DNA from: Dehalococcoidia bacterium
GTDB lineage: Bacteria; Chloroflexota; Dehalococcoidia; Plut-88900
Direction of reading: 5' to 3'
Assembly (NCBI GenBank): GCA_965197585.1
Contig: OZ240215.1
Coordinates: forward strand, 544,001 to 608,000
Length of the DNA stretch: 64,000 bases
Under the pieces are notes generated by a model. That model was not told where the DNA came from and searched no databases. It saw only the letters and a program-made list of their open reading frames with translations. Within the stretch, counting starts at the first letter, position 1. Every line of letters begins with the position of its first letter. The position numbers were made by a program, and so were the translations under genes. Shown piece after piece: positions 1 through 64,000 of the stretch.

Positions 1-1404
1 AATCGGGTCTATGCTCCGAAGCGTAGCCGTCAGGATTATGATCACGTAGGGAAGGGCGAGTACCGTGTGCGGTATTACCATGCCTGGTGTAGTCCCCAGC
101 AGGTGCCGAAGCACCGTGCTGTAGAAGTACAGGTGGAATATCGCCCCCGCGGTCACAACTGTCGGCACTATCAATGGCGCGATGAAGAAGCTGTTGATCA
201 GCCCTCTACCCGGCAGCCGAGACCGCACGAGTGCATACGAGACTATGCCTCCCAACGCCAGTGAAAACGCTACTACCAACACTGCTATTTCCACACTTCT
301 CACCGTGGCACCGAACCAATGAAGCAGGGGGTCTGCCGAGGTGAAGTACTCCCCGTACCACTTAAAAGAAAACTCCCGAGGCGGGAATCTGATGAAGGAC
401 GAGGCACTGAAGGACAGGAATACCACCGCCACGGGCGGCAGAAGTAGGTAAGCGCAGATCAACCCCACCCCACCCCCGAGCAGAAATCGTCGCCCCGATG
501 GCCGCCCCTGCTCCTCTCCCTTTAGGCCCGTCAATGCCTCCCCCGCTTGGTACAAAGGCCTGAATCCGACCCATCGCACAAACGCCAGATAGAGTATCAA
601 GACCCCTGCCAGGGTGACCATCGCCAGCGCTGAATTGAACTGGCCCCCGCCCCGTAGATGTGACGCGATCCCTCGCTGCGGGATATTCCCCAAGATATCG
701 GGGGCCGCAAATGACCCGATGGTCAGCACCGCAACCAGTAGAATCCCCGCCCAAACTCCCGGCATGCTTAGCGGTAAGTACACCCTCAAGAAGGCTCGCA
801 GGGGCCCGGCGCCGAGGGTTTGGGCCACCATCATGAACGCCCTTGGGATTCCCCGCATGCCTGCATAAATGCATAGCACCATGAACGGGAGCAGGGTCTG
901 GACCATGCTGATTTCGACCGCTAAGCTGGTAAACAGAATTTCCAGCGGCTCGTCGATGATGCCGAGGCCTGTCAGCGACTCATTTATCCAGCCCCTTCGC
1001 CCAAGTATCACCCTCCACACTGAGGTCTGCGCCACGAAGTGGGTGAGAAATGGCACCACTACTGCAATCAGGACCAGCGTCCGCCTCCAGCCCGTGCTCG
1101 ATGCCAGGTAGTAGGCCAATGGGTAACCTAAGATCAGGCAGAACCCGGTGGTGACTATCGTCTGCTCGATGGTTATCTCCCACCAGTTCCGGGCTATCTG
1201 GCCAAAGATGGCCTTGTCGTACAGCTCAAGAGTGAAAGGTCCCCGACCACCAAAACTGGCTTCCAGAACCTGCACCAAGGGCCATATGAAGAAAATCGCC
1301 AGCAGCAGAATCACCGGCGAAAGTAGTAGCAGCGTGTTTCCCTCCCACCGCCTCCACCCCTCTATAAGGCGCGCTTTACCACTCTCCCACCTAATCCCGT
1401 TCAC
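1..1404 (-). CDS. Fused PotB/PotC-type ABC transporter permease (two TM modules), runs off the window edge
   Basis: Hand translation of most of the minus frame that has a codon start at 600 (not in ORF track): SPVILLLAIFFIWPLVQVLE...QTLLPFMVLCIYAGMRGIPRAFMMVAQTLGAGPLRAFLRVYLPLSMPG reads without a stop into LLPPVAVVFLSFSASSFIRFPPREFSFKWY...FFIAPLIVPTVVTAG...HTVLALPYVIIIL. The GTG start at 1404 is tentative. Confidence 0.8.
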   Translation of the reverse strand, partial: MNGIRWESGKARLIEGWRRWEGNTLLLLSPVILLLAIFFIWPLVQVLEASFGGRGPFTLELYDKAIFGQIARNWWEITIEQTIVTTGFCLILGYPLAYYLASSTGWRRTLVLIAVVVPFLTHFVAQTSVWRVILGRRGWINESLTGLGIIDEPLEILFTSLAVEISMVQTLLPFMVLCIYAGMRGIPRAFMMVAQTLGAGPLRAFLRVYLPLSMPGVWAGILLVAVLTIGSFAAPDILGNIPQRGIASHLRGGGQFNSALAMVTLAGVLILYLAFVRWVGFRPLYQAGEALTGLKGEEQGRPSGRRFLLGGGVGLICAYLLLPPVAVVFLSFSASSFIRFPPREFSFKWYGEYFTSADPLLHWFGATVRSVEIAVLVVAFSLALGGIVSYALVRSRLPGRGLINSFFIAPLIVPTVVTAGAIFHLYFYSTVLRHLLGTTPGMVIPHTVLALPYVIIILTATLRSIDPI

Positions 1405-1582
1405 AGCCTGTCTTACAGATCCGAAGACAGCCGACCTCCACTCTGATATTCCTGTCTCTTATCCGACTCCGATTATTTCTGCGACTACTGTAGAGACTGG
1501 TCAGCGTGCTGACAACAGTTGGAAAGTATACGGGCAATTTCGCTCACGGGGCGTGACCTGAGTTTCGGGGAGTGTGAGTAAG

Positions 1583-1619
1583 AGCATCGGGCGGTTGGAT
1601 TAGCCAACCGCCCGATGCT
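1583..1619. terminator. Strong hairpin, probable terminator of the minus-strand ABC operon
   Basis: AGCATCGGGCGGTTGG-attag-CCAACCGCCCGATGCT perfect 16-bp stem just downstream of the 1666 stop. Confidence 0.6.
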
Positions 1620-1665
1620 TCATTTCAAAAGGCCGAAGGAGAGAATATACTCTTCTCCAGGTGCG

Positions 1666-2586
1666 TTACGACCTTATTTCCTCACGCATGAACTTCGTGT
1701 ACGAGACTGCCAGGAACACAACCACCACCGATATCATAGCCACGATGTGAGGCCACACCAGCCGCAAGCTCTGGACTGCCGATATCGGACTGCTCAACAG
1801 ACCAGATGTCTGCTCCTGCAGCAGCACCCCTAGACTACGGACTGTCGGGTTCAACAATGTGTCCGACGCCTCCGTAAACAGGAACGATGGAGAAATACGC
1901 GATATCCACGTTTCCAGGTTGAAGTGTTCAATAGCCAATTCCTGGCTATCCACTTCCCCGACGAAGAAGTCTGCCACTGCTCCCGCAACCAGAATCAGGA
2001 AGAACGTGGAAAGCAACCACAGCCCTATCGCTACCATCGCTGAGACTACCGTGCTCCTGAAGAATATCGAGCACGACATTGAGACAGCGAGCCACAGGCC
2101 CAGGTACGCTATCGAAACGATGGCGAACCCTATTAAGCGGACTATCTCCTCGCCGTCCGGGACTATCCCCAGGGAAGCCATCGTAGCCCCGACAATCGCC
2201 AGTATCGTCGATACTTGAATAACGGCTAAGGTGGTAAGTCCTGCCAAAAACTTTCCGTTGTACACCTCATCCCGGTGCACGGGCTGGGACAGGATCCTGG
2301 CCAATGTGCCCTGGGACCGTTCGCTATTGATGCTGTCGAACCCCAGGATTATCCCTGCCAGTGGCCCGAAGAAGCTGATGAAGAAGAGTAGTGACGGGAG
2401 CACGTCGCTGCTCGATGAGAAGACCCTCAGGAACAGGAACTCTTCCCGGCTGCTAGCCGCTTTTTCCACCGTCCCGAATATCACTGAAAGGGCCCAGATT
2501 ATCGCAAGGAATACCAAGGCCAACAGGAAGACGAATCTCCTCCTGCCGAAGTGATCGGCCATCTCTTTCCAGAAGATAGCTATCAT
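1666..2586 (-). CDS. ABC-2 type transporter permease
   Basis: Multiple TM helices; GFDSINSERSQGTLARILSQPVHR motif typical of ABC-2 permeases; adjacent to the ATPase. Confidence 0.88.
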   Translation of the reverse strand: MIAIFWKEMADHFGRRRFVFLLALVFLAIIWALSVIFGTVEKAASSREEFLFLRVFSSSSDVLPSLLFFISFFGPLAGIILGFDSINSERSQGTLARILSQPVHRDEVYNGKFLAGLTTLAVIQVSTILAIVGATMASLGIVPDGEEIVRLIGFAIVSIAYLGLWLAVSMSCSIFFRSTVVSAMVAIGLWLLSTFFLILVAGAVADFFVGEVDSQELAIEHFNLETWISRISPSFLFTEASDTLLNPTVRSLGVLLQEQTSGLLSSPISAVQSLRLVWPHIVAMISVVVVFLAVSYTKFMREEIRS

Positions 2587-2587
2587 G

Positions 2588-3517
2588 CTAGACTTCCTGG
2601 AAATACCTCAGGTAAATTTCTTCCAGACTCCGATTGCGGGTCTGCAACTGGAGCAGGTCCACATTCTGAGCCTGCACCACGGATAGAGCCTGTATTCGAA
2701 CCTGTTCTTTGGATGACACCGTAATCATGTTACCCAGCGCCTCGCACCGTTCTACCGTCGGTAATCCCCGTAACGCTTCCAACAACTGTGGCGTCACTTT
2801 GTCCACTTCCAGATCGAGTTGATAACCTTCTTCCTGCCGGTTCATCAGTTCGTCAACCGGCCCCTCCAGTACCATCTTCCCGTGGGACATTATCCCGACT
2901 CGGTTGCATATCCGCTGTACTTCGTGGAGGCGGTGGGAGGATATGAACACGGTTATCCCCTGCTCGTCGCTCATCTCTTTGATCAGTTGCAAAAGCCAAT
3001 TGACTCCGGCCGGGTCCAGGCCCAGTGTGGGGTCGTCCAATATCACCAGCTGAGGCTGCTTAAGCAGGACGTCGGCCAACCCCAGCCGCTGCCGCATTCC
3101 CCTCGAGTATTGGCCCACAGGCTGGCTGGGCGCTGCAGACAGTTCAACCTGCTCGAGTAAGTCATCTATGCGCCGGTCGCTGTCGTCCCGCGGCATGCTG
3201 TTCAGACGCGCCGTGTACTGCAAATTCTCCCGGCCAGACAGGTCGTTATAGAATCCTATCGACTCCGGCAGATACCCTATGTTCCTTTTCACGGCCAGCG
3301 GGTTACGAGTCGGGTCGAAACCCGACACTCGTGCCCACCCTTCCGTCGGCTCAGTAAGCCCGAGGATCATTAGTATCGTCGTGCTCTTCCCGGACCCGTT
3401 CGGCCCCAGGAAGCCGAATACTTCTCCTTCTTCCAGTCTCAGGTCAAGACTGTCGACGGCGGTGAAGTTTCCGTACTTCTTGGTCAGTCCTTCGGTCTCG
3501 ATTATCGGTCCGCTCAT
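2588..3517 (-). CDS. ABC transporter ATP-binding protein
   Basis: Walker A GPNGSGKST, signature YSRGMRQR, Walker B VILDDP; start reset to MSGPII, overlapping the upstream stop. Confidence 0.92.
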   Translation of the reverse strand: MSGPIIETEGLTKKYGNFTAVDSLDLRLEEGEVFGFLGPNGSGKSTTILMILGLTEPTEGWARVSGFDPTRNPLAVKRNIGYLPESIGFYNDLSGRENLQYTARLNSMPRDDSDRRIDDLLEQVELSAAPSQPVGQYSRGMRQRLGLADVLLKQPQLVILDDPTLGLDPAGVNWLLQLIKEMSDEQGITVFISSHRLHEVQRICNRVGIMSHGKMVLEGPVDELMNRQEEGYQLDLEVDKVTPQLLEALRGLPTVERCEALGNMITVSSKEQVRIQALSVVQAQNVDLLQLQTRNRSLEEIYLRYFQEV

Positions 3518-4740
3518 CGCCTGCCCAGCCGCACGAACATTCCAACCAGGGCTATGACTACCGCAACCAGTATGCCAATTCCAACCCACTGCCAGATCGT
3601 CGACTTCTCAACCGTTATTCTCAACGAGACCTGGTCCTGCACGTCGTTGTTGCGAGCTCGCAGGGTGACCAGGTAGTCACCGGGAACCGCGTCGCCCGGG
3701 GGCGTGATGGTCAACGGCACGTCGATCCGGTTGTTTACGGGCAGCGACTCCACGTTCGCAGTCTGGTACTCGATTTCCCAGCCGGCGGGGGTGTCTGCGA
3801 TCAGCCGCAGATTCTCGATGTCAGCGGTGCCGGTGTTCACCATGCGCACCGTCGCCGCTTGTGCGCTGCCTGCATCTGCGTTCACGTTCAGCCGTCCGTC
3901 GGGAGTGGTCATGAAAACGTCGAAGGCGCCGGTGAGAGTCACCTGCAGGGGCACCTCCTTAACGTAGATCTCCTCCTCATCCGACATCCGGACCAGAATC
4001 GGGTAATCTCCCGCCGGTGCCAGCGCCGGGGGGAATACCCGCACCTTAATCCGCTGGTTCAGCTGCGCCACTATGCTTACGTTAGTTATCAACCTCTCCG
4101 CCCCGAATGCCGGGAGGAACTGCACCGTCCACCCCTGCGGGAACAATGCGCCCAGGTTGAGAGATACGTCCTCGGGTGTATTGTTCACAACAGCCATCTC
4201 AAACTCGAAGAGGGTGGAAGTCGGCCCGCTCAGGAAGGGGTAGCTGGCCGTTACCGTGACCTGCCCCGGGTCTGCAGGTTCGCCCTCCACTCTCTGTACT
4301 CTCAGCGTTTTCTCTACCAGGACATCCCCAGACCCCGAAGTAGCCTGCATAGTTAGTGTAAAGTCTGCGGCGCTCTGGTCTCTCGGGCCACGGATCCGCA
4401 GCTGCAAGTCCGTACGCTGTCCCGCATCCAGCAAAATGCTCGTTATGAGAAAGCTCCCGACCCTGGGCCTGAATTTAGCGGTCCAGTCTGCCGGCATCCC
4501 GCTAGCTTCCAAGTTGACAAGCATTGGTCCGTCTGTGCCGTTGCACAACACGGTGTCCAGGTTTGCTGTGGTGGTTATAGCCTCAAGGCTGATACCCGTT
4601 GCCGGGAGCTCCAGGGTGATCCCTGCAGGGCACGGCTCTACCTCCTCTTCCGCATCCTGCGCTAACGCCGCCGAGGGCAGCGCAAGCGTCAGGGCCAGAA
4701 TTATCAACAGGACTGATGTAAACAAATACCTAGAGAGCAT
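3514..4740 (-). CDS. Exported NEW3/Ig-like repeat protein with C-terminal TM anchor
   Basis: Signal peptide (ALALA-Q), three beta-sandwich-like repeats (P.GW...PGDY.V motifs), C-terminal TM followed by GRR; SD AGGAGG before ATG 4740. Confidence 0.75.
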   Translation of the reverse strand: MLSRYLFTSVLLIILALTLALPSAALAQDAEEEVEPCPAGITLELPATGISLEAITTTANLDTVLCNGTDGPMLVNLEASGMPADWTAKFRPRVGSFLITSILLDAGQRTDLQLRIRGPRDQSAADFTLTMQATSGSGDVLVEKTLRVQRVEGEPADPGQVTVTASYPFLSGPTSTLFEFEMAVVNNTPEDVSLNLGALFPQGWTVQFLPAFGAERLITNVSIVAQLNQRIKVRVFPPALAPAGDYPILVRMSDEEEIYVKEVPLQVTLTGAFDVFMTTPDGRLNVNADAGSAQAATVRMVNTGTADIENLRLIADTPAGWEIEYQTANVESLPVNNRIDVPLTITPPGDAVPGDYLVTLRARNNDVQDQVSLRITVEKSTIWQWVGIGILVAVVIALVGMFVRLGRR

Positions 4741-5140
4741 GGTCCCTCCTACTAAGACCCCACCAATCAAGACAACCGCCACCCATCCCAAGTGTCCGAG
4801 TATTATTTAAGCTGTATGTCAACGCTACTTCAACACCGCTCACGTCCCTATAACGTTTTAGCGCGCTAATAGTTACGGCTTTATTTGTTGATTTTTGACT
4901 TAAGAAGCGCCAGATTGTGAGTCTTCGGCTCGAAATCGACTTTGCGGTCCAGTCACTATTGAGTATAACTAGCCTTCTTTGCCTGTCAAGCTACATTAAA
5001 AAGCAATATGGGTTCGCAACTTCAAGCAACGCGTAGCATCCTCTAATGCTTAAAATCGTGTGCTGGGGTGGGGGGAGGGGCGCACCCGTGTTATACTCCC
5101 CGACGGCCCGGACCCGAGACCGAATACGAAAGGACCTAAG

Positions 5141-6433
5141 GTGCCAGTAGTAGCAATCGTCGGCGCCCAATGGGGCGACGAAGGCAAAGGTAAAATCGTC
5201 GATCTCCTCTCTGAGGATGCCGACTTTATAGTCAGGTACGGCGGCGGTAACAACGCCGGCCACACCGTTATGAACGCCTATGGGGAATTCAAGCTCCACA
5301 TGGTTCCCGCAGGTGTATTTAACCCGAAGGCCACCTGCGTGCTTGCCAACGGCGTCGTAATCCACCCTCCGGCTCTTCTCTCAGAAATCAAAGACCTGGA
5401 AGACCATCGCGTAGACCTAACGCCGGGCAAGCGTCTCCTTATTAGCGACCGCGCCCACCTCATCATGCCCTACCACATCCTTCTAGACGAGTTGGAGGAA
5501 GCGGCCCGAGGGGCAAAGGCCATTGGCACTACCAAAAAGGGCATTGGCCCAGCTTACATGGACAAGACCGGCCGACTCGGAATCCGTGTCGGGGAACTCC
5601 TGGACCCCGACCCCTTCCGCGAACGCTTGGAAGAAGCCCTCAATTACAAGAATACCCTGCTCACCAAGCTCTACGGTGTCGATCCCCTGTCCCTTGATGA
5701 CATATTCGAAGAATACTGTGCCTACGGCGAAAGACTTCGGCCCTTTATAGGACAGACCGAGATCGCAATCCGCAAAGCCGCAGAGGAAGACGCTCTTGTC
5801 ATCATGGAGGGCGCCCAGGGCGCCCTGCTGGACCCCGACTTCGGGACCTATCCCTTCGTCACCTCGTCAGCGCCCATAGCTGCAGGCTCTGCCCAAGGCG
5901 CTGGACTGAGCCCAAGAATGGTCGGCTCTGTGATTGGCGTTTATAAGAGCTACTCGACTCGGGTGGGGACCGGACCCTTCCCTACCGAGCTCTTGGATGA
6001 GATTGGCCATCACATTCGCGAAAAGGCCGTCGAGTACGGCACTACCACCGGCCGCCCCCGGCGATGCGGATGGTTTGACGCCGTTCTGGGCCGCTATTCT
6101 TCCATGATCAACGGCTACACCTCAGTCGCCCTGACCCGTTTGGACGTCCTGGATGAAATGGAGACCCTCAAGATTTGTACTGGCTACCGGCTTAATGGCT
6201 CCGTGCTCACCGACCCTCCAGCCAGTGCTGCGGCACTGGCCAAGTGTCAGCCCGTATACGAAGAGCTTCCAGGTTGGCTCACCTCCACCCGAGAAGCACG
6301 CAGCTTTGAGGACTTGCCCCCGCAGGCCCGACAATACGTAGAGCGGATCCAGGAACTAATCTCCGCGCCCATCGATCTGATCGCCGTGGGGCCCCGCCGC
6401 GAGGAGTCCATCTTCCTCCGCCCTCTTCCCTGA
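5141..6433 (+). CDS. purA: Adenylosuccinate synthetase
   Basis: GAQWGDEGKGK, GGNNAGHT, GTTTGRPRRCGWFD; GTG start at 5141. Confidence 0.98.
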   Translation: MPVVAIVGAQWGDEGKGKIVDLLSEDADFIVRYGGGNNAGHTVMNAYGEFKLHMVPAGVFNPKATCVLANGVVIHPPALLSEIKDLEDHRVDLTPGKRLLISDRAHLIMPYHILLDELEEAARGAKAIGTTKKGIGPAYMDKTGRLGIRVGELLDPDPFRERLEEALNYKNTLLTKLYGVDPLSLDDIFEEYCAYGERLRPFIGQTEIAIRKAAEEDALVIMEGAQGALLDPDFGTYPFVTSSAPIAAGSAQGAGLSPRMVGSVIGVYKSYSTRVGTGPFPTELLDEIGHHIREKAVEYGTTTGRPRRCGWFDAVLGRYSSMINGYTSVALTRLDVLDEMETLKICTGYRLNGSVLTDPPASAAALAKCQPVYEELPGWLTSTREARSFEDLPPQARQYVERIQELISAPIDLIAVGPRREESIFLRPLP

Positions 6434-6464
6434 CCCAACATCTACTCCAACATTCCGAAAACGA

Positions 6465-6493
6465 CGAAGGGGCCGGCATTGCCGACCCCTTCG
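6465..6493. terminator. Hairpin between convergent purA and dapA
   Basis: CGAAGGGGCCGGC-att-GCCGACCCCTTCG, A-rich 5' flank and T-rich 3' flank. Confidence 0.6.
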
Positions 6494-6514
6494 GTGCTTT
6501 ATCTATCCTTTTGC

Positions 6515-7417
6515 TTAGACTCTTGCTGGAATGGGCAAGTCCATGGTCTGCTTCACTACCTCGGCCATGATCTTGGCGCCCGTGGCTTCGTCCGGCCCGA
6601 TCAAAGGCAGCCTTGTCCCCCCGACGTCAAACCCGATCATTCGCATCGCATACTTTAGGGGGATCGGGTTGGATACGACAAACATGCTGTTTACCAGGGG
6701 CAGAAGCCTGCCGTGAATCTCCGCGGCGTCTGCATTGGCACCGCCTACGAAGCTGTCAATCATTTCCTTGATCTGAATCCCGACCAGGTGGGACAAAACG
6801 CTCACAACGCCGTATCCACCCAACGCCATGATCGGCAGGGTGTCGCCATCGTTCCCGCTCCACACCTTGAATGCGGGTCCTGCTCCCGAGATTATCTTCG
6901 TTATCTGTTCGAAGTCGGCGCTGGCTTCTTTAATGCCGACTATGTTGTCGATCTCGCTGAGCTTGACCACCGTGTCGGCCTGAATGTTCGTCACCGTGCG
7001 GCTCGGCACGTTGTAGATGATGCAAGGGAGGGACGTGCTTCTTGCTATGTAGGCAAAATGCTCGTACAGCCCGTCCTGCGGGGGCTTGTTGTAGTAGGGC
7101 ACTACTAACAGCGCACCATCCGCTCCCACCTTCTCCGCTTCTCGGGTAAGCTCCGCCGATTCGGCTGTGCAGTAGCTGCCCGACCCTGCTATTACCGACC
7201 CTCGGTCGCCAATCTCTGCCTTCACCTCTGCCCAGAGCCGGATCTTCTCCTCCGACGTAAGTGTCGGCGATTCCCCGGTTGTTCCCGTGACCACCAAGCC
7301 GTCACTGCCTGAGTCGATTAGGGCCGAGGCCAAGCGTTTCGCCGCGTTGTAGTCCACTTCTCCGGATTTATCAAATGGGGTCACCATCGCGGTGAGTAGT
7401 CTTCCTATCTCCACCAT
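6515..7417 (-). CDS. dapA: 4-hydroxy-tetrahydrodipicolinate synthase
   Basis: GTTGES, PYYNKP, IYNVPSRT, GIKEAS; in operon with asd and dapB. Confidence 0.97.
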   Translation of the reverse strand: MVEIGRLLTAMVTPFDKSGEVDYNAAKRLASALIDSGSDGLVVTGTTGESPTLTSEEKIRLWAEVKAEIGDRGSVIAGSGSYCTAESAELTREAEKVGADGALLVVPYYNKPPQDGLYEHFAYIARSTSLPCIIYNVPSRTVTNIQADTVVKLSEIDNIVGIKEASADFEQITKIISGAGPAFKVWSGNDGDTLPIMALGGYGVVSVLSHLVGIQIKEMIDSFVGGANADAAEIHGRLLPLVNSMFVVSNPIPLKYAMRMIGFDVGGTRLPLIGPDEATGAKIMAEVVKQTMDLPIPARV

Positions 7418-7525
7418 CTTTTCCCTCCCTTCACTACGCTGCAGTCACTAGCTGCCTTACGGCCTCCATTATGCACTATGCCGCCCGTGCTTAGTTGGCA
7501 GAGGGCGGCATAGCAACCTCAATTA

Positions 7526-8596
7526 CTAGAGAGATACGGCTCGGCCAACTGAAACGAGACCAGATGCTACAGACCCATTATCTTTCCCCGATACCAGTAT
7601 CTCGGCAATCTGCACCGTGTTCAGAGCCGCGCCCTTGCGAACGTTGTCTGCCACCACCCACATGGCAATACCGTTCGGGTGGGAGACATCTTTTCTGATC
7701 CGGCCCACGTAGACTTCGTCGGATCCTGCTGCTGAGGCAGGAAGCGGGTACTGGCTGGCTGCAGGGTTGTCTATTACTGTGACGCCCGGGGCACGGGCCA
7801 GTATTTCTCTTACCTCATCCGGGCTCATGGGGTCAGTGAGTTCCAGGTGTACGGCCTCGCTATGGCTCACGTAAACGGGCACCCGCACCGCAGTCGCCGA
7901 TATGGCCATCTCAGGAGCATGCATTATCTTGCGGGTCTCCTGCACTATCTTCCACTCTTCGTTGAAGTAGCCGTTATCCAGCAGTGTGTCGATTTCCGGT
8001 ATCACGTTGAATGCTATCGGGTGGGGCATCTTCTCGGCCTTGACCTCTCCCCCCGACACCGCTGCTTTTGTCTGATCCTCCAACTCCCGTACTCCGGCTT
8101 CCCCGGCCCCCGACACCGATTGATAGGTGTCTACGATGACCCTCTTGATCGGGTTTACCTGGTGGATCGGGTTCAGAGCCACGACCAGCTGAATCGTCGA
8201 GCAGTTAGGATTGGCGATTATTCCCCGGTGCTGAAGGGCGTCACTGCCGTTTACTTCGGGGACCACCAGGGGGACGGTCTCTTCCATCCTGAAAGCTTTG
8301 CTGTTGTCTACCACCACTGCCCCACATTCCGCCGCTATCGGAGAATACGTGCGGCTTACTCCCGACCCCGCTGAAAACAGCACGATGTCCACACCTTCGA
8401 ATGAACCTTCGTGCAGCCGTTCCACTTCCACCTCGTCGCCGTTGACCCGCATCCTTTTACCTTCGGATCGCTTCGAGGCCAGCAAGCGGATGGAGGACAT
8501 CGGGAAATTCCGTTCCTCCAGAATGCTGATGAACTGCCGGCCCACCAAGCCTGTGGCGCCGGCTATTGCTACGCTAGCTTCTCTTGACATATCCAT
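7526..8596 (-). CDS. asd: Aspartate-semialdehyde dehydrogenase
   Basis: GATGLVG, IANPNCSTIQ, TYQSVSGAG, DNVRKGAALN. Confidence 0.97.
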   Translation of the reverse strand: MDMSREASVAIAGATGLVGRQFISILEERNFPMSSIRLLASKRSEGKRMRVNGDEVEVERLHEGSFEGVDIVLFSAGSGVSRTYSPIAAECGAVVVDNSKAFRMEETVPLVVPEVNGSDALQHRGIIANPNCSTIQLVVALNPIHQVNPIKRVIVDTYQSVSGAGEAGVRELEDQTKAAVSGGEVKAEKMPHPIAFNVIPEIDTLLDNGYFNEEWKIVQETRKIMHAPEMAISATAVRVPVYVSHSEAVHLELTDPMSPDEVREILARAPGVTVIDNPAASQYPLPASAAGSDEVYVGRIRKDVSHPNGIAMWVVADNVRKGAALNTVQIAEILVSGKDNGSVASGLVSVGRAVSL

Positions 8597-8660
8597 TTCT
8601 CAGACCTCGGCGCGTGGCGCGTTCGTATCTACAGAGTGAAATAATAGAACCTGGCAGGAT

Positions 8661-9461
8661 TTAGTCAAGGCCCAGAAGGGCGTCGAGTCCGAAGACTATC
8701 CCTACCCGCTTGGGCGCAGCCTCCAGCGCCATGAGCACGCCCGGCATGTAGCAAAGCCTGCCAGAGGTGTCGTGCCGGATGGTTAGGGTCTGGCCCAGAC
8801 CTCCGAATATCACCTCCTGGTGAGCCACCGAGCCCTGGGGCCTCAGACTGTGCACGGCCACTCCACCGATTTCTGCACCTCGGGACCCGGCCATGTTGAC
8901 CTTCTCAGTTACCGAAAGTTTGAACGGTTTGCCCTTGGCCTTCACCATATCTTCCGCAGTCGCCAGCGCCGTGCCGGATGGAGCGTCTATCTTTGTCTCG
9001 TGGTGTCGCTCGATGACCTCTGCGTAGTCGAAGTACTTGCTCGCAATCTTGGACATGTGGATCATCAGAACCGCCCCCAGGGCGAAATTCGGCGCTATCA
9101 CCCCACCCACCCCATGCTGTTGGCACAGCGCGTCCAGCTCCAACACTTGCTCCCCCGTCAACCCGGAGGTTCCTATCACAACGTGCACACCGTTCTCTAT
9201 GGCATATCGTGCCGTCGCGAGGGCACCCTCAGCCTGGCTAAAGTCCACCACTACGTCGGGCTTGACGTGTTGAAGAAGGGATGGAAAGTCCAGAGTGTGG
9301 GGCACAGTCCCCGAGTTATCTGGAAGCGATAAGGGCGAGCCGTCGGCGTCCAGGGAGACTGCACCCTCCACGCGCATCTCTGGATGGTTGCATACTGCGG
9401 AGAGTATCTCCGTGCCTACGCGACCGGTTGCCCCTTGAACAGCTACTTTGAGAATTGCCAC
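8661..9461 (-). CDS. dapB: 4-hydroxy-tetrahydrodipicolinate reductase
   Basis: APNFALG, ERHHETKIDAPSGTA. Confidence 0.97.
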   Translation of the reverse strand: MAILKVAVQGATGRVGTEILSAVCNHPEMRVEGAVSLDADGSPLSLPDNSGTVPHTLDFPSLLQHVKPDVVVDFSQAEGALATARYAIENGVHVVIGTSGLTGEQVLELDALCQQHGVGGVIAPNFALGAVLMIHMSKIASKYFDYAEVIERHHETKIDAPSGTALATAEDMVKAKGKPFKLSVTEKVNMAGSRGAEIGGVAVHSLRPQGSVAHQEVIFGGLGQTLTIRHDTSGRLCYMPGVLMALEAAPKRVGIVFGLDALLGLD

Positions 9462-9493
9462 GGCGTTTCCTCCCTGGTCTCAGGGTTGCCGTG

Positions 9494-11746
9494 CTACCGT
9501 CTCCGGTCCCGGTTCCCCGAAAATCTGCTCTGCGGCCTGTCGCCACGTGGCGGACGCCGGTCTTGGGGTCCCCTGTCCCGGTTACCTGACCTGTAGCCCC
9601 CGCCCGACCCAGAATTGCGGTCTCCCGAATTAGATCGACCGCCTTCTGGTCCCAGTCCCGATCCGCCTTCCAGCACGGCTCTGCGGGACAGATTTATCCG
9701 CCCCATCGAGTCTATCTCAGTTACCAGCACCGCGACCTCATCCCCCACTTTAACCTCGTCCTCCACCGACTCTACCCGGTAGTCAGCCAGTTCGCTGATA
9801 TGCACCAGCCCGTCCTTGCCCGGCAGAATCTCCACGAACGCCCCGAAGTTCATAATCCGCACAACTTTGCCAGTGTACTGCTCTCCTACCTCAACCTCTT
9901 TGGTCAAACCTCTTATCATATCCGCAGCCTGTTTGGCAGCTTCGGCGTTGGACGATCCGATTATCACGGTGCCGTCGTCCTCAACGTCTATGGTCGCCCC
10001 AGTAGTCTCGACGATCGACCTTATGGTCTTGCCACCTGGCCCGATCACCAGTCCTATCTTCTCTTTGTCTATGGTTACCTTCGTCATACGCGGGGCGTAC
10101 TCGCTGAGATCCGGACGGGCCTGCTGAATAGTCTTATTCATCAGGTCCAGGACGTGCATCCGGCCTGCAACGGCCTGTTTGAGGGCTTTCTCCATTATTT
10201 CGAAGCTGAGCCCTTTGATCTTCAGGTCCATCTGCCAGCCCGTCATCCCCTTGGAGGTGCCGGCAACCTTGAAGTCCATGTCTCCCATGAAGTCCTCGAT
10301 GCCCGCTATGTCCGTCAGCACCGAGTATCGGCCGTTCTCATCGGTGATCAGGCCCATGGCCACACCAGCCACCGGACGGGATATCGGCACGCCTGCGTCC
10401 ATGAGTGCCAGACTGCTGCCACAAACGCTGGCCATCGAAGTGCTGCCGTTCGAGCTGAGGGCTTCCGAGACCAGTCTTATGGCGTAAGGGAAGTCCTCTT
10501 CACTGGGTATCACGGGAATGAGCGACTTCTCGGCCAAGGCCCCGTGGCCTATCTCCCTTCGCCCCGGCGAACCTATCCTTCCCGTCTCCCCCACACTGTA
10601 GGGCGGGAAGTTGTAGTGGTGCATGAACCGCTTTCTGGTGTGCTGGCTGATATTGTCAATCTTCTGGGCATCGCCGGCGGACGAAAGGGTCGTCACCGAT
10701 AGCACTTGGGTCTGGCCCCGGGTGAATAGCCCGCTGCCGTGAGTCCTTGGAAGTAACCCCACCTCGCATTCGATATGACGAAACTCTTCCAGATCTCGGC
10801 CATCCGGCCTTGTACCCGTGTCCAGGATGTTCGTTCGGACTATCTTCTTCACCTGCGCCCGCACCACATCCCCCACTGCCTCACCGGGGAACTTATCCGC
10901 CAGTATGGAGGCAGCTTCCTTCTCCAAGTCCTCTATCGCCGACTCCCGCTCCTCACGCCTAACCACCTTGCTGGTCGACCTCAGCCGTTCGCCGACCAGG
11001 TCCAGCACCGCCTTTTCAAGTGTGGGGTTAGTAGCCGCTGTCGCGGACAACTTCATCTTGGTCTTACCGCAGGCCGAGACCATCTCTTCCTGCAGATCGA
11101 TGACTATTAGATTGGCTTCCTGCCCGAACTTCACGGCTTCTAGGACCAGGTCATCGGGCAACTCGTTGACGCCTGCCTCCACCATCACTACCGCATCCTT
11201 ATTCCCGACGACCACCAAGTCTAGATCGCTCTTAAGAAGTTGAGTATAGGTGGGGTTCAGCACGAATTCCCCGTCGATGTAACCCACCCGGGACCCGCCG
11301 ATCGGCCCGTCGAACGGTATCTCCGATATGGAAAGCGCAGCGGACGCCCCGATTGTCGCCGGTATCGAGGGCTCGTGTTCCCGGTCTGTCGAAAGCACGG
11401 TGGCGATTATCTGGACGTCGTTGCGTAATCCCTTGGGGAAAAGTGGCCTAAGCGGCCGGTCGATCATTCGCCCGGTGAGTATGGCATCGACCCCCGGTCT
11501 CCCTTCTCTTTTGAAGAAGCTGCCGGGAATCTTGCCGGCCGCGTAGTGTCGTTCTTCCAAGTCGATGGTCAGAGGGAGGAAGTCGATGCCGGGTCGGGGT
11601 TGCGCCGATACGCAGGCAGTTACCAGGACTACGGTGTCGCCATATACGACAGTGACCGAGCCGTGGGCCTGATTTGCGAGCTTCCCTGTGCCTAGATAAA
11701 GGGGTAGGCCGCCCAAGTCTCGTTGAAAGGTTTTAGCTGATGTCAA
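9494..11746 (-). CDS. pnp: Polyribonucleotide nucleotidyltransferase
   Basis: RREIGHG, SNGSTSMAS, GDMDFKVAG, KH and S1 domains; follows rpsO; TTG start. Confidence 0.98.
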   Translation of the reverse strand: MTSAKTFQRDLGGLPLYLGTGKLANQAHGSVTVVYGDTVVLVTACVSAQPRPGIDFLPLTIDLEERHYAAGKIPGSFFKREGRPGVDAILTGRMIDRPLRPLFPKGLRNDVQIIATVLSTDREHEPSIPATIGASAALSISEIPFDGPIGGSRVGYIDGEFVLNPTYTQLLKSDLDLVVVGNKDAVVMVEAGVNELPDDLVLEAVKFGQEANLIVIDLQEEMVSACGKTKMKLSATAATNPTLEKAVLDLVGERLRSTSKVVRREERESAIEDLEKEAASILADKFPGEAVGDVVRAQVKKIVRTNILDTGTRPDGRDLEEFRHIECEVGLLPRTHGSGLFTRGQTQVLSVTTLSSAGDAQKIDNISQHTRKRFMHHYNFPPYSVGETGRIGSPGRREIGHGALAEKSLIPVIPSEEDFPYAIRLVSEALSSNGSTSMASVCGSSLALMDAGVPISRPVAGVAMGLITDENGRYSVLTDIAGIEDFMGDMDFKVAGTSKGMTGWQMDLKIKGLSFEIMEKALKQAVAGRMHVLDLMNKTIQQARPDLSEYAPRMTKVTIDKEKIGLVIGPGGKTIRSIVETTGATIDVEDDGTVIIGSSNAEAAKQAADMIRGLTKEVEVGEQYTGKVVRIMNFGAFVEILPGKDGLVHISELADYRVESVEDEVKVGDEVAVLVTEIDSMGRINLSRRAVLEGGSGLGPEGGRSNSGDRNSGSGGGYRSGNRDRGPQDRRPPRGDRPQSRFSGNRDRRR

Positions 11747-11775
11747 GTATGGTCCGTATCAGGCCGTCCACAGAT

Positions 11776-12039
11776 CTATCTTCTCAGTCCCAACCTGGAG
11801 ATCATGGAGCGGTAGCGCGCCACATCCTCACGGTTCAGGTACTCGAGAAGCCGCCTGCGCTGGCCAACAAGTTTAAGCAGACCCCGCTGGCTGTGATAAT
11901 CGTGCTTGTGAATTCTCAGATGCCCGGTGATAGACCCTATCCTGTTTGTCAGTAGGGCTATCTGCACTTCTGCCGACCCTGAGTCGCTTTCGTGAAGCTG
12001 GTACGAACCGATTATTTCTTGCTTTAGCTGTGGGTCCAA
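11776..12039 (-). CDS. rpsO: 30S ribosomal protein S15
   Basis: [35 protein letters not shown]; TTG start with AGGAG SD. Confidence 0.98.
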
Positions 12040-12351
12040 AAAATCTAAATCTCCTAGTTTTCGGGGCGCAGTATAACACAGCCCCTATACCCGCGCAAAA
12101 CCTCCTTGTCCTCAACCTCTGACCATTCTTCATATCGCTGACGATGTGTCAAAATATGTACTGGTTGCTTGACTCTTCCAATAATTGCCTGGGGACATCC
12201 ACTTCTTTTCGGACGTGAAAAACACACTGCGTTTGTCCATTTCCACATTAACCTCTCTGGGAATGGGCAGAGGAACATCCTTATCCCCTTGCATTCCGAA
12301 TCATAAACCCCATACAATGCCTTATCCTCATTGCGGTAACGTTGCCTTACC

Positions 12352-12380
12352 TTTACACCCCACCAAGCGTTAAATATAAT
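12352..12380 (+). promoter_or_regulatory. Sigma-70 promoter of rpsA
   Basis: TTTACA-17 nt-TATAAT ending 13 nt before the ATG. Confidence 0.65.
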
Positions 12381-12393
12381 TGAATACAAGCTT

Positions 12394-13593
12394 ATGAATG
12401 ATTCCGAAGGACAAGAGACCGAACCCCAGGACAGTTCCTCCTACGGAATGCAGCAACTGCTGGACGAGGCCGAAAACGTCGCCACCATTAGACGCGGCGA
12501 CATAGTCAAGGGCGTCATCGTTCAGAAAGACCGCGAGGGCCTCCTGGTCGATATCGGCGCAAAGACCGAAGGCATGGTCCCCGTCCGTGAGATGCGCACC
12601 TTCTCCGCCGAGGAGATCGAGGCCCTTAGCCTCGGTGACGACGTCCTAGTATACGTAGTCCAGTCCGACGAGAGCGAAGGCCAGATATACCTCTCCGTGG
12701 ACCGCGCCCAAGGCGAGAAGGGCTGGCACGTCCTCCAGGAGAACTTCGATAACGGAGACGTCATAGAGGGCGAGGCCGTTGACTTCAACAAAGGGGGCCT
12801 CCTGGTCAACGTAGAGGGCGTGCGGGGCTTCGTCCCCATGTCGCAGCTGTCCAGACCCATCGTCTTCGATCCCTCTGCCGACCCAAACCGCAATCCGCTA
12901 TCCGACCTCGTAGGCAATAAGCTAAAGCTAAGAGTCATCGAAATCAACCGGCGTCGCAACCGCCTCATCCTTTCCGAAAAGCAGGTAATGCGGCAGCAGA
13001 GGGAAGAGCAACGGCAAGCTCTCTTCGCTGAATTGGAGACCGGCCAGGTCCGCAAAGGGCGAGTTACTGGCATTCGGGAATTCGGCGCATTCGTCGACAT
13101 CGGCGGGGTCGATGGCCTAGTTCACCTCTCTGAGTTCTCTTGGGGCCAGGTAGAGCCTCCCGAAAAATCCCTCGCCATCGGCGACGAGGTGGACGTTTTT
13201 GTCCTTAGAGTAGACCGAGAGTCCATGAAAGTCGCCCTGAGCTTCCGGCGCCTCCATCCCGAGCCTTGGGAGTCAATCCACGAAAAATATCACGTTGGTC
13301 AGACCGTCACCGCCACTGTCACCAAGGTCACCACTTTTGGAGCCTTTGCACGGCTAGACCCCGCGATAGAAGGGCTAGTCCATATTTCAGAGCTAAGTGA
13401 CGGCCCTGTGCGTCACCCCTCCGACATCGTCTCCGAGGGCCAGGAGTTGACCCTTAAAATCTTGAGAATAGAGCCCGAAAGAAGACGCCTCGCCCTCAGC
13501 CTTAAGCAGGTCGGATCATACGGTTTCGCTGAGCGCTACCGGGATGAGTTCTACGGCTCGTCCGACATGGGGGACGGAGATTACGACGACTAG
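12394..13593 (+). CDS. rpsA: 30S ribosomal protein S1 (four S1 domains)
   Basis: Repeated S1 motifs (GLLVDIG, GGLLVNVEGVRGFVP, FGAFVDIGGVDGLVHLSE, FGAFARL...GLVHISE). Confidence 0.93.
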   Translation: MNDSEGQETEPQDSSSYGMQQLLDEAENVATIRRGDIVKGVIVQKDREGLLVDIGAKTEGMVPVREMRTFSAEEIEALSLGDDVLVYVVQSDESEGQIYLSVDRAQGEKGWHVLQENFDNGDVIEGEAVDFNKGGLLVNVEGVRGFVPMSQLSRPIVFDPSADPNRNPLSDLVGNKLKLRVIEINRRRNRLILSEKQVMRQQREEQRQALFAELETGQVRKGRVTGIREFGAFVDIGGVDGLVHLSEFSWGQVEPPEKSLAIGDEVDVFVLRVDRESMKVALSFRRLHPEPWESIHEKYHVGQTVTATVTKVTTFGAFARLDPAIEGLVHISELSDGPVRHPSDIVSEGQELTLKILRIEPERRRLALSLKQVGSYGFAERYRDEFYGSSDMGDGDYDD

Positions 13594-13649
13594 TACGGCA
13601 ATAACCCACTTATTGGACGTAGTAACCTTCGTCCAGTTGGGAGCGTCAC

Positions 13650-16106
13650 ATGGCCAGTAGATTTGAGAAGTTTTCCGAAAGCGCCCGAAAAGTCCTTTCC
13701 CTGGCGCAAGAGGAAGCCCAACAGTTTAACCACAACTATATAGGCACCGAGCATATTCTCCTGGGTTTGGTTAGGGAACAAGAGTGTGTCGCTGCCAAAG
13801 TATTGGTTAATCTCGGCGTACAGCTCAACAAGGTCAGGTCTGCCGTCGAGTTCATCATCGGTCGTGGGGAGAGAGCTGCCAGCGGCGAGATCGGTCTCAC
13901 TCCCCGGGCCAAAAAGGTCATTGAGCTCTCCGTAGACGAAGCCCGACGCCTCAACCATCAGTACATTGGCACCGAGCATCTCCTCATCGGACTCCTCCGG
14001 GAGGGTGATGGAGTAGCAGCCGGTGTCCTTGAAAGCCTAGGCGTCAATCTCGAAAAAGCCCGCGCCGAGACCACCCGGCTCCTCAGCCAGTCTCAGTCCC
14101 AGGCACAATCCTCTCGTGGCGCCGCCCGGACCCCGACCCTTGACCAGCTGGGCGTCGACTTAACACAGAAGGCCAGGAACGGGGTTTTGGATCCCGTTAT
14201 CGGACGCAGTAAAGAAATCGAAAGGGTCATACAGATCCTCAGTCGGCGAACCAAGAACAACCCTGTTCTCATAGGCGAGCCGGGTGTGGGCAAGAGCTCC
14301 ATTGTCGAGGCCCTTGCCCAGCAAATTGCGTCATCTGATGTCCCAGATACCCTACAGGGGAAACGCTTGGTCACCCTTGACGTCGGCGCCCTGGTAGCTG
14401 GAACCAAGTACCGCGGTGAGTTCGAAGAGCGCCTTCGCAAGGTGATCGATGAGATAAAGAGCTCCGGCAACTGTGTCCTATTTATTGATGAAATGCACAC
14501 CATCGTTGGCGCAGGTGCCGCCGAAGGCGCAGTAGACGCCGCCAACATGCTCAAGCCCGCCCTTGCCCGCGGCGAACTCCAGTGTATCGGTGCTACTACC
14601 CTGGACGACTACCGTAAGCAGGTGGAAAGGGACCCTGCCCTGGAACGCCGTTTCCAGCCCATCAGGGTAGAGGAACCCTCAGTTGAGGAGACCGTAGAAA
14701 TCCTCCGAGGCCTGAAGACCCGCTATGAGGACCACCACGACCTGAATATCACCGACGAAGCGATCCAGGAGGCTGCTAACCTCGCCTCCCGATATATCAC
14801 TGACCGCTTCCTTCCGGACAAGGGCATAGACGTTATAGACGAAGCTTCCTCCCGAGTTCGTATCCGCAACTCGACCATGCCCGTCTACCTCAAAGATGCC
14901 ATGATTGCTCTTGAATCGGTCAAGAAGGACAAGGAGACTGCCATCCAGTCTCAGAAGTACGAGGCTGCTGCCCAACTACGGGAGCAGGAGTTGTCCCTCG
15001 CCGATGAGTTGGAAGGCATGGAGACCGAGTGGAAGTCCGAGCGGACCCAGGACAGGCCTAATGTCACCGCCGACGATGTTGCCGAGGTCGTCAGCATGTG
15101 GACGGGCATTCCCGTCACCCGGCTCGCCACCGAGGAAATCGAGCGCCTCCTCAAAATGGAAGAGGCCCTTCACGAAAAGATCATCGGCCAGGACGAGGCT
15201 ATCAATGTCGTTGCAAAGGCCGTACGCAGGGCGCGGGCCGGTCTCAAGGACCGCCGCCGGCCCATAGGAAACTTCATCTTCCTCGGCCCCACCGGTGTTG
15301 GCAAGACCTATCTGGTCCGTGCCCTCGCCGAGTTCATGTTCGGATCCGAGGAGTCCCTCATCAGGATCGACATGTCCGAGTTCATGGAGCGCCACGCCGT
15401 CGCTCGATTGGTCGGCGCTCCTCCCGGATACATCGGCTATGAGGAGGGTGGTCAGCTCACCGAGGCAGTCCGCCGACGCTCTTACTCGGCCATCCTTCTG
15501 GACGAAATCGAGAAGGCTCACCCGGACGTCTTCAACTTGCTCCTCCAGATATTCGATGATGGCCATTTGACCGATGCCAAAGGCCGCAAAGTCGACTTCC
15601 GGAACAGCATTGTCGTCATGACAAGCAACATCGGCGCCGAGCTTATTAAGCGCGATAACTCCCTCGGCTTCTCGATCACAATGGATGAAAATGAGGCCTC
15701 CCGCGAGTCATACGAGCGGATGAAGGACAAGGTCCTTACCGAGGTCAAGCGCTTCTTCCGACCTGAGTTCCTTAACCGTATCGATGGCATAGTGGTATTC
15801 CACGCCCTCACCAGGGATCACATTCTGCAGATCGTGGACCTCCTCCTTGATGAGGTACGGGCCAATCTGACCGAAAAGGGCGTCAGTCTGGAGATTTCCG
15901 ATGGCGCGAAGGAGCTCCTCGCAGTCCGGGGCTACGATCCCACCTTCGGTGCCAGACCTCTGAAACGCGTCATTCAGGATGTCGTCGAAGACCCCCTATC
16001 CGAGCAACTGCTGCAGGGTCGTTTTGGCCCCGGAGACACTGTCTTCATTGATGTCGATGGCGGGGAGATCACCGTCGGCCCCGTCGCCGAGCTGGCTAAA
16101 ACCTAA
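13650..16106 (+). CDS. clpC: ATP-dependent Clp protease ATPase subunit ClpC
   Basis: Two Clp-N repeats, GEPGVGKS and GPTGVGKT Walker A motifs, UVR middle domain, GFS loop. Confidence 0.96.
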   Translation: MASRFEKFSESARKVLSLAQEEAQQFNHNYIGTEHILLGLVREQECVAAKVLVNLGVQLNKVRSAVEFIIGRGERAASGEIGLTPRAKKVIELSVDEARRLNHQYIGTEHLLIGLLREGDGVAAGVLESLGVNLEKARAETTRLLSQSQSQAQSSRGAARTPTLDQLGVDLTQKARNGVLDPVIGRSKEIERVIQILSRRTKNNPVLIGEPGVGKSSIVEALAQQIASSDVPDTLQGKRLVTLDVGALVAGTKYRGEFEERLRKVIDEIKSSGNCVLFIDEMHTIVGAGAAEGAVDAANMLKPALARGELQCIGATTLDDYRKQVERDPALERRFQPIRVEEPSVEETVEILRGLKTRYEDHHDLNITDEAIQEAANLASRYITDRFLPDKGIDVIDEASSRVRIRNSTMPVYLKDAMIALESVKKDKETAIQSQKYEAAAQLREQELSLADELEGMETEWKSERTQDRPNVTADDVAEVVSMWTGIPVTRLATEEIERLLKMEEALHEKIIGQDEAINVVAKAVRRARAGLKDRRRPIGNFIFLGPTGVGKTYLVRALAEFMFGSEESLIRIDMSEFMERHAVARLVGAPPGYIGYEEGGQLTEAVRRRSYSAILLDEIEKAHPDVFNLLLQIFDDGHLTDAKGRKVDFRNSIVVMTSNIGAELIKRDNSLGFSITMDENEASRESYERMKDKVLTEVKRFFRPEFLNRIDGIVVFHALTRDHILQIVDLLLDEVRANLTEKGVSLEISDGAKELLAVRGYDPTFGARPLKRVIQDVVEDPLSEQLLQGRFGPGDTVFIDVDGGEITVGPVAELAKT

Positions 16107-16135
16107 GCCACGCCCCCTGGTTAATTTGAGAATCT

Positions 16136-16170
16136 GGAGGGAAGCCCCACGGGGCTTCCCTCCTTTATTT
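16136..16170 (+). terminator. Rho-independent terminator after clpC
   Basis: GGAGGGAAGCCCC-ac-GGGGCTTCCCTCC followed by TTTATTT. Confidence 0.75.
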
Positions 16171-16202
16171 CACCTCTAACCACGCCGTAACCACACAAGC
16201 CA

Positions 16203-17588
16203 ATGCCGAAAGCCCAATCCAAGGCCACCTATGTCTGCAACGAATGCGGGGCGGATAGCCCCCGCTGGGAAGGCCGATGCTCCAGGTGCGGCACGTGGAA
16301 CAGCTTGAAGGAAGTCGTCCAACGGGCCTCTCGACCCGGCTCAACAGGCCCCCCACCCCTCGCCCGACCCCCCGTAGAGCTCGTCTCCGTTACCACTACA
16401 GGCCATGACCGTATGTCGCTAGCATCTGCCGAGTTCTCTCGCGTATTGGGCGGGGGCATAGTCCCAGGATCACTCGTTCTTCTTGGCGGCGAACCTGGCA
16501 TCGGCAAGTCTACGCTGCTCCTCCAGGCCGCAGCCGATATCGCCGGACGCGGGTCTCGGGTCCTCTACGTCTCCGGCGAGGAGTCTGAGCAACAGATCAG
16601 GATGCGGGCTACCAGGCTCGGTATCACGGGGCACAATCTCTTTGTCAACGCCTCCAATGACTTGGATGCCGCCCTGCGTTATATGGACGAGACTTCCCCC
16701 AACCTGGCTATCGTTGATTCCATTCAGACCGTTTTTCTTAGCGAAGTCGGGAGTACTCCCGGAAGCGTCGGTCAGATTAGGGAAGCCACCTGGCGTCTCA
16801 TGGAATGGAGCAAGAACTCGGGCATTCCCGTCATGATCTCTGGGCACGTGACCAAGGAAGGGAACATTGCCGGTCCCCGAATGCTGGAGCACATGGTAGA
16901 CGTCGTCCTCTATCTAGAAGGCGACGTCTATAGCCCGTACCGGCTCCTGCGCGGTGAGAAAAACCGCTTCGGGTCCACAAATGAGGTTGGTATTTTCGAA
17001 ATGGCGGAATCCGGCCTGATCGATGTCCTGGACCCCTCCCGAGCCCTCCTCTCCGAGCACAAGTCAGGCGGGATTGGCTCGGTCATCGTCCCAGTCATGG
17101 AAGGGACCCGACCTCTCTTGGTCGAGGTCCAGGCCCTCACCAATATGACTCCCTTTAACCTCCCCCGGCGCACCGCCAACGGCATAGACGTCAATCGCCT
17201 TCTTCTCATCACCGCCGTCCTCAGCAAACGATTGGGTGCCCGACTCTCCAATCAGGACGTTCTTGTCAACGTTGTAGGTGGAATCCGAATCCGGGAACCT
17301 TCTGCCGATCTCGCCGTGGCCCTCGCGATCCTTTCCAGCCTGAAGGATAGGCCCGTTCGAGACGGTCTTATCGCCGTTGGTGAGATCGGGTTGGGGGGTG
17401 AATTGCGCTCTGCGAGCCATCTGTCCCGACGCCTCCAGGAAGCCACCCAGCTTGGCCTTGATACAGGTATAATACCCACGTCGACTCCCAAGGGATTCAC
17501 AGCGCCCGATAAGATGGAACTTATTAAGGTGTCCAATCTCGCCGAAGCGGCGAGGGCCGCACTAGAGACCCGGAACCCTATAACATGA
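16203..17588 (+). CDS. radA: DNA repair protein RadA/Sms
   Basis: CxxC...CxxC Zn finger, GEPGIGKST, KNRFG, C-terminal Lon-like domain. Confidence 0.97.
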   Translation: MPKAQSKATYVCNECGADSPRWEGRCSRCGTWNSLKEVVQRASRPGSTGPPPLARPPVELVSVTTTGHDRMSLASAEFSRVLGGGIVPGSLVLLGGEPGIGKSTLLLQAAADIAGRGSRVLYVSGEESEQQIRMRATRLGITGHNLFVNASNDLDAALRYMDETSPNLAIVDSIQTVFLSEVGSTPGSVGQIREATWRLMEWSKNSGIPVMISGHVTKEGNIAGPRMLEHMVDVVLYLEGDVYSPYRLLRGEKNRFGSTNEVGIFEMAESGLIDVLDPSRALLSEHKSGGIGSVIVPVMEGTRPLLVEVQALTNMTPFNLPRRTANGIDVNRLLLITAVLSKRLGARLSNQDVLVNVVGGIRIREPSADLAVALAILSSLKDRPVRDGLIAVGEIGLGGELRSASHLSRRLQEATQLGLDTGIIPTSTPKGFTAPDKMELIKVSNLAEAARAALETRNPIT

Positions 17589-18454
17589 CCTCAGCAGTAG
17601 GCACATCCGAAAAAGCCGCCCGTCTCCACCGAATCCTGGAGGACATGGGATCCGTAGTTGTTGCCTACTCAGGCGGGGTCGATAGCGCATTTCTAGCCGT
17701 CGAAGCCCACGCTGCGCTGGGAGACCGTGCACTTGCCATAACAGCCGACTCCCCCAGCATCCCCCGCTCCGAGCTTAAAGACGCCCAATCCATCGCCAGC
17801 CAATTCGGATTCCAACACCGCGTTATAGACACCTTTGAGACCCAGGACCCCCGTTACCAGGAAAACAGTCCTCAGCGCTGTTTTTTCTGCAAGGGTGAGC
17901 TCTACTCTCGTCTGCTCCCAATCGCAGAGCAGGAAGGTTTCGACTGGGTGGCAAACGGCACCAACTCCGACGACCTGGGAGACTTCCGCCCCGGCCTCGA
18001 TGCCGCCCGCCGTTCCAATGTGCGCAGCCCCCTCTGCGAAGCCGAACTTACCAAGAGCGAGATCAGGCAGCTTTCCAAAGAGCGCGGGCTTCCCACCTGG
18101 GACAAGCCCGCCATGGCCTGCCTTGCCTCCCGTGTCCCTTATGGCGACAAGGTGACAGTTGAAGTTCTCCGCCAGATCGAGGCAGCCGAAGACTACCTGC
18201 GAAACCTCGGTATCCGAGACCTGCGCGTCCGGCACCACGACCGCATCGCCAGGATAGAGGTTGACGACGCTGGTTTCAGCCTTCTAGCCAAACAGGATGT
18301 GCGCCGAGACTTGGTCCGGCACTTCCGCACCCTCGGCTATACCTACGTCACTTTAGACATGTCGGGTTTCCGGTCCGGCAGCCTCAACGAGGTGCTGCAA
18401 CTCTCCCGGAAGTATTCTGGAGCCCCCGTCTCTTCTGCCAAGAGCAGGGGGTAG
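17585..18454 (+). CDS. larE: ATP-dependent sulfur transferase LarE (CxxC-C, Fe-S type)
   Basis: PP-loop SGGVDS, RCFFCK, DFRPG, WDKPAMACLASRVPYG, GFRSGSLN. Confidence 0.93.
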   Translation: MTSAVGTSEKAARLHRILEDMGSVVVAYSGGVDSAFLAVEAHAALGDRALAITADSPSIPRSELKDAQSIASQFGFQHRVIDTFETQDPRYQENSPQRCFFCKGELYSRLLPIAEQEGFDWVANGTNSDDLGDFRPGLDAARRSNVRSPLCEAELTKSEIRQLSKERGLPTWDKPAMACLASRVPYGDKVTVEVLRQIEAAEDYLRNLGIRDLRVRHHDRIARIEVDDAGFSLLAKQDVRRDLVRHFRTLGYTYVTLDMSGFRSGSLNEVLQLSRKYSGAPVSSAKSRG

Positions 18455-18489
18455 TTTTACTCTCGGCCACGCCCCACTCCTCCCCTGCC

Positions 18490-19266
18490 ATGAGCTATCT
18501 ATTCGGAGATTCAGCAAGGGCGCAACGCAGGTTGGACATCCTTGCCCGCACTTTCGAGGCGCCAACCCGCGAATTCCTTGCCAACTTTGAGCCCTCGTCC
18601 ACGGACCTTGCCCTCGACTTGGGCTGTGGGCCGGGCCACACCACCCGTCTCATCGCCGACCTCCTCCCCTTCGATAAAATCGTCGGACTAGACAAATCTT
18701 CTCAATTCGTATCTTCCGCCTCCCGGTCGTCTCCGTCTCGGGTCTCCTTCATCAACCACGATGTCACCGTTGTGCCCTTTCCTATTCCGTCCGCCGATCT
18801 CATCTTCTGCCGCTTCCTGCTTCCCCATCTCCCAAACCCCATGCAAGCCTTGGTCGGCTGGGCCTCCCAGCTCTCCACTGAAGGTGTTCTCCTCGTGGAG
18901 GAAGTAGACTGGATCCATACTGAGAATCCCGTCCTGGACTCCTATCTCACCACTCTGGCCCGAGTCCTGGACGCCCAAGGCACGGCCCTATGTGCTGGGG
19001 CCCAACTTACAAACCTGCCGGACGAGGCGCCCCTCAGAATCGCCTCGGACAGCATTAGCCGCCTCCCAGTTTCTAACTGTGACGCCGCTGCCATGTTCTC
19101 CATGAACATACGGGCCTGGGGCGCCACCCACCCCGCCATATCCCTTTACAGCACATCGTTTCTGAAGTCCCTCCACAACGACCTTGAACGTATGGCTCAA
19201 GATTCCCCTGTTGAAGACTCCGACATAGAATGGGGCATGAGACAAATGGTTCTGGAGCCGGCATGA
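18490..19266 (+). CDS. Class I SAM-dependent methyltransferase
   Basis: LDLGCGPGHTT motif I, ADLIFCRFLLPHL; stop overlaps larC ATG. Confidence 0.85.
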   Translation: MSYLFGDSARAQRRLDILARTFEAPTREFLANFEPSSTDLALDLGCGPGHTTRLIADLLPFDKIVGLDKSSQFVSSASRSSPSRVSFINHDVTVVPFPIPSADLIFCRFLLPHLPNPMQALVGWASQLSTEGVLLVEEVDWIHTENPVLDSYLTTLARVLDAQGTALCAGAQLTNLPDEAPLRIASDSISRLPVSNCDAAAMFSMNIRAWGATHPAISLYSTSFLKSLHNDLERMAQDSPVEDSDIEWGMRQMVLEPA

Positions 19267-20480
19267 AGGTTGCTTACTTTAACTGCATTGGCGGCGTCAG
19301 CGGCGACATGGTCCTCGGGGCCCTAGTAGACGTTGGCCTCTCCATCGACTCCCTCCGCAACGAGCTTTCAAAGCTCGGCGTTCAAGGCTACGACATCGAA
19401 GCCTCTCCGGACTCCCGTTCCGCAATCTCCGGCACCCGAGTCAGCGTGAAGACATCGTCCGCTACCCAACCCCGCCGCAATCTCAGGGATATCCTTTCAC
19501 TAATAGACGAAAGCCGCCTCTCCCCCTCTGTGAAAGAAAAGGCGACCAGGATATTCCGCCGACTTGCCCAGGCCGAGTCCCGAGTCCACCGCGTCGAGAT
19601 AGATCAGGTCCACTTCCACGAGGTCGGCGCCGTCGATGCCATAGTAGATATCGTTGGCACTGCTTGTGGCCTGGAGCTCCTCGGTGTGGATCAAGTCTAC
19701 TGCTCTTCGATACCGCCAGGAAGCGGGACCGTAAAGGCGGAACACGGGCGGCTCCCCGTCCCCGCACCCGCAACCGTAGAGCTTATGGCTCTTGCCAACG
19801 CACCCTTTGCCCCTCCCTCCCCCCACGCTCCTGTCACCGAGCTTTCCACCCCAACCGGAGTTGCCATAATGACTACCCTCTCCGAATTCGCGCAGCCAGA
19901 GATTAGGGTGGAAGCAGCAGGCTACGGTATCGGCCAGAAGGATATGGGTGAATACCCAAACGCCCTGGGCCTCTGGCTGGGCCAGGTGCAGTCCCATTCC
20001 GGGGCTCGACCCCTTGTCGTCATAGAGACCAACATAGACGACATGAACCCCGAGATTTACCCTTATCTTATGGACCGGCTCTTTGAGACTGGGGCCCGGG
20101 ACGTCTGGTTCACGCCTATACACATGAAAAAGGGCCGCCCTGCCGTCATGGTAAGTGTCCTTTCCGACCCCGGCCATCGAGAGGCCATAGTCCACGATCT
20201 CCTCAAAGAGACGTCTACCCTAGGTGTCCGGGTGCGGGAAGTCCTTCGCTATGAGGCCGAGCGCAGAATAGAGAAGGTTGCCACGAGTATCGGGCCTGTG
20301 CGGGTCAAGCTGAAAATCCAGAACGGTAACCCGGTCTCCGTCTCGCCTGAGCACGATGACTGTGCCGCAATCGCCGCCGAGTCGGGGATTCCGCTCAGAG
20401 ACGTCTACCGTATTGTCACCGAGGAGGCTTCCCGCCTCCTCTTACCGTTCCCAGAAGGCAGCCCCGGTTCCGAGCTATAA
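19263..20480 (+). CDS. larC: Nickel pincer cofactor biosynthesis protein LarC
   Basis: GVSGDM, VHFHEVGAVDAIVDI, HGRLPVPAPAT, TPTG, ETNIDD, MKKGRP, ETSTLGVR. Confidence 0.95.
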   Translation: MKVAYFNCIGGVSGDMVLGALVDVGLSIDSLRNELSKLGVQGYDIEASPDSRSAISGTRVSVKTSSATQPRRNLRDILSLIDESRLSPSVKEKATRIFRRLAQAESRVHRVEIDQVHFHEVGAVDAIVDIVGTACGLELLGVDQVYCSSIPPGSGTVKAEHGRLPVPAPATVELMALANAPFAPPSPHAPVTELSTPTGVAIMTTLSEFAQPEIRVEAAGYGIGQKDMGEYPNALGLWLGQVQSHSGARPLVVIETNIDDMNPEIYPYLMDRLFETGARDVWFTPIHMKKGRPAVMVSVLSDPGHREAIVHDLLKETSTLGVRVREVLRYEAERRIEKVATSIGPVRVKLKIQNGNPVSVSPEHDDCAAIAAESGIPLRDVYRIVTEEASRLLLPFPEGSPGSEL

Positions 20481-20835
20481 ACGCGTACAGGCGCACTCCC
20501 AGGAACCGTGCCCCCGGCAGCCACATAAGTGGGGCCAGTGGAAGCAGCGGGGGCAATATCAGTGCCAACCGCCTCACTGCGAAGAAGCCACCGTGCAACC
20601 GGCCCTGGGAGTCTTCCAGGTACATAGCCTCGTTCAGATCGGCCCGGGTCAGGCCCCTTGGGAAACTGCTCAATTCCTGCCCAGGAGTCCACTTCACCCT
20701 CTGAAACCAGTCCGCCTTAGCCATCCACTTCACTGCTCCCCTGCACAGGCCGCATGCGCCGTCATAGTAGACGGTGGCCTGGGAGTCCAACCCCCTGAAC
20801 AAATTCCAACTGAGCCTTGACTTTATACGCGCCAA
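20416..20835 (-). CDS. DCC1-like thiol-disulfide oxidoreductase (DUF393)
   Basis: VYYDGACGLC motif and LYAFIARNR C-terminal motif; start uncertain (TTG 20835); the longer ORF runs over tRNA-Thr. Confidence 0.75.
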   Translation of the reverse strand: MARIKSRLSWNLFRGLDSQATVYYDGACGLCRGAVKWMAKADWFQRVKWTPGQELSSFPRGLTRADLNEAMYLEDSQGRLHGGFFAVRRLALILPPLLPLAPLMWLPGARFLGVRLYAFIARNRGCLLGTVRGGGKPPR

Positions 20836-20997
20836 TTTCCTATACTGACTGCTAGATTTAAGGGAGTTCTTTATCGTACCTTCTGCGGGCCCTTCGTAGG
20901 AGGTACTTTCGAGTCTAGGACATTGTATATCGGGCGTCGTGTATTCGCGCTGATGTCCCGGTAAAACCATCAGGGAGGAAACAGCCCGCATCCTTCT

Positions 20998-21073
20998 GCC
21001 CGAGTGGCGCAATGGCAGCGCAGCCGATTTGTAATCGGCAGGTTGGCGGGTTCGATTCCCCTCTCGGGCTCCA
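20998..21073 (+). tRNA. tRNA-Thr(UGU)
   Basis: Acceptor GCCCGAG/CTCGGGC, anticodon arm GCCGA-TTTGTAA-TCGGC, TTCGATT, encoded CCA. Confidence 0.93.
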
Positions 21074-21138
21074 ACCCGCGTCAAAAAACCTCCAACAAAC
21101 AAATCCATCAGGTGCCATAAACAGGAGCACGTCATTGC

Positions 21139-21224
21139 GGAGGGGTGGGTGAGCGGTTAAAACCGGCGGTCTGTAAAATCGCTGCCGAAAGGCTACGCAG
21201 GTTCGAATCCTGCCCCCTCCACCA
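21139..21224 (+). tRNA. tRNA-Tyr(GUA)
   Basis: GGAGGGG/CCCCTCC acceptor, CTGTAAA loop, long variable arm, GTTCGAATC, CCA. Confidence 0.95.
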
Positions 21225-21265
21225 TCAAAAGAATCTATAATAGTGTGAAAAGGAGCATTCAGTAG

Positions 21266-21340
21266 GCCCACATAGCTCAGTGGTAGAGCACGTTCTTGGT
21301 AAGAACGGGGTCACCGGTTCAAATCCGGTTGTGGGCTCCA
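21266..21340 (+). tRNA. tRNA-Thr(GGU)
   Basis: GCCCACA/TGTGGGC acceptor, CGTTC-TTGGTAA-GAACG, GTTCAAATC, CCA. Confidence 0.95.
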
Positions 21341-21358
21341 CTACAGGAGAGTCATAAA

Positions 21359-22558
21359 ATGGCTAAACAACGTTTCCTAAGAACTAAGCCCCACGTCAAC
21401 GTGGGAACCATCGGTCATGTCGACCACGGAAAGACCACTCTGACCGCCGCCATCACCAAGGTGCTTGGCATGCAGGGTGGAGCCTCTTTCCGTCCCTACG
21501 ATTCCATAGACAACGCCCCAGAAGAGAAGGCCCGAGGCCTCACCATCGCCATCACCCACGTAGAGTATGAGACCACTGAACGTCACTATGCTCACGTCGA
21601 CTGCCCCGGCCACGCCGACTACATCAAGAACATGATCACCGGTGCAGCCCAGATGGATGGTGCTATCCTCGTCGTCTCCGCACCCGACGGCCCCATGCCC
21701 CAGACACGGGAGCACATCCTCCTTGCCCGGCAGGTTCTCGTACCATACATGGTCGTCTTCCTCAACAAGACGGACCAGATGGACGACCCCGAGCTCCTCG
21801 ACCTCGTCGAGCTTGAGCTCAGTGAGCTCCTGTCCAAGTACGACTTCCCCGGCGAGGAAATCCCAATCATCCGGGGCAGTGCCCTACAGGCCCTCGAGTC
21901 CGATTCCACCGACCCCAACGCCCCCGAATACCAGCCCATCCTGGAACTGATGAAATCCGTGGACAGCTACATTCCCCTTCCCGAAAGGCCTTCCGACCTG
22001 CCCTTCCTCATGCCTATTGAAGACGTCTTCAGCATCAAGGGCCGCGGAACAGTGGTAACCGGCCGTGTCGAGCGCGGCACCGTCAAGACTGGAGACCAAG
22101 TCGAGATCGTCGGCTTTGGTGAGACCAGGAGGACGACGGTCACCGGCGTCGAGATGTTCCACAAGACCCTCGACTACGCCGAGCCCGGCGATGCCGTAGG
22201 TTGCCTCATCAGGGGTGTCGAGCGGGACGAAATTGAGCGAGGGCAAGTCCTTGCCAAACCCGGCTCAATCAACCCGCACATGGCCTCAGACGCCGAGGTC
22301 TACGTCCTTACCAAGGAGGAGGGTGGACGACACACTCCCTTCTTCCCCGGCTACAAGCCCCAGTTCTACATCCGTACCACCGACGTCACCGGCGAGATCG
22401 CTCTACCCGAAGGCACCGAGATGGTCATGCCCGGCGACAACATCACCATGGGCATCAAGCTCTTAACACCCGTTGCCATTGAGCAGGAGCTCCGCTTCGC
22501 CATCCGGGAAGGCGGCAGGACTGTCGGCGCCGGCGTGTTCACCAAGGTGAGCAACTAG
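21359..22558 (+). CDS. tuf: Elongation factor Tu
   Basis: [31 protein letters not shown]; ATG 21359 with AGGAG SD. Confidence 0.99.
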
Positions 22559-22596
22559 CTTACCCGGCCCTACTGGGAGCAAAGGGAAATTGAGCG

Positions 22597-22764
22597 ATGG
22601 CTAGAGGAAAAGACGTACGAATAATAGTTAACCTGGCCTGTACCGACTGCCGGGAGAGGACCTACACCACCAGCAAGAACCGGAGGAACGACTCGGGACG
22701 CATGGAGTTGTCCAAGTTCTGCCCCCGCTGCCGGGGTCACAAGCTCCATCGGGAGACTAGATAA
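22597..22764 (+). CDS. rpmG: 50S ribosomal protein L33 (Zn-binding C+ type)
   Basis: Hand translation MARGKDVRIIVNLACTDCRERTYTTSKNRRNDSGRMELSKFCPRCRGHKLHRETR; lies between tuf and secE. Confidence 0.96.
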   Translation: MARGKDVRIIVNLACTDCRERTYTTSKNRRNDSGRMELSKFCPRCRGHKLHRETR

Positions 22765-22799
22765 ACCCACGTGAGACGAACTGCGCACAGGGAAACTGA

Positions 22800-23033
22800 A
22801 TGAGACGCTTCACCCTTCCGGCCCGGGCTAGGATGTCGGCCTCCAGGCCTTTCCTAGGTCGCTTCCGCTTTATAGCCGAGGCCATAGCCGAGTTGCGCAA
22901 GGTCAACTGGCCTTCCAAGGAAGAGACCAAACGCCTAACAACCATGGTTGTGATCGTCTCCGTTGCCATGGGCGCCTTCCTGGGAATCGTCGACGAAGGT
23001 TTCTCCATGCTCATGGACCTCCTCCTTTTCTAG
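22800..23033 (+). CDS. secE: Preprotein translocase subunit SecE
   Basis: ELRKVNWPS plus one TM; synteny. Confidence 0.95.
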   Translation: MRRFTLPARARMSASRPFLGRFRFIAEAIAELRKVNWPSKEETKRLTTMVVIVSVAMGAFLGIVDEGFSMLMDLLLF

Positions 23034-23094
23034 AGCAACATTGATCAAGACACGCCTGCCGATTAGCCGAATGGTGAGGGCAGGGTAGACAGAC

Positions 23095-23652
23095 ATGACT
23101 TCACAATCCAAGACAACAAAGCTCGACCACCGCTGGTACGTAGTCCACACCTACGCCGGCTACGAGGACCGCGTCAAGAACAACCTCGAGCACCGCATTG
23201 AGTCCATGGACGCCGCCGCCGAAATCTTTGAGGTTCTCGTACCCACCGAGGAAGAGCTCGATATCCGAGAGGGCCAGCGCCGAACAGTTTCCAAGAAAGT
23301 TTTCCCCGGCTACATCCTGGTCAACATGGCCCTCACCGATAACAGCTGGTACGTGGTGAGGAATACTCCTGGCGTAACCGGTTTTGTAACCTCAGGCGAC
23401 CCTCCTCGCCCCGTCCCTCTCGAAGACGACGAGGTCAACGCCATCGTCGTACAGATGGAAGCCGAGGCTCCTCGCGTCAAGGTCGGCTTGGACAAAGGCG
23501 AGAAAATTCGCATAATAGATGGGCCGTTTTCTGATTTCATCGGCACCGTCGATGACCTCTACCCCGATAAGGGGAAGATACGGGTCCTCGTTTCATTCTT
23601 CGGGCGGGACACGGGCGTCGAGTTAGACTATTTGCAAGTAGAGAAGCTGTAA
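23095..23652 (+). CDS. nusG: Transcription factor NusG
   Basis: WYVVHTYAGYE, FPGYILV, TPGVTGFV, KOW motif DGPF. Confidence 0.98.
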   Translation: MTSQSKTTKLDHRWYVVHTYAGYEDRVKNNLEHRIESMDAAAEIFEVLVPTEEELDIREGQRRTVSKKVFPGYILVNMALTDNSWYVVRNTPGVTGFVTSGDPPRPVPLEDDEVNAIVVQMEAEAPRVKVGLDKGEKIRIIDGPFSDFIGTVDDLYPDKGKIRVLVSFFGRDTGVELDYLQVEKL

Positions 23653-23679
23653 CCCGCCCAACGGACCGGACTAAATACA

Positions 23680-24102
23680 ATGCCAAAGAGAATTAAGGCC
23701 GTACTTAAGCTCCAAATCGAAGCGGGAAAAGCAACCCCGGCGCCCCCCATCGGACCTGCCCTCGGTCAGCACGGGGTCAACATCATGGGCTTCTGCAAGG
23801 AGTACAACGCTCGCACCTCCGCCCAGGCCGGTACCATCGTCCCTGTAGAGCTTACCGTCTTTCAAGACGCATCATTCTCCTTTGTCACCAAGACCCCACC
23901 CGCCGCGGTTCTCATCAAGAGCGCAGCGGGTGTTGAGAAGGGCAGCAGCCTGTCAGGCCAGGAGGTAATCGGCAGTATCCCCCGAGACAAAATCCGGGAG
24001 ATCGCCGAGACCAAGCTCAAGGACCTCAACGCCAATGACCTGGAAGGCGCCATGCGCATCATTGAAGGCACCGCCCGTAATATGGGAATCGAGGTTGTCT
24101 AG
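23680..24102 (+). CDS. rplK: 50S ribosomal protein L11
   Basis: [28 protein letters not shown]. Confidence 0.98.
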
Positions 24103-24138
24103 TCCCAGACAACCCTCCAGATAAGAGAGAACACCCTA

Positions 24139-24855
24139 ATGGCTAAGAGAGGCAAGAGATACGAAGAGGCTGCGGCATTGGTCGACAAGACTAAGGCCTA
24201 CACCCCCGATGAGGCCGTCGATCTGGCCAAGCAGACAGCCAAGGCTAAGTACGACGAGACGGTTGAAATTCACATGCGCATGGGCCTCGACCCCCGCCAT
24301 GCCGACCAGCAGGTGCGTGGCCTCGCCATGCTCCCAAACGGCACCGGCAAGCAGGTCCGAGTCCTGGTATTTGCCCAGGGTGAAGGCGCCACTTTAGCTG
24401 AGCAAAGCGGCGCTGACTTCGTGGGCGCCGACGATATTATTCAGCGCATTGAGGGTGGCTGGGTCGAATTCGACACCGCTATTGCCACCCCGGAGATGAT
24501 GAGCAAAATCGGTAAGCTTGGCCGAATCCTTGGACGCCGAGGACTCATGCCCAACCCCCGCTCCGGCACCGTAGTCCAACAGCCCGACCTACCCAAGGCC
24601 ATCTCCGACTCCCGCAAGGGAAAGATCGAATATCGGTTGGACCGCACCGCCGTCATCCACGCTCCCCTCGGTAAGGCCAGTTTTGAGAAGGACGACCTCC
24701 TCGAAAATCTGTCCACCTTTATGGACTCGGTGATAAGGGCCAAACCCTCCGGAGCCAAGGGTCAATACATCAAAAACATATCCGTATCCACGACCCACGG
24801 ACCGGGCATAAACATGGACGTCCAGTCTGCCATGACCCTCAGCGCGAGTGAATAG
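24139..24855 (+). CDS. rplA: 50S ribosomal protein L1
   Basis: [23 protein letters not shown]. Confidence 0.98.
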
Positions 24856-24901
24856 TCCCGCTAAAGAGGCAAACCTAGTTACTTAACGCAACTAAATAGT
24901 T

Positions 24902-25039
24902 CGCCGCAGACGGCGGGCGGCTCCCCGGAGCCTTAATTGTTCAGCCTGCCCAGGTGATTCGCCAAATCCCTGATCTTTCGCTCTACTGGATCGGGCTTGA
25001 AAAATCCCTTGGGCTGCGCCCCGGGGGTTTTGTATTTTT
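24902..25039 (+). ncRNA. L10 leader (ribosomal protein autoregulatory element)
   Basis: GCCGCAGACGGCGGG...CCTTAAT...CCTGCCCAGG core upstream of rplJ, followed by an AAAATCCC/GGGGTTTT hairpin and a U tract. Confidence 0.75.
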
Positions 25040-25068
25040 AGAGAAGATAAACTGAAGGCGGTAAATAA

Positions 25069-25602
25069 ATGGCCACAGAAAAGAAAGAACAGCAAGTCCG
25101 GGAGATAGCCGAGTTGCTGGGTCGGTGCACCATAGCCATCGCCACCGATTACCGGGGCTTGGCTATGCCGGAGATGATGGCCCTGCGTCGTAAGCTCCGG
25201 GAGTTTGGCGTGGAGTACCGGGTTATCAAAAACACCCTCGCCCGCCGGGCCGCCGAGCAGACCGGCGCCCAACCATTGGTACAGTTTCTCGAAGGGCCCA
25301 CTGCCATCGCATTCGGATACGGCGAGGCTACAGAGCCCGCCAAGGTCCTGATAGACCACATCCGGCAGGAGCGCAGCATTCTTGCGGTCAAGGGAGCTGT
25401 CATGGGAGCCCGTCCCCTCGCCTCGAACGAGGTCGGTATTCTCGCTATCCTGCCGCCCAGGCAGGAATTGATAGCCAAGACCGCAGGCGCACTGCTCGCT
25501 CCCCTTTCTGCCCTTCAGTTCGTACTTAGCGCCCAGATAGGGGGCCTCGTCACGGCCCTCAGTGCCCGTGTTGACCAATTGCAAGAAGAAACCGCAAGCT
25601 AG
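25069..25602 (+). CDS. rplJ: 50S ribosomal protein L10
   Basis: DYRGL, VIKNTL, GPTAIAF. Confidence 0.97.
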   Translation: MATEKKEQQVREIAELLGRCTIAIATDYRGLAMPEMMALRRKLREFGVEYRVIKNTLARRAAEQTGAQPLVQFLEGPTAIAFGYGEATEPAKVLIDHIRQERSILAVKGAVMGARPLASNEVGILAILPPRQELIAKTAGALLAPLSALQFVLSAQIGGLVTALSARVDQLQEETAS

Positions 25603-25623
25603 ATCGTCATAAGGAGATTAGAT

Positions 25624-25998
25624 ATGGCAACCAAGGAAGAACTCCTCGAATCAATCAAGGCCATGACCGTCTTAGAGCTTTCCGAGCTCGTTAAGGCCAT
25701 CGAGGCAGAGTTCGGTGTCAGTGCCGCGGCCCCAGTTGCCGTTGCCGCCGCACCCGCAGCAGCCGAGGCCGCACCTGTCGAAGAGAAGACCGAGTTCGAT
25801 GTCGTCCTCAAGGAGATCGGCCCCAACAAGATCAACGTGATCAAGGCCGTCCGAGAGGTCACCACCCTCGGCCTGCGCGAGGCCAAAGAGCTGGTCGAAA
25901 GCGCCCCGAAGGCCGTTCGTGAGGCTGTCGCCAAGGAAGAGGCCGAGACCGTCAAGAAGACTCTCGAGGGCGCTGGCGCCACTGTCGAGCTTGCCTAG
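25624..25998 (+). CDS. rplL: 50S ribosomal protein L7/L12
   Basis: Ala-rich hinge, [19 protein letters not shown]. Confidence 0.98.
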
Positions 25999-26007
25999 GA
26001 CTCGCTC

Positions 26008-26868
26008 CTAGGGCCTTAGCCTGAACTCCGAGTCCGCACCGCGGAATATCTCGGCCAATTCACCCTCGCCGCTGGCAGTGAACATCCGGCCTTCGGTGAA
26101 GGTGGTGGCACTTTCGAACAGTATCTCGATGGTCGAGAAGGCTGCAAGGCTTGATTCCGCTGCCGCTGCCTCCGCTTCCGTGCTGTACCACGACACCAGG
26201 TCGAATGTCCCGGTCGTGCTGCCCTGCCCGGATGCCGAGAAGCCCAAGGCTTGGCATCCGGGGGCTACGTCTTCACACCGTGTTGTCAGGGATATGTAGG
26301 CCGTGCCCTGCACCCTGTCTAACACCTCCCTCGCTGCCCCCACCTGGTCCAGTGTACGTCCGTCTTCCAATTGCACCAGCACGGTCTCCATGGTCGTGAA
26401 GTCGTAGCCCACCGCCATACGTCCTGCCCCCATCAACGCCACGTTCCCTGCGTCTCCGCTCCAGACTTCCGTGTCCCGTATCTTCCTCACTCCGTGCCCC
26501 GTATCCTCCAACCGCTTCGCTACGTCCTCTGTATCGAATGCTCCCTCAACCAGTATGACCCGACGGTCGTTTACGACGAACGTCACCGCACTTCGCAAGT
26601 CGGAACTGCCTACCCCAGTGTTGCCCAGGCTCCGGTTCAACGCTCCCAGCACCTCCCCAGCCTCCTTAAGCAGCTCCGAATCTCCACGGATCGCCTCCAG
26701 GTCGATCAAGGACGCGTCTTGAGCTATTTCCGGCACGTCCCCGCCTATAGTCAGCTTCTCCCCACCCGACTCCCCGCACCCCATCGCCACGATGCTGACC
26801 ATAAGCAAGCCGATGACAATACCGGCCAGGCTGCTTTTCAAAGTTGCATTTATCATCTTCAAACACAT
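26008..26868 (-). CDS. Hypothetical lipoprotein
   Basis: Hydrophobic N-terminus ending in lipobox-like AMG-C; no recognised family. Confidence 0.6.
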   Translation of the reverse strand: MCLKMINATLKSSLAGIVIGLLMVSIVAMGCGESGGEKLTIGGDVPEIAQDASLIDLEAIRGDSELLKEAGEVLGALNRSLGNTGVGSSDLRSAVTFVVNDRRVILVEGAFDTEDVAKRLEDTGHGVRKIRDTEVWSGDAGNVALMGAGRMAVGYDFTTMETVLVQLEDGRTLDQVGAAREVLDRVQGTAYISLTTRCEDVAPGCQALGFSASGQGSTTGTFDLVSWYSTEAEAAAAESSLAAFSTIEILFESATTFTEGRMFTASGEGELAEIFRGADSEFRLRP

Positions 26869-26893
26869 AACGGTGCTATCATTTCATCCAGTT

Positions 26894-28171
26894 TTATCGT
26901 CTTAGGCGTCCCATCCTATCAGTTTTCCCCGGTACCGGCCTTTCCCGTCTGTATCCCCCCAGCAGGAGCGCCGTTGCTACCAGCATCAAGGGCGCGAACG
27001 CACTGATGAATAGTCCCAGTCCCAAGTCACCTGTACTCTCTTCTACGAATCCCACCAGTATTGGCCCAACCGCCCCACCACCCCACAGGGCAGTGAACAC
27101 CGTCGCCGATGCCACTGCCACCTCCCTCGGGGTGATGCCAGGCAGGTTAAACACCTGTGTCATCAATATCGGGAAGAAGCTGAACATCACCCCGCCGAAT
27201 ATCCAAAGCAACACCAATAGGGTAAACGAGTCTGTCGATATCAGGCCGATGTACGCGAGGGCCTGTCCCACCCCACACACGGTCAGCACCAGAGTAGTGT
27301 GTCGTGAGAAAAAGGGAAACGCGACCACGCCCAGTTCTGCAGGCGCCATGGCAAAAGTCCCGATCCCCATGAGAACCCCTGCCGTTCTTACGTCTATTCC
27401 GTATTCCTCGCCCACGAATCGGGGCCAGAAGTTCCCGAACGCCAGCCGAGCCAGCAGCATCCCGAACATGCCCAGGCAGATGAACCACACCTCCCGATAC
27501 TTGAGGACGCTCCGTATCGGTGTTCCATTGTCCTCTTCTCCTCCCCCTTGAAGCTCGGGCCGTCCTTTGTCCTTCCCGAGCGCTATCCACAAAAACGCTG
27601 CCGCAAGCACTACACCGGACCACACGAACATCGTCTGCCGCCAGCCGCCCAGCCAGCCGAGCATGAATGGGATTAATACGGTGCCGGTCCCCATCAGTAT
27701 GTCGACTATAGAGATGGAGAAGCCGTTTGCCAGCCCGAACCGCCGCTTGGAAATCCACTGGATAATCAGGATGTTCCGCGGAGATTGGCACGCCTGCAAA
27801 ACCATGCCCAGCCCTATCCGGGCCAGCAGCAGGGCTCCGAACCCCGGCGCCCCTCCCGCCATGGCGATCAGTCCCGATGCCGCTAAGAACCCCACCGCCG
27901 CCGTCCTCCAGGGCCTGAACCTAGACACCCACCAGTTCATTGGTATCGAGAAAACTACGTTCGCCAAAAGCAAGGACGATCCAAGCCACCCTTGTTCCGC
28001 CGGCGACAACTCGAGGTCGTCGATGATGTCCGGCAGGAACAGCCCCAGCGACGTTGTCGCTACCAGCACCGAGGCGAGCCCCACGGTGAAGTAGACCAGC
28101 ACCCCCCACCCTTCCTCCCCCCGTTCCGGCGCCACTGTCGGCGCGGCTACGCTCACCTTGGGCTGCCACAC
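26894..28171 (-). CDS. MFS transporter
   Basis: About 12 TM segments, LLLARIGLG motif B. Confidence 0.85.
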   Translation of the reverse strand: MWQPKVSVAAPTVAPERGEEGWGVLVYFTVGLASVLVATTSLGLFLPDIIDDLELSPAEQGWLGSSLLLANVVFSIPMNWWVSRFRPWRTAAVGFLAASGLIAMAGGAPGFGALLLARIGLGMVLQACQSPRNILIIQWISKRRFGLANGFSISIVDILMGTGTVLIPFMLGWLGGWRQTMFVWSGVVLAAAFLWIALGKDKGRPELQGGGEEDNGTPIRSVLKYREVWFICLGMFGMLLARLAFGNFWPRFVGEEYGIDVRTAGVLMGIGTFAMAPAELGVVAFPFFSRHTTLVLTVCGVGQALAYIGLISTDSFTLLVLLWIFGGVMFSFFPILMTQVFNLPGITPREVAVASATVFTALWGGGAVGPILVGFVEESTGDLGLGLFISAFAPLMLVATALLLGGYRRERPVPGKTDRMGRLRR

Positions 28172-28354
28172 ATGGAGCGGTTGACGTAATAAACAGCAAA
28201 ACTGGGGCGCGTTCGTACAACGCCAAACGCAATCAAACTGCTCATCGCGTTAATGTACCACACCCATCTTCCCAATTTGTCGACTCGCGACCCCACCCTT
28301 GTTAAAATTGCACAGCTTAATCTACAAACCAGTAACACAAAGGGGCCTGAGCCG

Positions 28355-30802
28355 ATGATAGACCACGCTAGAGTTGTGATTATCGGGGCCGGCATTGCCG
28401 GTTGCAGCGTCGCGTACCACCTAGCCAAGCTGGGCTGGACCGACATCGTCGTTCTTGATCAGGGCCCACTCCCCGACACGGGAGGCTCCACCTCCCACGC
28501 CCCCGCCTTCATCTTCCAGATAAACCCCTCCAAGTTCTACTCGGAGACGGCCAAGTACTCCGTAGAGCTTTTCAAATCCCTTGAGGTCGATGGACAGTGC
28601 CCCTTCTACGAGGTCGGCGGGCTGGAGGTCGCCTGGACTCCCGAGCGCCTGCAGGAACTCAAGCGTAAGGTCGGCTTTGGCAAGTCCTGGGGCCTAGAGG
28701 CTGAGGTAATTTCTGCCAAGGAGGCTCGGGACATATTCCCCCTCCTCTCCGAAAACATCCTGGGGGCCATGTACAACCCGACCGACGGTCTGGTCAAAGG
28801 CGTACGCGCCGACGAGGCCATGTCCAACGCCGCCAAAGCTCTTGGAGCAAAATTCTACGGCGAAACCCAGGTTACGGACATCGAGACCCGGGACGGCCGC
28901 GTCGACACCGTCGTCACCAACAAAGGCAATATTAGGGCTGAGCACGTAGTCGCCTGTGCCGGGATATGGGGCCCGAGACTCGGGCGCATGGTCGGCGTCC
29001 CAATCCCCTACTACCCCATGCAGCACCCCCTTGTGAAGGTCGGGCCCCTACCGGAGCTTGCCGGACACACGAAGGAGATTACCCGGCCCGGCGTCCGGCA
29101 CCAGGACTTTTCCATGTACGCACGGGAGTATTTCGAATATATGGAGGTCGGCACCTACCAGAATGAGCCAATCCTTGTGAATGCCGACGACATCGTCCCC
29201 TACGAAATGGCCAGGGTCACGCCTGCCGTTATGCCCTTCAATCTCGAGCTCTTCGTCGACTCCCTACTCGCCATCGACGAGCTCATGCCCGGCCTTGCCG
29301 ACAACCCGATCTTCGAACCGATCAACGGCATGTTCTCCTTCACTCCTGATGGAATGCCCCTCCTGGGCGAGGCCCCCAACGTCAAGGGTTTCTGGCTAGC
29401 CCAGGCAGTCTGGGTAGCCCACGCCGGGGGCATAGGCAAGACCCTCGCCGAGTGGATGGTCTACGGCTCACCCGAATTCGACCCTCACGAAGCGGACCTC
29501 ACCCGGTTCCACCCTCACATGTCCGCAGACTCCTACGTCAAGACCCGCTCTGCCCAGCAGTACCGGGAGGTATACGATATCGTGCACCCCCTCCAGCAGA
29601 TGGAAGACCCCCGTCGAATCCGCCTGAGCCCCTTCTACCCAAGACAGCAGGAACTCGGGGCTCAGTTCTTCGAGGTCGCAGGTTGGGAGCGCCCCCAGTG
29701 GTACGCCGCCAACGAAAAACTCCTGGACGCCGATCCCGCACCTCAACGAGAAGGCTGGGAGGCCCAGAATTGGTCTCCGATAGTCTATGCCGAGCATCGA
29801 GCCGCCCGCGAGCGCGTCGTCATGATCGATCAGACCGGCTTCGCCAAGTTCGAGATCAAGGGCCCCGGAGCCCTCGATACCCTTAACTGGATCTCCAGCA
29901 ACCAGATGGACCGATCCGTCGGACGCGTCACCTACACCTCACTACTCAACAAGCAGGGCAAGATCAAGTGTGACCTCACCATCACCCGCCTTGCTGCCGA
30001 CCGGTTCCTGATCGTCACCGGAGGCTCTTTCGCACCCCACGATCTCGCCTGGATCAAGTCCCACCTCCCCGACGACGGCTCAGTATCCCTCACCGACATC
30101 TCGTCCTCCCTCTGCTGCATCGGCCTCTGGGGCCCCAGGGCCCGAGACCTGGCCCAGTCCGTCACATCTCACGACCTCTCCAACGAATCCTTCCCTTACC
30201 TGACTGGACAGGAGGTAATTTTCGGAGACGTCCCTTGCCTCGCTTTCCGCATCTCCTACGCCGGTGAGCTCGGTTGGGAGGTCTACTGCTCTACGGAGTT
30301 CGGCCTGCGCCTCTGGGACCTCCTCTGGGATGCAGGCCAGCCTCTCGGAGTCACCGCAATGGGCGCCGCCGCCTTCGACTCCCTTCGCATCGAAAAGGGC
30401 TACCGTCTTTGGGGCGCCGACATAAGCACAGAGTACAACCCATTCGAGGCGGGTATTGGCTTCGCCGTCAGAATGAAGAAGGGAACCTTCCTTGGACGCG
30501 ACGCATTGGTCGTAGCCCGAGAAGTCGGTCTCACCCAAAAGCTCTGCTGCATGACCATCGATGATCCCTCCAAGGTCGTAATGGGCAACGAACCCATCCT
30601 CATCGATGGCCGACCCACGGGGTTTGTAACCAGCGCTAACTACGGCTACAGCATCGGCAGGGGCGTCGCCTACGGCTATCTCCCAATCGAACACACCGAG
30701 GTCGGGACCAAGGTCCAGATCGAATACTTTGGCGAGCTTCTCGATGCCACCGTCTCCCGGGAACCCCTCTACGACCCGGAGATGGTCAAGCTGAAGAGCT
30801 GA
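28355..30802 (+). CDS. GcvT-family FAD-dependent oxidoreductase (dimethylglycine oxidase/dehydrogenase-like)
   Basis: GAGIAG FAD motif, GGSTSHAP, FSFTPDG, C-terminal aminomethyltransferase fold (ISYAGELGWE, LRIEKGY); start at MIDH. Confidence 0.9.
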   Translation: MIDHARVVIIGAGIAGCSVAYHLAKLGWTDIVVLDQGPLPDTGGSTSHAPAFIFQINPSKFYSETAKYSVELFKSLEVDGQCPFYEVGGLEVAWTPERLQELKRKVGFGKSWGLEAEVISAKEARDIFPLLSENILGAMYNPTDGLVKGVRADEAMSNAAKALGAKFYGETQVTDIETRDGRVDTVVTNKGNIRAEHVVACAGIWGPRLGRMVGVPIPYYPMQHPLVKVGPLPELAGHTKEITRPGVRHQDFSMYAREYFEYMEVGTYQNEPILVNADDIVPYEMARVTPAVMPFNLELFVDSLLAIDELMPGLADNPIFEPINGMFSFTPDGMPLLGEAPNVKGFWLAQAVWVAHAGGIGKTLAEWMVYGSPEFDPHEADLTRFHPHMSADSYVKTRSAQQYREVYDIVHPLQQMEDPRRIRLSPFYPRQQELGAQFFEVAGWERPQWYAANEKLLDADPAPQREGWEAQNWSPIVYAEHRAARERVVMIDQTGFAKFEIKGPGALDTLNWISSNQMDRSVGRVTYTSLLNKQGKIKCDLTITRLAADRFLIVTGGSFAPHDLAWIKSHLPDDGSVSLTDISSSLCCIGLWGPRARDLAQSVTSHDLSNESFPYLTGQEVIFGDVPCLAFRISYAGELGWEVYCSTEFGLRLWDLLWDAGQPLGVTAMGAAAFDSLRIEKGYRLWGADISTEYNPFEAGIGFAVRMKKGTFLGRDALVVAREVGLTQKLCCMTIDDPSKVVMGNEPILIDGRPTGFVTSANYGYSIGRGVAYGYLPIEHTEVGTKVQIEYFGELLDATVSREPLYDPEMVKLKS

Positions 30803-30835
30803 TCCGGATTTCTACTATGAGACCATTGCATAGTT

Positions 30836-30860
30836 GTCATTCCCGACAAATCGTGGATCC
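30836..30860. repeat. REP-like palindrome (GTCATTCC...GGATCC type)
   Basis: GTCATTCCCGACAAATCGTGGATCC resembles the copies at 56660, 56734 and 57146. Confidence 0.5.
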
Positions 30861-30941
30861 AAAGTTGACACATTAGGACTATCTAGGCATGCTATGGCTT
30901 CTTAAAATGCCCCCGCGTTATCGGGACGCTAAAGCCTTAAA

Positions 30942-31661
30942 ATGCCGGAAGAACCCCAACCCCGTTACACCCTTCGCATATCCGAGATGCCCTCGGACGA
31001 AAGGCCTCGAGAGCGGCTCCAGAATTACGGGGCGCAAAGCCTGGGCCATGCGGAGCTCATCGCCATCCTGTTGCGCACAGGCAACAACCGGGAAAGCGCT
31101 CTGGATATGGCTAGGCGCGTTATCTCCCAATACGGTACGCTGCGGGGACTGGCCCGAGCCACCTTCACCGAGCTAACCCAGCTCGACGGAATTGGCAAAG
31201 CCAAGGCCTCCCAGATTCTGGCAGGACTGGAACTCGGCCAACGCCTTCGCCATGACCCACGACTGGACAAGCGGCGCATCGACAATCCGGAGGACGTTTT
31301 CGAAATCCTTGGGGACGAGATGAGCCTATTCACCCAGGAGCACCTGAAGGTAGTCCTCCTTGACACCAAGAACCGGGTCATGGAAGTCCAGGAAGTTTAT
31401 ATAGGCAACGTCAACTCCTCCCAGATCAGGGCCTCGGAAGTGTTCAGGGCTGCAGTAAAAGCCAACGCCACCTCCATCGTTGTCGTACACAACCATCCTT
31501 CCGGCAACCCCACCCCCAGTTCCCAGGACAGGGCCGTCACCACCGACCTTGTGAAAGCCGGCAATCTTCTCGGCATAGACGTCCTGGACCATGTAATCAT
31601 CGGCCATCCCGATGAAAAAGGTTTCGTCAGCCTAAAAGAGCAAGGCATCGGCTTCGGCTAA
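30942..31661 (+). CDS. radC: RadC/JAB-domain protein
   Basis: ERPRERL, HhH GIGKAKA, HNHPSG...SSQD, LDHVII. Confidence 0.93.
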   Translation: MPEEPQPRYTLRISEMPSDERPRERLQNYGAQSLGHAELIAILLRTGNNRESALDMARRVISQYGTLRGLARATFTELTQLDGIGKAKASQILAGLELGQRLRHDPRLDKRRIDNPEDVFEILGDEMSLFTQEHLKVVLLDTKNRVMEVQEVYIGNVNSSQIRASEVFRAAVKANATSIVVVHNHPSGNPTPSSQDRAVTTDLVKAGNLLGIDVLDHVIIGHPDEKGFVSLKEQGIGFG

Positions 31662-31769
31662 CTCTCCTTTTCCGTCATTCTGGACCCTTTCCCCCACCTT
31701 GACTTAATCCCCCTCGGTGCTATCCTCCCATCAATAAGACTGGCGTGCGCATACCCATAGGAGGGGACA

Positions 31770-32906
31770 ATGCAATACAACATAATCTCCGCGGACTCTC
31801 ACGTGGACCTCGGCTACCTGCCCTGGGACCTATTTACCTCCCAGGCCCCATCCCAGTATGCGGACCGAGTCCCCAGGGTCGAGTCCCGGGACGGCATCAA
31901 TCAGTGGTGGGCCGATGGCACCTACCTGGAAGACGTCGGACACTTCAGCAAGGTCGGCACTTATAACCCCGGCATGAGGACACGTGTCGACAAGATGGAC
32001 GCAACCGGCTTCATCCAGGACGCCGCCGAGGGACGGTACCACCCCACCGACCTCAACCTTAGGATTAAAGACCAAGACATGGACGGCGTCGACGCCGAGG
32101 TCATCTACGGCATGTTCGCCGTTGCCGCCAAGCTAAAAGACCAGGAGCTCGTCGCTTCCGTATATCGTGTCTACAACGACTGGATCGCAGACTTCACAAG
32201 CAAGCGCCCTGATAGGCTCCGCGGTCTCGCCTGTCTCCCCAACCACGACCCCCAGGCCGCCGCTGATGAGCTTCGCAGGGCCGCCGCCATGGGGCTCGTA
32301 GGCGTGGAGTTCGGTGTCGGTACTGCCGTCAAGCCTATGTACTACAGCGATTGGGATGTCCTCTGGGAGGCCGCCGCCGAATGCGAAATCTCCTTATCCT
32401 TCCACACCACGGGCCTGTATCCCAGGCCCCCGGAACCCGGAGACGCCGAGCTCTACGCGTTGACCCACCGCGTCATCAACATGGTTACATTCCAGCTCTC
32501 CGGCGCCGAAATCCTCGCAAGCATGGTCCTTTCGGGTGCCTGCGAGCGATTCCCCAACCTCAAGTTTGTCCTTGGTGAATGCGGCGTTACCTGGATCCCC
32601 TACGTCCTCGACCGCATGGACCACGAGGATGAAGGCGACGCTTCACTCTCCATGATTCCCAGCGATTACTGGCGGCGCCAAGGCTATTCCACTTTCCAAA
32701 AGGAAGCCTTCGCTGGCGATATGATCGACTTCATAGGTGAAGACAACGTCATGTGGGGTTCCGACTACCCCCACCCCGACGGCGTCTGGCCCGACTCCCA
32801 GGAGACCATCAAGAACAACCTCAAGGGCCTTAAGGATGACACCAAGCGGATGAAGATCATCCGGGACACCGCCGCCAAGCTCTACCGCTTCTCCAACGGC
32901 AGCTAG
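31770..32906 (+). CDS. Amidohydrolase-2 family protein
   Basis: ISADSHV, DQDMDGVDAEVIY, MWGSDYPHPD; TTGACT-16-TATCCT promoter at 31699-31726. Confidence 0.88.
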   Translation: MQYNIISADSHVDLGYLPWDLFTSQAPSQYADRVPRVESRDGINQWWADGTYLEDVGHFSKVGTYNPGMRTRVDKMDATGFIQDAAEGRYHPTDLNLRIKDQDMDGVDAEVIYGMFAVAAKLKDQELVASVYRVYNDWIADFTSKRPDRLRGLACLPNHDPQAAADELRRAAAMGLVGVEFGVGTAVKPMYYSDWDVLWEAAAECEISLSFHTTGLYPRPPEPGDAELYALTHRVINMVTFQLSGAEILASMVLSGACERFPNLKFVLGECGVTWIPYVLDRMDHEDEGDASLSMIPSDYWRRQGYSTFQKEAFAGDMIDFIGEDNVMWGSDYPHPDGVWPDSQETIKNNLKGLKDDTKRMKIIRDTAAKLYRFSNGS

Positions 32907-32925
32907 GTCCAGCACTGGACGCGAC

Positions 32926-32964
32926 GAGAGGGTCGGCCCGAAGGGCCGACCCTCTCATTTCTTT
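32926..32964 (+). terminator. Terminator between convergent genes
   Basis: GAGAGGGTCGGCCC-gaa-GGGCCGACCCTCTC then ATTTCTTT. Confidence 0.75.
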
Positions 32965-32979
32965 AGCTATGCGCTTTGC

Positions 32980-34398
32980 CTAAATGGGTGGGAACTGGGT
33001 GTGCCAGTCCGTTGCGCCTTCGTATGCCGCTGATACCCTCAACACCGTCGCCTCGTCGAAAGCCCTCCCCGCAATCTGCAACCCGATGGGCAGTCTGTCC
33101 CTTGAAAACCCGCACGGTATTGAAATAGCGGGAAGGCCGGCGAGGTTAAAGGGAGTGGTGAGGCTTCGTGCACCGAATATGCGCTCGCGTACGTCGGTCT
33201 CGCTGACAAAGACTCTTTTGACTTCCTTGATTTCGGGGGCGGGAGTGGAGACTACGGGCCCGACTAGGACATCGAAGTCTTCCAGGGCCTTGATGAGCCG
33301 CTTCCTGAGCAACTGCCTGGCCCTCTGGGCCCGATGGTACAGAGAGGCCGGTATCAAGCTCGAAGCCATGAGTCGGGTGCGGGTGGCTACGTCGTAGTCC
33401 CTGTGCCTCTGCCGCAACAGCGACTCGTGAGTGTCGGCGGCGTCCGAGTCACCGATTGCTATGTAGATCGGGCCTGCAAGCTCCAGCAGGGGTATGTTCA
33501 CGTCCACGGTTTCAGCCCCGAGGGATTGGAACACGTCTCTCGTGGCGTTGACGGCATTCTGGGTATCCTCGTCGACACCCTCCAGGTTGATAAGCTGGTG
33601 CAGGTAGCCTATCTTCATGCCCTGCACACCGCCGTTGAGACCTGAGGAGTAGTCGTCGACTGGCCGCGTGCTGCTGAGGGGATCGTTGGGATCGTGGCCG
33701 GCTATGGCGGCAAGGAGGTCAGCGCAGTCCCGGACGGTCCGGGTCATCGGGCCCGCGGTGTCCATGGACCAGCACATGGGAAAGGCCCGGTAACGGCTGG
33801 TCCTTCCCGTGGTCGGCCTGAGCCCGACTATACCGCACATCGCCGCAGGAAGTCTGACAGATCCACCCGTGTCCTCTCCGATGGCCACGGCGGCCATGCC
33901 AGCCGATACGGCTATTCCGGAACCGGCGCTCGAACTTCCGGGTATCCTGTCCAGATTCCACGGGTTCCGGGGCGTGCCGAACACGAAATCGCGTGTGTCT
34001 CCGAAAGCGAACTCGGTCATGTTCAGTTTGCCCAGCAGTATGGTCCCCGCAGCTTGAAGCCTTGCTGTCACCGTGGATTCGCCGTCAGGGACGTTCTCCG
34101 AAAAGATTCGAGAGGCCATGGTAGTGCGGATGCCTGCGGTGTCGAACTGGTCCTTCACGGCGACGGGTATGCCGTGCATTGGGCCTATGTATTTGCCCCT
34201 TGATATCGCTACCTCCGCTTCCCGCGCCTGCGCGCGGGCCTCGTCCCCGCATACCGTAATGTAGGCCCTGACTTTAGTATCTATCTCCTCGATCCGTGCT
34301 AGGTACGCTTCCACCACCTCAACCGGCGACAGTTCCCTTCGCCGCATCAGTGCCCCGAGCTTATGGGCGGGCTGGTAAATCAGGTCTGTCGACGGCAT
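32980..34398 (-). CDS. Amidase signature family protein (GatA/AtzE-like)
   Basis: VAVKD, GKLNMTEFA, PGSSSAGS, GEDTGGSVRLPA triad motifs; start reset to MPSTDL. Confidence 0.92.
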   Translation of the reverse strand: MPSTDLIYQPAHKLGALMRRRELSPVEVVEAYLARIEEIDTKVRAYITVCGDEARAQAREAEVAISRGKYIGPMHGIPVAVKDQFDTAGIRTTMASRIFSENVPDGESTVTARLQAAGTILLGKLNMTEFAFGDTRDFVFGTPRNPWNLDRIPGSSSAGSGIAVSAGMAAVAIGEDTGGSVRLPAAMCGIVGLRPTTGRTSRYRAFPMCWSMDTAGPMTRTVRDCADLLAAIAGHDPNDPLSSTRPVDDYSSGLNGGVQGMKIGYLHQLINLEGVDEDTQNAVNATRDVFQSLGAETVDVNIPLLELAGPIYIAIGDSDAADTHESLLRQRHRDYDVATRTRLMASSLIPASLYHRAQRARQLLRKRLIKALEDFDVLVGPVVSTPAPEIKEVKRVFVSETDVRERIFGARSLTTPFNLAGLPAISIPCGFSRDRLPIGLQIAGRAFDEATVLRVSAAYEGATDWHTQFPPI

Positions 34399-34399
34399 A

Positions 34400-34615
34400 T
34401 CAGTGCCCCTCCCTGTCCAGCAAAATGGGCAGCGGGTCCGTAGAGTCCAGCTCCGGGTCATCGAGCGCGGCGAGGGCGTCGCTGAGCGCGTTCAACCGGA
34501 ATCTGATCTCGTCCAGGTCCGACTCTTCCACCGGCAAGCCCCTGAGTTGGGCCAGACGGGCCACATCCTCCCTCGTCAGCTTCTCGCTATACCCTCGAGA
34601 ATTATTACCCACCAT
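34400..34615 (-). CDS. Small GatC/AtzG-like partner of the amidase
   Basis: LTREDVARLAQLRGL...ELDSTDP, GatC-like; stop is 1 nt from the amidase ATG. Confidence 0.6.
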   Translation of the reverse strand: MVGNNSRGYSEKLTREDVARLAQLRGLPVEESDLDEIRFRLNALSDALAALDDPELDSTDPLPILLDREGH

Positions 34616-34805
34616 CGTAAACTACTCCTCAATTCCCCGACATTCTGTCCCTACACTTTACTCAAAATCAATGTAGAGAGATACCTGTTGAAAGGGTCGT
34701 GTCCCTCAGTTCACTTCTAGCAATTTTGAGAGCCGTAAGAACGACCGGGGCCTGTGATATGTTATCATCAAACCAACCCACATCTCCTGCCTTACCGGAG
34801 GAAAC

Positions 34806-35165
34806 ATGAACGTTATCGACCCCGCCAAAATCGACAAAGCAATCAGTTCCATGCCCATATTCACCGGTGGTGAGGTCCGCACCCAGCCTTTGATCAGCAA
34901 GGACCACACCGACTCCCTCGGCATGCTCCACGTCTACTTCGCCGCCGGCGCCCGTACCAAGTTCCACACCCACACCAACGATCAGGTCCTCCTCGCCACT
35001 GAGGGTGAAGGCATTGTTGCTACCCGGGAAGAGGAACAGGTAATGACACCCGGCATGGTCATCCACGTCCCACCGGGAGAAGTCCACTGGCATGGGGCCA
35101 CCAAGCACTCCGCTTTCGCTCACATATCCATCAACCCGCCTATGGAAACCGAAATCGTAGAATAG
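34806..35165 (+). CDS. Cupin domain protein
   Basis: GARTKFHTH..DQVL, PPGEVHWHGA; GGAGG SD. Confidence 0.85.
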   Translation: MNVIDPAKIDKAISSMPIFTGGEVRTQPLISKDHTDSLGMLHVYFAAGARTKFHTHTNDQVLLATEGEGIVATREEEQVMTPGMVIHVPPGEVHWHGATKHSAFAHISINPPMETEIVE

Positions 35166-35188
35166 TCCCGAACCCCGGAGAGACATTC

Positions 35189-35608
35189 ATGAACTGTCCC
35201 AGATGTGCCGTAGACCTCAACCTGGAAAAGCACAAGGGCATAGATATTGACCGGTGCCCCAGTTGTGACGGCCTGTGGCTCGATCACGTCGAGCTCGACC
35301 AGTTGGAAGACACCGCTTTCGACAAGGACGAGCTCAAAGGCATGATGGAGTACAACTCACGGGCCAGCGACATTGATTGCCCCGTCTGCGGCGCCCGCAT
35401 GACCACCTTCAACTACCGGGCCTACAACCTCCCCATCGACACCTGTAAGGAAGAGCACGGCTACTGGCTCGACAAGGGCGAGGACCAAAAGGTCATCGAT
35501 ACCATGAAGCAACGTATCAAGGACCTGGACCGCAAGAACAAGGCGGAAGCCCAGTGGTACGGCTTCTTGTCGAAGCTCGGCAGGAAGAAAAAGGGGTTAT
35601 TCGGCTAG
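35189..35608 (+). CDS. Tandem TFIIB-type zinc-finger protein
   Basis: CPRC...IDRCPSCDGLWLD and CPVC...IDTCKEEHGYWLDKGE repeats. Confidence 0.8.
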   Translation: MNCPRCAVDLNLEKHKGIDIDRCPSCDGLWLDHVELDQLEDTAFDKDELKGMMEYNSRASDIDCPVCGARMTTFNYRAYNLPIDTCKEEHGYWLDKGEDQKVIDTMKQRIKDLDRKNKAEAQWYGFLSKLGRKKKGLFG

Positions 35609-35765
35609 GTCCTGCCCCGCGACTCGCGCACCCTTGCTATAATAGGGTTACCCCCGGCGATCTGCGGTTGCCGCAGACCCCCCTTATTCCGCCGGCGAAC
35701 AGGCCCCGCAGAACGGATTCCGCTCCGACCTCGGCAGTGGCCTCAGGCTGAAGGGAGATGAGACC

Positions 35766-36074
35766 ATGCTAGTACGAGTCTTGATAGAAAGACACATCAA
35801 AGAAGGCCAAGAGTCGGAGGCCTCCGATAAAATCCTGGAAATGCGAAAGCATGCCACTACCTTCCCCGGCTACGTTTCCGGAGAGACCCTCTCCGACACT
35901 GCAGACCCCCGCACCGTCATTATCGTCAGTACCTGGCACTCCTTGGAGGATTGGGAGAAGTGGGACTCGAGTCCCCAGCACGAGGCGTCTGCCAAGACCC
36001 TCGAGCCACTGCTGGACCAACCCATCTCCGTCCGTTCCTTCGTCAATCCTTGGGACGCCCTATTGGATAGCTAG
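35766..36074 (+). CDS. Antibiotic biosynthesis monooxygenase (ABM) family protein
   Basis: PGYVSGETL...STWHSLEDWEKW. Confidence 0.8.
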   Translation: MLVRVLIERHIKEGQESEASDKILEMRKHATTFPGYVSGETLSDTADPRTVIIVSTWHSLEDWEKWDSSPQHEASAKTLEPLLDQPISVRSFVNPWDALLDS

Positions 36075-36102
36075 TTCCATCCGGGCCCCTTGGGCGCTCG
36101 CT

Positions 36103-37110
36103 CTATCCCAGCAGGAATCCTTCTTTCAAAGGGTCGCGGCTGTCGATGTAGAACTGGTGTGATCCCGTCAGGTACGCCGAGCCGGTGACCTCCGGTATGA
36201 TCGCCGGATTCCCGTCCACCCTACTCTCCTCGACTATCCTGCTGCGGAACACCGTGCCCAGAATGCTTTCGTGTACGAATTCCTCCCCTACTCCCAAGCG
36301 GCCTTGGGCGTGGAGCAATGCCAACCGCGCCGACGTCCCTGTCCCACACGGCGACCGATCAAACGAGTGCTGTGCGAACGTCATGATGTTTCGTGCGTGA
36401 ACTCCCGGGGAAGGGTTGTCCACGTACATCTCTACGCCGTGCAACGGGTTGATGTCGGGCTCCGTGGGATGACTGATCTCCAGCTGCTCCCGAGCCGCAT
36501 CCCGAAAGGCGATGCCCCGCTCCACCAGTTTACCCACGTTGCTCGGGACTAACTCCATCCCCAGCCGCTCCACCGGCAGTATCGCAAAGAAGTTGCCCCC
36601 GTACACGATGTCCGTCAGCACCTTGCCGCCTTCGAAGTCAACTTGCGCTTCTTGCATGTAAACGAAGGAAGGCACGTTGCGGATGGTCACCTCCGACACA
36701 TTGCCTTCATGGTCGACCCTGGCACGCGCCTCTACAGTACCGGTAACCGTGTCCAGCTTCACTTCTGTAAAAGGGTGTACCGGGGTGACTTGCCCCGTCT
36801 CGATCAGCGTGGTGACTATTCCGATAGTGCCGTGGCCGCACATCCCCTCGAAGCCCAGGGAGTCGAAGAACATCACACCCATGTCGCTCCCCGCATTGAC
36901 GGGCGTCGTTAGCACCGCGCCGATGAGCTCGGCGTCCCCCCGAGGCTCCAGCGTCAGCACCTTCCTCACCGAGTCCAGGTGCTCGATGAAATAGCTCTTC
37001 TTCTCCGCCATGCTCGAACCCGGGATGTTCGGCACACCCCCCGTAATCATCCGCGTCCGTTCCCCTGCAGTGTGCGAATCGATAGTCGAGATTATTCGTT
37101 GAGCCTTCAT
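36103..37110 (-). CDS. Proline racemase family protein (likely hydroxyproline 2-epimerase)
   Basis: DSHTAGE, EPRG, MCGH and DRSPCGTG catalytic cysteines. Confidence 0.9.
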   Translation of the reverse strand: MKAQRIISTIDSHTAGERTRMITGGVPNIPGSSMAEKKSYFIEHLDSVRKVLTLEPRGDAELIGAVLTTPVNAGSDMGVMFFDSLGFEGMCGHGTIGIVTTLIETGQVTPVHPFTEVKLDTVTGTVEARARVDHEGNVSEVTIRNVPSFVYMQEAQVDFEGGKVLTDIVYGGNFFAILPVERLGMELVPSNVGKLVERGIAFRDAAREQLEISHPTEPDINPLHGVEMYVDNPSPGVHARNIMTFAQHSFDRSPCGTGTSARLALLHAQGRLGVGEEFVHESILGTVFRSRIVEESRVDGNPAIIPEVTGSAYLTGSHQFYIDSRDPLKEGFLLG

Positions 37111-37211
37111 ATCCCCTCCCCCAAATGCTTGCTGTCAGGCCATTATACATTTCCTGGAGTGGTAACATGTCCCCGCCGTTTGGACTCATATCACTGCCAA
37201 GGAGAACAGTA

Positions 37212-37550
37212 ATGCCCTTCTACGACCCCAATGCCCTGAAGAGCAAGGAGATTGCCCCTGGCGCTCACATACAACCCCTCTGGGGCGACAAGGTGATGAT
37301 GGTGTTCATAACCCTGGAGCCCGGCGCCGAGGTCCCGAACCACACCCACCCCAATGAGCAGGCCGGCATGTGCCTGGAAGGTGAATTCGAGCTCACCATT
37401 GACAGCGACGCACGCATGATTAAGAAGGGCGACGCTTACTTAGTACCTTCGGGTGTCGTGCATCGGGCCGTCGCAACTTCCGGCAAGGCCCTGGCCTTGG
37501 ACATCTTTTCCCCACCCAGAGAAGACTTCATCGCCCTGCTGGGAGGCTGA
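37212..37550 (+). CDS. Cupin domain protein
   Basis: HTHPNEQ, VPSGVVH, DIFSPPRED; AAGGAG SD before ATG 37212. Confidence 0.85.
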   Translation: MPFYDPNALKSKEIAPGAHIQPLWGDKVMMVFITLEPGAEVPNHTHPNEQAGMCLEGEFELTIDSDARMIKKGDAYLVPSGVVHRAVATSGKALALDIFSPPREDFIALLGG

Positions 37551-37779
37551 ATGTCGCTGGGCATCCCGCACCCCCCGCCCCTTGGAATAGACGCCCCATT
37601 GTAGTATATTCACTCCATTGGTCCTGTTCTGGCGTCCGCCCGGACGCCGAAAAGCTTCAGGAAAGGGGGAGAAGCAGGGTACGTACACCGTTGGTTCATT
37701 TGGCGGATTCTGAGGACCTTGGATGGGCGGTTGCCATTACCTCGATTCTCGGAAATTACAAGAAACTACGGAGGACGCT

Positions 37780-38304
37780 ATGGCTTGGGAATACTACATG
37801 GGTTCCCTGCGCTGGGTTCATGTCATCGCAGGGATCACGTGGATAGGGCTTCTATACTACTTCAACTTTGTTCAGACCACTTCTTTCCCTAAGATGGATG
37901 GAGGCTCCAGGCGAGACGCTTTCGTCAACCTTGTGCCTACGGCTCTGTGGTGGTTCCGCTGGTCCGCCCTGATCACCTTCCTTGGTGGCACCGCCTGGAT
38001 AATCTCCCGCGGTTTCCAGCTTGGAAGTTGGGATGGGTACATAGAATCGGCCTCATTCAAGTCCATCATGATCGGCGCAGGACTCGGTACCATCATGTTC
38101 CTGAACGTCTGGCTGATCATCTGGCCCAATCAGAAGAAGATTATCGCCGCGAACGTCGCTCAGTCGGAAAATCCCGACGCCCCCGGTCCTGACGCGTCCT
38201 GGGCTGGCACGGCGCTTCTCGCCTCCCGGACCAACACGCTCCTCTCCATACCCATGCTCTTCTTCATGATCGCCTCGGGTCACCTCGGCGTTCTGTGGAG
38301 CTAG
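37780..38304 (+). CDS. Urate hydroxylase PuuD-like membrane protein (no cytochrome c domain)
   Basis: RWVHVIAGITWIGLLYYFNF, WWFRW, MFLNVWLIIWPNQKK, SRTNTLLSIPMLFFM; GGAGG SD. Confidence 0.8.
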   Translation: MAWEYYMGSLRWVHVIAGITWIGLLYYFNFVQTTSFPKMDGGSRRDAFVNLVPTALWWFRWSALITFLGGTAWIISRGFQLGSWDGYIESASFKSIMIGAGLGTIMFLNVWLIIWPNQKKIIAANVAQSENPDAPGPDASWAGTALLASRTNTLLSIPMLFFMIASGHLGVLWS

Positions 38305-38344
38305 CATAGGGGTTGATTGAACACCACAAAGTAGGAGTGTAATC

Positions 38345-38587
38345 ATGGACATGCTCTTAAAACCGATCCTCAGCCTGTACGATATGGTCCTGGTCCCCAT
38401 CCTGAAACCGATCTTCCAGTTGGTCGAGCTGCTATTGCAGCCTTTTGAGGGGCCCTACTCGGCTGTTGTAATGCCCTTTCTGCGGCCTTTCAAGCCGATC
38501 CTTCAAGACCACAGGTTGACCATTCTCAGCGGTATCCTGCTGCTGGGCCTGTTCATCTTGGTCATACGCCTCGCCGTAGGGCTCTAA
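38345..38587 (+). CDS. Small membrane protein with Pro-periodic amphipathic repeats
   Basis: AGGAG SD, KPIL/KPIF repeats, C-terminal TM, followed by a terminator. Confidence 0.65.
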   Translation: MDMLLKPILSLYDMVLVPILKPIFQLVELLLQPFEGPYSAVVMPFLRPFKPILQDHRLTILSGILLLGLFILVIRLAVGL

Positions 38588-38609
38588 CCGGCACAGACCC
38601 TGACCAAGG

Positions 38610-38646
38610 AAAAAGGGGCCTCTCGCACCGCGAGAGGCCCCTTTTT
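38610..38646. terminator. Bidirectional rho-independent terminator
   Basis: AAAAAGGGGCCTCTCGC-acc-GCGAGAGGCCCCTTTTT. Confidence 0.85.
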
Positions 38647-38721
38647 GCATACCTCTCCCCTTGAGCCGTTTTTCGGCACTGATGTATACTTTGTCCAAAT
38701 CCCGCAGTTAGGAAACCGCCC

Positions 38722-39864
38722 ATGAAGGTCGACTGTCTTCAGGAGAATTTGAACGCTGCACTAGCCGACGTAGGCCGAGCCGTAGCCTCACGTACTCCCC
38801 TCCCCATTACCAGTAATGTCCATATCTCCACTGACGGAGGCCGACTCAAGCTCTCGGCCACCAACCTTGAACTTACCATAACCACATGGATAGGCGCCAA
38901 GGTTGAGGAAGAAGGGGTTGTCACCGTACCTGCTCGTCTTCTCGGCGAGTTCGTCGGGTCTCTCCCCTCCGAGGAGGTTCACCTTGTCGGCGCCCCCGGT
39001 GGCAAGAGCCTCAACGTCACCTGCGCCCGGTTCCAGGCCAACATCGCAGGCACGGACCCCGAGGAATTCCCCCCCACCCCCACCGTCGAAGACGGCTTCG
39101 AGGTCAACATAGGCACTGAACTCCTGAAGCAGGCCATCGATGGGGTTGCCTTTGCCGCTGCTACCGAAGATTCCCGCCCTGTCCTGACGGGCGTCCAGAT
39201 CGAGATCAAGGATGGCGGACTCGTTCTTGCAGCCGCCGACGGATTTCGCCTGGCTGTCCACGAGACCAAGCTCGCCGACGAGGTCCCCGAGAGCAGCGCT
39301 ATCATCGTGCCCGCGAAGTCCCTCCAGGAAGTGAGCCGCCTCGCATCCGGCAAGGACTACCCCGTTAAGATCAAAGTTAACGAGGGCAAGACCCAGGTCT
39401 TGTTCCAGTTCGAGACTGCCGCCGTCGTTTCACAGCTTATCCAGGGCACCTTCCCCAACTACAGCCAACTGGTCCCCAAGGAGCACGTTTCCAAGACCAC
39501 AGTTGACGTGGGAGAATTCGCCAGGGCCACCCGCGCCGCATCGATCTTCGCCCGGGACGGCAGCGGCATAGTCCGCTTGCAGACCTTCGAAGGCGAAGAG
39601 GACGGTATCGGCGGTCTATCCATCGAAGCCAGCTCCGAGGAAGTCGGCGACAACAAAGGCAAGATCACCGCCACCATCGAGGGTGACCCTGCGAAGATCG
39701 CCTTCAACGCCAAGTACCTCACTGAGGTTCTTGGCGTCCTGGGCCACGGTATGGTCGCCCTGGAAACTTCCAGCCCCTCCAGCCCGGGCGTCCTCAGGCC
39801 CCTCTCTCCCTCCGAGGGCGTCAGCTACGTCCACGTAGTCATGCCCATGTTCGTACAGTGGTAG
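38722..39864 (+). CDS. dnaN: DNA polymerase III beta clamp
   Basis: ATNLE, SRPVLTG, ADGFRLA, GTFPNY, FNAKYL, VMPM. Confidence 0.96.
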   Translation: MKVDCLQENLNAALADVGRAVASRTPLPITSNVHISTDGGRLKLSATNLELTITTWIGAKVEEEGVVTVPARLLGEFVGSLPSEEVHLVGAPGGKSLNVTCARFQANIAGTDPEEFPPTPTVEDGFEVNIGTELLKQAIDGVAFAAATEDSRPVLTGVQIEIKDGGLVLAAADGFRLAVHETKLADEVPESSAIIVPAKSLQEVSRLASGKDYPVKIKVNEGKTQVLFQFETAAVVSQLIQGTFPNYSQLVPKEHVSKTTVDVGEFARATRAASIFARDGSGIVRLQTFEGEEDGIGGLSIEASSEEVGDNKGKITATIEGDPAKIAFNAKYLTEVLGVLGHGMVALETSSPSSPGVLRPLSPSEGVSYVHVVMPMFVQW

Positions 39865-39916
39865 CCTAGGCTGCCCCTGCGTCCTGTCTGCCGGCATAGT
39901 TCACAAGGAGATTGCC

Positions 39917-41005
39917 ATGATCGCCAACGCGGCTGACTCCCGAGACCAGCGTATATCAGCCCTGAAGATTATCAACGAATATTACTGGATGCTCCTTAGA
40001 CACTTGGGGCGCTACACTGGGACCCGGCTCGGCGATGCGGGTCTGCGTGCCCTGGAAGAGGGATTCCGACTCTGCGGCCATTACCGCGGCGAATCGATGC
40101 GGCAAAATCCCGCCACCCTCGCCTCAGGCAACGACGCCCTGTCCCTCCTCAGGGCTTGGGACGTATCCGACTTGGCCTTCGCCCATCCCGACTCCGTAGT
40201 TGAAATCCAGGGTGGGCCTGCAGAGGTCACCGTAACCCTTCCCAGCGTCCCCGGCAGTGACTACTTTGCCAATCATGAAGGAGGCGAGATTCTCACCTCC
40301 TACTGGACCAACACCTTACAGGGCATCGTCGAAGGATTCGACGAGCAGATGTCGGTTTCCCATTCGGACATCCCCGCCGACGCCTCCGGCCCGCTGACCA
40401 TCACTTTCACCTACTCCGGCGATACCTCAAACGCCTCCGACGCCCCGCCTTCAGACCTCCTCGCAAAAACAGCCGATTCAATCCGCTTCTCCCGGCGAAC
40501 ATTCGGTGTCTTCGGTTCCCTTGGCATGTACGTGGCCCAGGCCCTCGAGGCTCGGTTCGACGCCTCGGGTGAGGAGATCATGCGCAAGTCCCTCTACGAT
40601 TTCGGCTACGAACGGGCCGAGGGCATGAAGGAAGAAGCCCTGGCCGCTGAAATGCCTCTCAACTTCGAGTCATGGACCGAGATCATCGAGCGTCGGGACC
40701 CCAACTCGACGGCCTTCGTGTTCCGCGGCTCCAATCATCTCTCGCCCGGAGTCATGCACACAACCTGCACCTACTGTCCCTGTGCCGAGGTCTGGGCCGA
40801 AGAGGGCCAGCGCGGCCTGGCTTTCGGATACATCTACGACATGGAAGTCCACCGTGGCCTCGTGGAGGGGTTTCATCCTGATGGAGTGGTTGGCTGGTCC
40901 AAAGTGAAAACCCGAGGAGACAAGGTCTGCGACTTCCGCTTCACAATCCCCAGCCTCGTCACGGCATCAGACCCTGAGTGGGCCCAAACGCAGAAGCGAG
41001 GTTAG
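39917..41005 (+). CDS. Two-domain ATC-hydrolase/V4R-like protein
   Basis: C-terminal CTYCPCAEVW...GLVEGF...GDKVCDFRF; the N-terminal half repeats the helical G..RG and GIVEGF pattern. Confidence 0.6.
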   Translation: MIANAADSRDQRISALKIINEYYWMLLRHLGRYTGTRLGDAGLRALEEGFRLCGHYRGESMRQNPATLASGNDALSLLRAWDVSDLAFAHPDSVVEIQGGPAEVTVTLPSVPGSDYFANHEGGEILTSYWTNTLQGIVEGFDEQMSVSHSDIPADASGPLTITFTYSGDTSNASDAPPSDLLAKTADSIRFSRRTFGVFGSLGMYVAQALEARFDASGEEIMRKSLYDFGYERAEGMKEEALAAEMPLNFESWTEIIERRDPNSTAFVFRGSNHLSPGVMHTTCTYCPCAEVWAEEGQRGLAFGYIYDMEVHRGLVEGFHPDGVVGWSKVKTRGDKVCDFRFTIPSLVTASDPEWAQTQKRG

Positions 41006-41037
41006 TCGGGCGCCGGGCCAAGGAGTGCAGGCGGCTC

Positions 41038-42072
41038 TTAGTCGCTGAACAGGGGCATAATCTCCCGGTTGATCCGCCTCATCATCCCCTTCTTGTCGAT
41101 GATGGTGAATAGCACCGTCGAGATGTTGTTGACTCCCAGGGGGAGCACCCCTGATATCTGCTCCCCGATATCGTCGGGGGTGCCGGGCATCAAGTAGAAG
41201 TCGATCAGTCTTTGGGATGCCAGCTTGGCGTGGTCGGCGTCCGTCTTCTCGTGCTGGTACGGGTCGAAGGCTTCGTAGGCAATCCGCATCTCGTCTATAA
41301 GACCCGGCTCCGCACGCTCGATACGCTGGCGCAGGTCCTCTATCTCGGGGGCTTTCCGACGGAACAGCGACCCATAGAAACTGCAGGCCCAGCTCATGGC
41401 GTAGGATGCCACCTCCCGGCGAGCCTCCTCCTTGGAATCGGCCACCAGGATCTCCGTCCTTGCCCAGATGTCTATTTCACCCGGGTCCCGACCCACGGAC
41501 TCCGCACCTCGGGCAATCTGCTCCAGGTTCCATTTCATCATCTCCGGGTGTACTCCCCCGAGCATCACACCGTCCGCCAATTCGCCCGCCATCCGCAACG
41601 AGCGTAATCCTATGGATGCCATGTAGACAGGCACCGGTTTTCGTATCCATTCCGAGTGCATCTTCGATCCGTGATACTCCACTTCCCGCCCTGCGGTGTA
41701 GTCCTTTATGAACTGCACCGTATCTCGGAACTCCTGCATGGTTCTGGCGTTCATGCCCATAGTCATCACCGAGCTGAACCCAGCCCCGATTCCCACGAAC
41801 GCCCTGCCGCCCGACACCTCGTTTATCGTCGCTGACGCGGTCGCCGTCACCGATGGGTGCCGTGTAAACGGGTTCGTCACTCCGTGCCCGATCTTGATCC
41901 GATTCGTGTTGAGCGCCGCGAGGGTCATCATCGAGTACACATCGCGGGAGAGGTTTTGGGAGTCGATCATGGTCAGGTGGGAGAAGCCGCAGTCTTCCGC
42001 CAGCCTCGAGTGAGATGCCACCTCTGAAATGGCCAAGTTCCGGCCCATGCCTACACTGAAATCTGCCTTCAT
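41038..42072 (-). CDS. LLM-class flavin/F420-dependent oxidoreductase (Mer-like)
   Basis: GVTNPFTRHPSVTA, GRAFVGIGAG, AGELADG. Confidence 0.88.
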   Translation of the reverse strand: MKADFSVGMGRNLAISEVASHSRLAEDCGFSHLTMIDSQNLSRDVYSMMTLAALNTNRIKIGHGVTNPFTRHPSVTATASATINEVSGGRAFVGIGAGFSSVMTMGMNARTMQEFRDTVQFIKDYTAGREVEYHGSKMHSEWIRKPVPVYMASIGLRSLRMAGELADGVMLGGVHPEMMKWNLEQIARGAESVGRDPGEIDIWARTEILVADSKEEARREVASYAMSWACSFYGSLFRRKAPEIEDLRQRIERAEPGLIDEMRIAYEAFDPYQHEKTDADHAKLASQRLIDFYLMPGTPDDIGEQISGVLPLGVNNISTVLFTIIDKKGMMRRINREIMPLFSD

Positions 42073-42105
42073 CGGCTGTTCTCCCCTGGGGCTACGCTTG
42101 CGGGC

Positions 42106-43875
42106 CTAAGAGTCGACGACCGGCAGCACGAGCCGAGAAGGGTGCGCCGCATCATGCAGTACCGTCTGAACACCAGTGACGGCATCAGCCGCCGACGCCC
42201 TATGCGCTTGGCTTCCCGCCCCGAGGTTTCTGGCAAAAGCTGGGAAATTACTAGACGCGACCCGCAGTCGTATCGACTGCCCCGGCTGGAATGCTATGGA
42301 GGTTGGGCCCAGGTCAATCGTGTATTCGTAAACTTGGCCCGGTTCTATCGGGGAAGGCACTTCCAGCGATTCTCGGTACGACGCCCTCAATATCCCTTCG
42401 CACACGTTGTAGGATGCGCCACTCGGCTCGACCACGCTAACCGTTACTGCCCAGTCCGTGTCCCGCGCCGACGATGCCGCCCACAAGACTAGCTGGACCT
42501 GCCCTGTCACTTCCAGCCGCTTATCCATCGGCGCGGAGGTGTAAATCAGCACATCCTCCCGAACCTCGGCGGCCGTCTGCTCCATCGAACCCGCCTCAAC
42601 AAAGCCCGGTATCCCGCGGACGTAAGGCCCACCGACTGTCGGGACAGGGTTCAGAGGATTGTGCAGGTAGGAATCGCCGGGCTCTTGTTCTTTGGGCGAC
42701 TCGATGCTGAGCGATCCATCCCCGTTACGGCTGTTGGCTCGACCCCCGCTGCGGAGGAAGAAGGACGTGTCCCGAGCCGTGGGAGGCCAGGACTCGGCCT
42801 CTTGCCATTGGTTGTCGCCCATCGTGAAATAGTAGGCCCGCGGGTCGGCGGTAATCCCGTTGTCCTCCCCCTTCAGCCAGTGGTCGTACCACGCCAGCAC
42901 CATCCCGTGATAGTCGATTCCATCTCCCGACGCCCCGCCCCCGAAATACCGCTGTCCTGCGTTGGCGGGAAGCAGGTGGCTGTGTATCCACGGGCCCAGG
43001 ACCATGTGCTGCTGGTCCCGTACAGCGTCAGTCGACCCATTTTCTTTCAACCATCCGTAGGAGCGCAGAGTTCCCCTGATGAAGCTGTCGAAATACCCGC
43101 CGATGCTCAAGACAGGCACGCGAACGTTGGCTAGCCGGTCCCACGCCCCGATCCTCTTCCAATAATCGTCGTACGTCGGATGGTCTATCCAGTCGTAGTA
43201 GTAATCTGCGACTTTCTTCAGGCCGGGCATGTCCCGAATGGGCAGGTGGCTCGACAAAGCCATCGGCTCGCGGGCCCATTTGCGCGTCTCGGCGACGGCA
43301 TCCTTCAGCTCGGGGGGCGTATCTGCGAGGTTGTCCAGCACGAAGCCCGCCGACCAGTGACCCGTCCACCACAACCCGAAGGCTCCACCCAGGTACGTCC
43401 AGCTGTCGTAGAGGTCGGCCGAGGTCAAGCCGGGCGCAATCGCCCTGAGGGATGGCGGGGACTCGGCGGCGACCAGCCATTGCGTGGCCCCGTGATACGA
43501 CATCCCGAACATACCCACATTCCCGTCGCTCCACGGCTGGGCAGCGCACCATTCCACGGTGTCGAATCCGTCCTGACCATCAAACCTGAACGGGTACCAT
43601 TCCCCCTCCGAGGCATGTCTGCCCCTCACGTCCTGTATCACCACCGCATACCCGCGAGCCGCCGCTCTCACGACGTCCAGGTGCAGTGTCCGATACCGGG
43701 GCTTGTGCTTTCCGTAAGGTATCCGGGACAGGAGCACGGGCCACTTTCCCGGGCCGCTCGGGCGATACACGTCCGCCCGGAGTACGACGCCGTCACGCAT
43801 AGGAACGGCGACATTCGTCTCACCTGTTAGAGATGTGGCCCGCGTGTGCTCTACTTTGCTTCTTCTAGGCAGCAA
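42106..43875 (-). CDS. CocE/NonD family hydrolase
   Basis: MRDGVVLRADVYRP, QDVRGR, GMSYHG nucleophile motif, GPWIH, SSNFP; start uncertain. Confidence 0.92.
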   Translation of the reverse strand: MLPRRSKVEHTRATSLTGETNVAVPMRDGVVLRADVYRPSGPGKWPVLLSRIPYGKHKPRYRTLHLDVVRAAARGYAVVIQDVRGRHASEGEWYPFRFDGQDGFDTVEWCAAQPWSDGNVGMFGMSYHGATQWLVAAESPPSLRAIAPGLTSADLYDSWTYLGGAFGLWWTGHWSAGFVLDNLADTPPELKDAVAETRKWAREPMALSSHLPIRDMPGLKKVADYYYDWIDHPTYDDYWKRIGAWDRLANVRVPVLSIGGYFDSFIRGTLRSYGWLKENGSTDAVRDQQHMVLGPWIHSHLLPANAGQRYFGGGASGDGIDYHGMVLAWYDHWLKGEDNGITADPRAYYFTMGDNQWQEAESWPPTARDTSFFLRSGGRANSRNGDGSLSIESPKEQEPGDSYLHNPLNPVPTVGGPYVRGIPGFVEAGSMEQTAAEVREDVLIYTSAPMDKRLEVTGQVQLVLWAASSARDTDWAVTVSVVEPSGASYNVCEGILRASYRESLEVPSPIEPGQVYEYTIDLGPTSIAFQPGQSIRLRVASSNFPAFARNLGAGSQAHRASAADAVTGVQTVLHDAAHPSRLVLPVVDS

Positions 43876-43892
43876 TCATCCGCTCCTCCGGT

Positions 43893-43910
43893 CCCCTCTC
43901 CCTTGACGGG
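43893..43910. repeat. Truncated CCCTCTCCC-type REP-like palindrome
   Basis: CCCCTCTCCCTTGACGGG is the left part of the element seen at 58997 and stops exactly at the IS-like end. Confidence 0.5.
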
Positions 43911-43960
43911 TGTATAGACCGGGGACATAGGTTACACATGTTCGGGGACATGGGTTACAC
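43911..43960. mobile_element. Isolated IS481-family-like terminal sequence (remnant)
   Basis: 5'-TGT terminus followed by two 18-bp direct repeats CGGGGACAT(A/G)GGTTACAC; no transposase nearby. Confidence 0.6.
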
Positions 43961-43976
43961 CAATAGGCTCAAAGCC

Positions 43977-45149
43977 CTAGCCTGCCACCATAGGAGTCGG
44001 CTTGGACTCTTTCCTGAACTGCGGCATCACCTTAGTCCCGAACATCTCCAGGGAGCGCATCACCTTGTGGTGGGGTATGCCGCCGCCACCGGGGAAGTTG
44101 GTCAGAAGGTGCTTCACGCCGCACACTTCCTGTAGCTCGTGGATCTTCTCGGCTACGTGATCGGGAGGGCCGGCGAGGAACTGGCGCTCATTCAAAAAGT
44201 CCCAGTCGAGCTTCATGTCGGGTGTAGGCTTCTCCCCCGGATTCATGTAGAACCGCAGGGACTGGGTAACGTCGGTGTGGAAGCTGCTCACGAACCCGTG
44301 GGCTGCGAGGAACGCCTCTTCTGCGTCGTTCTTAGCCTCCTCCATGGAATCCGCCACGTATGTGTTCCTTTGCACCGCCCACCCCTCCCCCAACCCAAAT
44401 TCCCGACCCTCCCTCTCCGACCGGATGGACGCATAGATCTCGCACCATTCCCGTATCTGCAGGACCGAGGGCCTCCAGGTAACCGCGTTAAAGCCCAGCT
44501 CCGCAGTCTGTTTTAAGGAGTTGGGCGATGATACCGTACCCCACAACTGAGGATGAGGCTTCTGGTACGGCTTCGGGAAAATGGCGAGTTTCGTGATTAT
44601 CCCGTCCTTGGTCGCCCGGGGGTCAGGCGGAGCGTAGGGCGTGTTCCACGGTATCCCCGGCGGGGGCAGCGTCCAGTTCTCGCCCTGGTGGGAGAAGACA
44701 TCCTCCGTCCAGGCCTTGACCAGAATCTCGATGTTCTCCCGCATAAGCTGCCGAGACTTGGCTTCGTCCCTGGGGTCGGCGTTGGCGTGGAAGGGCACAG
44801 TGTCCCGAGGCCAGGGCCCTCGGCCAAACCCGATCTCTATCCGGCCTTCCGTGAGATGGTCCAGTGTGGCCACGTCCTCGGCCAGTCTCAGGGGATGCCA
44901 AAGGCTCGGGACCAGGCAGGCAAACCCGATACGGAGGTTCTTGGTGCGGCTCGCCATGTCGGCGGCGACCATAAGCGGGTTGGGGGAGTTGCCGAACCCC
45001 TCCAGACCCAGGTGGTGCTCCCCGAGCCAGAGGTAGTCGAAACCCAACTCCTCCATCATCAGCACATACTCCCTCATCTCCCTAACGAGTTGGTCGTATG
45101 GAGTGGATAGGCCAGGGTCCCTGAACATGAAGACGCTGCCGAACAGCAT
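43977..45149 (-). CDS. LLM-class luciferase-like monooxygenase
   Basis: WLGEHH, HPLRLAEDVATLDHL, GRIEIGFGRG, PKPYQKPHP. Confidence 0.9.
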   Translation of the reverse strand: MLFGSVFMFRDPGLSTPYDQLVREMREYVLMMEELGFDYLWLGEHHLGLEGFGNSPNPLMVAADMASRTKNLRIGFACLVPSLWHPLRLAEDVATLDHLTEGRIEIGFGRGPWPRDTVPFHANADPRDEAKSRQLMRENIEILVKAWTEDVFSHQGENWTLPPPGIPWNTPYAPPDPRATKDGIITKLAIFPKPYQKPHPQLWGTVSSPNSLKQTAELGFNAVTWRPSVLQIREWCEIYASIRSEREGREFGLGEGWAVQRNTYVADSMEEAKNDAEEAFLAAHGFVSSFHTDVTQSLRFYMNPGEKPTPDMKLDWDFLNERQFLAGPPDHVAEKIHELQEVCGVKHLLTNFPGGGGIPHHKVMRSLEMFGTKVMPQFRKESKPTPMVAG

Positions 45150-45254
45150 CTGCTCTACCTCACTTATATCTACGTGTTTAGCTCAAGGTGTTTGGGGTCG
45201 GGGGGGATTATATGTGAATCCACCACTCAATTGAACCGAGTCCCCGAAACCGCT

Positions 45255-45593
45255 CTAATCGTGCCCGTGCCTCGATTCCTCTTCCAGCCACATCATCCGC
45301 CCGTTCATGCTCTCCTCCGTCACGAGACCCTTCTCCAAGGCAACCTTTTCCAGCGCCGAGAGCCATTGCTGGTAGTAGGAACGCCCATCCTTGTCCTTCT
45401 CCGACTCCTTGATCGCCGTGACCAGGGCTTCCCTGAACTCCGGCCACTCCACTACACCTGCATCGCTCAGACTGACGGCCAACCCGAAGGCACGGCTTTC
45501 CCACGGCATCTCGAATACCAATTCGCCGTTCTTCCGCGGCAAAGCCACCTCCCCACCCATCCCCGAGATTTGACTGTCTGTTAATTTCTCCAT
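45255..45593 (-). CDS. Nitrile hydratase accessory/activator protein (P14K-like)
   Basis: FEMPWESRAFGLAV, WPEFREAL, YYQQWLSALEK, His-containing tail; ATG 45593. Confidence 0.88.
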   Translation of the reverse strand: MEKLTDSQISGMGGEVALPRKNGELVFEMPWESRAFGLAVSLSDAGVVEWPEFREALVTAIKESEKDKDGRSYYQQWLSALEKVALEKGLVTEESMNGRMMWLEEESRHGHD

Positions 45594-45594
45594 T

Positions 45595-46053
45595 TTATAG
45601 TTGCGCAATCTCGCTAGGTGAGACTGTTACAGATCCCGTTGCGCCGTTGTACTCCATAGTCAACATGCCAAGGAAATCCCTGCCTAGCAAGGCAAAAAAG
45701 GGTGTTCCACTGGAACGCAATGGAATACCTGCAAACAGCCCGTCAAATGTGACTCCCAGGCTTGGTATATGAAGCTGAGCTTGATGTGATTCAGTAAGTT
45801 GAGGGCCGTGTATCCCGACTATCGCCCTACTGTCCACAATCGGCAACTCTAATGCTCTCGCTAGTGTGGCATCAACACAGCTCTCGGTAGCTCCTGTATC
45901 TATAAGAGCCAGGTATTGGCGTTCAGAGAAGCCTGACAGCACGTCTTCTTCGGGGGTGTAGTTTGGATCAAATCCAACCTGCACCCAGACGCATGGGCCT
46001 TCGTAAGCTAAACGGTCGGGCTCATTGGGGAACCCGCATTCTATAGATGGCAT
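45595..46053 (-). CDS. Retropepsin-like (clan AA) aspartyl protease
   Basis: ALIDTGATESCVD catalytic motif, LARALEL helix, ALLGRDFL; ATG overlaps the upstream TGA (TGATG). Confidence 0.85.
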   Translation of the reverse strand: MPSIECGFPNEPDRLAYEGPCVWVQVGFDPNYTPEEDVLSGFSERQYLALIDTGATESCVDATLARALELPIVDSRAIVGIHGPQLTESHQAQLHIPSLGVTFDGLFAGIPLRSSGTPFFALLGRDFLGMLTMEYNGATGSVTVSPSEIAQL

Positions 46054-46289
46054 CACCGGATCCCGTACATGATGCGTGATGAGAGGCGCAAAGGCCCTTC
46101 GCCTATTCTCTTTAACAGGTACGGGCCTCGGCCAAACCGCTTCCTCGCCACAGCTGCTGCCTTCTGAAAGGTCTCGTAGGTGCCAATCAACTTCTGGTCG
46201 TGGACCAATACCCATTCGCCCTTGTGATTCGCTTCCAGGTCGTCGCGCATCATTTCGTAGGCGATGATCTCTTTTTCTATGATAGCCAT
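46053..46289 (-). CDS. DUF5678-like small protein
   Basis: YEMMRDDLEANHKGEWVLVHDQKLIG pattern typical of the small partners of clan AA proteases. Confidence 0.7.
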   Translation of the reverse strand: MAIIEKEIIAYEMMRDDLEANHKGEWVLVHDQKLIGTYETFQKAAAVARKRFGRGPYLLKRIGEGPLRLSSRIMYGIR

Positions 46290-46371
46290 GGTAATTACCC
46301 CTGTCGGTCGATCATGTTAGCAAAATTCTCTGGCTGCCCCTACTCCGTTGTTTGCTACTGGCGCCGACTTG

Positions 46372-47004
46372 CTAACCCCTCCCCACCGCCTCCGGCATCC
46401 GCGCCTTGGCCACCCCGACCATGGAGTCCCTGGTCACCAGCTCGGCCAATTCGTCTTCGCCCATCCCTTCCGTCCCGGATGGCCGCTCGGGCAGAACCAT
46501 GTATCTGATCTCTGCGTTGCTGTCCCAGACCCGCAAATCGATCGACTCCTCTACATCCAACCCGAATTCTTTCAGCACTTCTCGCGGCTCGATGACCATA
46601 CGAGACCGGTACGAGAAGGACTTGTACCACGTCGGCGGGAGGCCGAGCACCGGCCACGGGTAGCATGAGCACAACGTGCAAACAACGGCGTTGTGGACAT
46701 TCGCCGTGTTCTCCAAAACCACTATCTCCGAACCTTCTGCTCCCTGAAACCCCAGTTCTGCGATGGCCTTGGTACCGTCCTCTAGCAAACGCGCTTTGTA
46801 TTCCGCGTCGACCCACGCCCGGGCCACGACCCTGGCTCCGTTCATGGGCCCTATGTCCTCTTCGTAGGTCTTCACCAGCGCGTCGATTGCGTCCGTGGTG
46901 ACGTAACCCTTCTCCACAAGCAGGGATTCCAGGGCCTTGGTCCGCAGGGAGGCATAGGACTCCGCCTCGTGCTCGTGGTCATGATCGTCGTGGTGTTCGC
47001 TCAT
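46372..47004 (-). CDS. nthA: Cobalt-type nitrile hydratase alpha subunit
   Basis: [12 protein letters not shown] (Thr/Tyr signature of Co type), GARVVARAW, His-rich N-terminus. Confidence 0.96.
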
Positions 47005-47007
47005 TGC

Positions 47008-47688
47008 CTAGTCCTCTGAGTCCAGATAGCTGTCCCACATGTCGATATAAACCGATTCCGTCTCCGATGCCTCCTCGCCCCACAGCTCCCGCGCCTCGAA
47101 CCTGACGTTATAGATGTGCTGAGGCTGGGGGCCGAGCCCCTGCGCCTTGGTGTCGTCGAAGCTGTGTACTCCGTGCAGCCGGGTCACGACACCTGATCTT
47201 CCCCGTATATATCTCGGCAGCCGCGTGTGGCCCTGCGGGTTGATGGTGCGTGCCCGCACCCGGTCCCCGACCTTGAATCTTGGCTCCGCCTCGGTCTCCC
47301 GCTGCGGAGATCTGTGCCTGTAAATGGCCGCCGCCATAGTGGAAGCCTGCTCGGGGTCTTCATGGCGCTCGGGTGCGGACTTCGGGTCACTTGCGAAATG
47401 CGCAGTACGGCGGTCAATCTCCTCCCTGGTGGTAACGCCCTTGCTGACAAGGGCGTCTTCCAGCGCACCCATCCACCTTTCGTAGTAGCTTGACCTCAGA
47501 TAACGCGCCGGCTCCAGTTCTTCGATGAACGGCCTCAGTCCGCCGGGGGCCATGAGCCGTTTCTGCCCCGCAGCGATGGCCATCGCGTATACCCGACCCT
47601 CCCAAGGCTCGTGGAAGACGGGCTCATCCGTCTCGATGGGCACGGGCCCAAACCCGTGCATGCCACCCATGTCGTGGATTCCGTTCAT
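47008..47688 (-). CDS. nthB: Nitrile hydratase beta subunit
   Basis: MNGIHDMGGMHGFG, FHEPWEGR, SYYERW, GHTRLPRYIRG, ELWG. Confidence 0.96.
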   Translation of the reverse strand: MNGIHDMGGMHGFGPVPIETDEPVFHEPWEGRVYAMAIAAGQKRLMAPGGLRPFIEELEPARYLRSSYYERWMGALEDALVSKGVTTREEIDRRTAHFASDPKSAPERHEDPEQASTMAAAIYRHRSPQRETEAEPRFKVGDRVRARTINPQGHTRLPRYIRGRSGVVTRLHGVHSFDDTKAQGLGPQPQHIYNVRFEARELWGEEASETESVYIDMWDSYLDSED

Positions 47689-47718
47689 ATCAAGTCTTGC
47701 CTTGCTGCTGATGCCGTA

Positions 47719-48708
47719 CTAAGCACCCGTGAGCTCGCTGGTTTTGGTAGCGTTTCTCAAAGACTCCAAATTCACATACGTGTACTTCTGTGTAAACGCA
47801 GTTCCCTTGCCGCTTTTGCTCTTCTTATCGTTCTTGACGGGGCCTACAAGTTTAAATGTCTCTTCGTCATCAAAACCGCTCAGAAATATCCACTGATGAG
47901 CTCGACTAAAGTGGATTTGAAAGAAATCTCGCATTTCTTGCGTTACACTATTCTTCTTCATTTCAAATTCGGCTTTAAGTTGCTCTGCAAAAGCCCTTTG
48001 CTCTCCGTCAAGTGATTCGATTTCGCCTGGCTTGTCAAGGGTTAGGGGTTTGATCACGGATTTTATCTTGGCGACTCTCGGTTTGATCTCGTTGTCCTTA
48101 GAAAAGGCAATATACCCAGAGGGTCGAAATGACCAACTGCCGGGACACATGTATACGCTGAACTCCTTGTAAGCTGGCCACGCCGCCTTTGCGGCCAGCA
48201 CCAACACCCTAGACTCGTAAGAGCCTACTAATCCATCCTGCTTTAGCATACGAACAAGTTCTCTGAGCAAAAACGCCTCCTTTTCGGAAGCGGGCTCGTC
48301 CTCATCACCAAGTATCCCTTGCACACTTGTGATTAATCTCTGGAAGTTTGACCAGTGCACCCCTTCATCCAAAAGTGGTGGCCGATTCTCGTCTGGTGTG
48401 AGCAGCAGCAACTTCTCACGACCAGTTAGGCTTTGCAAGTGATTCTTAATCTGTACGTGGTTCACACTGTTATGCCACGTTTTAGTCTCTATCCAGACAG
48501 CGGGACTAGTCCGAATTTTGGCATCGGGCCTTGATGATTTGCCTTTCGGTTGGTTTTCAAACGAGATCAAACTAAAAGTCTTCTCATTGAGCAACCCTTG
48601 AAGGATGCGGTCCATATTGGGCAAACTCAACCTCTCAAGGACAGCCAAAAAAGTGGCCGTGACTCGATTTTCCCCCTGCTTATAGACGGAAAAAAGCGAA
48701 GTAGTCAT
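47719..48708 (-). CDS. Putative PD-(D/E)XK nuclease superfamily protein
   Basis: ENRVTATFL...RPDAKI...VWIETK...QIKNH motif order; visibly AT-richer than the flanks. Confidence 0.6.
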   Translation of the reverse strand: MTTSLFSVYKQGENRVTATFLAVLERLSLPNMDRILQGLLNEKTFSLISFENQPKGKSSRPDAKIRTSPAVWIETKTWHNSVNHVQIKNHLQSLTGREKLLLLTPDENRPPLLDEGVHWSNFQRLITSVQGILGDEDEPASEKEAFLLRELVRMLKQDGLVGSYESRVLVLAAKAAWPAYKEFSVYMCPGSWSFRPSGYIAFSKDNEIKPRVAKIKSVIKPLTLDKPGEIESLDGEQRAFAEQLKAEFEMKKNSVTQEMRDFFQIHFSRAHQWIFLSGFDDEETFKLVGPVKNDKKSKSGKGTAFTQKYTYVNLESLRNATKTSELTGA

Positions 48709-48711
48709 TCA

Positions 48712-49920
48712 CTAGGCCGCCAGCTCGAACAGTGCTGCCACCCCCTGGCCACCGCCCACGCACATCGTCTCCAACCCGAGCTTCGAGCCCCGGCGCTTCA
48801 TCTCATACAACATCGTTGCCAGGATCCGGGCCCCGGTGGCCGCTATGGGGTGACCGAGGGATATCCCCGACCCATTAACGTTCAGAATCTCGTGGATGTC
48901 GTCCCTGGGGGCCTGCCATTGATGCACGACGGAGAGTACCTGGGAAGCGAAGGCCTCGTTCAACTCGATCAAGTCGATGTCTCTCCACCCGTATCCGGTC
49001 TTGGCAAATAGCTTGTTGACTGCCGGCACAGGCCCGACCCCCATGTAGGCCGGATGCACCCCCGCCGACGCCCAACCCCTCAGGTAAGCCATCGGCTCCA
49101 GCCCTAGCTCGTCCAGCTTGTCCACTGCAACTACAAGACATACCGACGCAGCGTCGTTCTGTGAGCTGGAGTTGCCCGCCGTGACCGAGCCATCCTTCAT
49201 CAATGCCCTCAGCTTGCCCAGCGATTCCATAGAGGTGTCCTTGCGGGGCCCTTCGTCCGCTTCGAACATCACGGGTGGGCCTCGACGCTGGGGTACGGGA
49301 ACCGGAACTATCTCATCCTTGAACTTGCCCGCCTCTACTGCGGCCACAGCGCGCTGATGGCTGCGCAAGGAATACTCGTCCTGCTCTTCCCTGGAAATCT
49401 CATAATGATCGGCAACGTTCTGCGCCGTCCCGATCATCCCGGCAATGTAGCCGAACCTCTCCTCCGGAGAGGAAGCTTCCCTGCTCCTTACCAGCCGGTC
49501 GTGGAGAGTCATGGACCCCATCCGGCCTCCCCACCGAGCCTTGGTGGTGTAGTATTCGACCCCGCTCATGCTCTCCGCTCCGCCCGCGATCACCACGTCG
49601 GCGTTATCGGTTTGGACAAGCATTGCAGCATTCAGTATGGCCTGAAGCCCCGACGAGCACCTCCGGTCCAACTGGTAGCCTGTTACCTGTAGCGGTAGGT
49701 CGGCCTTCATGGCGCACAACCTACCAATGGCCGGGTTCTCCCCGCTGGAATACCCGTGTCCCAACACAACCTCGTCAATTCTCTCCGGGTCCACCCCGGA
49801 CCTCGACACCGCCTCCCGGATAATCAAGGCCCCCAAGTCCTCTGCAGGTATGTCTTTGAGGGTTCCCCCGAACCTCCCGACGGGCGTGCGAACAGGGCTG
49901 ACAATGGCTACTTCTCTCAT
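48712..49920 (-). CDS. Acetyl-CoA C-acyltransferase (thiolase)
   Basis: [26 protein letters not shown]. Confidence 0.95.
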
Positions 49921-50280
49921 GAAATATGACCTCCGATTTAGTGTCGGGACTGGTGTCCCATATCTTACAGCATCCCCGATCCCTTGCCCTTACCGTGGAC
50001 CCTTCTAGTTGATTAGCAATCCTTAAGTGGGCCAACTGATGAAGACGGGGTTTGCAACTTGCCAATAGCAGCAGTCTTGATTGATTTAGTCAAACAGGCA
50101 CGAATTTTTGATTGTTTTAGGGAGAAAATTTTCATGCCATGCCCGGGAGTAGGTGCGGGTGTTGCGGAACGTTACGAGGATGAACATGGGTATGTGACAT
50201 TATAGGTGAGAGGGGCGAGGTTCAGGCAATAGGCTCGTGTCACAGTCGGGGCTGCTTATCTGCCGTTTATGCCTCCGTAA

Positions 50281-50333
50281 GCTCAGGATGAGCGGCCCAT
50301 TCGCCGGGGGGCAGGCACGAGACCTGCCCTTAC
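50281..50333 (-). repeat. Two REP-like elements downstream of the PhyH gene
   Basis: Minus strand GTAAGGGCAGGTCTCGTGCCTGCCC (GTAG-type hairpin) and GGGCCGCTCATCCTGAGC (matches the copies at 56537 and 56773). Confidence 0.55.
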
Positions 50334-50343
50334 TAGGGAGGGG

Positions 50344-51315
50344 CTAGGCGCAGAGGGGGTCGCCGGGACTCCAGCGGTTGTAGACGGGAGTCGGGCCCTT
50401 GGCCAGGACTTCGCCGGCACGTTCCCAGAGAGTTGCCCACTCGTCGGGGTCGGACAACACCGACTCGGGGTTGGCCTTACTTCGGGCGACGAAACCCGGG
50501 AACCAGGGCCGACCCGTGGCCTGGCCCGTGGGGTTGTACCGGAGATCGAAGCTCCAACGAATGTCATTGCTGCGGTTGGGAAGCGAGCAGTGCATGGTCA
50601 GCTTGTGCATGAACAGAAGGTCGCCGGGCTTGAGGGGCACGGGTATCGCGTCCCCGCCGAGGCGCTCCTCAAGGATATGCACATGCTTCACGTTGGGTTT
50701 GGGAGGGCAGTGAGGCACGAGCCCCGCCCTGTGGCTTCCCGGCACTACCGCCATGCAACCGTTCTCCTCCGTGGCTTCTACTACCGGCAGCCAGACGGTT
50801 AGGATATCCGACTCATCGGCATTGGGGATTATGACGCCCTGGTCCTGGTGCCATGCCGTGTACCCGACCGACGAGTCGCTAAGCATGTCTTCCGGCAGGG
50901 CAGTCTCGGGTGGCTTGATACGGACGTGTTGAACGGGGTTGCAATATATCTCCGGGCCGATGAACTGCTCGACGGCATCCAGCATGCGAGGACTTCTGAG
51001 TAAGTTGAATACTGCGGGGCCCGAGTGGACGGGCATACGCTCTTCGACGTCGGTCTGGGTGAAGGAGATGTCGACGTATGGGTAGTAGTTGCCACGGGTG
51101 GCAATGGCTATCTGGACGAGACGTTTGTTGAATGGCATCCCCTCGAATGCGTCGGAGATCGTGCCCCTTTCGAGCCACATGCGAGAGAGATGGTCGAGCA
51201 GCTCTTCGTACTCTGTGAATACGGGGGCGAGGTCAACCTCGGGGTCAAGCACGTCCCGGGCCACGAGATAGCCCTGCTCCTGGAACTTTTCCATGTCGAA
51301 GACTTGCTGAGTCAT
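50344..51315 (-). CDS. Phytanoyl-CoA dioxygenase (PhyH) family 2OG-Fe(II) oxygenase
   Basis: WHQD, ENGCMAVVPGSH, H...SLPNRSNDIRWS. Confidence 0.9.
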   Translation of the reverse strand: MTQQVFDMEKFQEQGYLVARDVLDPEVDLAPVFTEYEELLDHLSRMWLERGTISDAFEGMPFNKRLVQIAIATRGNYYPYVDISFTQTDVEERMPVHSGPAVFNLLRSPRMLDAVEQFIGPEIYCNPVQHVRIKPPETALPEDMLSDSSVGYTAWHQDQGVIIPNADESDILTVWLPVVEATEENGCMAVVPGSHRAGLVPHCPPKPNVKHVHILEERLGGDAIPVPLKPGDLLFMHKLTMHCSLPNRSNDIRWSFDLRYNPTGQATGRPWFPGFVARSKANPESVLSDPDEWATLWERAGEVLAKGPTPVYNRWSPGDPLCA

Positions 51316-51400
51316 CCGAGTGCCCCCTTTTAGGGTCAATGCAAGCGAACCTTGGGATAGGGTAAATCCGCGACTCGAGGGCCGTCAACCGAAAGGGCTG

Positions 51401-52957
51401 CTAGTGGCGCAGGGCCCGACCCGGCAACGCCCCCGTGTGCTCTCCCCGATCGATGACGAGCTTGCCATTGACGACAACGTAGTAGATGCCTATGGGCAGC
51501 TGCTCCGGCTCATCGAAGGTGGCCGTGGCCTGAACGGTGTCGGGGTTGAAGACCACGATGTCGGCTTTCATACCGTTTCGCAGGATCCCCCTGTCCGAAA
51601 GCCCGAGCCTCTGGGCCGGGATAGATGTCATTTTTCGCACCGCTTCTTCGAGGGAGACCACGCCCTCGTCCCGGGCCAGTTGACCAAGCAGGTAGGGGAA
51701 GGTGCCGTAGGTGCGGGGGTTGGGTTTGTTGCCGGTGAGCAGGCCATCGCTCCCGACCATGTGCGCGGGATGCTGGAGGATGGTGCGTATGTTGTCCGGG
51801 TTGCCGGTGCGGGCCACGAAGGCGACATCCAGGTTTTCCTCTATCAGCAGGTCGCAAACGGTGTCGACTATGGACTTGTCCCAGGCCCGAGCCATGTCTT
51901 CCAGGGACCGGCCTTCCCACTCCTTGTTCTTGTCGGAGCCGATCTGGCTGAAAACGTAATCGCTCATGTCGCCGCCCCATTGAGGGTTGACGCTGTCGGC
52001 GATCTGTTCGCGGACACCGGGATCGTTGATTCGGGCCATGAAGCTGGAAGGCCCGCCGGCGTGGACCCATGCCGGGACCAGGGAGAGGAGCAGGGTGCTG
52101 GCGGCGGGATAGGGGTACTGGTCGAATGTGACGTCCACGCCCCGGTTGCGGCCCTCGTCTATGAGACCGATCATTCGCTCGCCCATGCCGTCCAGGGGGC
52201 TGTGGAAGTGGGAAATCTGGACCGAGACCCCAGCCTCCGCGCCGATGTCTATCGCCTCACGGAACGGGTCCAGGAGACCGTCGCCGCGGTGATAGCGGCA
52301 GTGGGTGATGTACGTGCCGCCGTATGCCCGGAGGCTTTTGCAGATTTCCGTCAGCTCATGCGTGTCGCTGTAGGTTCCGGGGACGTAGGTCAGGCCGGTG
52401 GAGAAACCGAATGCGCCATCCCTCATCCCTTGCTCGACGAGAGATTTCATGTGGACAAGCTCGTCGTCAGAAGGGAGGCGCTGCTCCCAACCCATCGCCT
52501 CGACCCGTACCGCGGCGTGGGGCACGAAGTAGACGACGTTGCAGGCTGCCCTCTCGTCAAATAGGTCGAGGAACTCTTTTACGGAGCCCCAACGGATGTC
52601 GGGCGGGGGCTTGCCGTTGACAGCGGCCAGGTACCAGAGGAGCTGCTCAAGTTTTTCAGGAGAAGACGGGGCGTAGGACAGGCCATCCTGTCCCAGGGCG
52701 TCCGTAGTGACTCCCTGCGCGAGCTTGGCCTCGTGCCTGGGGTTATTCAGGAGAGCGAGGTCCGAGTGGGAGTGCATGTCGATGAAGCCGGGACTGACGA
52801 CACAGCCCGTGGCGTCGATGGTGCGCGCGGCCTGAACTCCCGACGCCTCCCCCCGGATGACGGTCACCGTGTCCCCGGTCACGCCCACGTCGGCGCGGAA
52901 CCAGGTCTGTCCCGTGCCGTCAATGACTCGGCCGCCGGAAATCAGTAGGTCAAACAT
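51401..52957 (-). CDS. N-acyl-D-amino-acid deacylase (D-aminoacylase)
   Basis: PGFIDMHSHSD, STGLTYVPG, DQYPY, GSDG, PRTYGTFP. Confidence 0.9.
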   Translation of the reverse strand: MFDLLISGGRVIDGTGQTWFRADVGVTGDTVTVIRGEASGVQAARTIDATGCVVSPGFIDMHSHSDLALLNNPRHEAKLAQGVTTDALGQDGLSYAPSSPEKLEQLLWYLAAVNGKPPPDIRWGSVKEFLDLFDERAACNVVYFVPHAAVRVEAMGWEQRLPSDDELVHMKSLVEQGMRDGAFGFSTGLTYVPGTYSDTHELTEICKSLRAYGGTYITHCRYHRGDGLLDPFREAIDIGAEAGVSVQISHFHSPLDGMGERMIGLIDEGRNRGVDVTFDQYPYPAASTLLLSLVPAWVHAGGPSSFMARINDPGVREQIADSVNPQWGGDMSDYVFSQIGSDKNKEWEGRSLEDMARAWDKSIVDTVCDLLIEENLDVAFVARTGNPDNIRTILQHPAHMVGSDGLLTGNKPNPRTYGTFPYLLGQLARDEGVVSLEEAVRKMTSIPAQRLGLSDRGILRNGMKADIVVFNPDTVQATATFDEPEQLPIGIYYVVVNGKLVIDRGEHTGALPGRALRH

Positions 52958-53004
52958 TTGTATTTACACCATGCGGTTAGGTAAAAACGTGCGCTTCCCC
53001 TAGC

Positions 53005-54018
53005 TTAATTGTCCAAATCAACCACGTCGTACAGGTAGTCGCCCAGGAAGCCGAGCAGGCCATTGACTGCCAGGTACGGTGTATTGCCGGTCGGGTCGAG
53101 GGGTGGGGCCACCTCGCACAGGTCCAGCGCTTTGATGCAGTCGTACTCACTCAGTATCGCCATTGCTTCCAGGAAGTCCCTTGCCTCGATTCCCTCGAAG
53201 ACCGGCACTCCGGTCCCGGGCGCATGGGATGCGTCTACGACGTCGATGTCCACGCTGACGTAGACTGCGTCCGTTCCGTCCGCCGCTGCCTCTATCGCCT
53301 GCCGAAGCATGTGTTCCATCCCGTTAGTCCGAACGTCCTTCGCGGTTGACATCTTAAGCTGCTGCGTCTTGTACATCTTGTAGATGTCGGCGTCCATAAC
53401 ACTGCCGTTCAGCCCGACCCAGCTCATGTTTTTGTAGGACACCACGGAGTTTTCGCTGATCCTCCGAGCGCACGTTCCGTGGTTGTACCGTCCCAGATCC
53501 CCGTACCCGTCCCGGAAGTCCGTGTGGCTGTCTATGTGCACGTACCCCAACTTGGGTTTCTCACCTCTTTCCATCAGCCCCCGCGCAAACCCCTCGAAAC
53601 CCGGGTATGCCAGGTAGTGGTCGCCACCCAGCAGGATCGGGACCCCTCCCAGCTTCACGATGTCGGACATCCCCTCGATCACTGATTCCGTAGTCTGCAT
53701 GATGTCCTGTGGGTTAACGTGGAAGTCACCCAAGTCGCCCAGGTTAATCTGGGGCTTCAGGCGCCGGGCGATGTGCGTGTCCACGTTCACCGAGGTCTTT
53801 TCGGAGGCAACGTCCTGGAGACCCCTGTACATAAGGGACGCCTCACGGATGCTCCTCGGGCCGAACCGGGCCCCGGCCCTCGGGAACAGGATGCCGTTGT
53901 CGATTGGCGCTCCCACCACCACCGCCATCCCGTCTTTCACGTCCTCCAACCCTATATGCGGAGCGTTGTAGAAGGTCGGTATCCCGACGTACGTGGTTAA
54001 AAATCCAATATCCTTCAC
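53005..54018 (-). CDS. Ureohydrolase (agmatinase family), paralog B
   Basis: GARFGP, GGDHY, DSHTD, SVDIDVVD, APGTG, EVAP; GTG start with AGGAG SD; 337 aa. Confidence 0.9.
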   Translation of the reverse strand: MKDIGFLTTYVGIPTFYNAPHIGLEDVKDGMAVVVGAPIDNGILFPRAGARFGPRSIREASLMYRGLQDVASEKTSVNVDTHIARRLKPQINLGDLGDFHVNPQDIMQTTESVIEGMSDIVKLGGVPILLGGDHYLAYPGFEGFARGLMERGEKPKLGYVHIDSHTDFRDGYGDLGRYNHGTCARRISENSVVSYKNMSWVGLNGSVMDADIYKMYKTQQLKMSTAKDVRTNGMEHMLRQAIEAAADGTDAVYVSVDIDVVDASHAPGTGVPVFEGIEARDFLEAMAILSEYDCIKALDLCEVAPPLDPTGNTPYLAVNGLLGFLGDYLYDVVDLDN

Positions 54019-54076
54019 GGCATATCTCCTAGTTCTTGTCGAGACCGGGCCCCGACCACTACGGTCATATCTCTGC

Positions 54077-55090
54077 CTAGCTGTCCAGGTCCACCACGTC
54101 GAACAGGTAATTGCCCAGGAACCCGACGAGGGCACTGGCCGCCAGGTAGGCTGTCCTGCCGTTCGAGTCTATAGGCGGGGACACCTCGCAAAGGTCAATC
54201 GCCTTCACGCATTCGTACTCGCTCAATATCGACATCGCTTCAAGCAGGTCAGTCGCCTGAATGCCTTCGAAAACCGGCGCCCCTGTCCCGGGCGCCTGGG
54301 ATGCGTCCACGACGTCGATGTCCACGCTCACGTAAACCGCGTCCGTTCCGTCTGCCGCTTCCTCTATAGCCTTCCGAAGCACGTGCTCCATCCCATGCGT
54401 ACGGACGTCATTGGCCGTCGACATTTTCAGCTCTTGCTTCTTGTACATCCGGTAGATGTCGGCGTCCATTATCGTCCCGTTCAGCCCCACCCAGCTCATG
54501 TTCTTGTAGGACACCACGGAGTTCTCGCTGATCCTACGGGCGCAGGTGCCGTGGTTGTACCGTCCCAGATCGCCGTACCTGTCCCGGAAGTCCGTGTGGG
54601 TGTCTATGTGCACGTATCCGAGTTTCGGATTCTCACCCCGCTCCATCAGGCCCCTGGCAAACCCCTCGAAACCCGGGTATGCGAGGTAGTGGTCGCCACC
54701 CAGCAGGACCGGCACCCCACCCAGCTTCACTATGTCGGCGATACCCTCAATCACCGATTCCGTGGTCTTCATGATATCCTGCGGGTTAACGTGGAAGTCA
54801 CCCAGGTCACCGATGTTAATCTCCGGCTTCAACCGCCGGGCGATGTGCGTGTCCACGTTCACCGAGGTCTTTTCGGAGGCCACGTCCTGAAGTCCTCTGT
54901 ACATAAGAGAGGCTTCCCGGATGCTCCTCGGCCCGAACCGGGTCCCGGGCCTCATGAACAGGATTCCCATGTCTATGGGCGCCCCTGCGACTACCGCCAT
55001 GCCTTCCTTCACGTCATCCAGATTAATTTGCGGAGCATTGTAGAAAGTCGGGATTCCTACATAGTCGGTTATGAAACTGACATCTTTCAT
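54077..55090 (-). CDS. Ureohydrolase (agmatinase family), paralog A
   Basis: GTRFGP, GGDHY, DTHTD, SVDIDVVD, APGTG, EVSP; 337 aa. Confidence 0.9.
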   Translation of the reverse strand: MKDVSFITDYVGIPTFYNAPQINLDDVKEGMAVVAGAPIDMGILFMRPGTRFGPRSIREASLMYRGLQDVASEKTSVNVDTHIARRLKPEINIGDLGDFHVNPQDIMKTTESVIEGIADIVKLGGVPVLLGGDHYLAYPGFEGFARGLMERGENPKLGYVHIDTHTDFRDRYGDLGRYNHGTCARRISENSVVSYKNMSWVGLNGTIMDADIYRMYKKQELKMSTANDVRTHGMEHVLRKAIEEAADGTDAVYVSVDIDVVDASQAPGTGAPVFEGIQATDLLEAMSILSEYECVKAIDLCEVSPPIDSNGRTAYLAASALVGFLGNYLFDVVDLDS

Positions 55091-55105
55091 TCCCAGTCTC
55101 CCCTT

Positions 55106-56311
55106 TTATTCATCCTGCTTGAACAGATAGTAGTTGTATTCATGCTTCCCCACCAGTACCTCCCCCTCTTCAAAGCGCGCCAACCGGAAGGGCCGGATGT
55201 CGACACTCGAAGCTTTCCCATCCACGATCAGCTCCGACATACACTTCCCTACCGCCGGCCCGATCTTGAATCCCGTGCCGCTCATCCCAACTGCCAGGTA
55301 CAGGCCTTCAATCCCCGGCGCCTTGTCCAGAATCAGGTGCCCGTCCGGCGTGTTCCCATCCACCCCGCTCCAGGACCTCACCCATGCAGCATCTTCCATC
55401 GCCGGTATCCGGGCGGCGATCCTGCGGCTGGTCCGCAGGGACCATCTCATGTCGGGCTCCGCATCATAGTTGTCGGGATCAAGGTTTTCGGGGGACTCAT
55501 GCCTGTCGACGACACTGCTGAACCCGAGCAGGGTAAGCTCTCCGGGCTCGGGCCTGAAGTAGATGCCGTTGGCTGCGTCGATGCACGCCGGGTGACTCCC
55601 GTGCAGAACGGGCGGCCTCTTAAGCACCCCCACCGACAACAGCATACCGTTGATTGGCAGGTCGAGTCCCACCCCCGCACCTAACTCCTTCGACCACGCC
55701 CCTCCCGCCAGGACAACGGTGTCCGTGAAAATCGTTCGCTTGCTAGTCTCCACACCCGTCACCCGGCCCCCCTCCTCGACTATCCTCAACACTTCCTCTC
55801 CCTGCGACACCTCCGCCCCGAGCTCCTGTGCCCGCCGCACGAAACCCGTCGCCGCCGAGTGGGGGTCTCCGTAGCCGCTGTCGGGCTCGTAGGCCGCTGC
55901 GCCGACGTCACCCACGTACCATTCGGGAAGCAGCTCCTGAAGGGCGTCGGGGTCCAGGGCGTAGGTGTTTATCCCGGCCTCTTCCTGAAGGATATCCACG
56001 TTGGCCTGTAGCTTCTCCTTCTCCTTTTCCCCGACGATGAACACAAACCCCGAGTTGACGAAACCGCTCTCCCCGCCGATCAGGTCTCCCCAGTTCGAGT
56101 ACACATCCCCCCCCATCTTCGCCATCGCCGAGTCCCAGGGGTTGGTGTAGTGCATCCGTATAACCGCAGTGGCCTTCCCCGTCGCCCCGCCCGCGATCGA
56201 CCCCTTGTCCACGAGCGTAACCCCCACCCCCTTCTCCGAGAGGTAGTGTGTAATGCTGCTGCCCACAATCCCCGCCCCGATGACCACCGCCTCCGCCGAA
56301 TTTTTCTCCAT
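55106..56311 (-). CDS. FAD-dependent amine oxidoreductase (sarcosine oxidase beta/DadA-like)
   Basis: GAGIVG, GATGKA, TPDGHLIL, GMSGTGFKIGP. Confidence 0.88.
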   Translation of the reverse strand: MEKNSAEAVVIGAGIVGSSITHYLSEKGVGVTLVDKGSIAGGATGKATAVIRMHYTNPWDSAMAKMGGDVYSNWGDLIGGESGFVNSGFVFIVGEKEKEKLQANVDILQEEAGINTYALDPDALQELLPEWYVGDVGAAAYEPDSGYGDPHSAATGFVRRAQELGAEVSQGEEVLRIVEEGGRVTGVETSKRTIFTDTVVLAGGAWSKELGAGVGLDLPINGMLLSVGVLKRPPVLHGSHPACIDAANGIYFRPEPGELTLLGFSSVVDRHESPENLDPDNYDAEPDMRWSLRTSRRIAARIPAMEDAAWVRSWSGVDGNTPDGHLILDKAPGIEGLYLAVGMSGTGFKIGPAVGKCMSELIVDGKASSVDIRPFRLARFEEGEVLVGKHEYNYYLFKQDE

Positions 56312-56429
56312 TAAGACTGCCCTTTAGAAAACGGGTTCAACTGAAACTCCCGACGAATCTAGCCATCCGGCCATATCATGTCAACCCGCCCGGCCTGCTA
56401 CATCTCTCCCTATGAGCCCTTTGCATAAC

Positions 56430-57170
56430 CGTCATCCCGGCCCCCGAGAGCCGGTCGAAGATGTTGTAAGCGGAACGTCCGCCTCGGGAGGATGCGCCTG
56501 TGGCGTGCGCCGAGGCGTGAATCCATCCCCAGGATGGGGCCGCTCACCCTGAGCATGCTGTAAGTCCGCTGAGGCGGATCGAAGGGTCGAGCGTGGGTAG
56601 GCTCCGCACTACCGGCCCGTCGCGCCAGCCCCGACTCTCAGCCGAGCCCCTTCTCCCCTGTCATTCCGAGGCTCCGCGAGGAATCTAGGACTTACCCTCT
56701 CACGCACTTCCTAGCCTCCCTTCCCCTCCCCCTTTCATTCCGGTCCCCGACACGGGAATCCATCCCCGTGAGGGGCCGCTCACCCTGAGCGTCGTCGAAG
56801 GGTCGAGCGTGGGGGCGGCCCACGTTGTCAATCCGTCGTGGTCGTCCCCCCAAAAGTGACACGAACCCCTTGACCAAAGCAAAACACTTGTACTATATTC
56901 TCCCTTAAATGGCCAATCACTCACCCTAACTACCAAGGAGGAACCAAAAACCCAGGGAAGCCCACCCGACCCACCCGAGGACTCAACGCCTCAGCCCATC
57001 CCAACGGCCCTCGCGCAGGCCCGCGGCACAAGCGAACGTCGCCATCTCCTCATCCCATCGGGTCCCGTGCCCCTTCCCTGACACCCAGGCGATGGAAAGA
57101 CGCCCTGGCTTTCTACTCCCACCCCTCTCCTGTCACCCCCACCCCGTCATTCCCGAGTAGTCGGGAATCC
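56430..57170. repeat. Mosaic of REP-like palindromes (BIME-like cluster)
   Basis: Composite unit TCATYCCGG...GAATCCATCCCC..GGGGCCGCTCACCCTGAGC..TCGAAGGGTCGAGCGTGGG at 56430-56597 and 56734-56813; GTCATTCC...GGAATC units at 56660 and 57146. Confidence 0.75.
56870..56899 (+). promoter_or_regulatory. Sigma-70-like promoter with an overlapping LexA-box-like site
   Basis: TTGACC-18-TATATT; AAAC-ACTT-GTAC resembles GAAC-N4-GT(T/A)C. Confidence 0.35.
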
Positions 57171-57480
57171 AGGGACGGAGTGCACAGGGAGATTACAACA
57201 AGGGTGAAAGGAGATGTACTCGCGGACCGTTCGACCCCCATAGAGAACCGTCTCGAAGTTCGGACCGCAATGCAAGAGTTAGCGCGCTACGGCGTGGGGG
57301 TGCCGGAGGATTTGCTCCGTATCGCTCCGGCAAACTGAAAAATCATTAGTTAGGCTGTGGGGCCACAGCTGGATTCCCTGGCCCCGTCGTGCCCATAGCG
57401 GCATACAGCCCAAAAATGGAGCCTCTGACGGACATCCTGCCCTGGATCGGTCCGTGCATATAATCGAGCAAAGGGCACGG

Positions 57481-57539
57481 CCGGCTGTAAGTCCCTCCCT
57501 CTCAGGCGGGACCTGCTCTCCAGGTCCCCCGACAGCCGG
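57481..57539. repeat. Interrupted long hairpin (REP-like)
   Basis: CCGGCTGT[..]GGGACCTG-ctctc-CAGGTCCCCCGACAGCCGG. Confidence 0.5.
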
Positions 57540-57732
57540 AACACCCGCAAAGAGAGCTGGTAAAGCCACTTAGAGGGCAAGAGCGCGTCTTCCATCGCCA
57601 ACCCGCCACACAAACAAACGACCTTAAACACCAACTCACAACCGAATATCCCGGCGGCATAGCTAGCCCATCCCCCCCCCGCTTCCCAAAGGTCTATAAT
57701 GCCCCCAGACCTCACCTCCGCACCATGAAACC

Positions 57733-58995
57733 TTGCAACTAACCGCCAACCGATTCCTCCCGGCCCTCGCCCACCGAGACTTTAGGCATCTTTGGTTTGC
57801 CGCCCTCAGCGCCGACGCCGGTGCCTGGGCCGTAATCGTCGCCCGAGGCTGGCTCGCCTACGACCTCGCCGAGAACAATTCCAGTGCCTCCGCCGGCCTG
57901 GTCATTTTCGCCGCCATGATCCCCTACGTTCTCGTCCCCGTCTTCGCAGGTTTTATGGCCGACCGAATGGTACGCCGTGACCTTTTGGCCTGGGCGATGG
58001 GGTTCCAGATACTCATTCACGTTGGCACAGCCCTCCTGGTGCTGCTCGGCTTTGTCCAGATTTGGCATCTGGTGGTGATAGCCTTCGTCACCGGAAGCGC
58101 TATGGCTACCCAGGTTGCAGGTCTTGAGTCACTGACTGCCAACCTCGTTCCGAGGAGAAACCTTGTAAACGCCTACGCGCTGATCAACGCAGCCTTTCAT
58201 GGGACTCGTGCCCTGGGCCCGGGCGCCATCGCTCCGGTATTGGCCTTGCTCGATATCGGATGGGCCTTTGCAATGGCCTCAGCCGCCTACGCCCTTGCCA
58301 TTTTCCTCGTCTTGCGTATCGAAACCCGTTCTACCGGCGTCATCGAATCCGCCCGCGGCCACCTGCGGAACCTGGTTGAGGGTTTCATCTATGCCTACCG
58401 ACACCCGGTACTGGTCCGCGTCTTCGCCCTGGTTATCTTCCACTGCGCCCTAGTAATGTCCTTCGAGTCCCTTCTCCCTGTCATCTCCGAGACGAAGCTT
58501 GGGGCTGACGCCTTCGGCGTCAGCATGATGAACGTGACCGTTGGAGTCGGTGCGCTTCTGATTTCTTTGGTAATAGCGCCGCTCTCAACGCCCCACAGAA
58601 GGGGCAGGCTCCTTCTCATCAATGGGATCGTGAGTGGCCTCAGCCCTCTTGGGCTTGCGTTCGCCCCGACCCTTCCGCTCGCCATGTTGGCCACCGCCTT
58701 TATGGGCGCTTCTCAAGCGGGCTTCATGATCCTGTCGTCAATACTTATCCAGTCTGTCGTCCCGGACGGCATTCGAGGACGAGTCACCAGCATTTACATC
58801 CTCCACGCCGCCGGAATCATGTCCTTCGCAAACTTTGGCAATGGAGCGCTCGGGGACGGGTTCGGGCCCGAGTGGGTGTTGTCGGTGGCGGCCGGCGGCT
58901 TCCTGGCCTTCATAGCCATCACTACTATCGAAAGAAGGACCAGGGGGATTTACGTCCGGGGTGTCGCGGTGGAGGCTATTGCCCCAACTGCCTAA
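57733..58995 (+). CDS. MFS transporter (MFS_3/EntS-like)
   Basis: LAHRDFRHLW, AGFMADRMVRR, VPDGIRGRVTS; about 12 TMs. Confidence 0.9.
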   Translation: MQLTANRFLPALAHRDFRHLWFAALSADAGAWAVIVARGWLAYDLAENNSSASAGLVIFAAMIPYVLVPVFAGFMADRMVRRDLLAWAMGFQILIHVGTALLVLLGFVQIWHLVVIAFVTGSAMATQVAGLESLTANLVPRRNLVNAYALINAAFHGTRALGPGAIAPVLALLDIGWAFAMASAAYALAIFLVLRIETRSTGVIESARGHLRNLVEGFIYAYRHPVLVRVFALVIFHCALVMSFESLLPVISETKLGADAFGVSMMNVTVGVGALLISLVIAPLSTPHRRGRLLLINGIVSGLSPLGLAFAPTLPLAMLATAFMGASQAGFMILSSILIQSVVPDGIRGRVTSIYILHAAGIMSFANFGNGALGDGFGPEWVLSVAAGGFLAFIAITTIERRTRGIYVRGVAVEAIAPTA

Positions 58996-58996
58996 A

Positions 58997-59053
58997 CCTC
59001 TCCCATCGAGGGAGAGGGCTAGGGCCGTAGGCTCGCTGAGGAGAGTGAGGGTG
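58997..59053. repeat. CCCTCTCCC/GGGAGAGGG REP-like element with a 21-nt insert
   Basis: CCTCTCCCATCGAGGGAGAGGGCTAGG[GCCGTAGGCTCGCTGAGGAGA]GTGAGGGTG between convergent genes. Confidence 0.6.
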
Positions 59054-59061
59054 TATCCCCG

Positions 59062-59922
59062 TTAGAGGGGAATGGACATCAGCTCGTCGGAGAAGACCAC
59101 TTCTCCCGGAAACACTGCCTGCACGTCCGCCTCCGCCTTGCCCCTTGCCTCGCTCCCCGAAAGCCCGGGCCCCATGTGCACAAGCACCAGCCTGCGAACC
59201 TCCGCATCCCGTGCCATCTTCGCTGCTCCCGTAGTACCGCACTGGCCTACATGCTCGCCGTTTTCGTCCATCACGTCCTGATCGTCCCAGCACATGCACA
59301 ACAGGGTGTCGGCGCCCGAGGCCAGCTCCGTCACCGAATCGCAGGGCTGCGTATCTCCCGTAATGACGATGCTTCCCGATTCCGTCTCCAGCCGATAAGC
59401 CAGGGAGTCGAGCCACGGTTGCACGTGCTCCGCCGGTGCGGCAACGACTTCCCAGTCAGTCCCCGAGCACACCTTTCCCGGCCCCACGTCCCGCGCCTCG
59501 ACTTCCGGGGGCCTTCTTGGCAGAGTGCCGCCCCGGTTCACGTAGACTCGTTGGCTTACCGGGTGGTTTACCCGAGCCTTCCAATCGTGAGCAAAGGCCC
59601 CCGACTCACCTATCAGCTTCTCGGTTATCGACTCCATAAGCGTCGGCCCGAAGACCTTGAGCCGGTTTTCCCGGCCTGCGCCCTGGTCCCAACGGCAGAG
59701 AAGGAAACAGGGGTAGTCGACGTCATGGTCGAAGTGGTGATGCGTGAAGAATAGGTGGTCTATCTGGGTCGGCCACAGACCGGCTTTCACCAGCTTATGT
59801 GTGGCCGCTGGCCCACAGTCGAACATCAGGTGCTGACCGTTGAGCTCGACGACGTACGACGATCCGAAGCGGGCGGGCGTGGGTGTCGGCGTCCCTGCCC
59901 CGAGCACTACTATCCTGCTCAT
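59062..59922 (-). CDS. MBL-fold metallo-hydrolase (RNase Z/arylsulfatase-like)
   Basis: LGAGTP, FDCG, THHHFDHD, TGDT, LVHM. Confidence 0.85.
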   Translation of the reverse strand: MSRIVVLGAGTPTPTPARFGSSYVVELNGQHLMFDCGPAATHKLVKAGLWPTQIDHLFFTHHHFDHDVDYPCFLLCRWDQGAGRENRLKVFGPTLMESITEKLIGESGAFAHDWKARVNHPVSQRVYVNRGGTLPRRPPEVEARDVGPGKVCSGTDWEVVAAPAEHVQPWLDSLAYRLETESGSIVITGDTQPCDSVTELASGADTLLCMCWDDQDVMDENGEHVGQCGTTGAAKMARDAEVRRLVLVHMGPGLSGSEARGKAEADVQAVFPGEVVFSDELMSIPL

Positions 59923-60677
59923 TTCGCGTTCCTTCCTCCGTCTATGACCATCGCCGCCCCCGACACGTACGCCGCATCATCCGACGCCAGGTACACGATA
60001 AGCTTGGCTATGTCCTCCGGCTGTCCGGGTCGGCCCACGGGTATCCCAGCCGCCACCTCGTCGAATATCCCCGCTTTGCCTTCGACCCCTTGAGCCCCCG
60101 GCGTGTCCACAAGCCCCGGGATCACGCTGTTTACACGTATCCCCTTATCGCAGAACTGGCTGTTTGTAGTCTTGGTGAGCTGGATAACCCCAGCCTTGCT
60201 CACTGCGTACGGCAAGGAAAACGCGCTCCCCCGCAGCACGACTGACGAAGAGACGTTTACTATCGCACCGCCACCCATTTTCAGCATCTCAGGGATCACG
60301 TACTTGCAGCATAGGAAGGGCCCTTTGAGGTTGATGTCGAGCACAGTGTCCCACTCCTCCTCCGTCACCTCGGGCAGGTCGGGGGCCTGGACCTGGAGCG
60401 CCGCCGCATTGACCAGCACGTCGATCTTCCCGTATTCCTCGATCACCCTCTTCACTGCAGCCTCCACCTCGGTGGCCTGGGACACGTCTGTCTCTATGAA
60501 AGTAGCTGAGCCCCCCGCTTCCTTTATCGCCGCAACCGTGCTCTCGCCACCTTCCATGTGAATGTCGAGTATCGCCACCCGTCCCCCCTCCCGGGCGCAC
60601 TCCTTTGCCGTCCCGCTCCCGATACCCAGGCTCCCGCCCGTCACGACGCACACTTTGCCGTCTAGTTTGCCTGCCAT
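59919..60677 (-). CDS. SDR family oxidoreductase
   Basis: TGGSLGIG, NAAA, YAVSK, PGLVDT, GQPEDIA; start MAGKLDG. Confidence 0.92.
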   Translation of the reverse strand: MAGKLDGKVCVVTGGSLGIGSGTAKECAREGGRVAILDIHMEGGESTVAAIKEAGGSATFIETDVSQATEVEAAVKRVIEEYGKIDVLVNAAALQVQAPDLPEVTEEEWDTVLDINLKGPFLCCKYVIPEMLKMGGGAIVNVSSSVVLRGSAFSLPYAVSKAGVIQLTKTTNSQFCDKGIRVNSVIPGLVDTPGAQGVEGKAGIFDEVAAGIPVGRPGQPEDIAKLIVYLASDDAAYVSGAAMVIDGGRNAK

Positions 60678-60702
60678 TTTCGCTTTCCTCCCTGTCCCGT
60701 TC

Positions 60703-62313
60703 CTAACCCTCGTACACCGACTCCCCACCCACCATCGTCATTTCGACTGGTATGTCCTTGATGCTGAATGGGTCCACTTCGGTCAAGTCTTGGCCCAAGA
60801 CCACCAGGTCGGCCAGCTTGCCCGGCGCAATCGACCCCTTTGTCTCCTCCTCGAAGGAGGCGTAGGCCCCGTTCAACGTGTAAATCTTCAGCGCCTCCTC
60901 AATGCTCACTTTCTGGTTCGGGCCCCAGACCCGACCCTCGCTATCCGTCCTAGTAACGCAGCACTGTATCCCCAGAAGTGGCTCGAAGGGACTGGCCGTA
61001 AAGTCAGACGCCCCGGTGCACGTGATCCCGTGGTCCAGGAACGACCGATGCGCGAACATCCACCTGGCCCGCTCCTCGCCATAGAAGTGCATCTTCTCCC
61101 CGTGTTGATAAGCGTATGCCCCGAAGGGTGTCGGGACGACGCCCAACGCCTTTATCCTTCTCAATAGGTCGGGATTCATCACGGTGCAGTGCTCTATCCG
61201 GTGCCGTGCCCCTTGCCTCGGGTAGGCTTCCTGCGCACGCTCGAAGCCCCGGAGAGTCATGTCGATGGCCGCGTCGCCGTTGGAGTGTACGCAGGCCTGG
61301 TAGCCTGCCTCGTGGATATGCCGGATCTTTTCGTCCAGTTCTTCCTGTTCGAACAGCATCAGCCCGTGGTCGTTACTTCCGACATACGGCTCGCTTAGAT
61401 AGGCCGTCCGAGTGGCTGTCCCGCCATCGTTGGTCAGCTTGATACCGCCCCACTTCAGCTTGTCGTCTCCTAGGCCCGTCCTTATGCCCGCCTTCCGGAA
61501 TGCCTCGAAATAGTTCTCATGCACAAGCATGTAGACCCGTAGCAGCAGCTCGTCCCGCTCCCATGCGTCCTGGTACACGCTGACTTCGTCGGGCGTGACC
61601 ATCGCATCATGTACGCTGGTCAGGCCTGCGGCCGCGTACATTCCGGTTATCGTTTTGAGGCCCTGCCGACGCTCCTCCGCACTCACCTGCGACATGAGGA
61701 AGAATCGGATTCGCTCCTCTCCTGCCTCGTACAGCACGCCGTTGGGCTCCCCCGACTCCGGGTCTTTCTCGTAAGGACCCGAGATCGGCCCCGCCGAGTC
61801 CCGCGTCACCCCGAATTCCTCCAGCCCCTTCTCATTGACCGAACTCTTGAGCCCGGCCCGGTGCGTTACTATCACCGGGTGGTCCCGGCTGACCTCGTCA
61901 AGCTCCCAGCGGCTCGGCATCCGGCCTTCGGGGGTCTTGGTATCGTCGTACTTGAAGCCCATGACCCACTCGCCGGGCGGAGTCTCCCTTGCCTTGAGCC
62001 TCAATTCTTCCTGCACAAGCCCGATAGTCGGCAGCTCGCAGTCCACCATCCGGGACACGATTTTGCACCCCGTGCTCATTACATGGATGTGCGCATCTAT
62101 GAACCCGGGAACTACGGTCTTTCCCGCCAGGTTGATGACCTTCGTACCAGGCCCCGCCAGGTGCTCCACGTCCTTGTTCGCCCCAACAGCCACGAACTTG
62201 CCGTTCTTTATGGCCAGGGCCTCGGCGCGCGGGTTGTGGGAGTCAACAGTGAGAATGTTGGCGTTGACGATCAGCTTGTCGGGTGTCAGGGCTGGGGATG
62301 GAATAACAGCCAC
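60703..62313 (-). CDS. Amidohydrolase-3 (YtcJ-like), paralog B
   Basis: PGFIDAHIH, GIKL..DG, HSNGDAA, HRIEHC, ASD, GKLADLVVL. Confidence 0.9.
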   Translation of the reverse strand: MAVIPSPALTPDKLIVNANILTVDSHNPRAEALAIKNGKFVAVGANKDVEHLAGPGTKVINLAGKTVVPGFIDAHIHVMSTGCKIVSRMVDCELPTIGLVQEELRLKARETPPGEWVMGFKYDDTKTPEGRMPSRWELDEVSRDHPVIVTHRAGLKSSVNEKGLEEFGVTRDSAGPISGPYEKDPESGEPNGVLYEAGEERIRFFLMSQVSAEERRQGLKTITGMYAAAGLTSVHDAMVTPDEVSVYQDAWERDELLLRVYMLVHENYFEAFRKAGIRTGLGDDKLKWGGIKLTNDGGTATRTAYLSEPYVGSNDHGLMLFEQEELDEKIRHIHEAGYQACVHSNGDAAIDMTLRGFERAQEAYPRQGARHRIEHCTVMNPDLLRRIKALGVVPTPFGAYAYQHGEKMHFYGEERARWMFAHRSFLDHGITCTGASDFTASPFEPLLGIQCCVTRTDSEGRVWGPNQKVSIEEALKIYTLNGAYASFEEETKGSIAPGKLADLVVLGQDLTEVDPFSIKDIPVEMTMVGGESVYEG

Positions 62314-63915
62314 CTACGCCTCGTAGATCGCTTCGCCGCCCACCACCGTCATTTCGATGGGGATGTCCTTGATGGTGTGTGGGTCAACGGCGGTCGGGTC
62401 CCGGCCAAGGACGGTGAAGTCGGCGAGTTTCTCTGCGGTGATGGAACCCTTCAGGTTCTCTTCGAAGGAGGCGTAGGCACTGTGCAGTGTGTATATCTTC
62501 AACGCCTCTTCCACCGATATGCGCTGGTTCGCACCCCAGACGTTGCCGTTGATGTCGGTCCTTGTCACGCAGCTCTGGATCCCGAGCAGCGGCTCGTAGG
62601 GGCCCGGCGGGTAGTCCGTAGCTCCCGTCGCCACGACTCCATAGTCCAGGAACGACCGCTGCGCGAACATCCACTTCACTCGCTCTTCCCCGTAGTACTG
62701 CATCTTTTCGCCGTGGTAATAGACATAAGTGCAGAAGGGTGTAGCCACCGCTCCTAACGCCTTCATCCTGTTGAGCAACGACGGATTCACCAGCGTGCAA
62801 TGCTCCAGCCTGTGGCGAGTGTCCTGTCGAGGATTTGCCTTCTGCGCCTTCTCGTAGGCGGTCAGCACCATGTCGATGGTAGCGTCCCCGTTGGCGTGCA
62901 CGCAGACCTGGTAGCCCGCATCGTGGACCTCCCTTACCATCTCCTCCAGCTCCTCAGGGTCTATGGCCCGGATCCCGCAATCGCTGTCGCTACCCTCGTA
63001 GGGTCGGGACAGGTAGGCGGTGCGGGAGGCTATTGCTCCGTCACTCACCATCTTGATGCCGCCCAGCCGAAGCCGGTCGTCCCCGAAGCCCGTCTTCAAC
63101 CCCGACGCCTTAAACCCCCCGAAATACCTGTAGTGCACCAGCATGTACACCCGCAGGGGCAGCTCACCCCTCTCCCATGCTTCCTGGTAGATGGCTACGT
63201 CATCGCTGGTGACCAGGGCATCGTGCACGGAGGTCAGGCCCGCCGCGGCGAACATATTGCAAATAGTCTTGAGGCCTTCCCGGCGCACGTCGGGCGTTAC
63301 TTTCGACAACAGCTCGAAGCGGATTGGGTCGGCTGCCGTTTCGTACAGCACGCCATCCAGCTCACCGGTTGCTTCGTCCCGGCCGTAGCGTCCGCCCGGT
63401 GGGTCCGGCGAGTTCTTGTCAATGCCGAGGGCTTTCAACCCCATGCTGTTTGTGTAGTAGACGTGCCCCGCCCGGTGGGCCACGAGTATCGGGTGCTGGC
63501 CGGTGGAATCGTCCAGGTCCCGGCGATTGAGGAATCGGTTCTCTACCGTTTTCGTATCGTCGAACTTGAACCCCTGAACCCAGTCTCCGGCAGCCGTGTC
63601 CGCCGCCTTGAAGCGTATGGCCTCCTGGATCTCGCCTATGGACGGGAGGGCGCAGTCGGCCATTAAGGTGTGGCGAATCCCGCTGCTCAGGACGTGGATG
63701 TGGGCGTCGATGAAGCCGGGTACTACCGTGCTCCCCGCGAAGTCCATCTTTCGGGTGTGGGGCCCCGCCATGTCCTTAATCTCATCATTGTCTCCCACCG
63801 CCACGAAAGCGCCTTCCCTTACGGCGAAGGCCTGGGCCCGAGGCTTGTACGGGTCTACGGTTATGACATTGCCGTTATAGCCGATTAGATCTGGAATCAG
63901 ATGTTCCGAGGCCAT
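62314..63915 (-). CDS. Amidohydrolase-3 (YtcJ-like), paralog A
   Basis: PGFIDAHIH, GIKM..DG, HANGDAT, HRLEHC, ATD, EKLADFTVL; GGAGG SD. Confidence 0.9.
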   Translation of the reverse strand: MASEHLIPDLIGYNGNVITVDPYKPRAQAFAVREGAFVAVGDNDEIKDMAGPHTRKMDFAGSTVVPGFIDAHIHVLSSGIRHTLMADCALPSIGEIQEAIRFKAADTAAGDWVQGFKFDDTKTVENRFLNRRDLDDSTGQHPILVAHRAGHVYYTNSMGLKALGIDKNSPDPPGGRYGRDEATGELDGVLYETAADPIRFELLSKVTPDVRREGLKTICNMFAAAGLTSVHDALVTSDDVAIYQEAWERGELPLRVYMLVHYRYFGGFKASGLKTGFGDDRLRLGGIKMVSDGAIASRTAYLSRPYEGSDSDCGIRAIDPEELEEMVREVHDAGYQVCVHANGDATIDMVLTAYEKAQKANPRQDTRHRLEHCTLVNPSLLNRMKALGAVATPFCTYVYYHGEKMQYYGEERVKWMFAQRSFLDYGVVATGATDYPPGPYEPLLGIQSCVTRTDINGNVWGANQRISVEEALKIYTLHSAYASFEENLKGSITAEKLADFTVLGRDPTAVDPHTIKDIPIEMTVVGGEAIYEA

Positions 63916-64000
63916 GTTCCACCTCCGATGCCCGGGCCGGGATTGTGAGTGGTTAGCCCGCGAGGGCCGGGACCCGGGCGAGAATTACTCCTCCGGCCAG

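Follow-up and report, generated by a model that had tools for sequence, protein, structure and literature searches.

A small protein–retropepsin-fold protease cassette between the alpha-subunit and activator genes of a Dehalococcoidia nitrile hydratase operon

In a 64,000-nt stretch of Dehalococcoidia DNA (here called the window), an operon for cobalt-type nitrile hydratase (NHase) carries two additional genes between the gene for the alpha subunit, nthA, and that for the accessory protein, or activator. The first encodes a 78-aa DUF5678-like protein and the second a 152-aa aspartic protease of retropepsin fold. The best explanation, held with moderate confidence, is that the pair is an autonomous binder-plus-protease cassette with toxin–antitoxin-like logic, long resident in the operon and translationally coupled to the activator gene. 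It has more the look of a self-contained hitchhiker than of a demonstrated aid to the enzyme, because its junction has been kept while versions of the pair were swapped.

Organisation of the operon

An ORF survey together with family profiles bears out the predicted gene order, nthB-nthA-small gene-protease-activator, on the minus strand:

47008..47688, minus strand: nthB, nitrile hydratase beta subunit, 226 aa (TIGR03888; Pfam NHase_beta_N and NHase_beta_C)
46372..47004, minus strand: nthA, nitrile hydratase alpha subunit, 210 aa (TIGR01323)
46290..46371, minus strand: spacer of 82 nt between nthA and the small gene, containing TGCTAACAT and a Shine–Dalgarno-like run
46053..46289, minus strand: small partner protein, 78 aa, DUF5678-like (Pfam DUF5678)
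45595..46053, minus strand: retropepsin-fold aspartic protease with a DTGA motif, 152 aa (D52-T-G-A, L122-G-R-D, fold)
45255..45593, minus strand: NHase accessory protein (activator), 112 aa (TIGR03889)

The alpha, beta, and accessory families of a cobalt-type NHase operon are all present above their NCBIfam cut-offs: nthA matches TIGR01323 at 302.4 bits (cut-off 249.85), nthB matches TIGR03888 at 256.4 bits (cut-off 152.2) as well as both Pfam beta-subunit domains, and the accessory protein matches TIGR03889 at 73.8 bits (cut-off 46). The nthA translation contains VCTLCSC (rather than VCSLCSC), which we take to be the cobalt-type metal-site signature. A His/Asp/Glu-rich stretch is present at the N terminus of the same protein.

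NHase operons are the textbook case of an alpha–activator adjacency that is thought to serve maturation. Beta-alpha-activator is given as the gene order of most Co-type NHases in a review of these enzymes, one section of which lists six gene orders, none with intervening genes (PMC7193024), and the adjacency of alpha and activator has been argued to help both proteins form their complex (PMC3511329). The window shares the three families and their order with canonical cobalt-type operons (R. rhodochrous J1 L-NHase; P14K of P. putida and B. petrii); however, two additional genes here separate alpha from activator and break the contiguity. In a natural lineage, this gap has stayed occupied by two foreign-looking genes through speciation, which constitutes a new NHase gene order; therefore either the operon can do without strict adjacency or the inserted genes have a role. 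The Dehalococcoidia operons are also a source of natural variants for heterologous NHase expression.

The junctions within the inserted segment are tight, and both were predicted correctly. At 46055-46051, a TGATG joins the stop of the small gene (TGA) to the start of the protease (ATG), one base being common to both, and the protease TAA (45597-45595) is followed by a single base (45594) and then by the accessory ATG (45593-45591). Longer forms of two of these ORFs can be drawn, the protease ORF spanning 45595-46215 if its first ATG is used, and the accessory gene spanning 45255-45608 from a TTG. The short starts (ATG 46053 for the 152-aa protease and ATG 45593 for the 112-aa accessory protein) were accepted because homologues back them: at two related loci (L001 and L002), the GTG/ATG within the overlap is the first start codon available in the protease frame, and accessory-protein homologues are 111–112 aa long.

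Across all eight loci at which the pair was found, the two genes are co-directional, and their junction varies between 29 nt of overlap and a gap of 1 nt. The protease stop and the accessory start lie 0–1 nt apart in five of six Dehalococcoidia genomes, and because of this spacing, ribosomes ending the protease gene would probably restart on the accessory gene; the cassette is probably also co-transcribed with the operon. G+C content is lower in the pair (0.515–0.545) than in its flanks (about 0.59–0.64).

Promoter, RNA, and recoding signals

The original prediction had placed an extended −10-like element, TGCTAACAT, ahead of the pair. Its position at 46322-46314, within the nthA–small gene spacer, is right, but promoter-like sites are not above chance: a scan of 44900-49000 returned 1 site against 2.4 expected, and this site is not at TGCTAACAT; the motif is kept in only three of six aligned loci, being deleted in L003, L004, and L005. 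A promoter in this spacer was rejected as evidence on these grounds. The GGGG/GGAG Shine–Dalgarno-like run ahead of the small-gene ATG is conserved.

Rfam matches in the whole window are confined to three tRNAs (20998-21337), with nothing credible in 45000-49000, where one lncRNA match, at 12.3 bits, fell far short of its gathering score (70). Reading of the sequence before the small gene–protease overlap revealed no slippery heptamer for a programmed frameshift that would join the two products.

The protease

The prediction of an intact DTGA aspartyl protease held up. Residues D52, T53, G54, and A55 do not vary among the 26 aligned sequences, and the protein carries L122-G-R-D in addition. 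Pfam and NCBIfam scans list only gag-asp_proteas (24.1, below its cut-off of 28.2), Asp_protease_2 (22.7, below 24.3), RVP, and a sub-threshold TIGR03698; the relatives at L006 and L008 score above the Pfam cut-off (32.2 and 31.3). The AF2 model (pLDDT 88.9, pTM 0.82) has 61 Foldseek matches in the PDB at E ≤ 1e-3, led by XMRV (7.6e-6) and HIV-1 proteases, Ddi1, and APRc (5c9f), and the family profile matches HIV protease (2.3e-5) and Ddi1. Judged by its modelled fold and motif, the protein is a retropepsin-fold, clan AA aspartic protease.

Fold and DTGA motif are thus alike in the window protease, the retroviral proteases, Ddi1, and APRc of Rickettsia. Unlike these, the window protease is a stand-alone bacterial protein of 152 aa whose N terminus is extended by about 45 residues; it has a separate small partner, belongs to no polyprotein (a fused relative, P0269, aside), and lacks a membrane anchor.

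The small partner and its predicted complex with the protease

The small protein exceeds the Pfam gathering cut-off for DUF5678 (25.5 bits against 23.2), yet the match is limited to residues 20-56 of 78, and its three relatives from other phyla (L006-L008) have no Pfam match at E ≤ 0.001. A DUF5678 cluster is among its Atlas look-alikes (score 0.93; 15% of its members carry the family). DUF5678 comes with no assigned function, and a full-text literature search for the term yielded a single paper, on a plant–pathogen interaction. The AF2 model (pLDDT 76) has no PDB fold match at E ≤ 0.001, and the only match of the protein's profile to PDB sequences has an E value of 0.57. No DNA-binding family or domain was recognised by the Pfam scan or by either PDB comparison.

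The family is large, with 1334 representatives (clustered at 50% identity) at E ≤ 1e-3 and 316 at ≤ 1e-10. Within the 78 residues, a conserved core (1-63) is followed by a hypervariable C-terminal tail (64-78) that falls into several classes; all 22 invariant columns among 23 sequences lie at or before residue 63. In one relative, P0269, the small domain and the protease are cleanly fused into one protein, which supports a functional link between them. The domain is also fused to the C terminus of OMP decarboxylase in three representatives and stands after a PAPS-reductase-like region in one, and such enzyme fusions are unusual for an antitoxin.

Multimer modelling of the protease with the small protein, one of the follow-ups proposed in the original prediction, supported binding. 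The modelled complex scored 0.78, against 0.44 for the best of three controls. Of 157 solved complexes, 116 reach the mark set on this score, as do 2 of 215 mismatched pairs; these counts are only a rough guide here, as own alignments were used and 2+1 chains were modelled. At least 62% of contacts agree between runs, and the partner pLDDT is at least 80. In the model, residues 64-78 of the small protein contact residues 52 and 54-57 of both protease copies, with D52 of each copy facing the tail. The small protein is thus predicted to plug the protease cleft, its tail lying across both catalytic aspartates.

Position in other genomes

A genome scan seeded with the small protein recovered eight loci (L001-L008) in species-representative genomes, and the protease gene directly follows the small gene in all eight. 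In each of the five other Dehalococcoidia species genomes found, the junction is the same (nthB-nthA-small gene-protease-accessory gene), and synteny is complete from a PhyH-like gene through to the second luciferase-like monooxygenase gene. These Dehalococcoidia loci cover two NHase types, whose beta subunits are 75–77% identical. In the tree, the small proteins from Dehalococcoidia fall into a single clade (support 100/99), and the association with NHase is therefore old and not a repeated chance landing. No relative with nthA directly adjoining the activator was seen among these loci; because the small protein was the seed, relatives lacking the pair could not have appeared.

In Binatia, Pseudomonadales, and Terriglobales, the pair stands alone among unrelated genes at all three loci: UbiD and SIR2_2 at one; a Na/Ala symporter, NYN, and hem genes at another; and cupin, rnpA, and yidC at the third. 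No NHase match was found within 10 kb on either side of these pairs (about 5 kb downstream in L008, where the contig ends).

Searches for a mobile or defensive context returned no matches: tblastn of both proteins against plasmid and phage collections, PADLOC (0 families matched by either protein), and PHROGs were all negative, and no second copy of the pair occurs in the window at E < 1.

Allele turnover and cassette borders

The pair and the NHase genes differ markedly in how they diverge. Between the window and L004, the NHase proteins are 90–97% identical, while the small proteins are 71% and the proteases 41% identical; between L003 and L005, the NHase proteins are 89–95% identical and the proteases 40%. 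Overall, proteases that are 39–41% identical occur in operons whose NHase proteins are 89–97% identical, and the catalytic motifs are intact in every allele. In the nucleotide alignment of the window with L004, identity falls from about 93% to 54–69% exactly from the nthA stop to the accessory start. The jump begins just past the nthA stop, and the spacer at 46290..46371 thus forms the left edge of the exchanged cassette.

Against L001 and L002, the imbalance is reversed. Third-codon mismatches with L001 number 12/232 in the pair and 91/551 in the NHase genes (Fisher p 8e-6); with L002, the counts are 8/232 and 72/551 (Fisher p 1.5e-5). Third-codon divergence from these two loci is thus 3–5% in the pair and 13–17% in the flanks. 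On these alignments, the cassette is shown to turn over as a unit, with sharp borders and independently of the NHase genes. L005 differs further, in that two small genes from different clades precede one protease.

A search for insertion scars yielded, as the sole direct repeat, a 10-nt pair at 45548-45557 and 46378-46387; by rough estimate, about one such pair is expected by chance in 1.3 kb, and it was set aside.

A proposed cassette with toxin–antitoxin-like logic

The reading that best accommodates these observations is that the 78-aa protein and the 152-aa protease would form a self-contained two-protein module. The protease would act as a dimeric clan AA enzyme, and the conserved RFGRGPYL strand of the small protein is modelled as docking on the conserved LPxVD strand of the protease. 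The variable tail would then run along the active-site cleft over both aspartates, possibly as an inhibitor or pseudo-substrate. If the protease is toxic when free, this arrangement would follow the logic of a type II toxin–antitoxin system or another conflict cassette. In one Dehalococcoidia lineage, the conserved position shows the cassette to be a long-standing resident between nthA and the accessory gene, where recombination in the NHase flanks replaces it whole with divergent alleles.

In toxin–antitoxin pairs, the tail of the antitoxin sits in the active site of the toxin. Type II systems such as MazEF, Phd-Doc, and RelBE likewise have a small upstream gene overlapping a larger enzyme gene, and the placement of the partner's C-terminal tail in the enzyme active site is predicted here as well. 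Fast allele turnover, the additional partner gene in L005, and stand-alone copies in other phyla extend the likeness. The differences are that the enzyme here is an aspartic protease, that no DNA-binding domain, own promoter, or PADLOC match is recognisable, and that the cassette lies inside a metabolic operon to which it is coupled. The tail-in-cleft model, allele turnover, and stand-alone copies together suggest an aspartic-protease version of toxin–antitoxin logic; nothing was found in print on a tail-in-cleft complex or allele turnover in this pair family, nor on such logic for aspartic proteases.

The original prediction had offered a selfish or toxin–antitoxin-like module that had landed here as one of two explanations. 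Its autonomy is supported by the stand-alone loci (3/3), the independent exchange, and the cleft model, but the shared junction in 5/5 genomes speaks against a recent landing. We infer that the cassette is independent of NHase function. Against this autonomy count the fixed junction in six Dehalococcoidia genomes, the two NHase types that it spans, and the coupling to the accessory gene, all of which could reflect an NHase-tied function. The lack of an evident promoter of its own and of PADLOC, PHROGs, plasmid, or phage matches was also counted against it, as was a small protein that, unlike typical type II antitoxins, has neither a DNA-binding domain nor a solved relative.

Alternative explanations

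The second explanation in the original prediction was that the protease had been recruited for NHase maturation or activator turnover. In this account, a partner-gated protease would have the accessory protein or the alpha subunit as its substrate, to be trimmed or turned over, or the inserted genes would set the dosage of accessory protein relative to alpha and beta. The same junction in 6/6 Dehalococcoidia genomes, across NHase types with 75–77% beta-subunit identity, and the close stop/start spacing in five of the six fit this account. So does the observation that the NHase segment and the pair together diverge more than the flanking thiolase (92%) and luciferase-like monooxygenase (91–94%), as one travelling unit. 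A further seven metagenome contigs are suggested, by coinciding contig sizes only, to hold an accessory protein of this clade together with a member of the pair. The P14K activator is also reported to be poorly expressed and unstable (PMC3680314), and there is a precedent in RimB of the Pseudomonas RimABK system. RimB, too, is a small, retropepsin-like aspartic protease of the cytoplasm whose gene shares an operon with those of an enzyme system, and it acts on the operon's product, on polyglutamate tails (PMC11957791). RimB, however, has no small tail-bearing partner, and the window protease matched no RimB-type family in the Pfam and NCBIfam scans.

Recruitment found no direct support, and changes of protease allele are not mirrored in the NHase proteins: the protease falls to 39–41% identity while they stay at 89–97%. 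The pair also occurs apart from NHase at 3/3 other-phylum loci, and the sample is biased by the small-protein seed of the genome scan. Recruitment into NHase biogenesis is accordingly considered unlikely. Its most specific form, in which a tail-gated protease, made just ahead of the accessory protein, is integral to cobalt-NHase biogenesis here and determines how much accessory protein or alpha subunit is present during self-subunit swapping, or how long it lasts, is improbable; if true, it would add to metalloenzyme maturation a layer of proteolysis that is not known from any NHase.

It is similarly doubtful that the pair amounts to a regulated cytoplasmic protease of an ordinary kind, with a small partner that acts as its detachable, prodomain-like chaperone or adaptor, and that it serves housekeeping proteolysis with no tie to NHase or to conflict and is present here by historical accident. 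The size of the family, the fusions of the small domain both to the protease and to other enzymes, and the absence of matches in the defence library would all suit such a protein. Housekeeping proteins, however, do not as a rule drop to 40% identity, within sharply bordered cassettes, when the rest of the operon is 93% identical, and neither the uneven synonymous divergence of pair and flanks nor the second small gene of another clade in L005 is in keeping with this account.

Retropepsins cut hydrophobic-aromatic cores of the V/I/L-M/L-Y/F kind, and the tails of the small proteins share such a core. That the small protein serves as a precursor, its conserved leader-like domain preceding a variable C-terminal core, and that the protease is the dedicated peptidase which frees a short signal or other bioactive peptide from it, is nevertheless very unlikely: the conserved 1-63 core, the hypervariable 64-78 tail with its several classes, and the substrate-like lie of the tail in the modelled cleft agree with it, but the eight loci share no gene for a modifying or tailoring enzyme, exporter, or receptor, the tails lack the Cys/Ser/Thr pattern typical of modified peptides, and the leader would be a folded domain that, in the model, itself touches the protease.

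Organisation of the operon

Five consecutive minus-strand genes were found in the window, both in the ORF listing and on reading of that strand, and their order, nthB-nthA-small protein-protease-accessory gene, is the one originally predicted.

47008–47688, minus strand: nthB, TIGR03888 above cut-off
46372–47004, minus strand: nthA, TIGR01323 above cut-off, VCTLCSC in the translation
46053–46289, minus strand: small-protein gene (78 aa), Pfam DUF5678
ending at 45595, minus strand: protease gene (152-aa form), assigned to clan AA
ending at 45255, minus strand: accessory (activator) gene (112-aa form), TIGR03889 above cut-off

The nitrile hydratase (NHase) family assignments are secure on sequence, with all three NCBIfam scores above cut-off, and nthA has VCTLCSC, the cobalt-type signature. 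Relatives back the 152-aa and 112-aa starts. The predicted TGATG overlap and 1-nt gap can both be read in the window: the small-gene TGA (46055–46053) and protease ATG (46053–46051) have one base in common, and a single base separates the protease TAA (45597–45595) from the accessory ATG (45593). The extended -10-like element proposed ahead of the pair fared less well; TGCTAACAT is present at 46314–46322, but a promoter scan of the region returned one site against 2.4 expected, that site lies elsewhere, and the motif is missing from three of six related loci.

The nthA product (46372–47004) starts with a His/Asp/Glu-rich stretch and the accessory protein (45255–45593) terminates in EEESRHGHD; both may be metal-binding tails. 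A 98-aa ORF (45208–45504, minus strand) overlaps the accessory gene in an alternative frame, and four metagenome accessory clusters (P0067, P0076, P0081, and P0084) shift into this frame near the C terminus, terminating ...GRGIEARARLE.FRGLGSIEW; these switches are probably assembly frameshifts.

A 2020 review sets out six NHase gene orders, and in none of them do other genes lie in between (PMC7193024). Literature searches (DUF5678; NHase with aspartyl protease or Dehalococcoidia; retropepsin with antitoxin) found nothing on the pair. RimB (PMC11957791) serves as a comparator for the pair protease, and small retropepsin-domain proteins are reported to adjoin archaeal type III CRISPR loci (PMC3973734).

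The small protein and the protease

The small protein scores 25.5 bits against Pfam DUF5678 (cut-off 23.2), bearing out the DUF5678-like label for residues 20–56, to which the match is limited. Residues 1–63 are conserved, and none of the 22 invariant columns among 23 sequences lies after residue 63, with the tails falling into several classes. No solved structural look-alike emerged from PDB fold and profile comparison. The family comprises 1334 representatives at E ≤ 1e-3, of which 24 longer ones were scanned for domains: two are fusions of small protein and protease (P0269 clean, P0277 apparently frameshifted), and the small domain otherwise occurs at the C terminus of OMP decarboxylase (PyrF) in three and after a PAPS-reductase-like region in one (clusters P0244, P0266, P0279, and P0271). 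Two representatives of 168–172 aa (P0174 and P0175) carry two tandem small domains.

The window protease scores under the Pfam cut-offs, yet sequence and model place it in clan AA. All 26 relatives compared keep DTGA unchanged. The AF2 model (pLDDT 88.9) finds 61 matches in the PDB at E ≤ 1e-3, with XMRV and HIV proteases, Ddi1, and APRc at the top, and the family profile matches HIV protease (E 2.3e-5).

A complex of two protease chains with one small protein was also predicted. Its score was 0.78 against 0.44 for the best of three controls, runs shared at least 62% of contacts, and partner pLDDT was at least 80; of 157 solved complexes 116 attain the mark applied, as do 2 of the 215 mismatched pairs, counts only roughly valid here. 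The most confident modelled contacts join small-protein residues 54–60, within RFGRGPYL, to protease residues 71–74 (LPIVD), both motifs being near-invariant in their respective families. As a prediction, the model supports binding of the small protein to the protease. The tail (64–78) is placed against residues 52 and 54–57 in each of the two protease chains, at both catalytic centres, and could act as an inhibitor or as a cleaved substrate.

Conservation of position

Scanning genome contigs with a small-protein homologue alignment, a seed that restricts results to loci carrying the small protein, gave eight loci, all with the protease gene directly downstream. Five are Dehalococcoidia metagenome-assembled genomes (L001–L005), and in each the predicted arrangement recurs, in full nthB-nthA-small-protease-accessory order, within a fully syntenic block: PhyH-like gene; thiolase; NHase genes with the pair; luciferase-like monooxygenase; S15 peptidase; second luciferase-like monooxygenase. 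With L001, L002, and L004 the window shares about 90%–93% DNA identity, and so belongs to their group. The protease-to-accessory gap is 1 nt in the window, L001, and L002, becoming a 1-nt overlap in L004 (likewise in L005, if ATG is used) and a distance of 15 nt in L003. Seven longest-contig sizes (4987413, 3968, 10139, 16147, 16396, 31050, and 47296) are identical between accessory clusters of the clade and pair proteins in the protein tables, which suggests that these lie on the same contigs.

In the Binatia, Pseudomonadales, and Terriglobales loci (3 of 3), the pair stands alone amid unrelated genes, with no NHase match within 10 kb either side (about 5 kb downstream in L008, at the contig end). 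Just downstream of the Binatia pair lies a convergent gene (L006, 10886–14707, minus strand) for a 1273-aa protein with a SIR2_2 domain, a domain known from defence systems.

Turnover of cassette alleles

Protein identity between operons
Window versus L001, L002: NHase proteins (nthB, nthA, accessory) 90%–97%; small 100%; protease 98%–100%
Window versus L004: NHase proteins 90%–97%; small 71%; protease 41%
L003 versus L005: NHase proteins 89%–95%; small 79%; protease 40%
Window, L001, L002, L004 versus L003/L005: beta 75%–77%; small 71%–79%; protease 39%–67%

The NHase proteins form two groups (window, L001, L002, and L004; L003 and L005), and protease identity between operons approximates that to other-phylum proteases (36%–47%), with DTGA and LLGRD kept in all alleles. 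Between the window and L004, mismatches per 50 nt rise from about 2–6 to 10–37 directly past the nthA stop and return to the lower level where the accessory gene begins. In the comparisons with L001 and L002, divergence is lower in the pair than in the flanking genes, third-codon mismatches being 12/232 in the pair and 91/551 in NHase genes for L001, and 8/232 and 72/551 for L002 (p about 1e-5 in both). The identity contrasts, sharp borders, and third-codon contrast argue that whole-cassette alleles move between lineages via recombination in the NHase flanks. In L005, two small genes belonging to separate clades (10001–10240 and 10327–10584) lie in tandem ahead of one protease, perhaps a trace of cassette replacement; the tandem domains of P0174 and P0175 echo this arrangement.

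In the small-protein tree, the Dehalococcoidia loci, window, and metagenome proteins (30 rows) form one clade with support 100/99, apart from the three other-phylum loci. The protease tree joins the same grouping weakly (61/89), with L004 and L005 on long branches. These topologies are consistent with a single ancient insertion, after which the cassette diverged quickly and was exchanged.

Between the window and L003/L005, identity is 76%–77% for beta, 84%–86% for alpha, and 73%–74% for the accessory protein, the flanks being closer (thiolase 92%, luciferase-like monooxygenase 91%–94%); the whole NHase segment may have been exchanged or be fast-evolving.

A proposed module within the operon

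The original prediction offered a selfish or toxin-antitoxin-like module or a protease recruited to NHase maturation; the observation behind it is borne out and extended, its interpretation in part. The evidence is best explained by an autonomous cassette of binder and protease that follows toxin-antitoxin-like logic, a reading that carries moderate confidence. Such a cassette would have inserted into the NHase operon a single time and persisted there, expressed together with NHase and handing ribosomes over to the accessory gene. Counted against it are a position held in six of six genomes, the lack of an evident promoter for the pair itself, no recognisable DNA-binding domain, and no matches for the pair in PADLOC, PHROGs, or plasmid and phage collections. 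A role in NHase maturation is improbable, as the NHase proteins do not co-vary with the protease alleles and the pair occurs elsewhere without NHase. The operon departs from the known NHase type in carrying an uncharacterised module.

A second variable cassette occupies another junction of the same operon, judging by sequence comparison. A 329-aa ORF (47719–48708, minus strand; G+C 0.465–0.505 against about 0.6) lies exactly between thiolase and nthB, with no match in Pfam, NCBIfam, PADLOC, PHROGs, or PDB sequences. L001, L002, L003, and L005 lack it, the thiolase stop lying 3 nt from the nthB start, and L004 has a 54%-identical version at the same junction. Elsewhere in the window, three tRNA genes stand in a row (20998–21337, plus strand).
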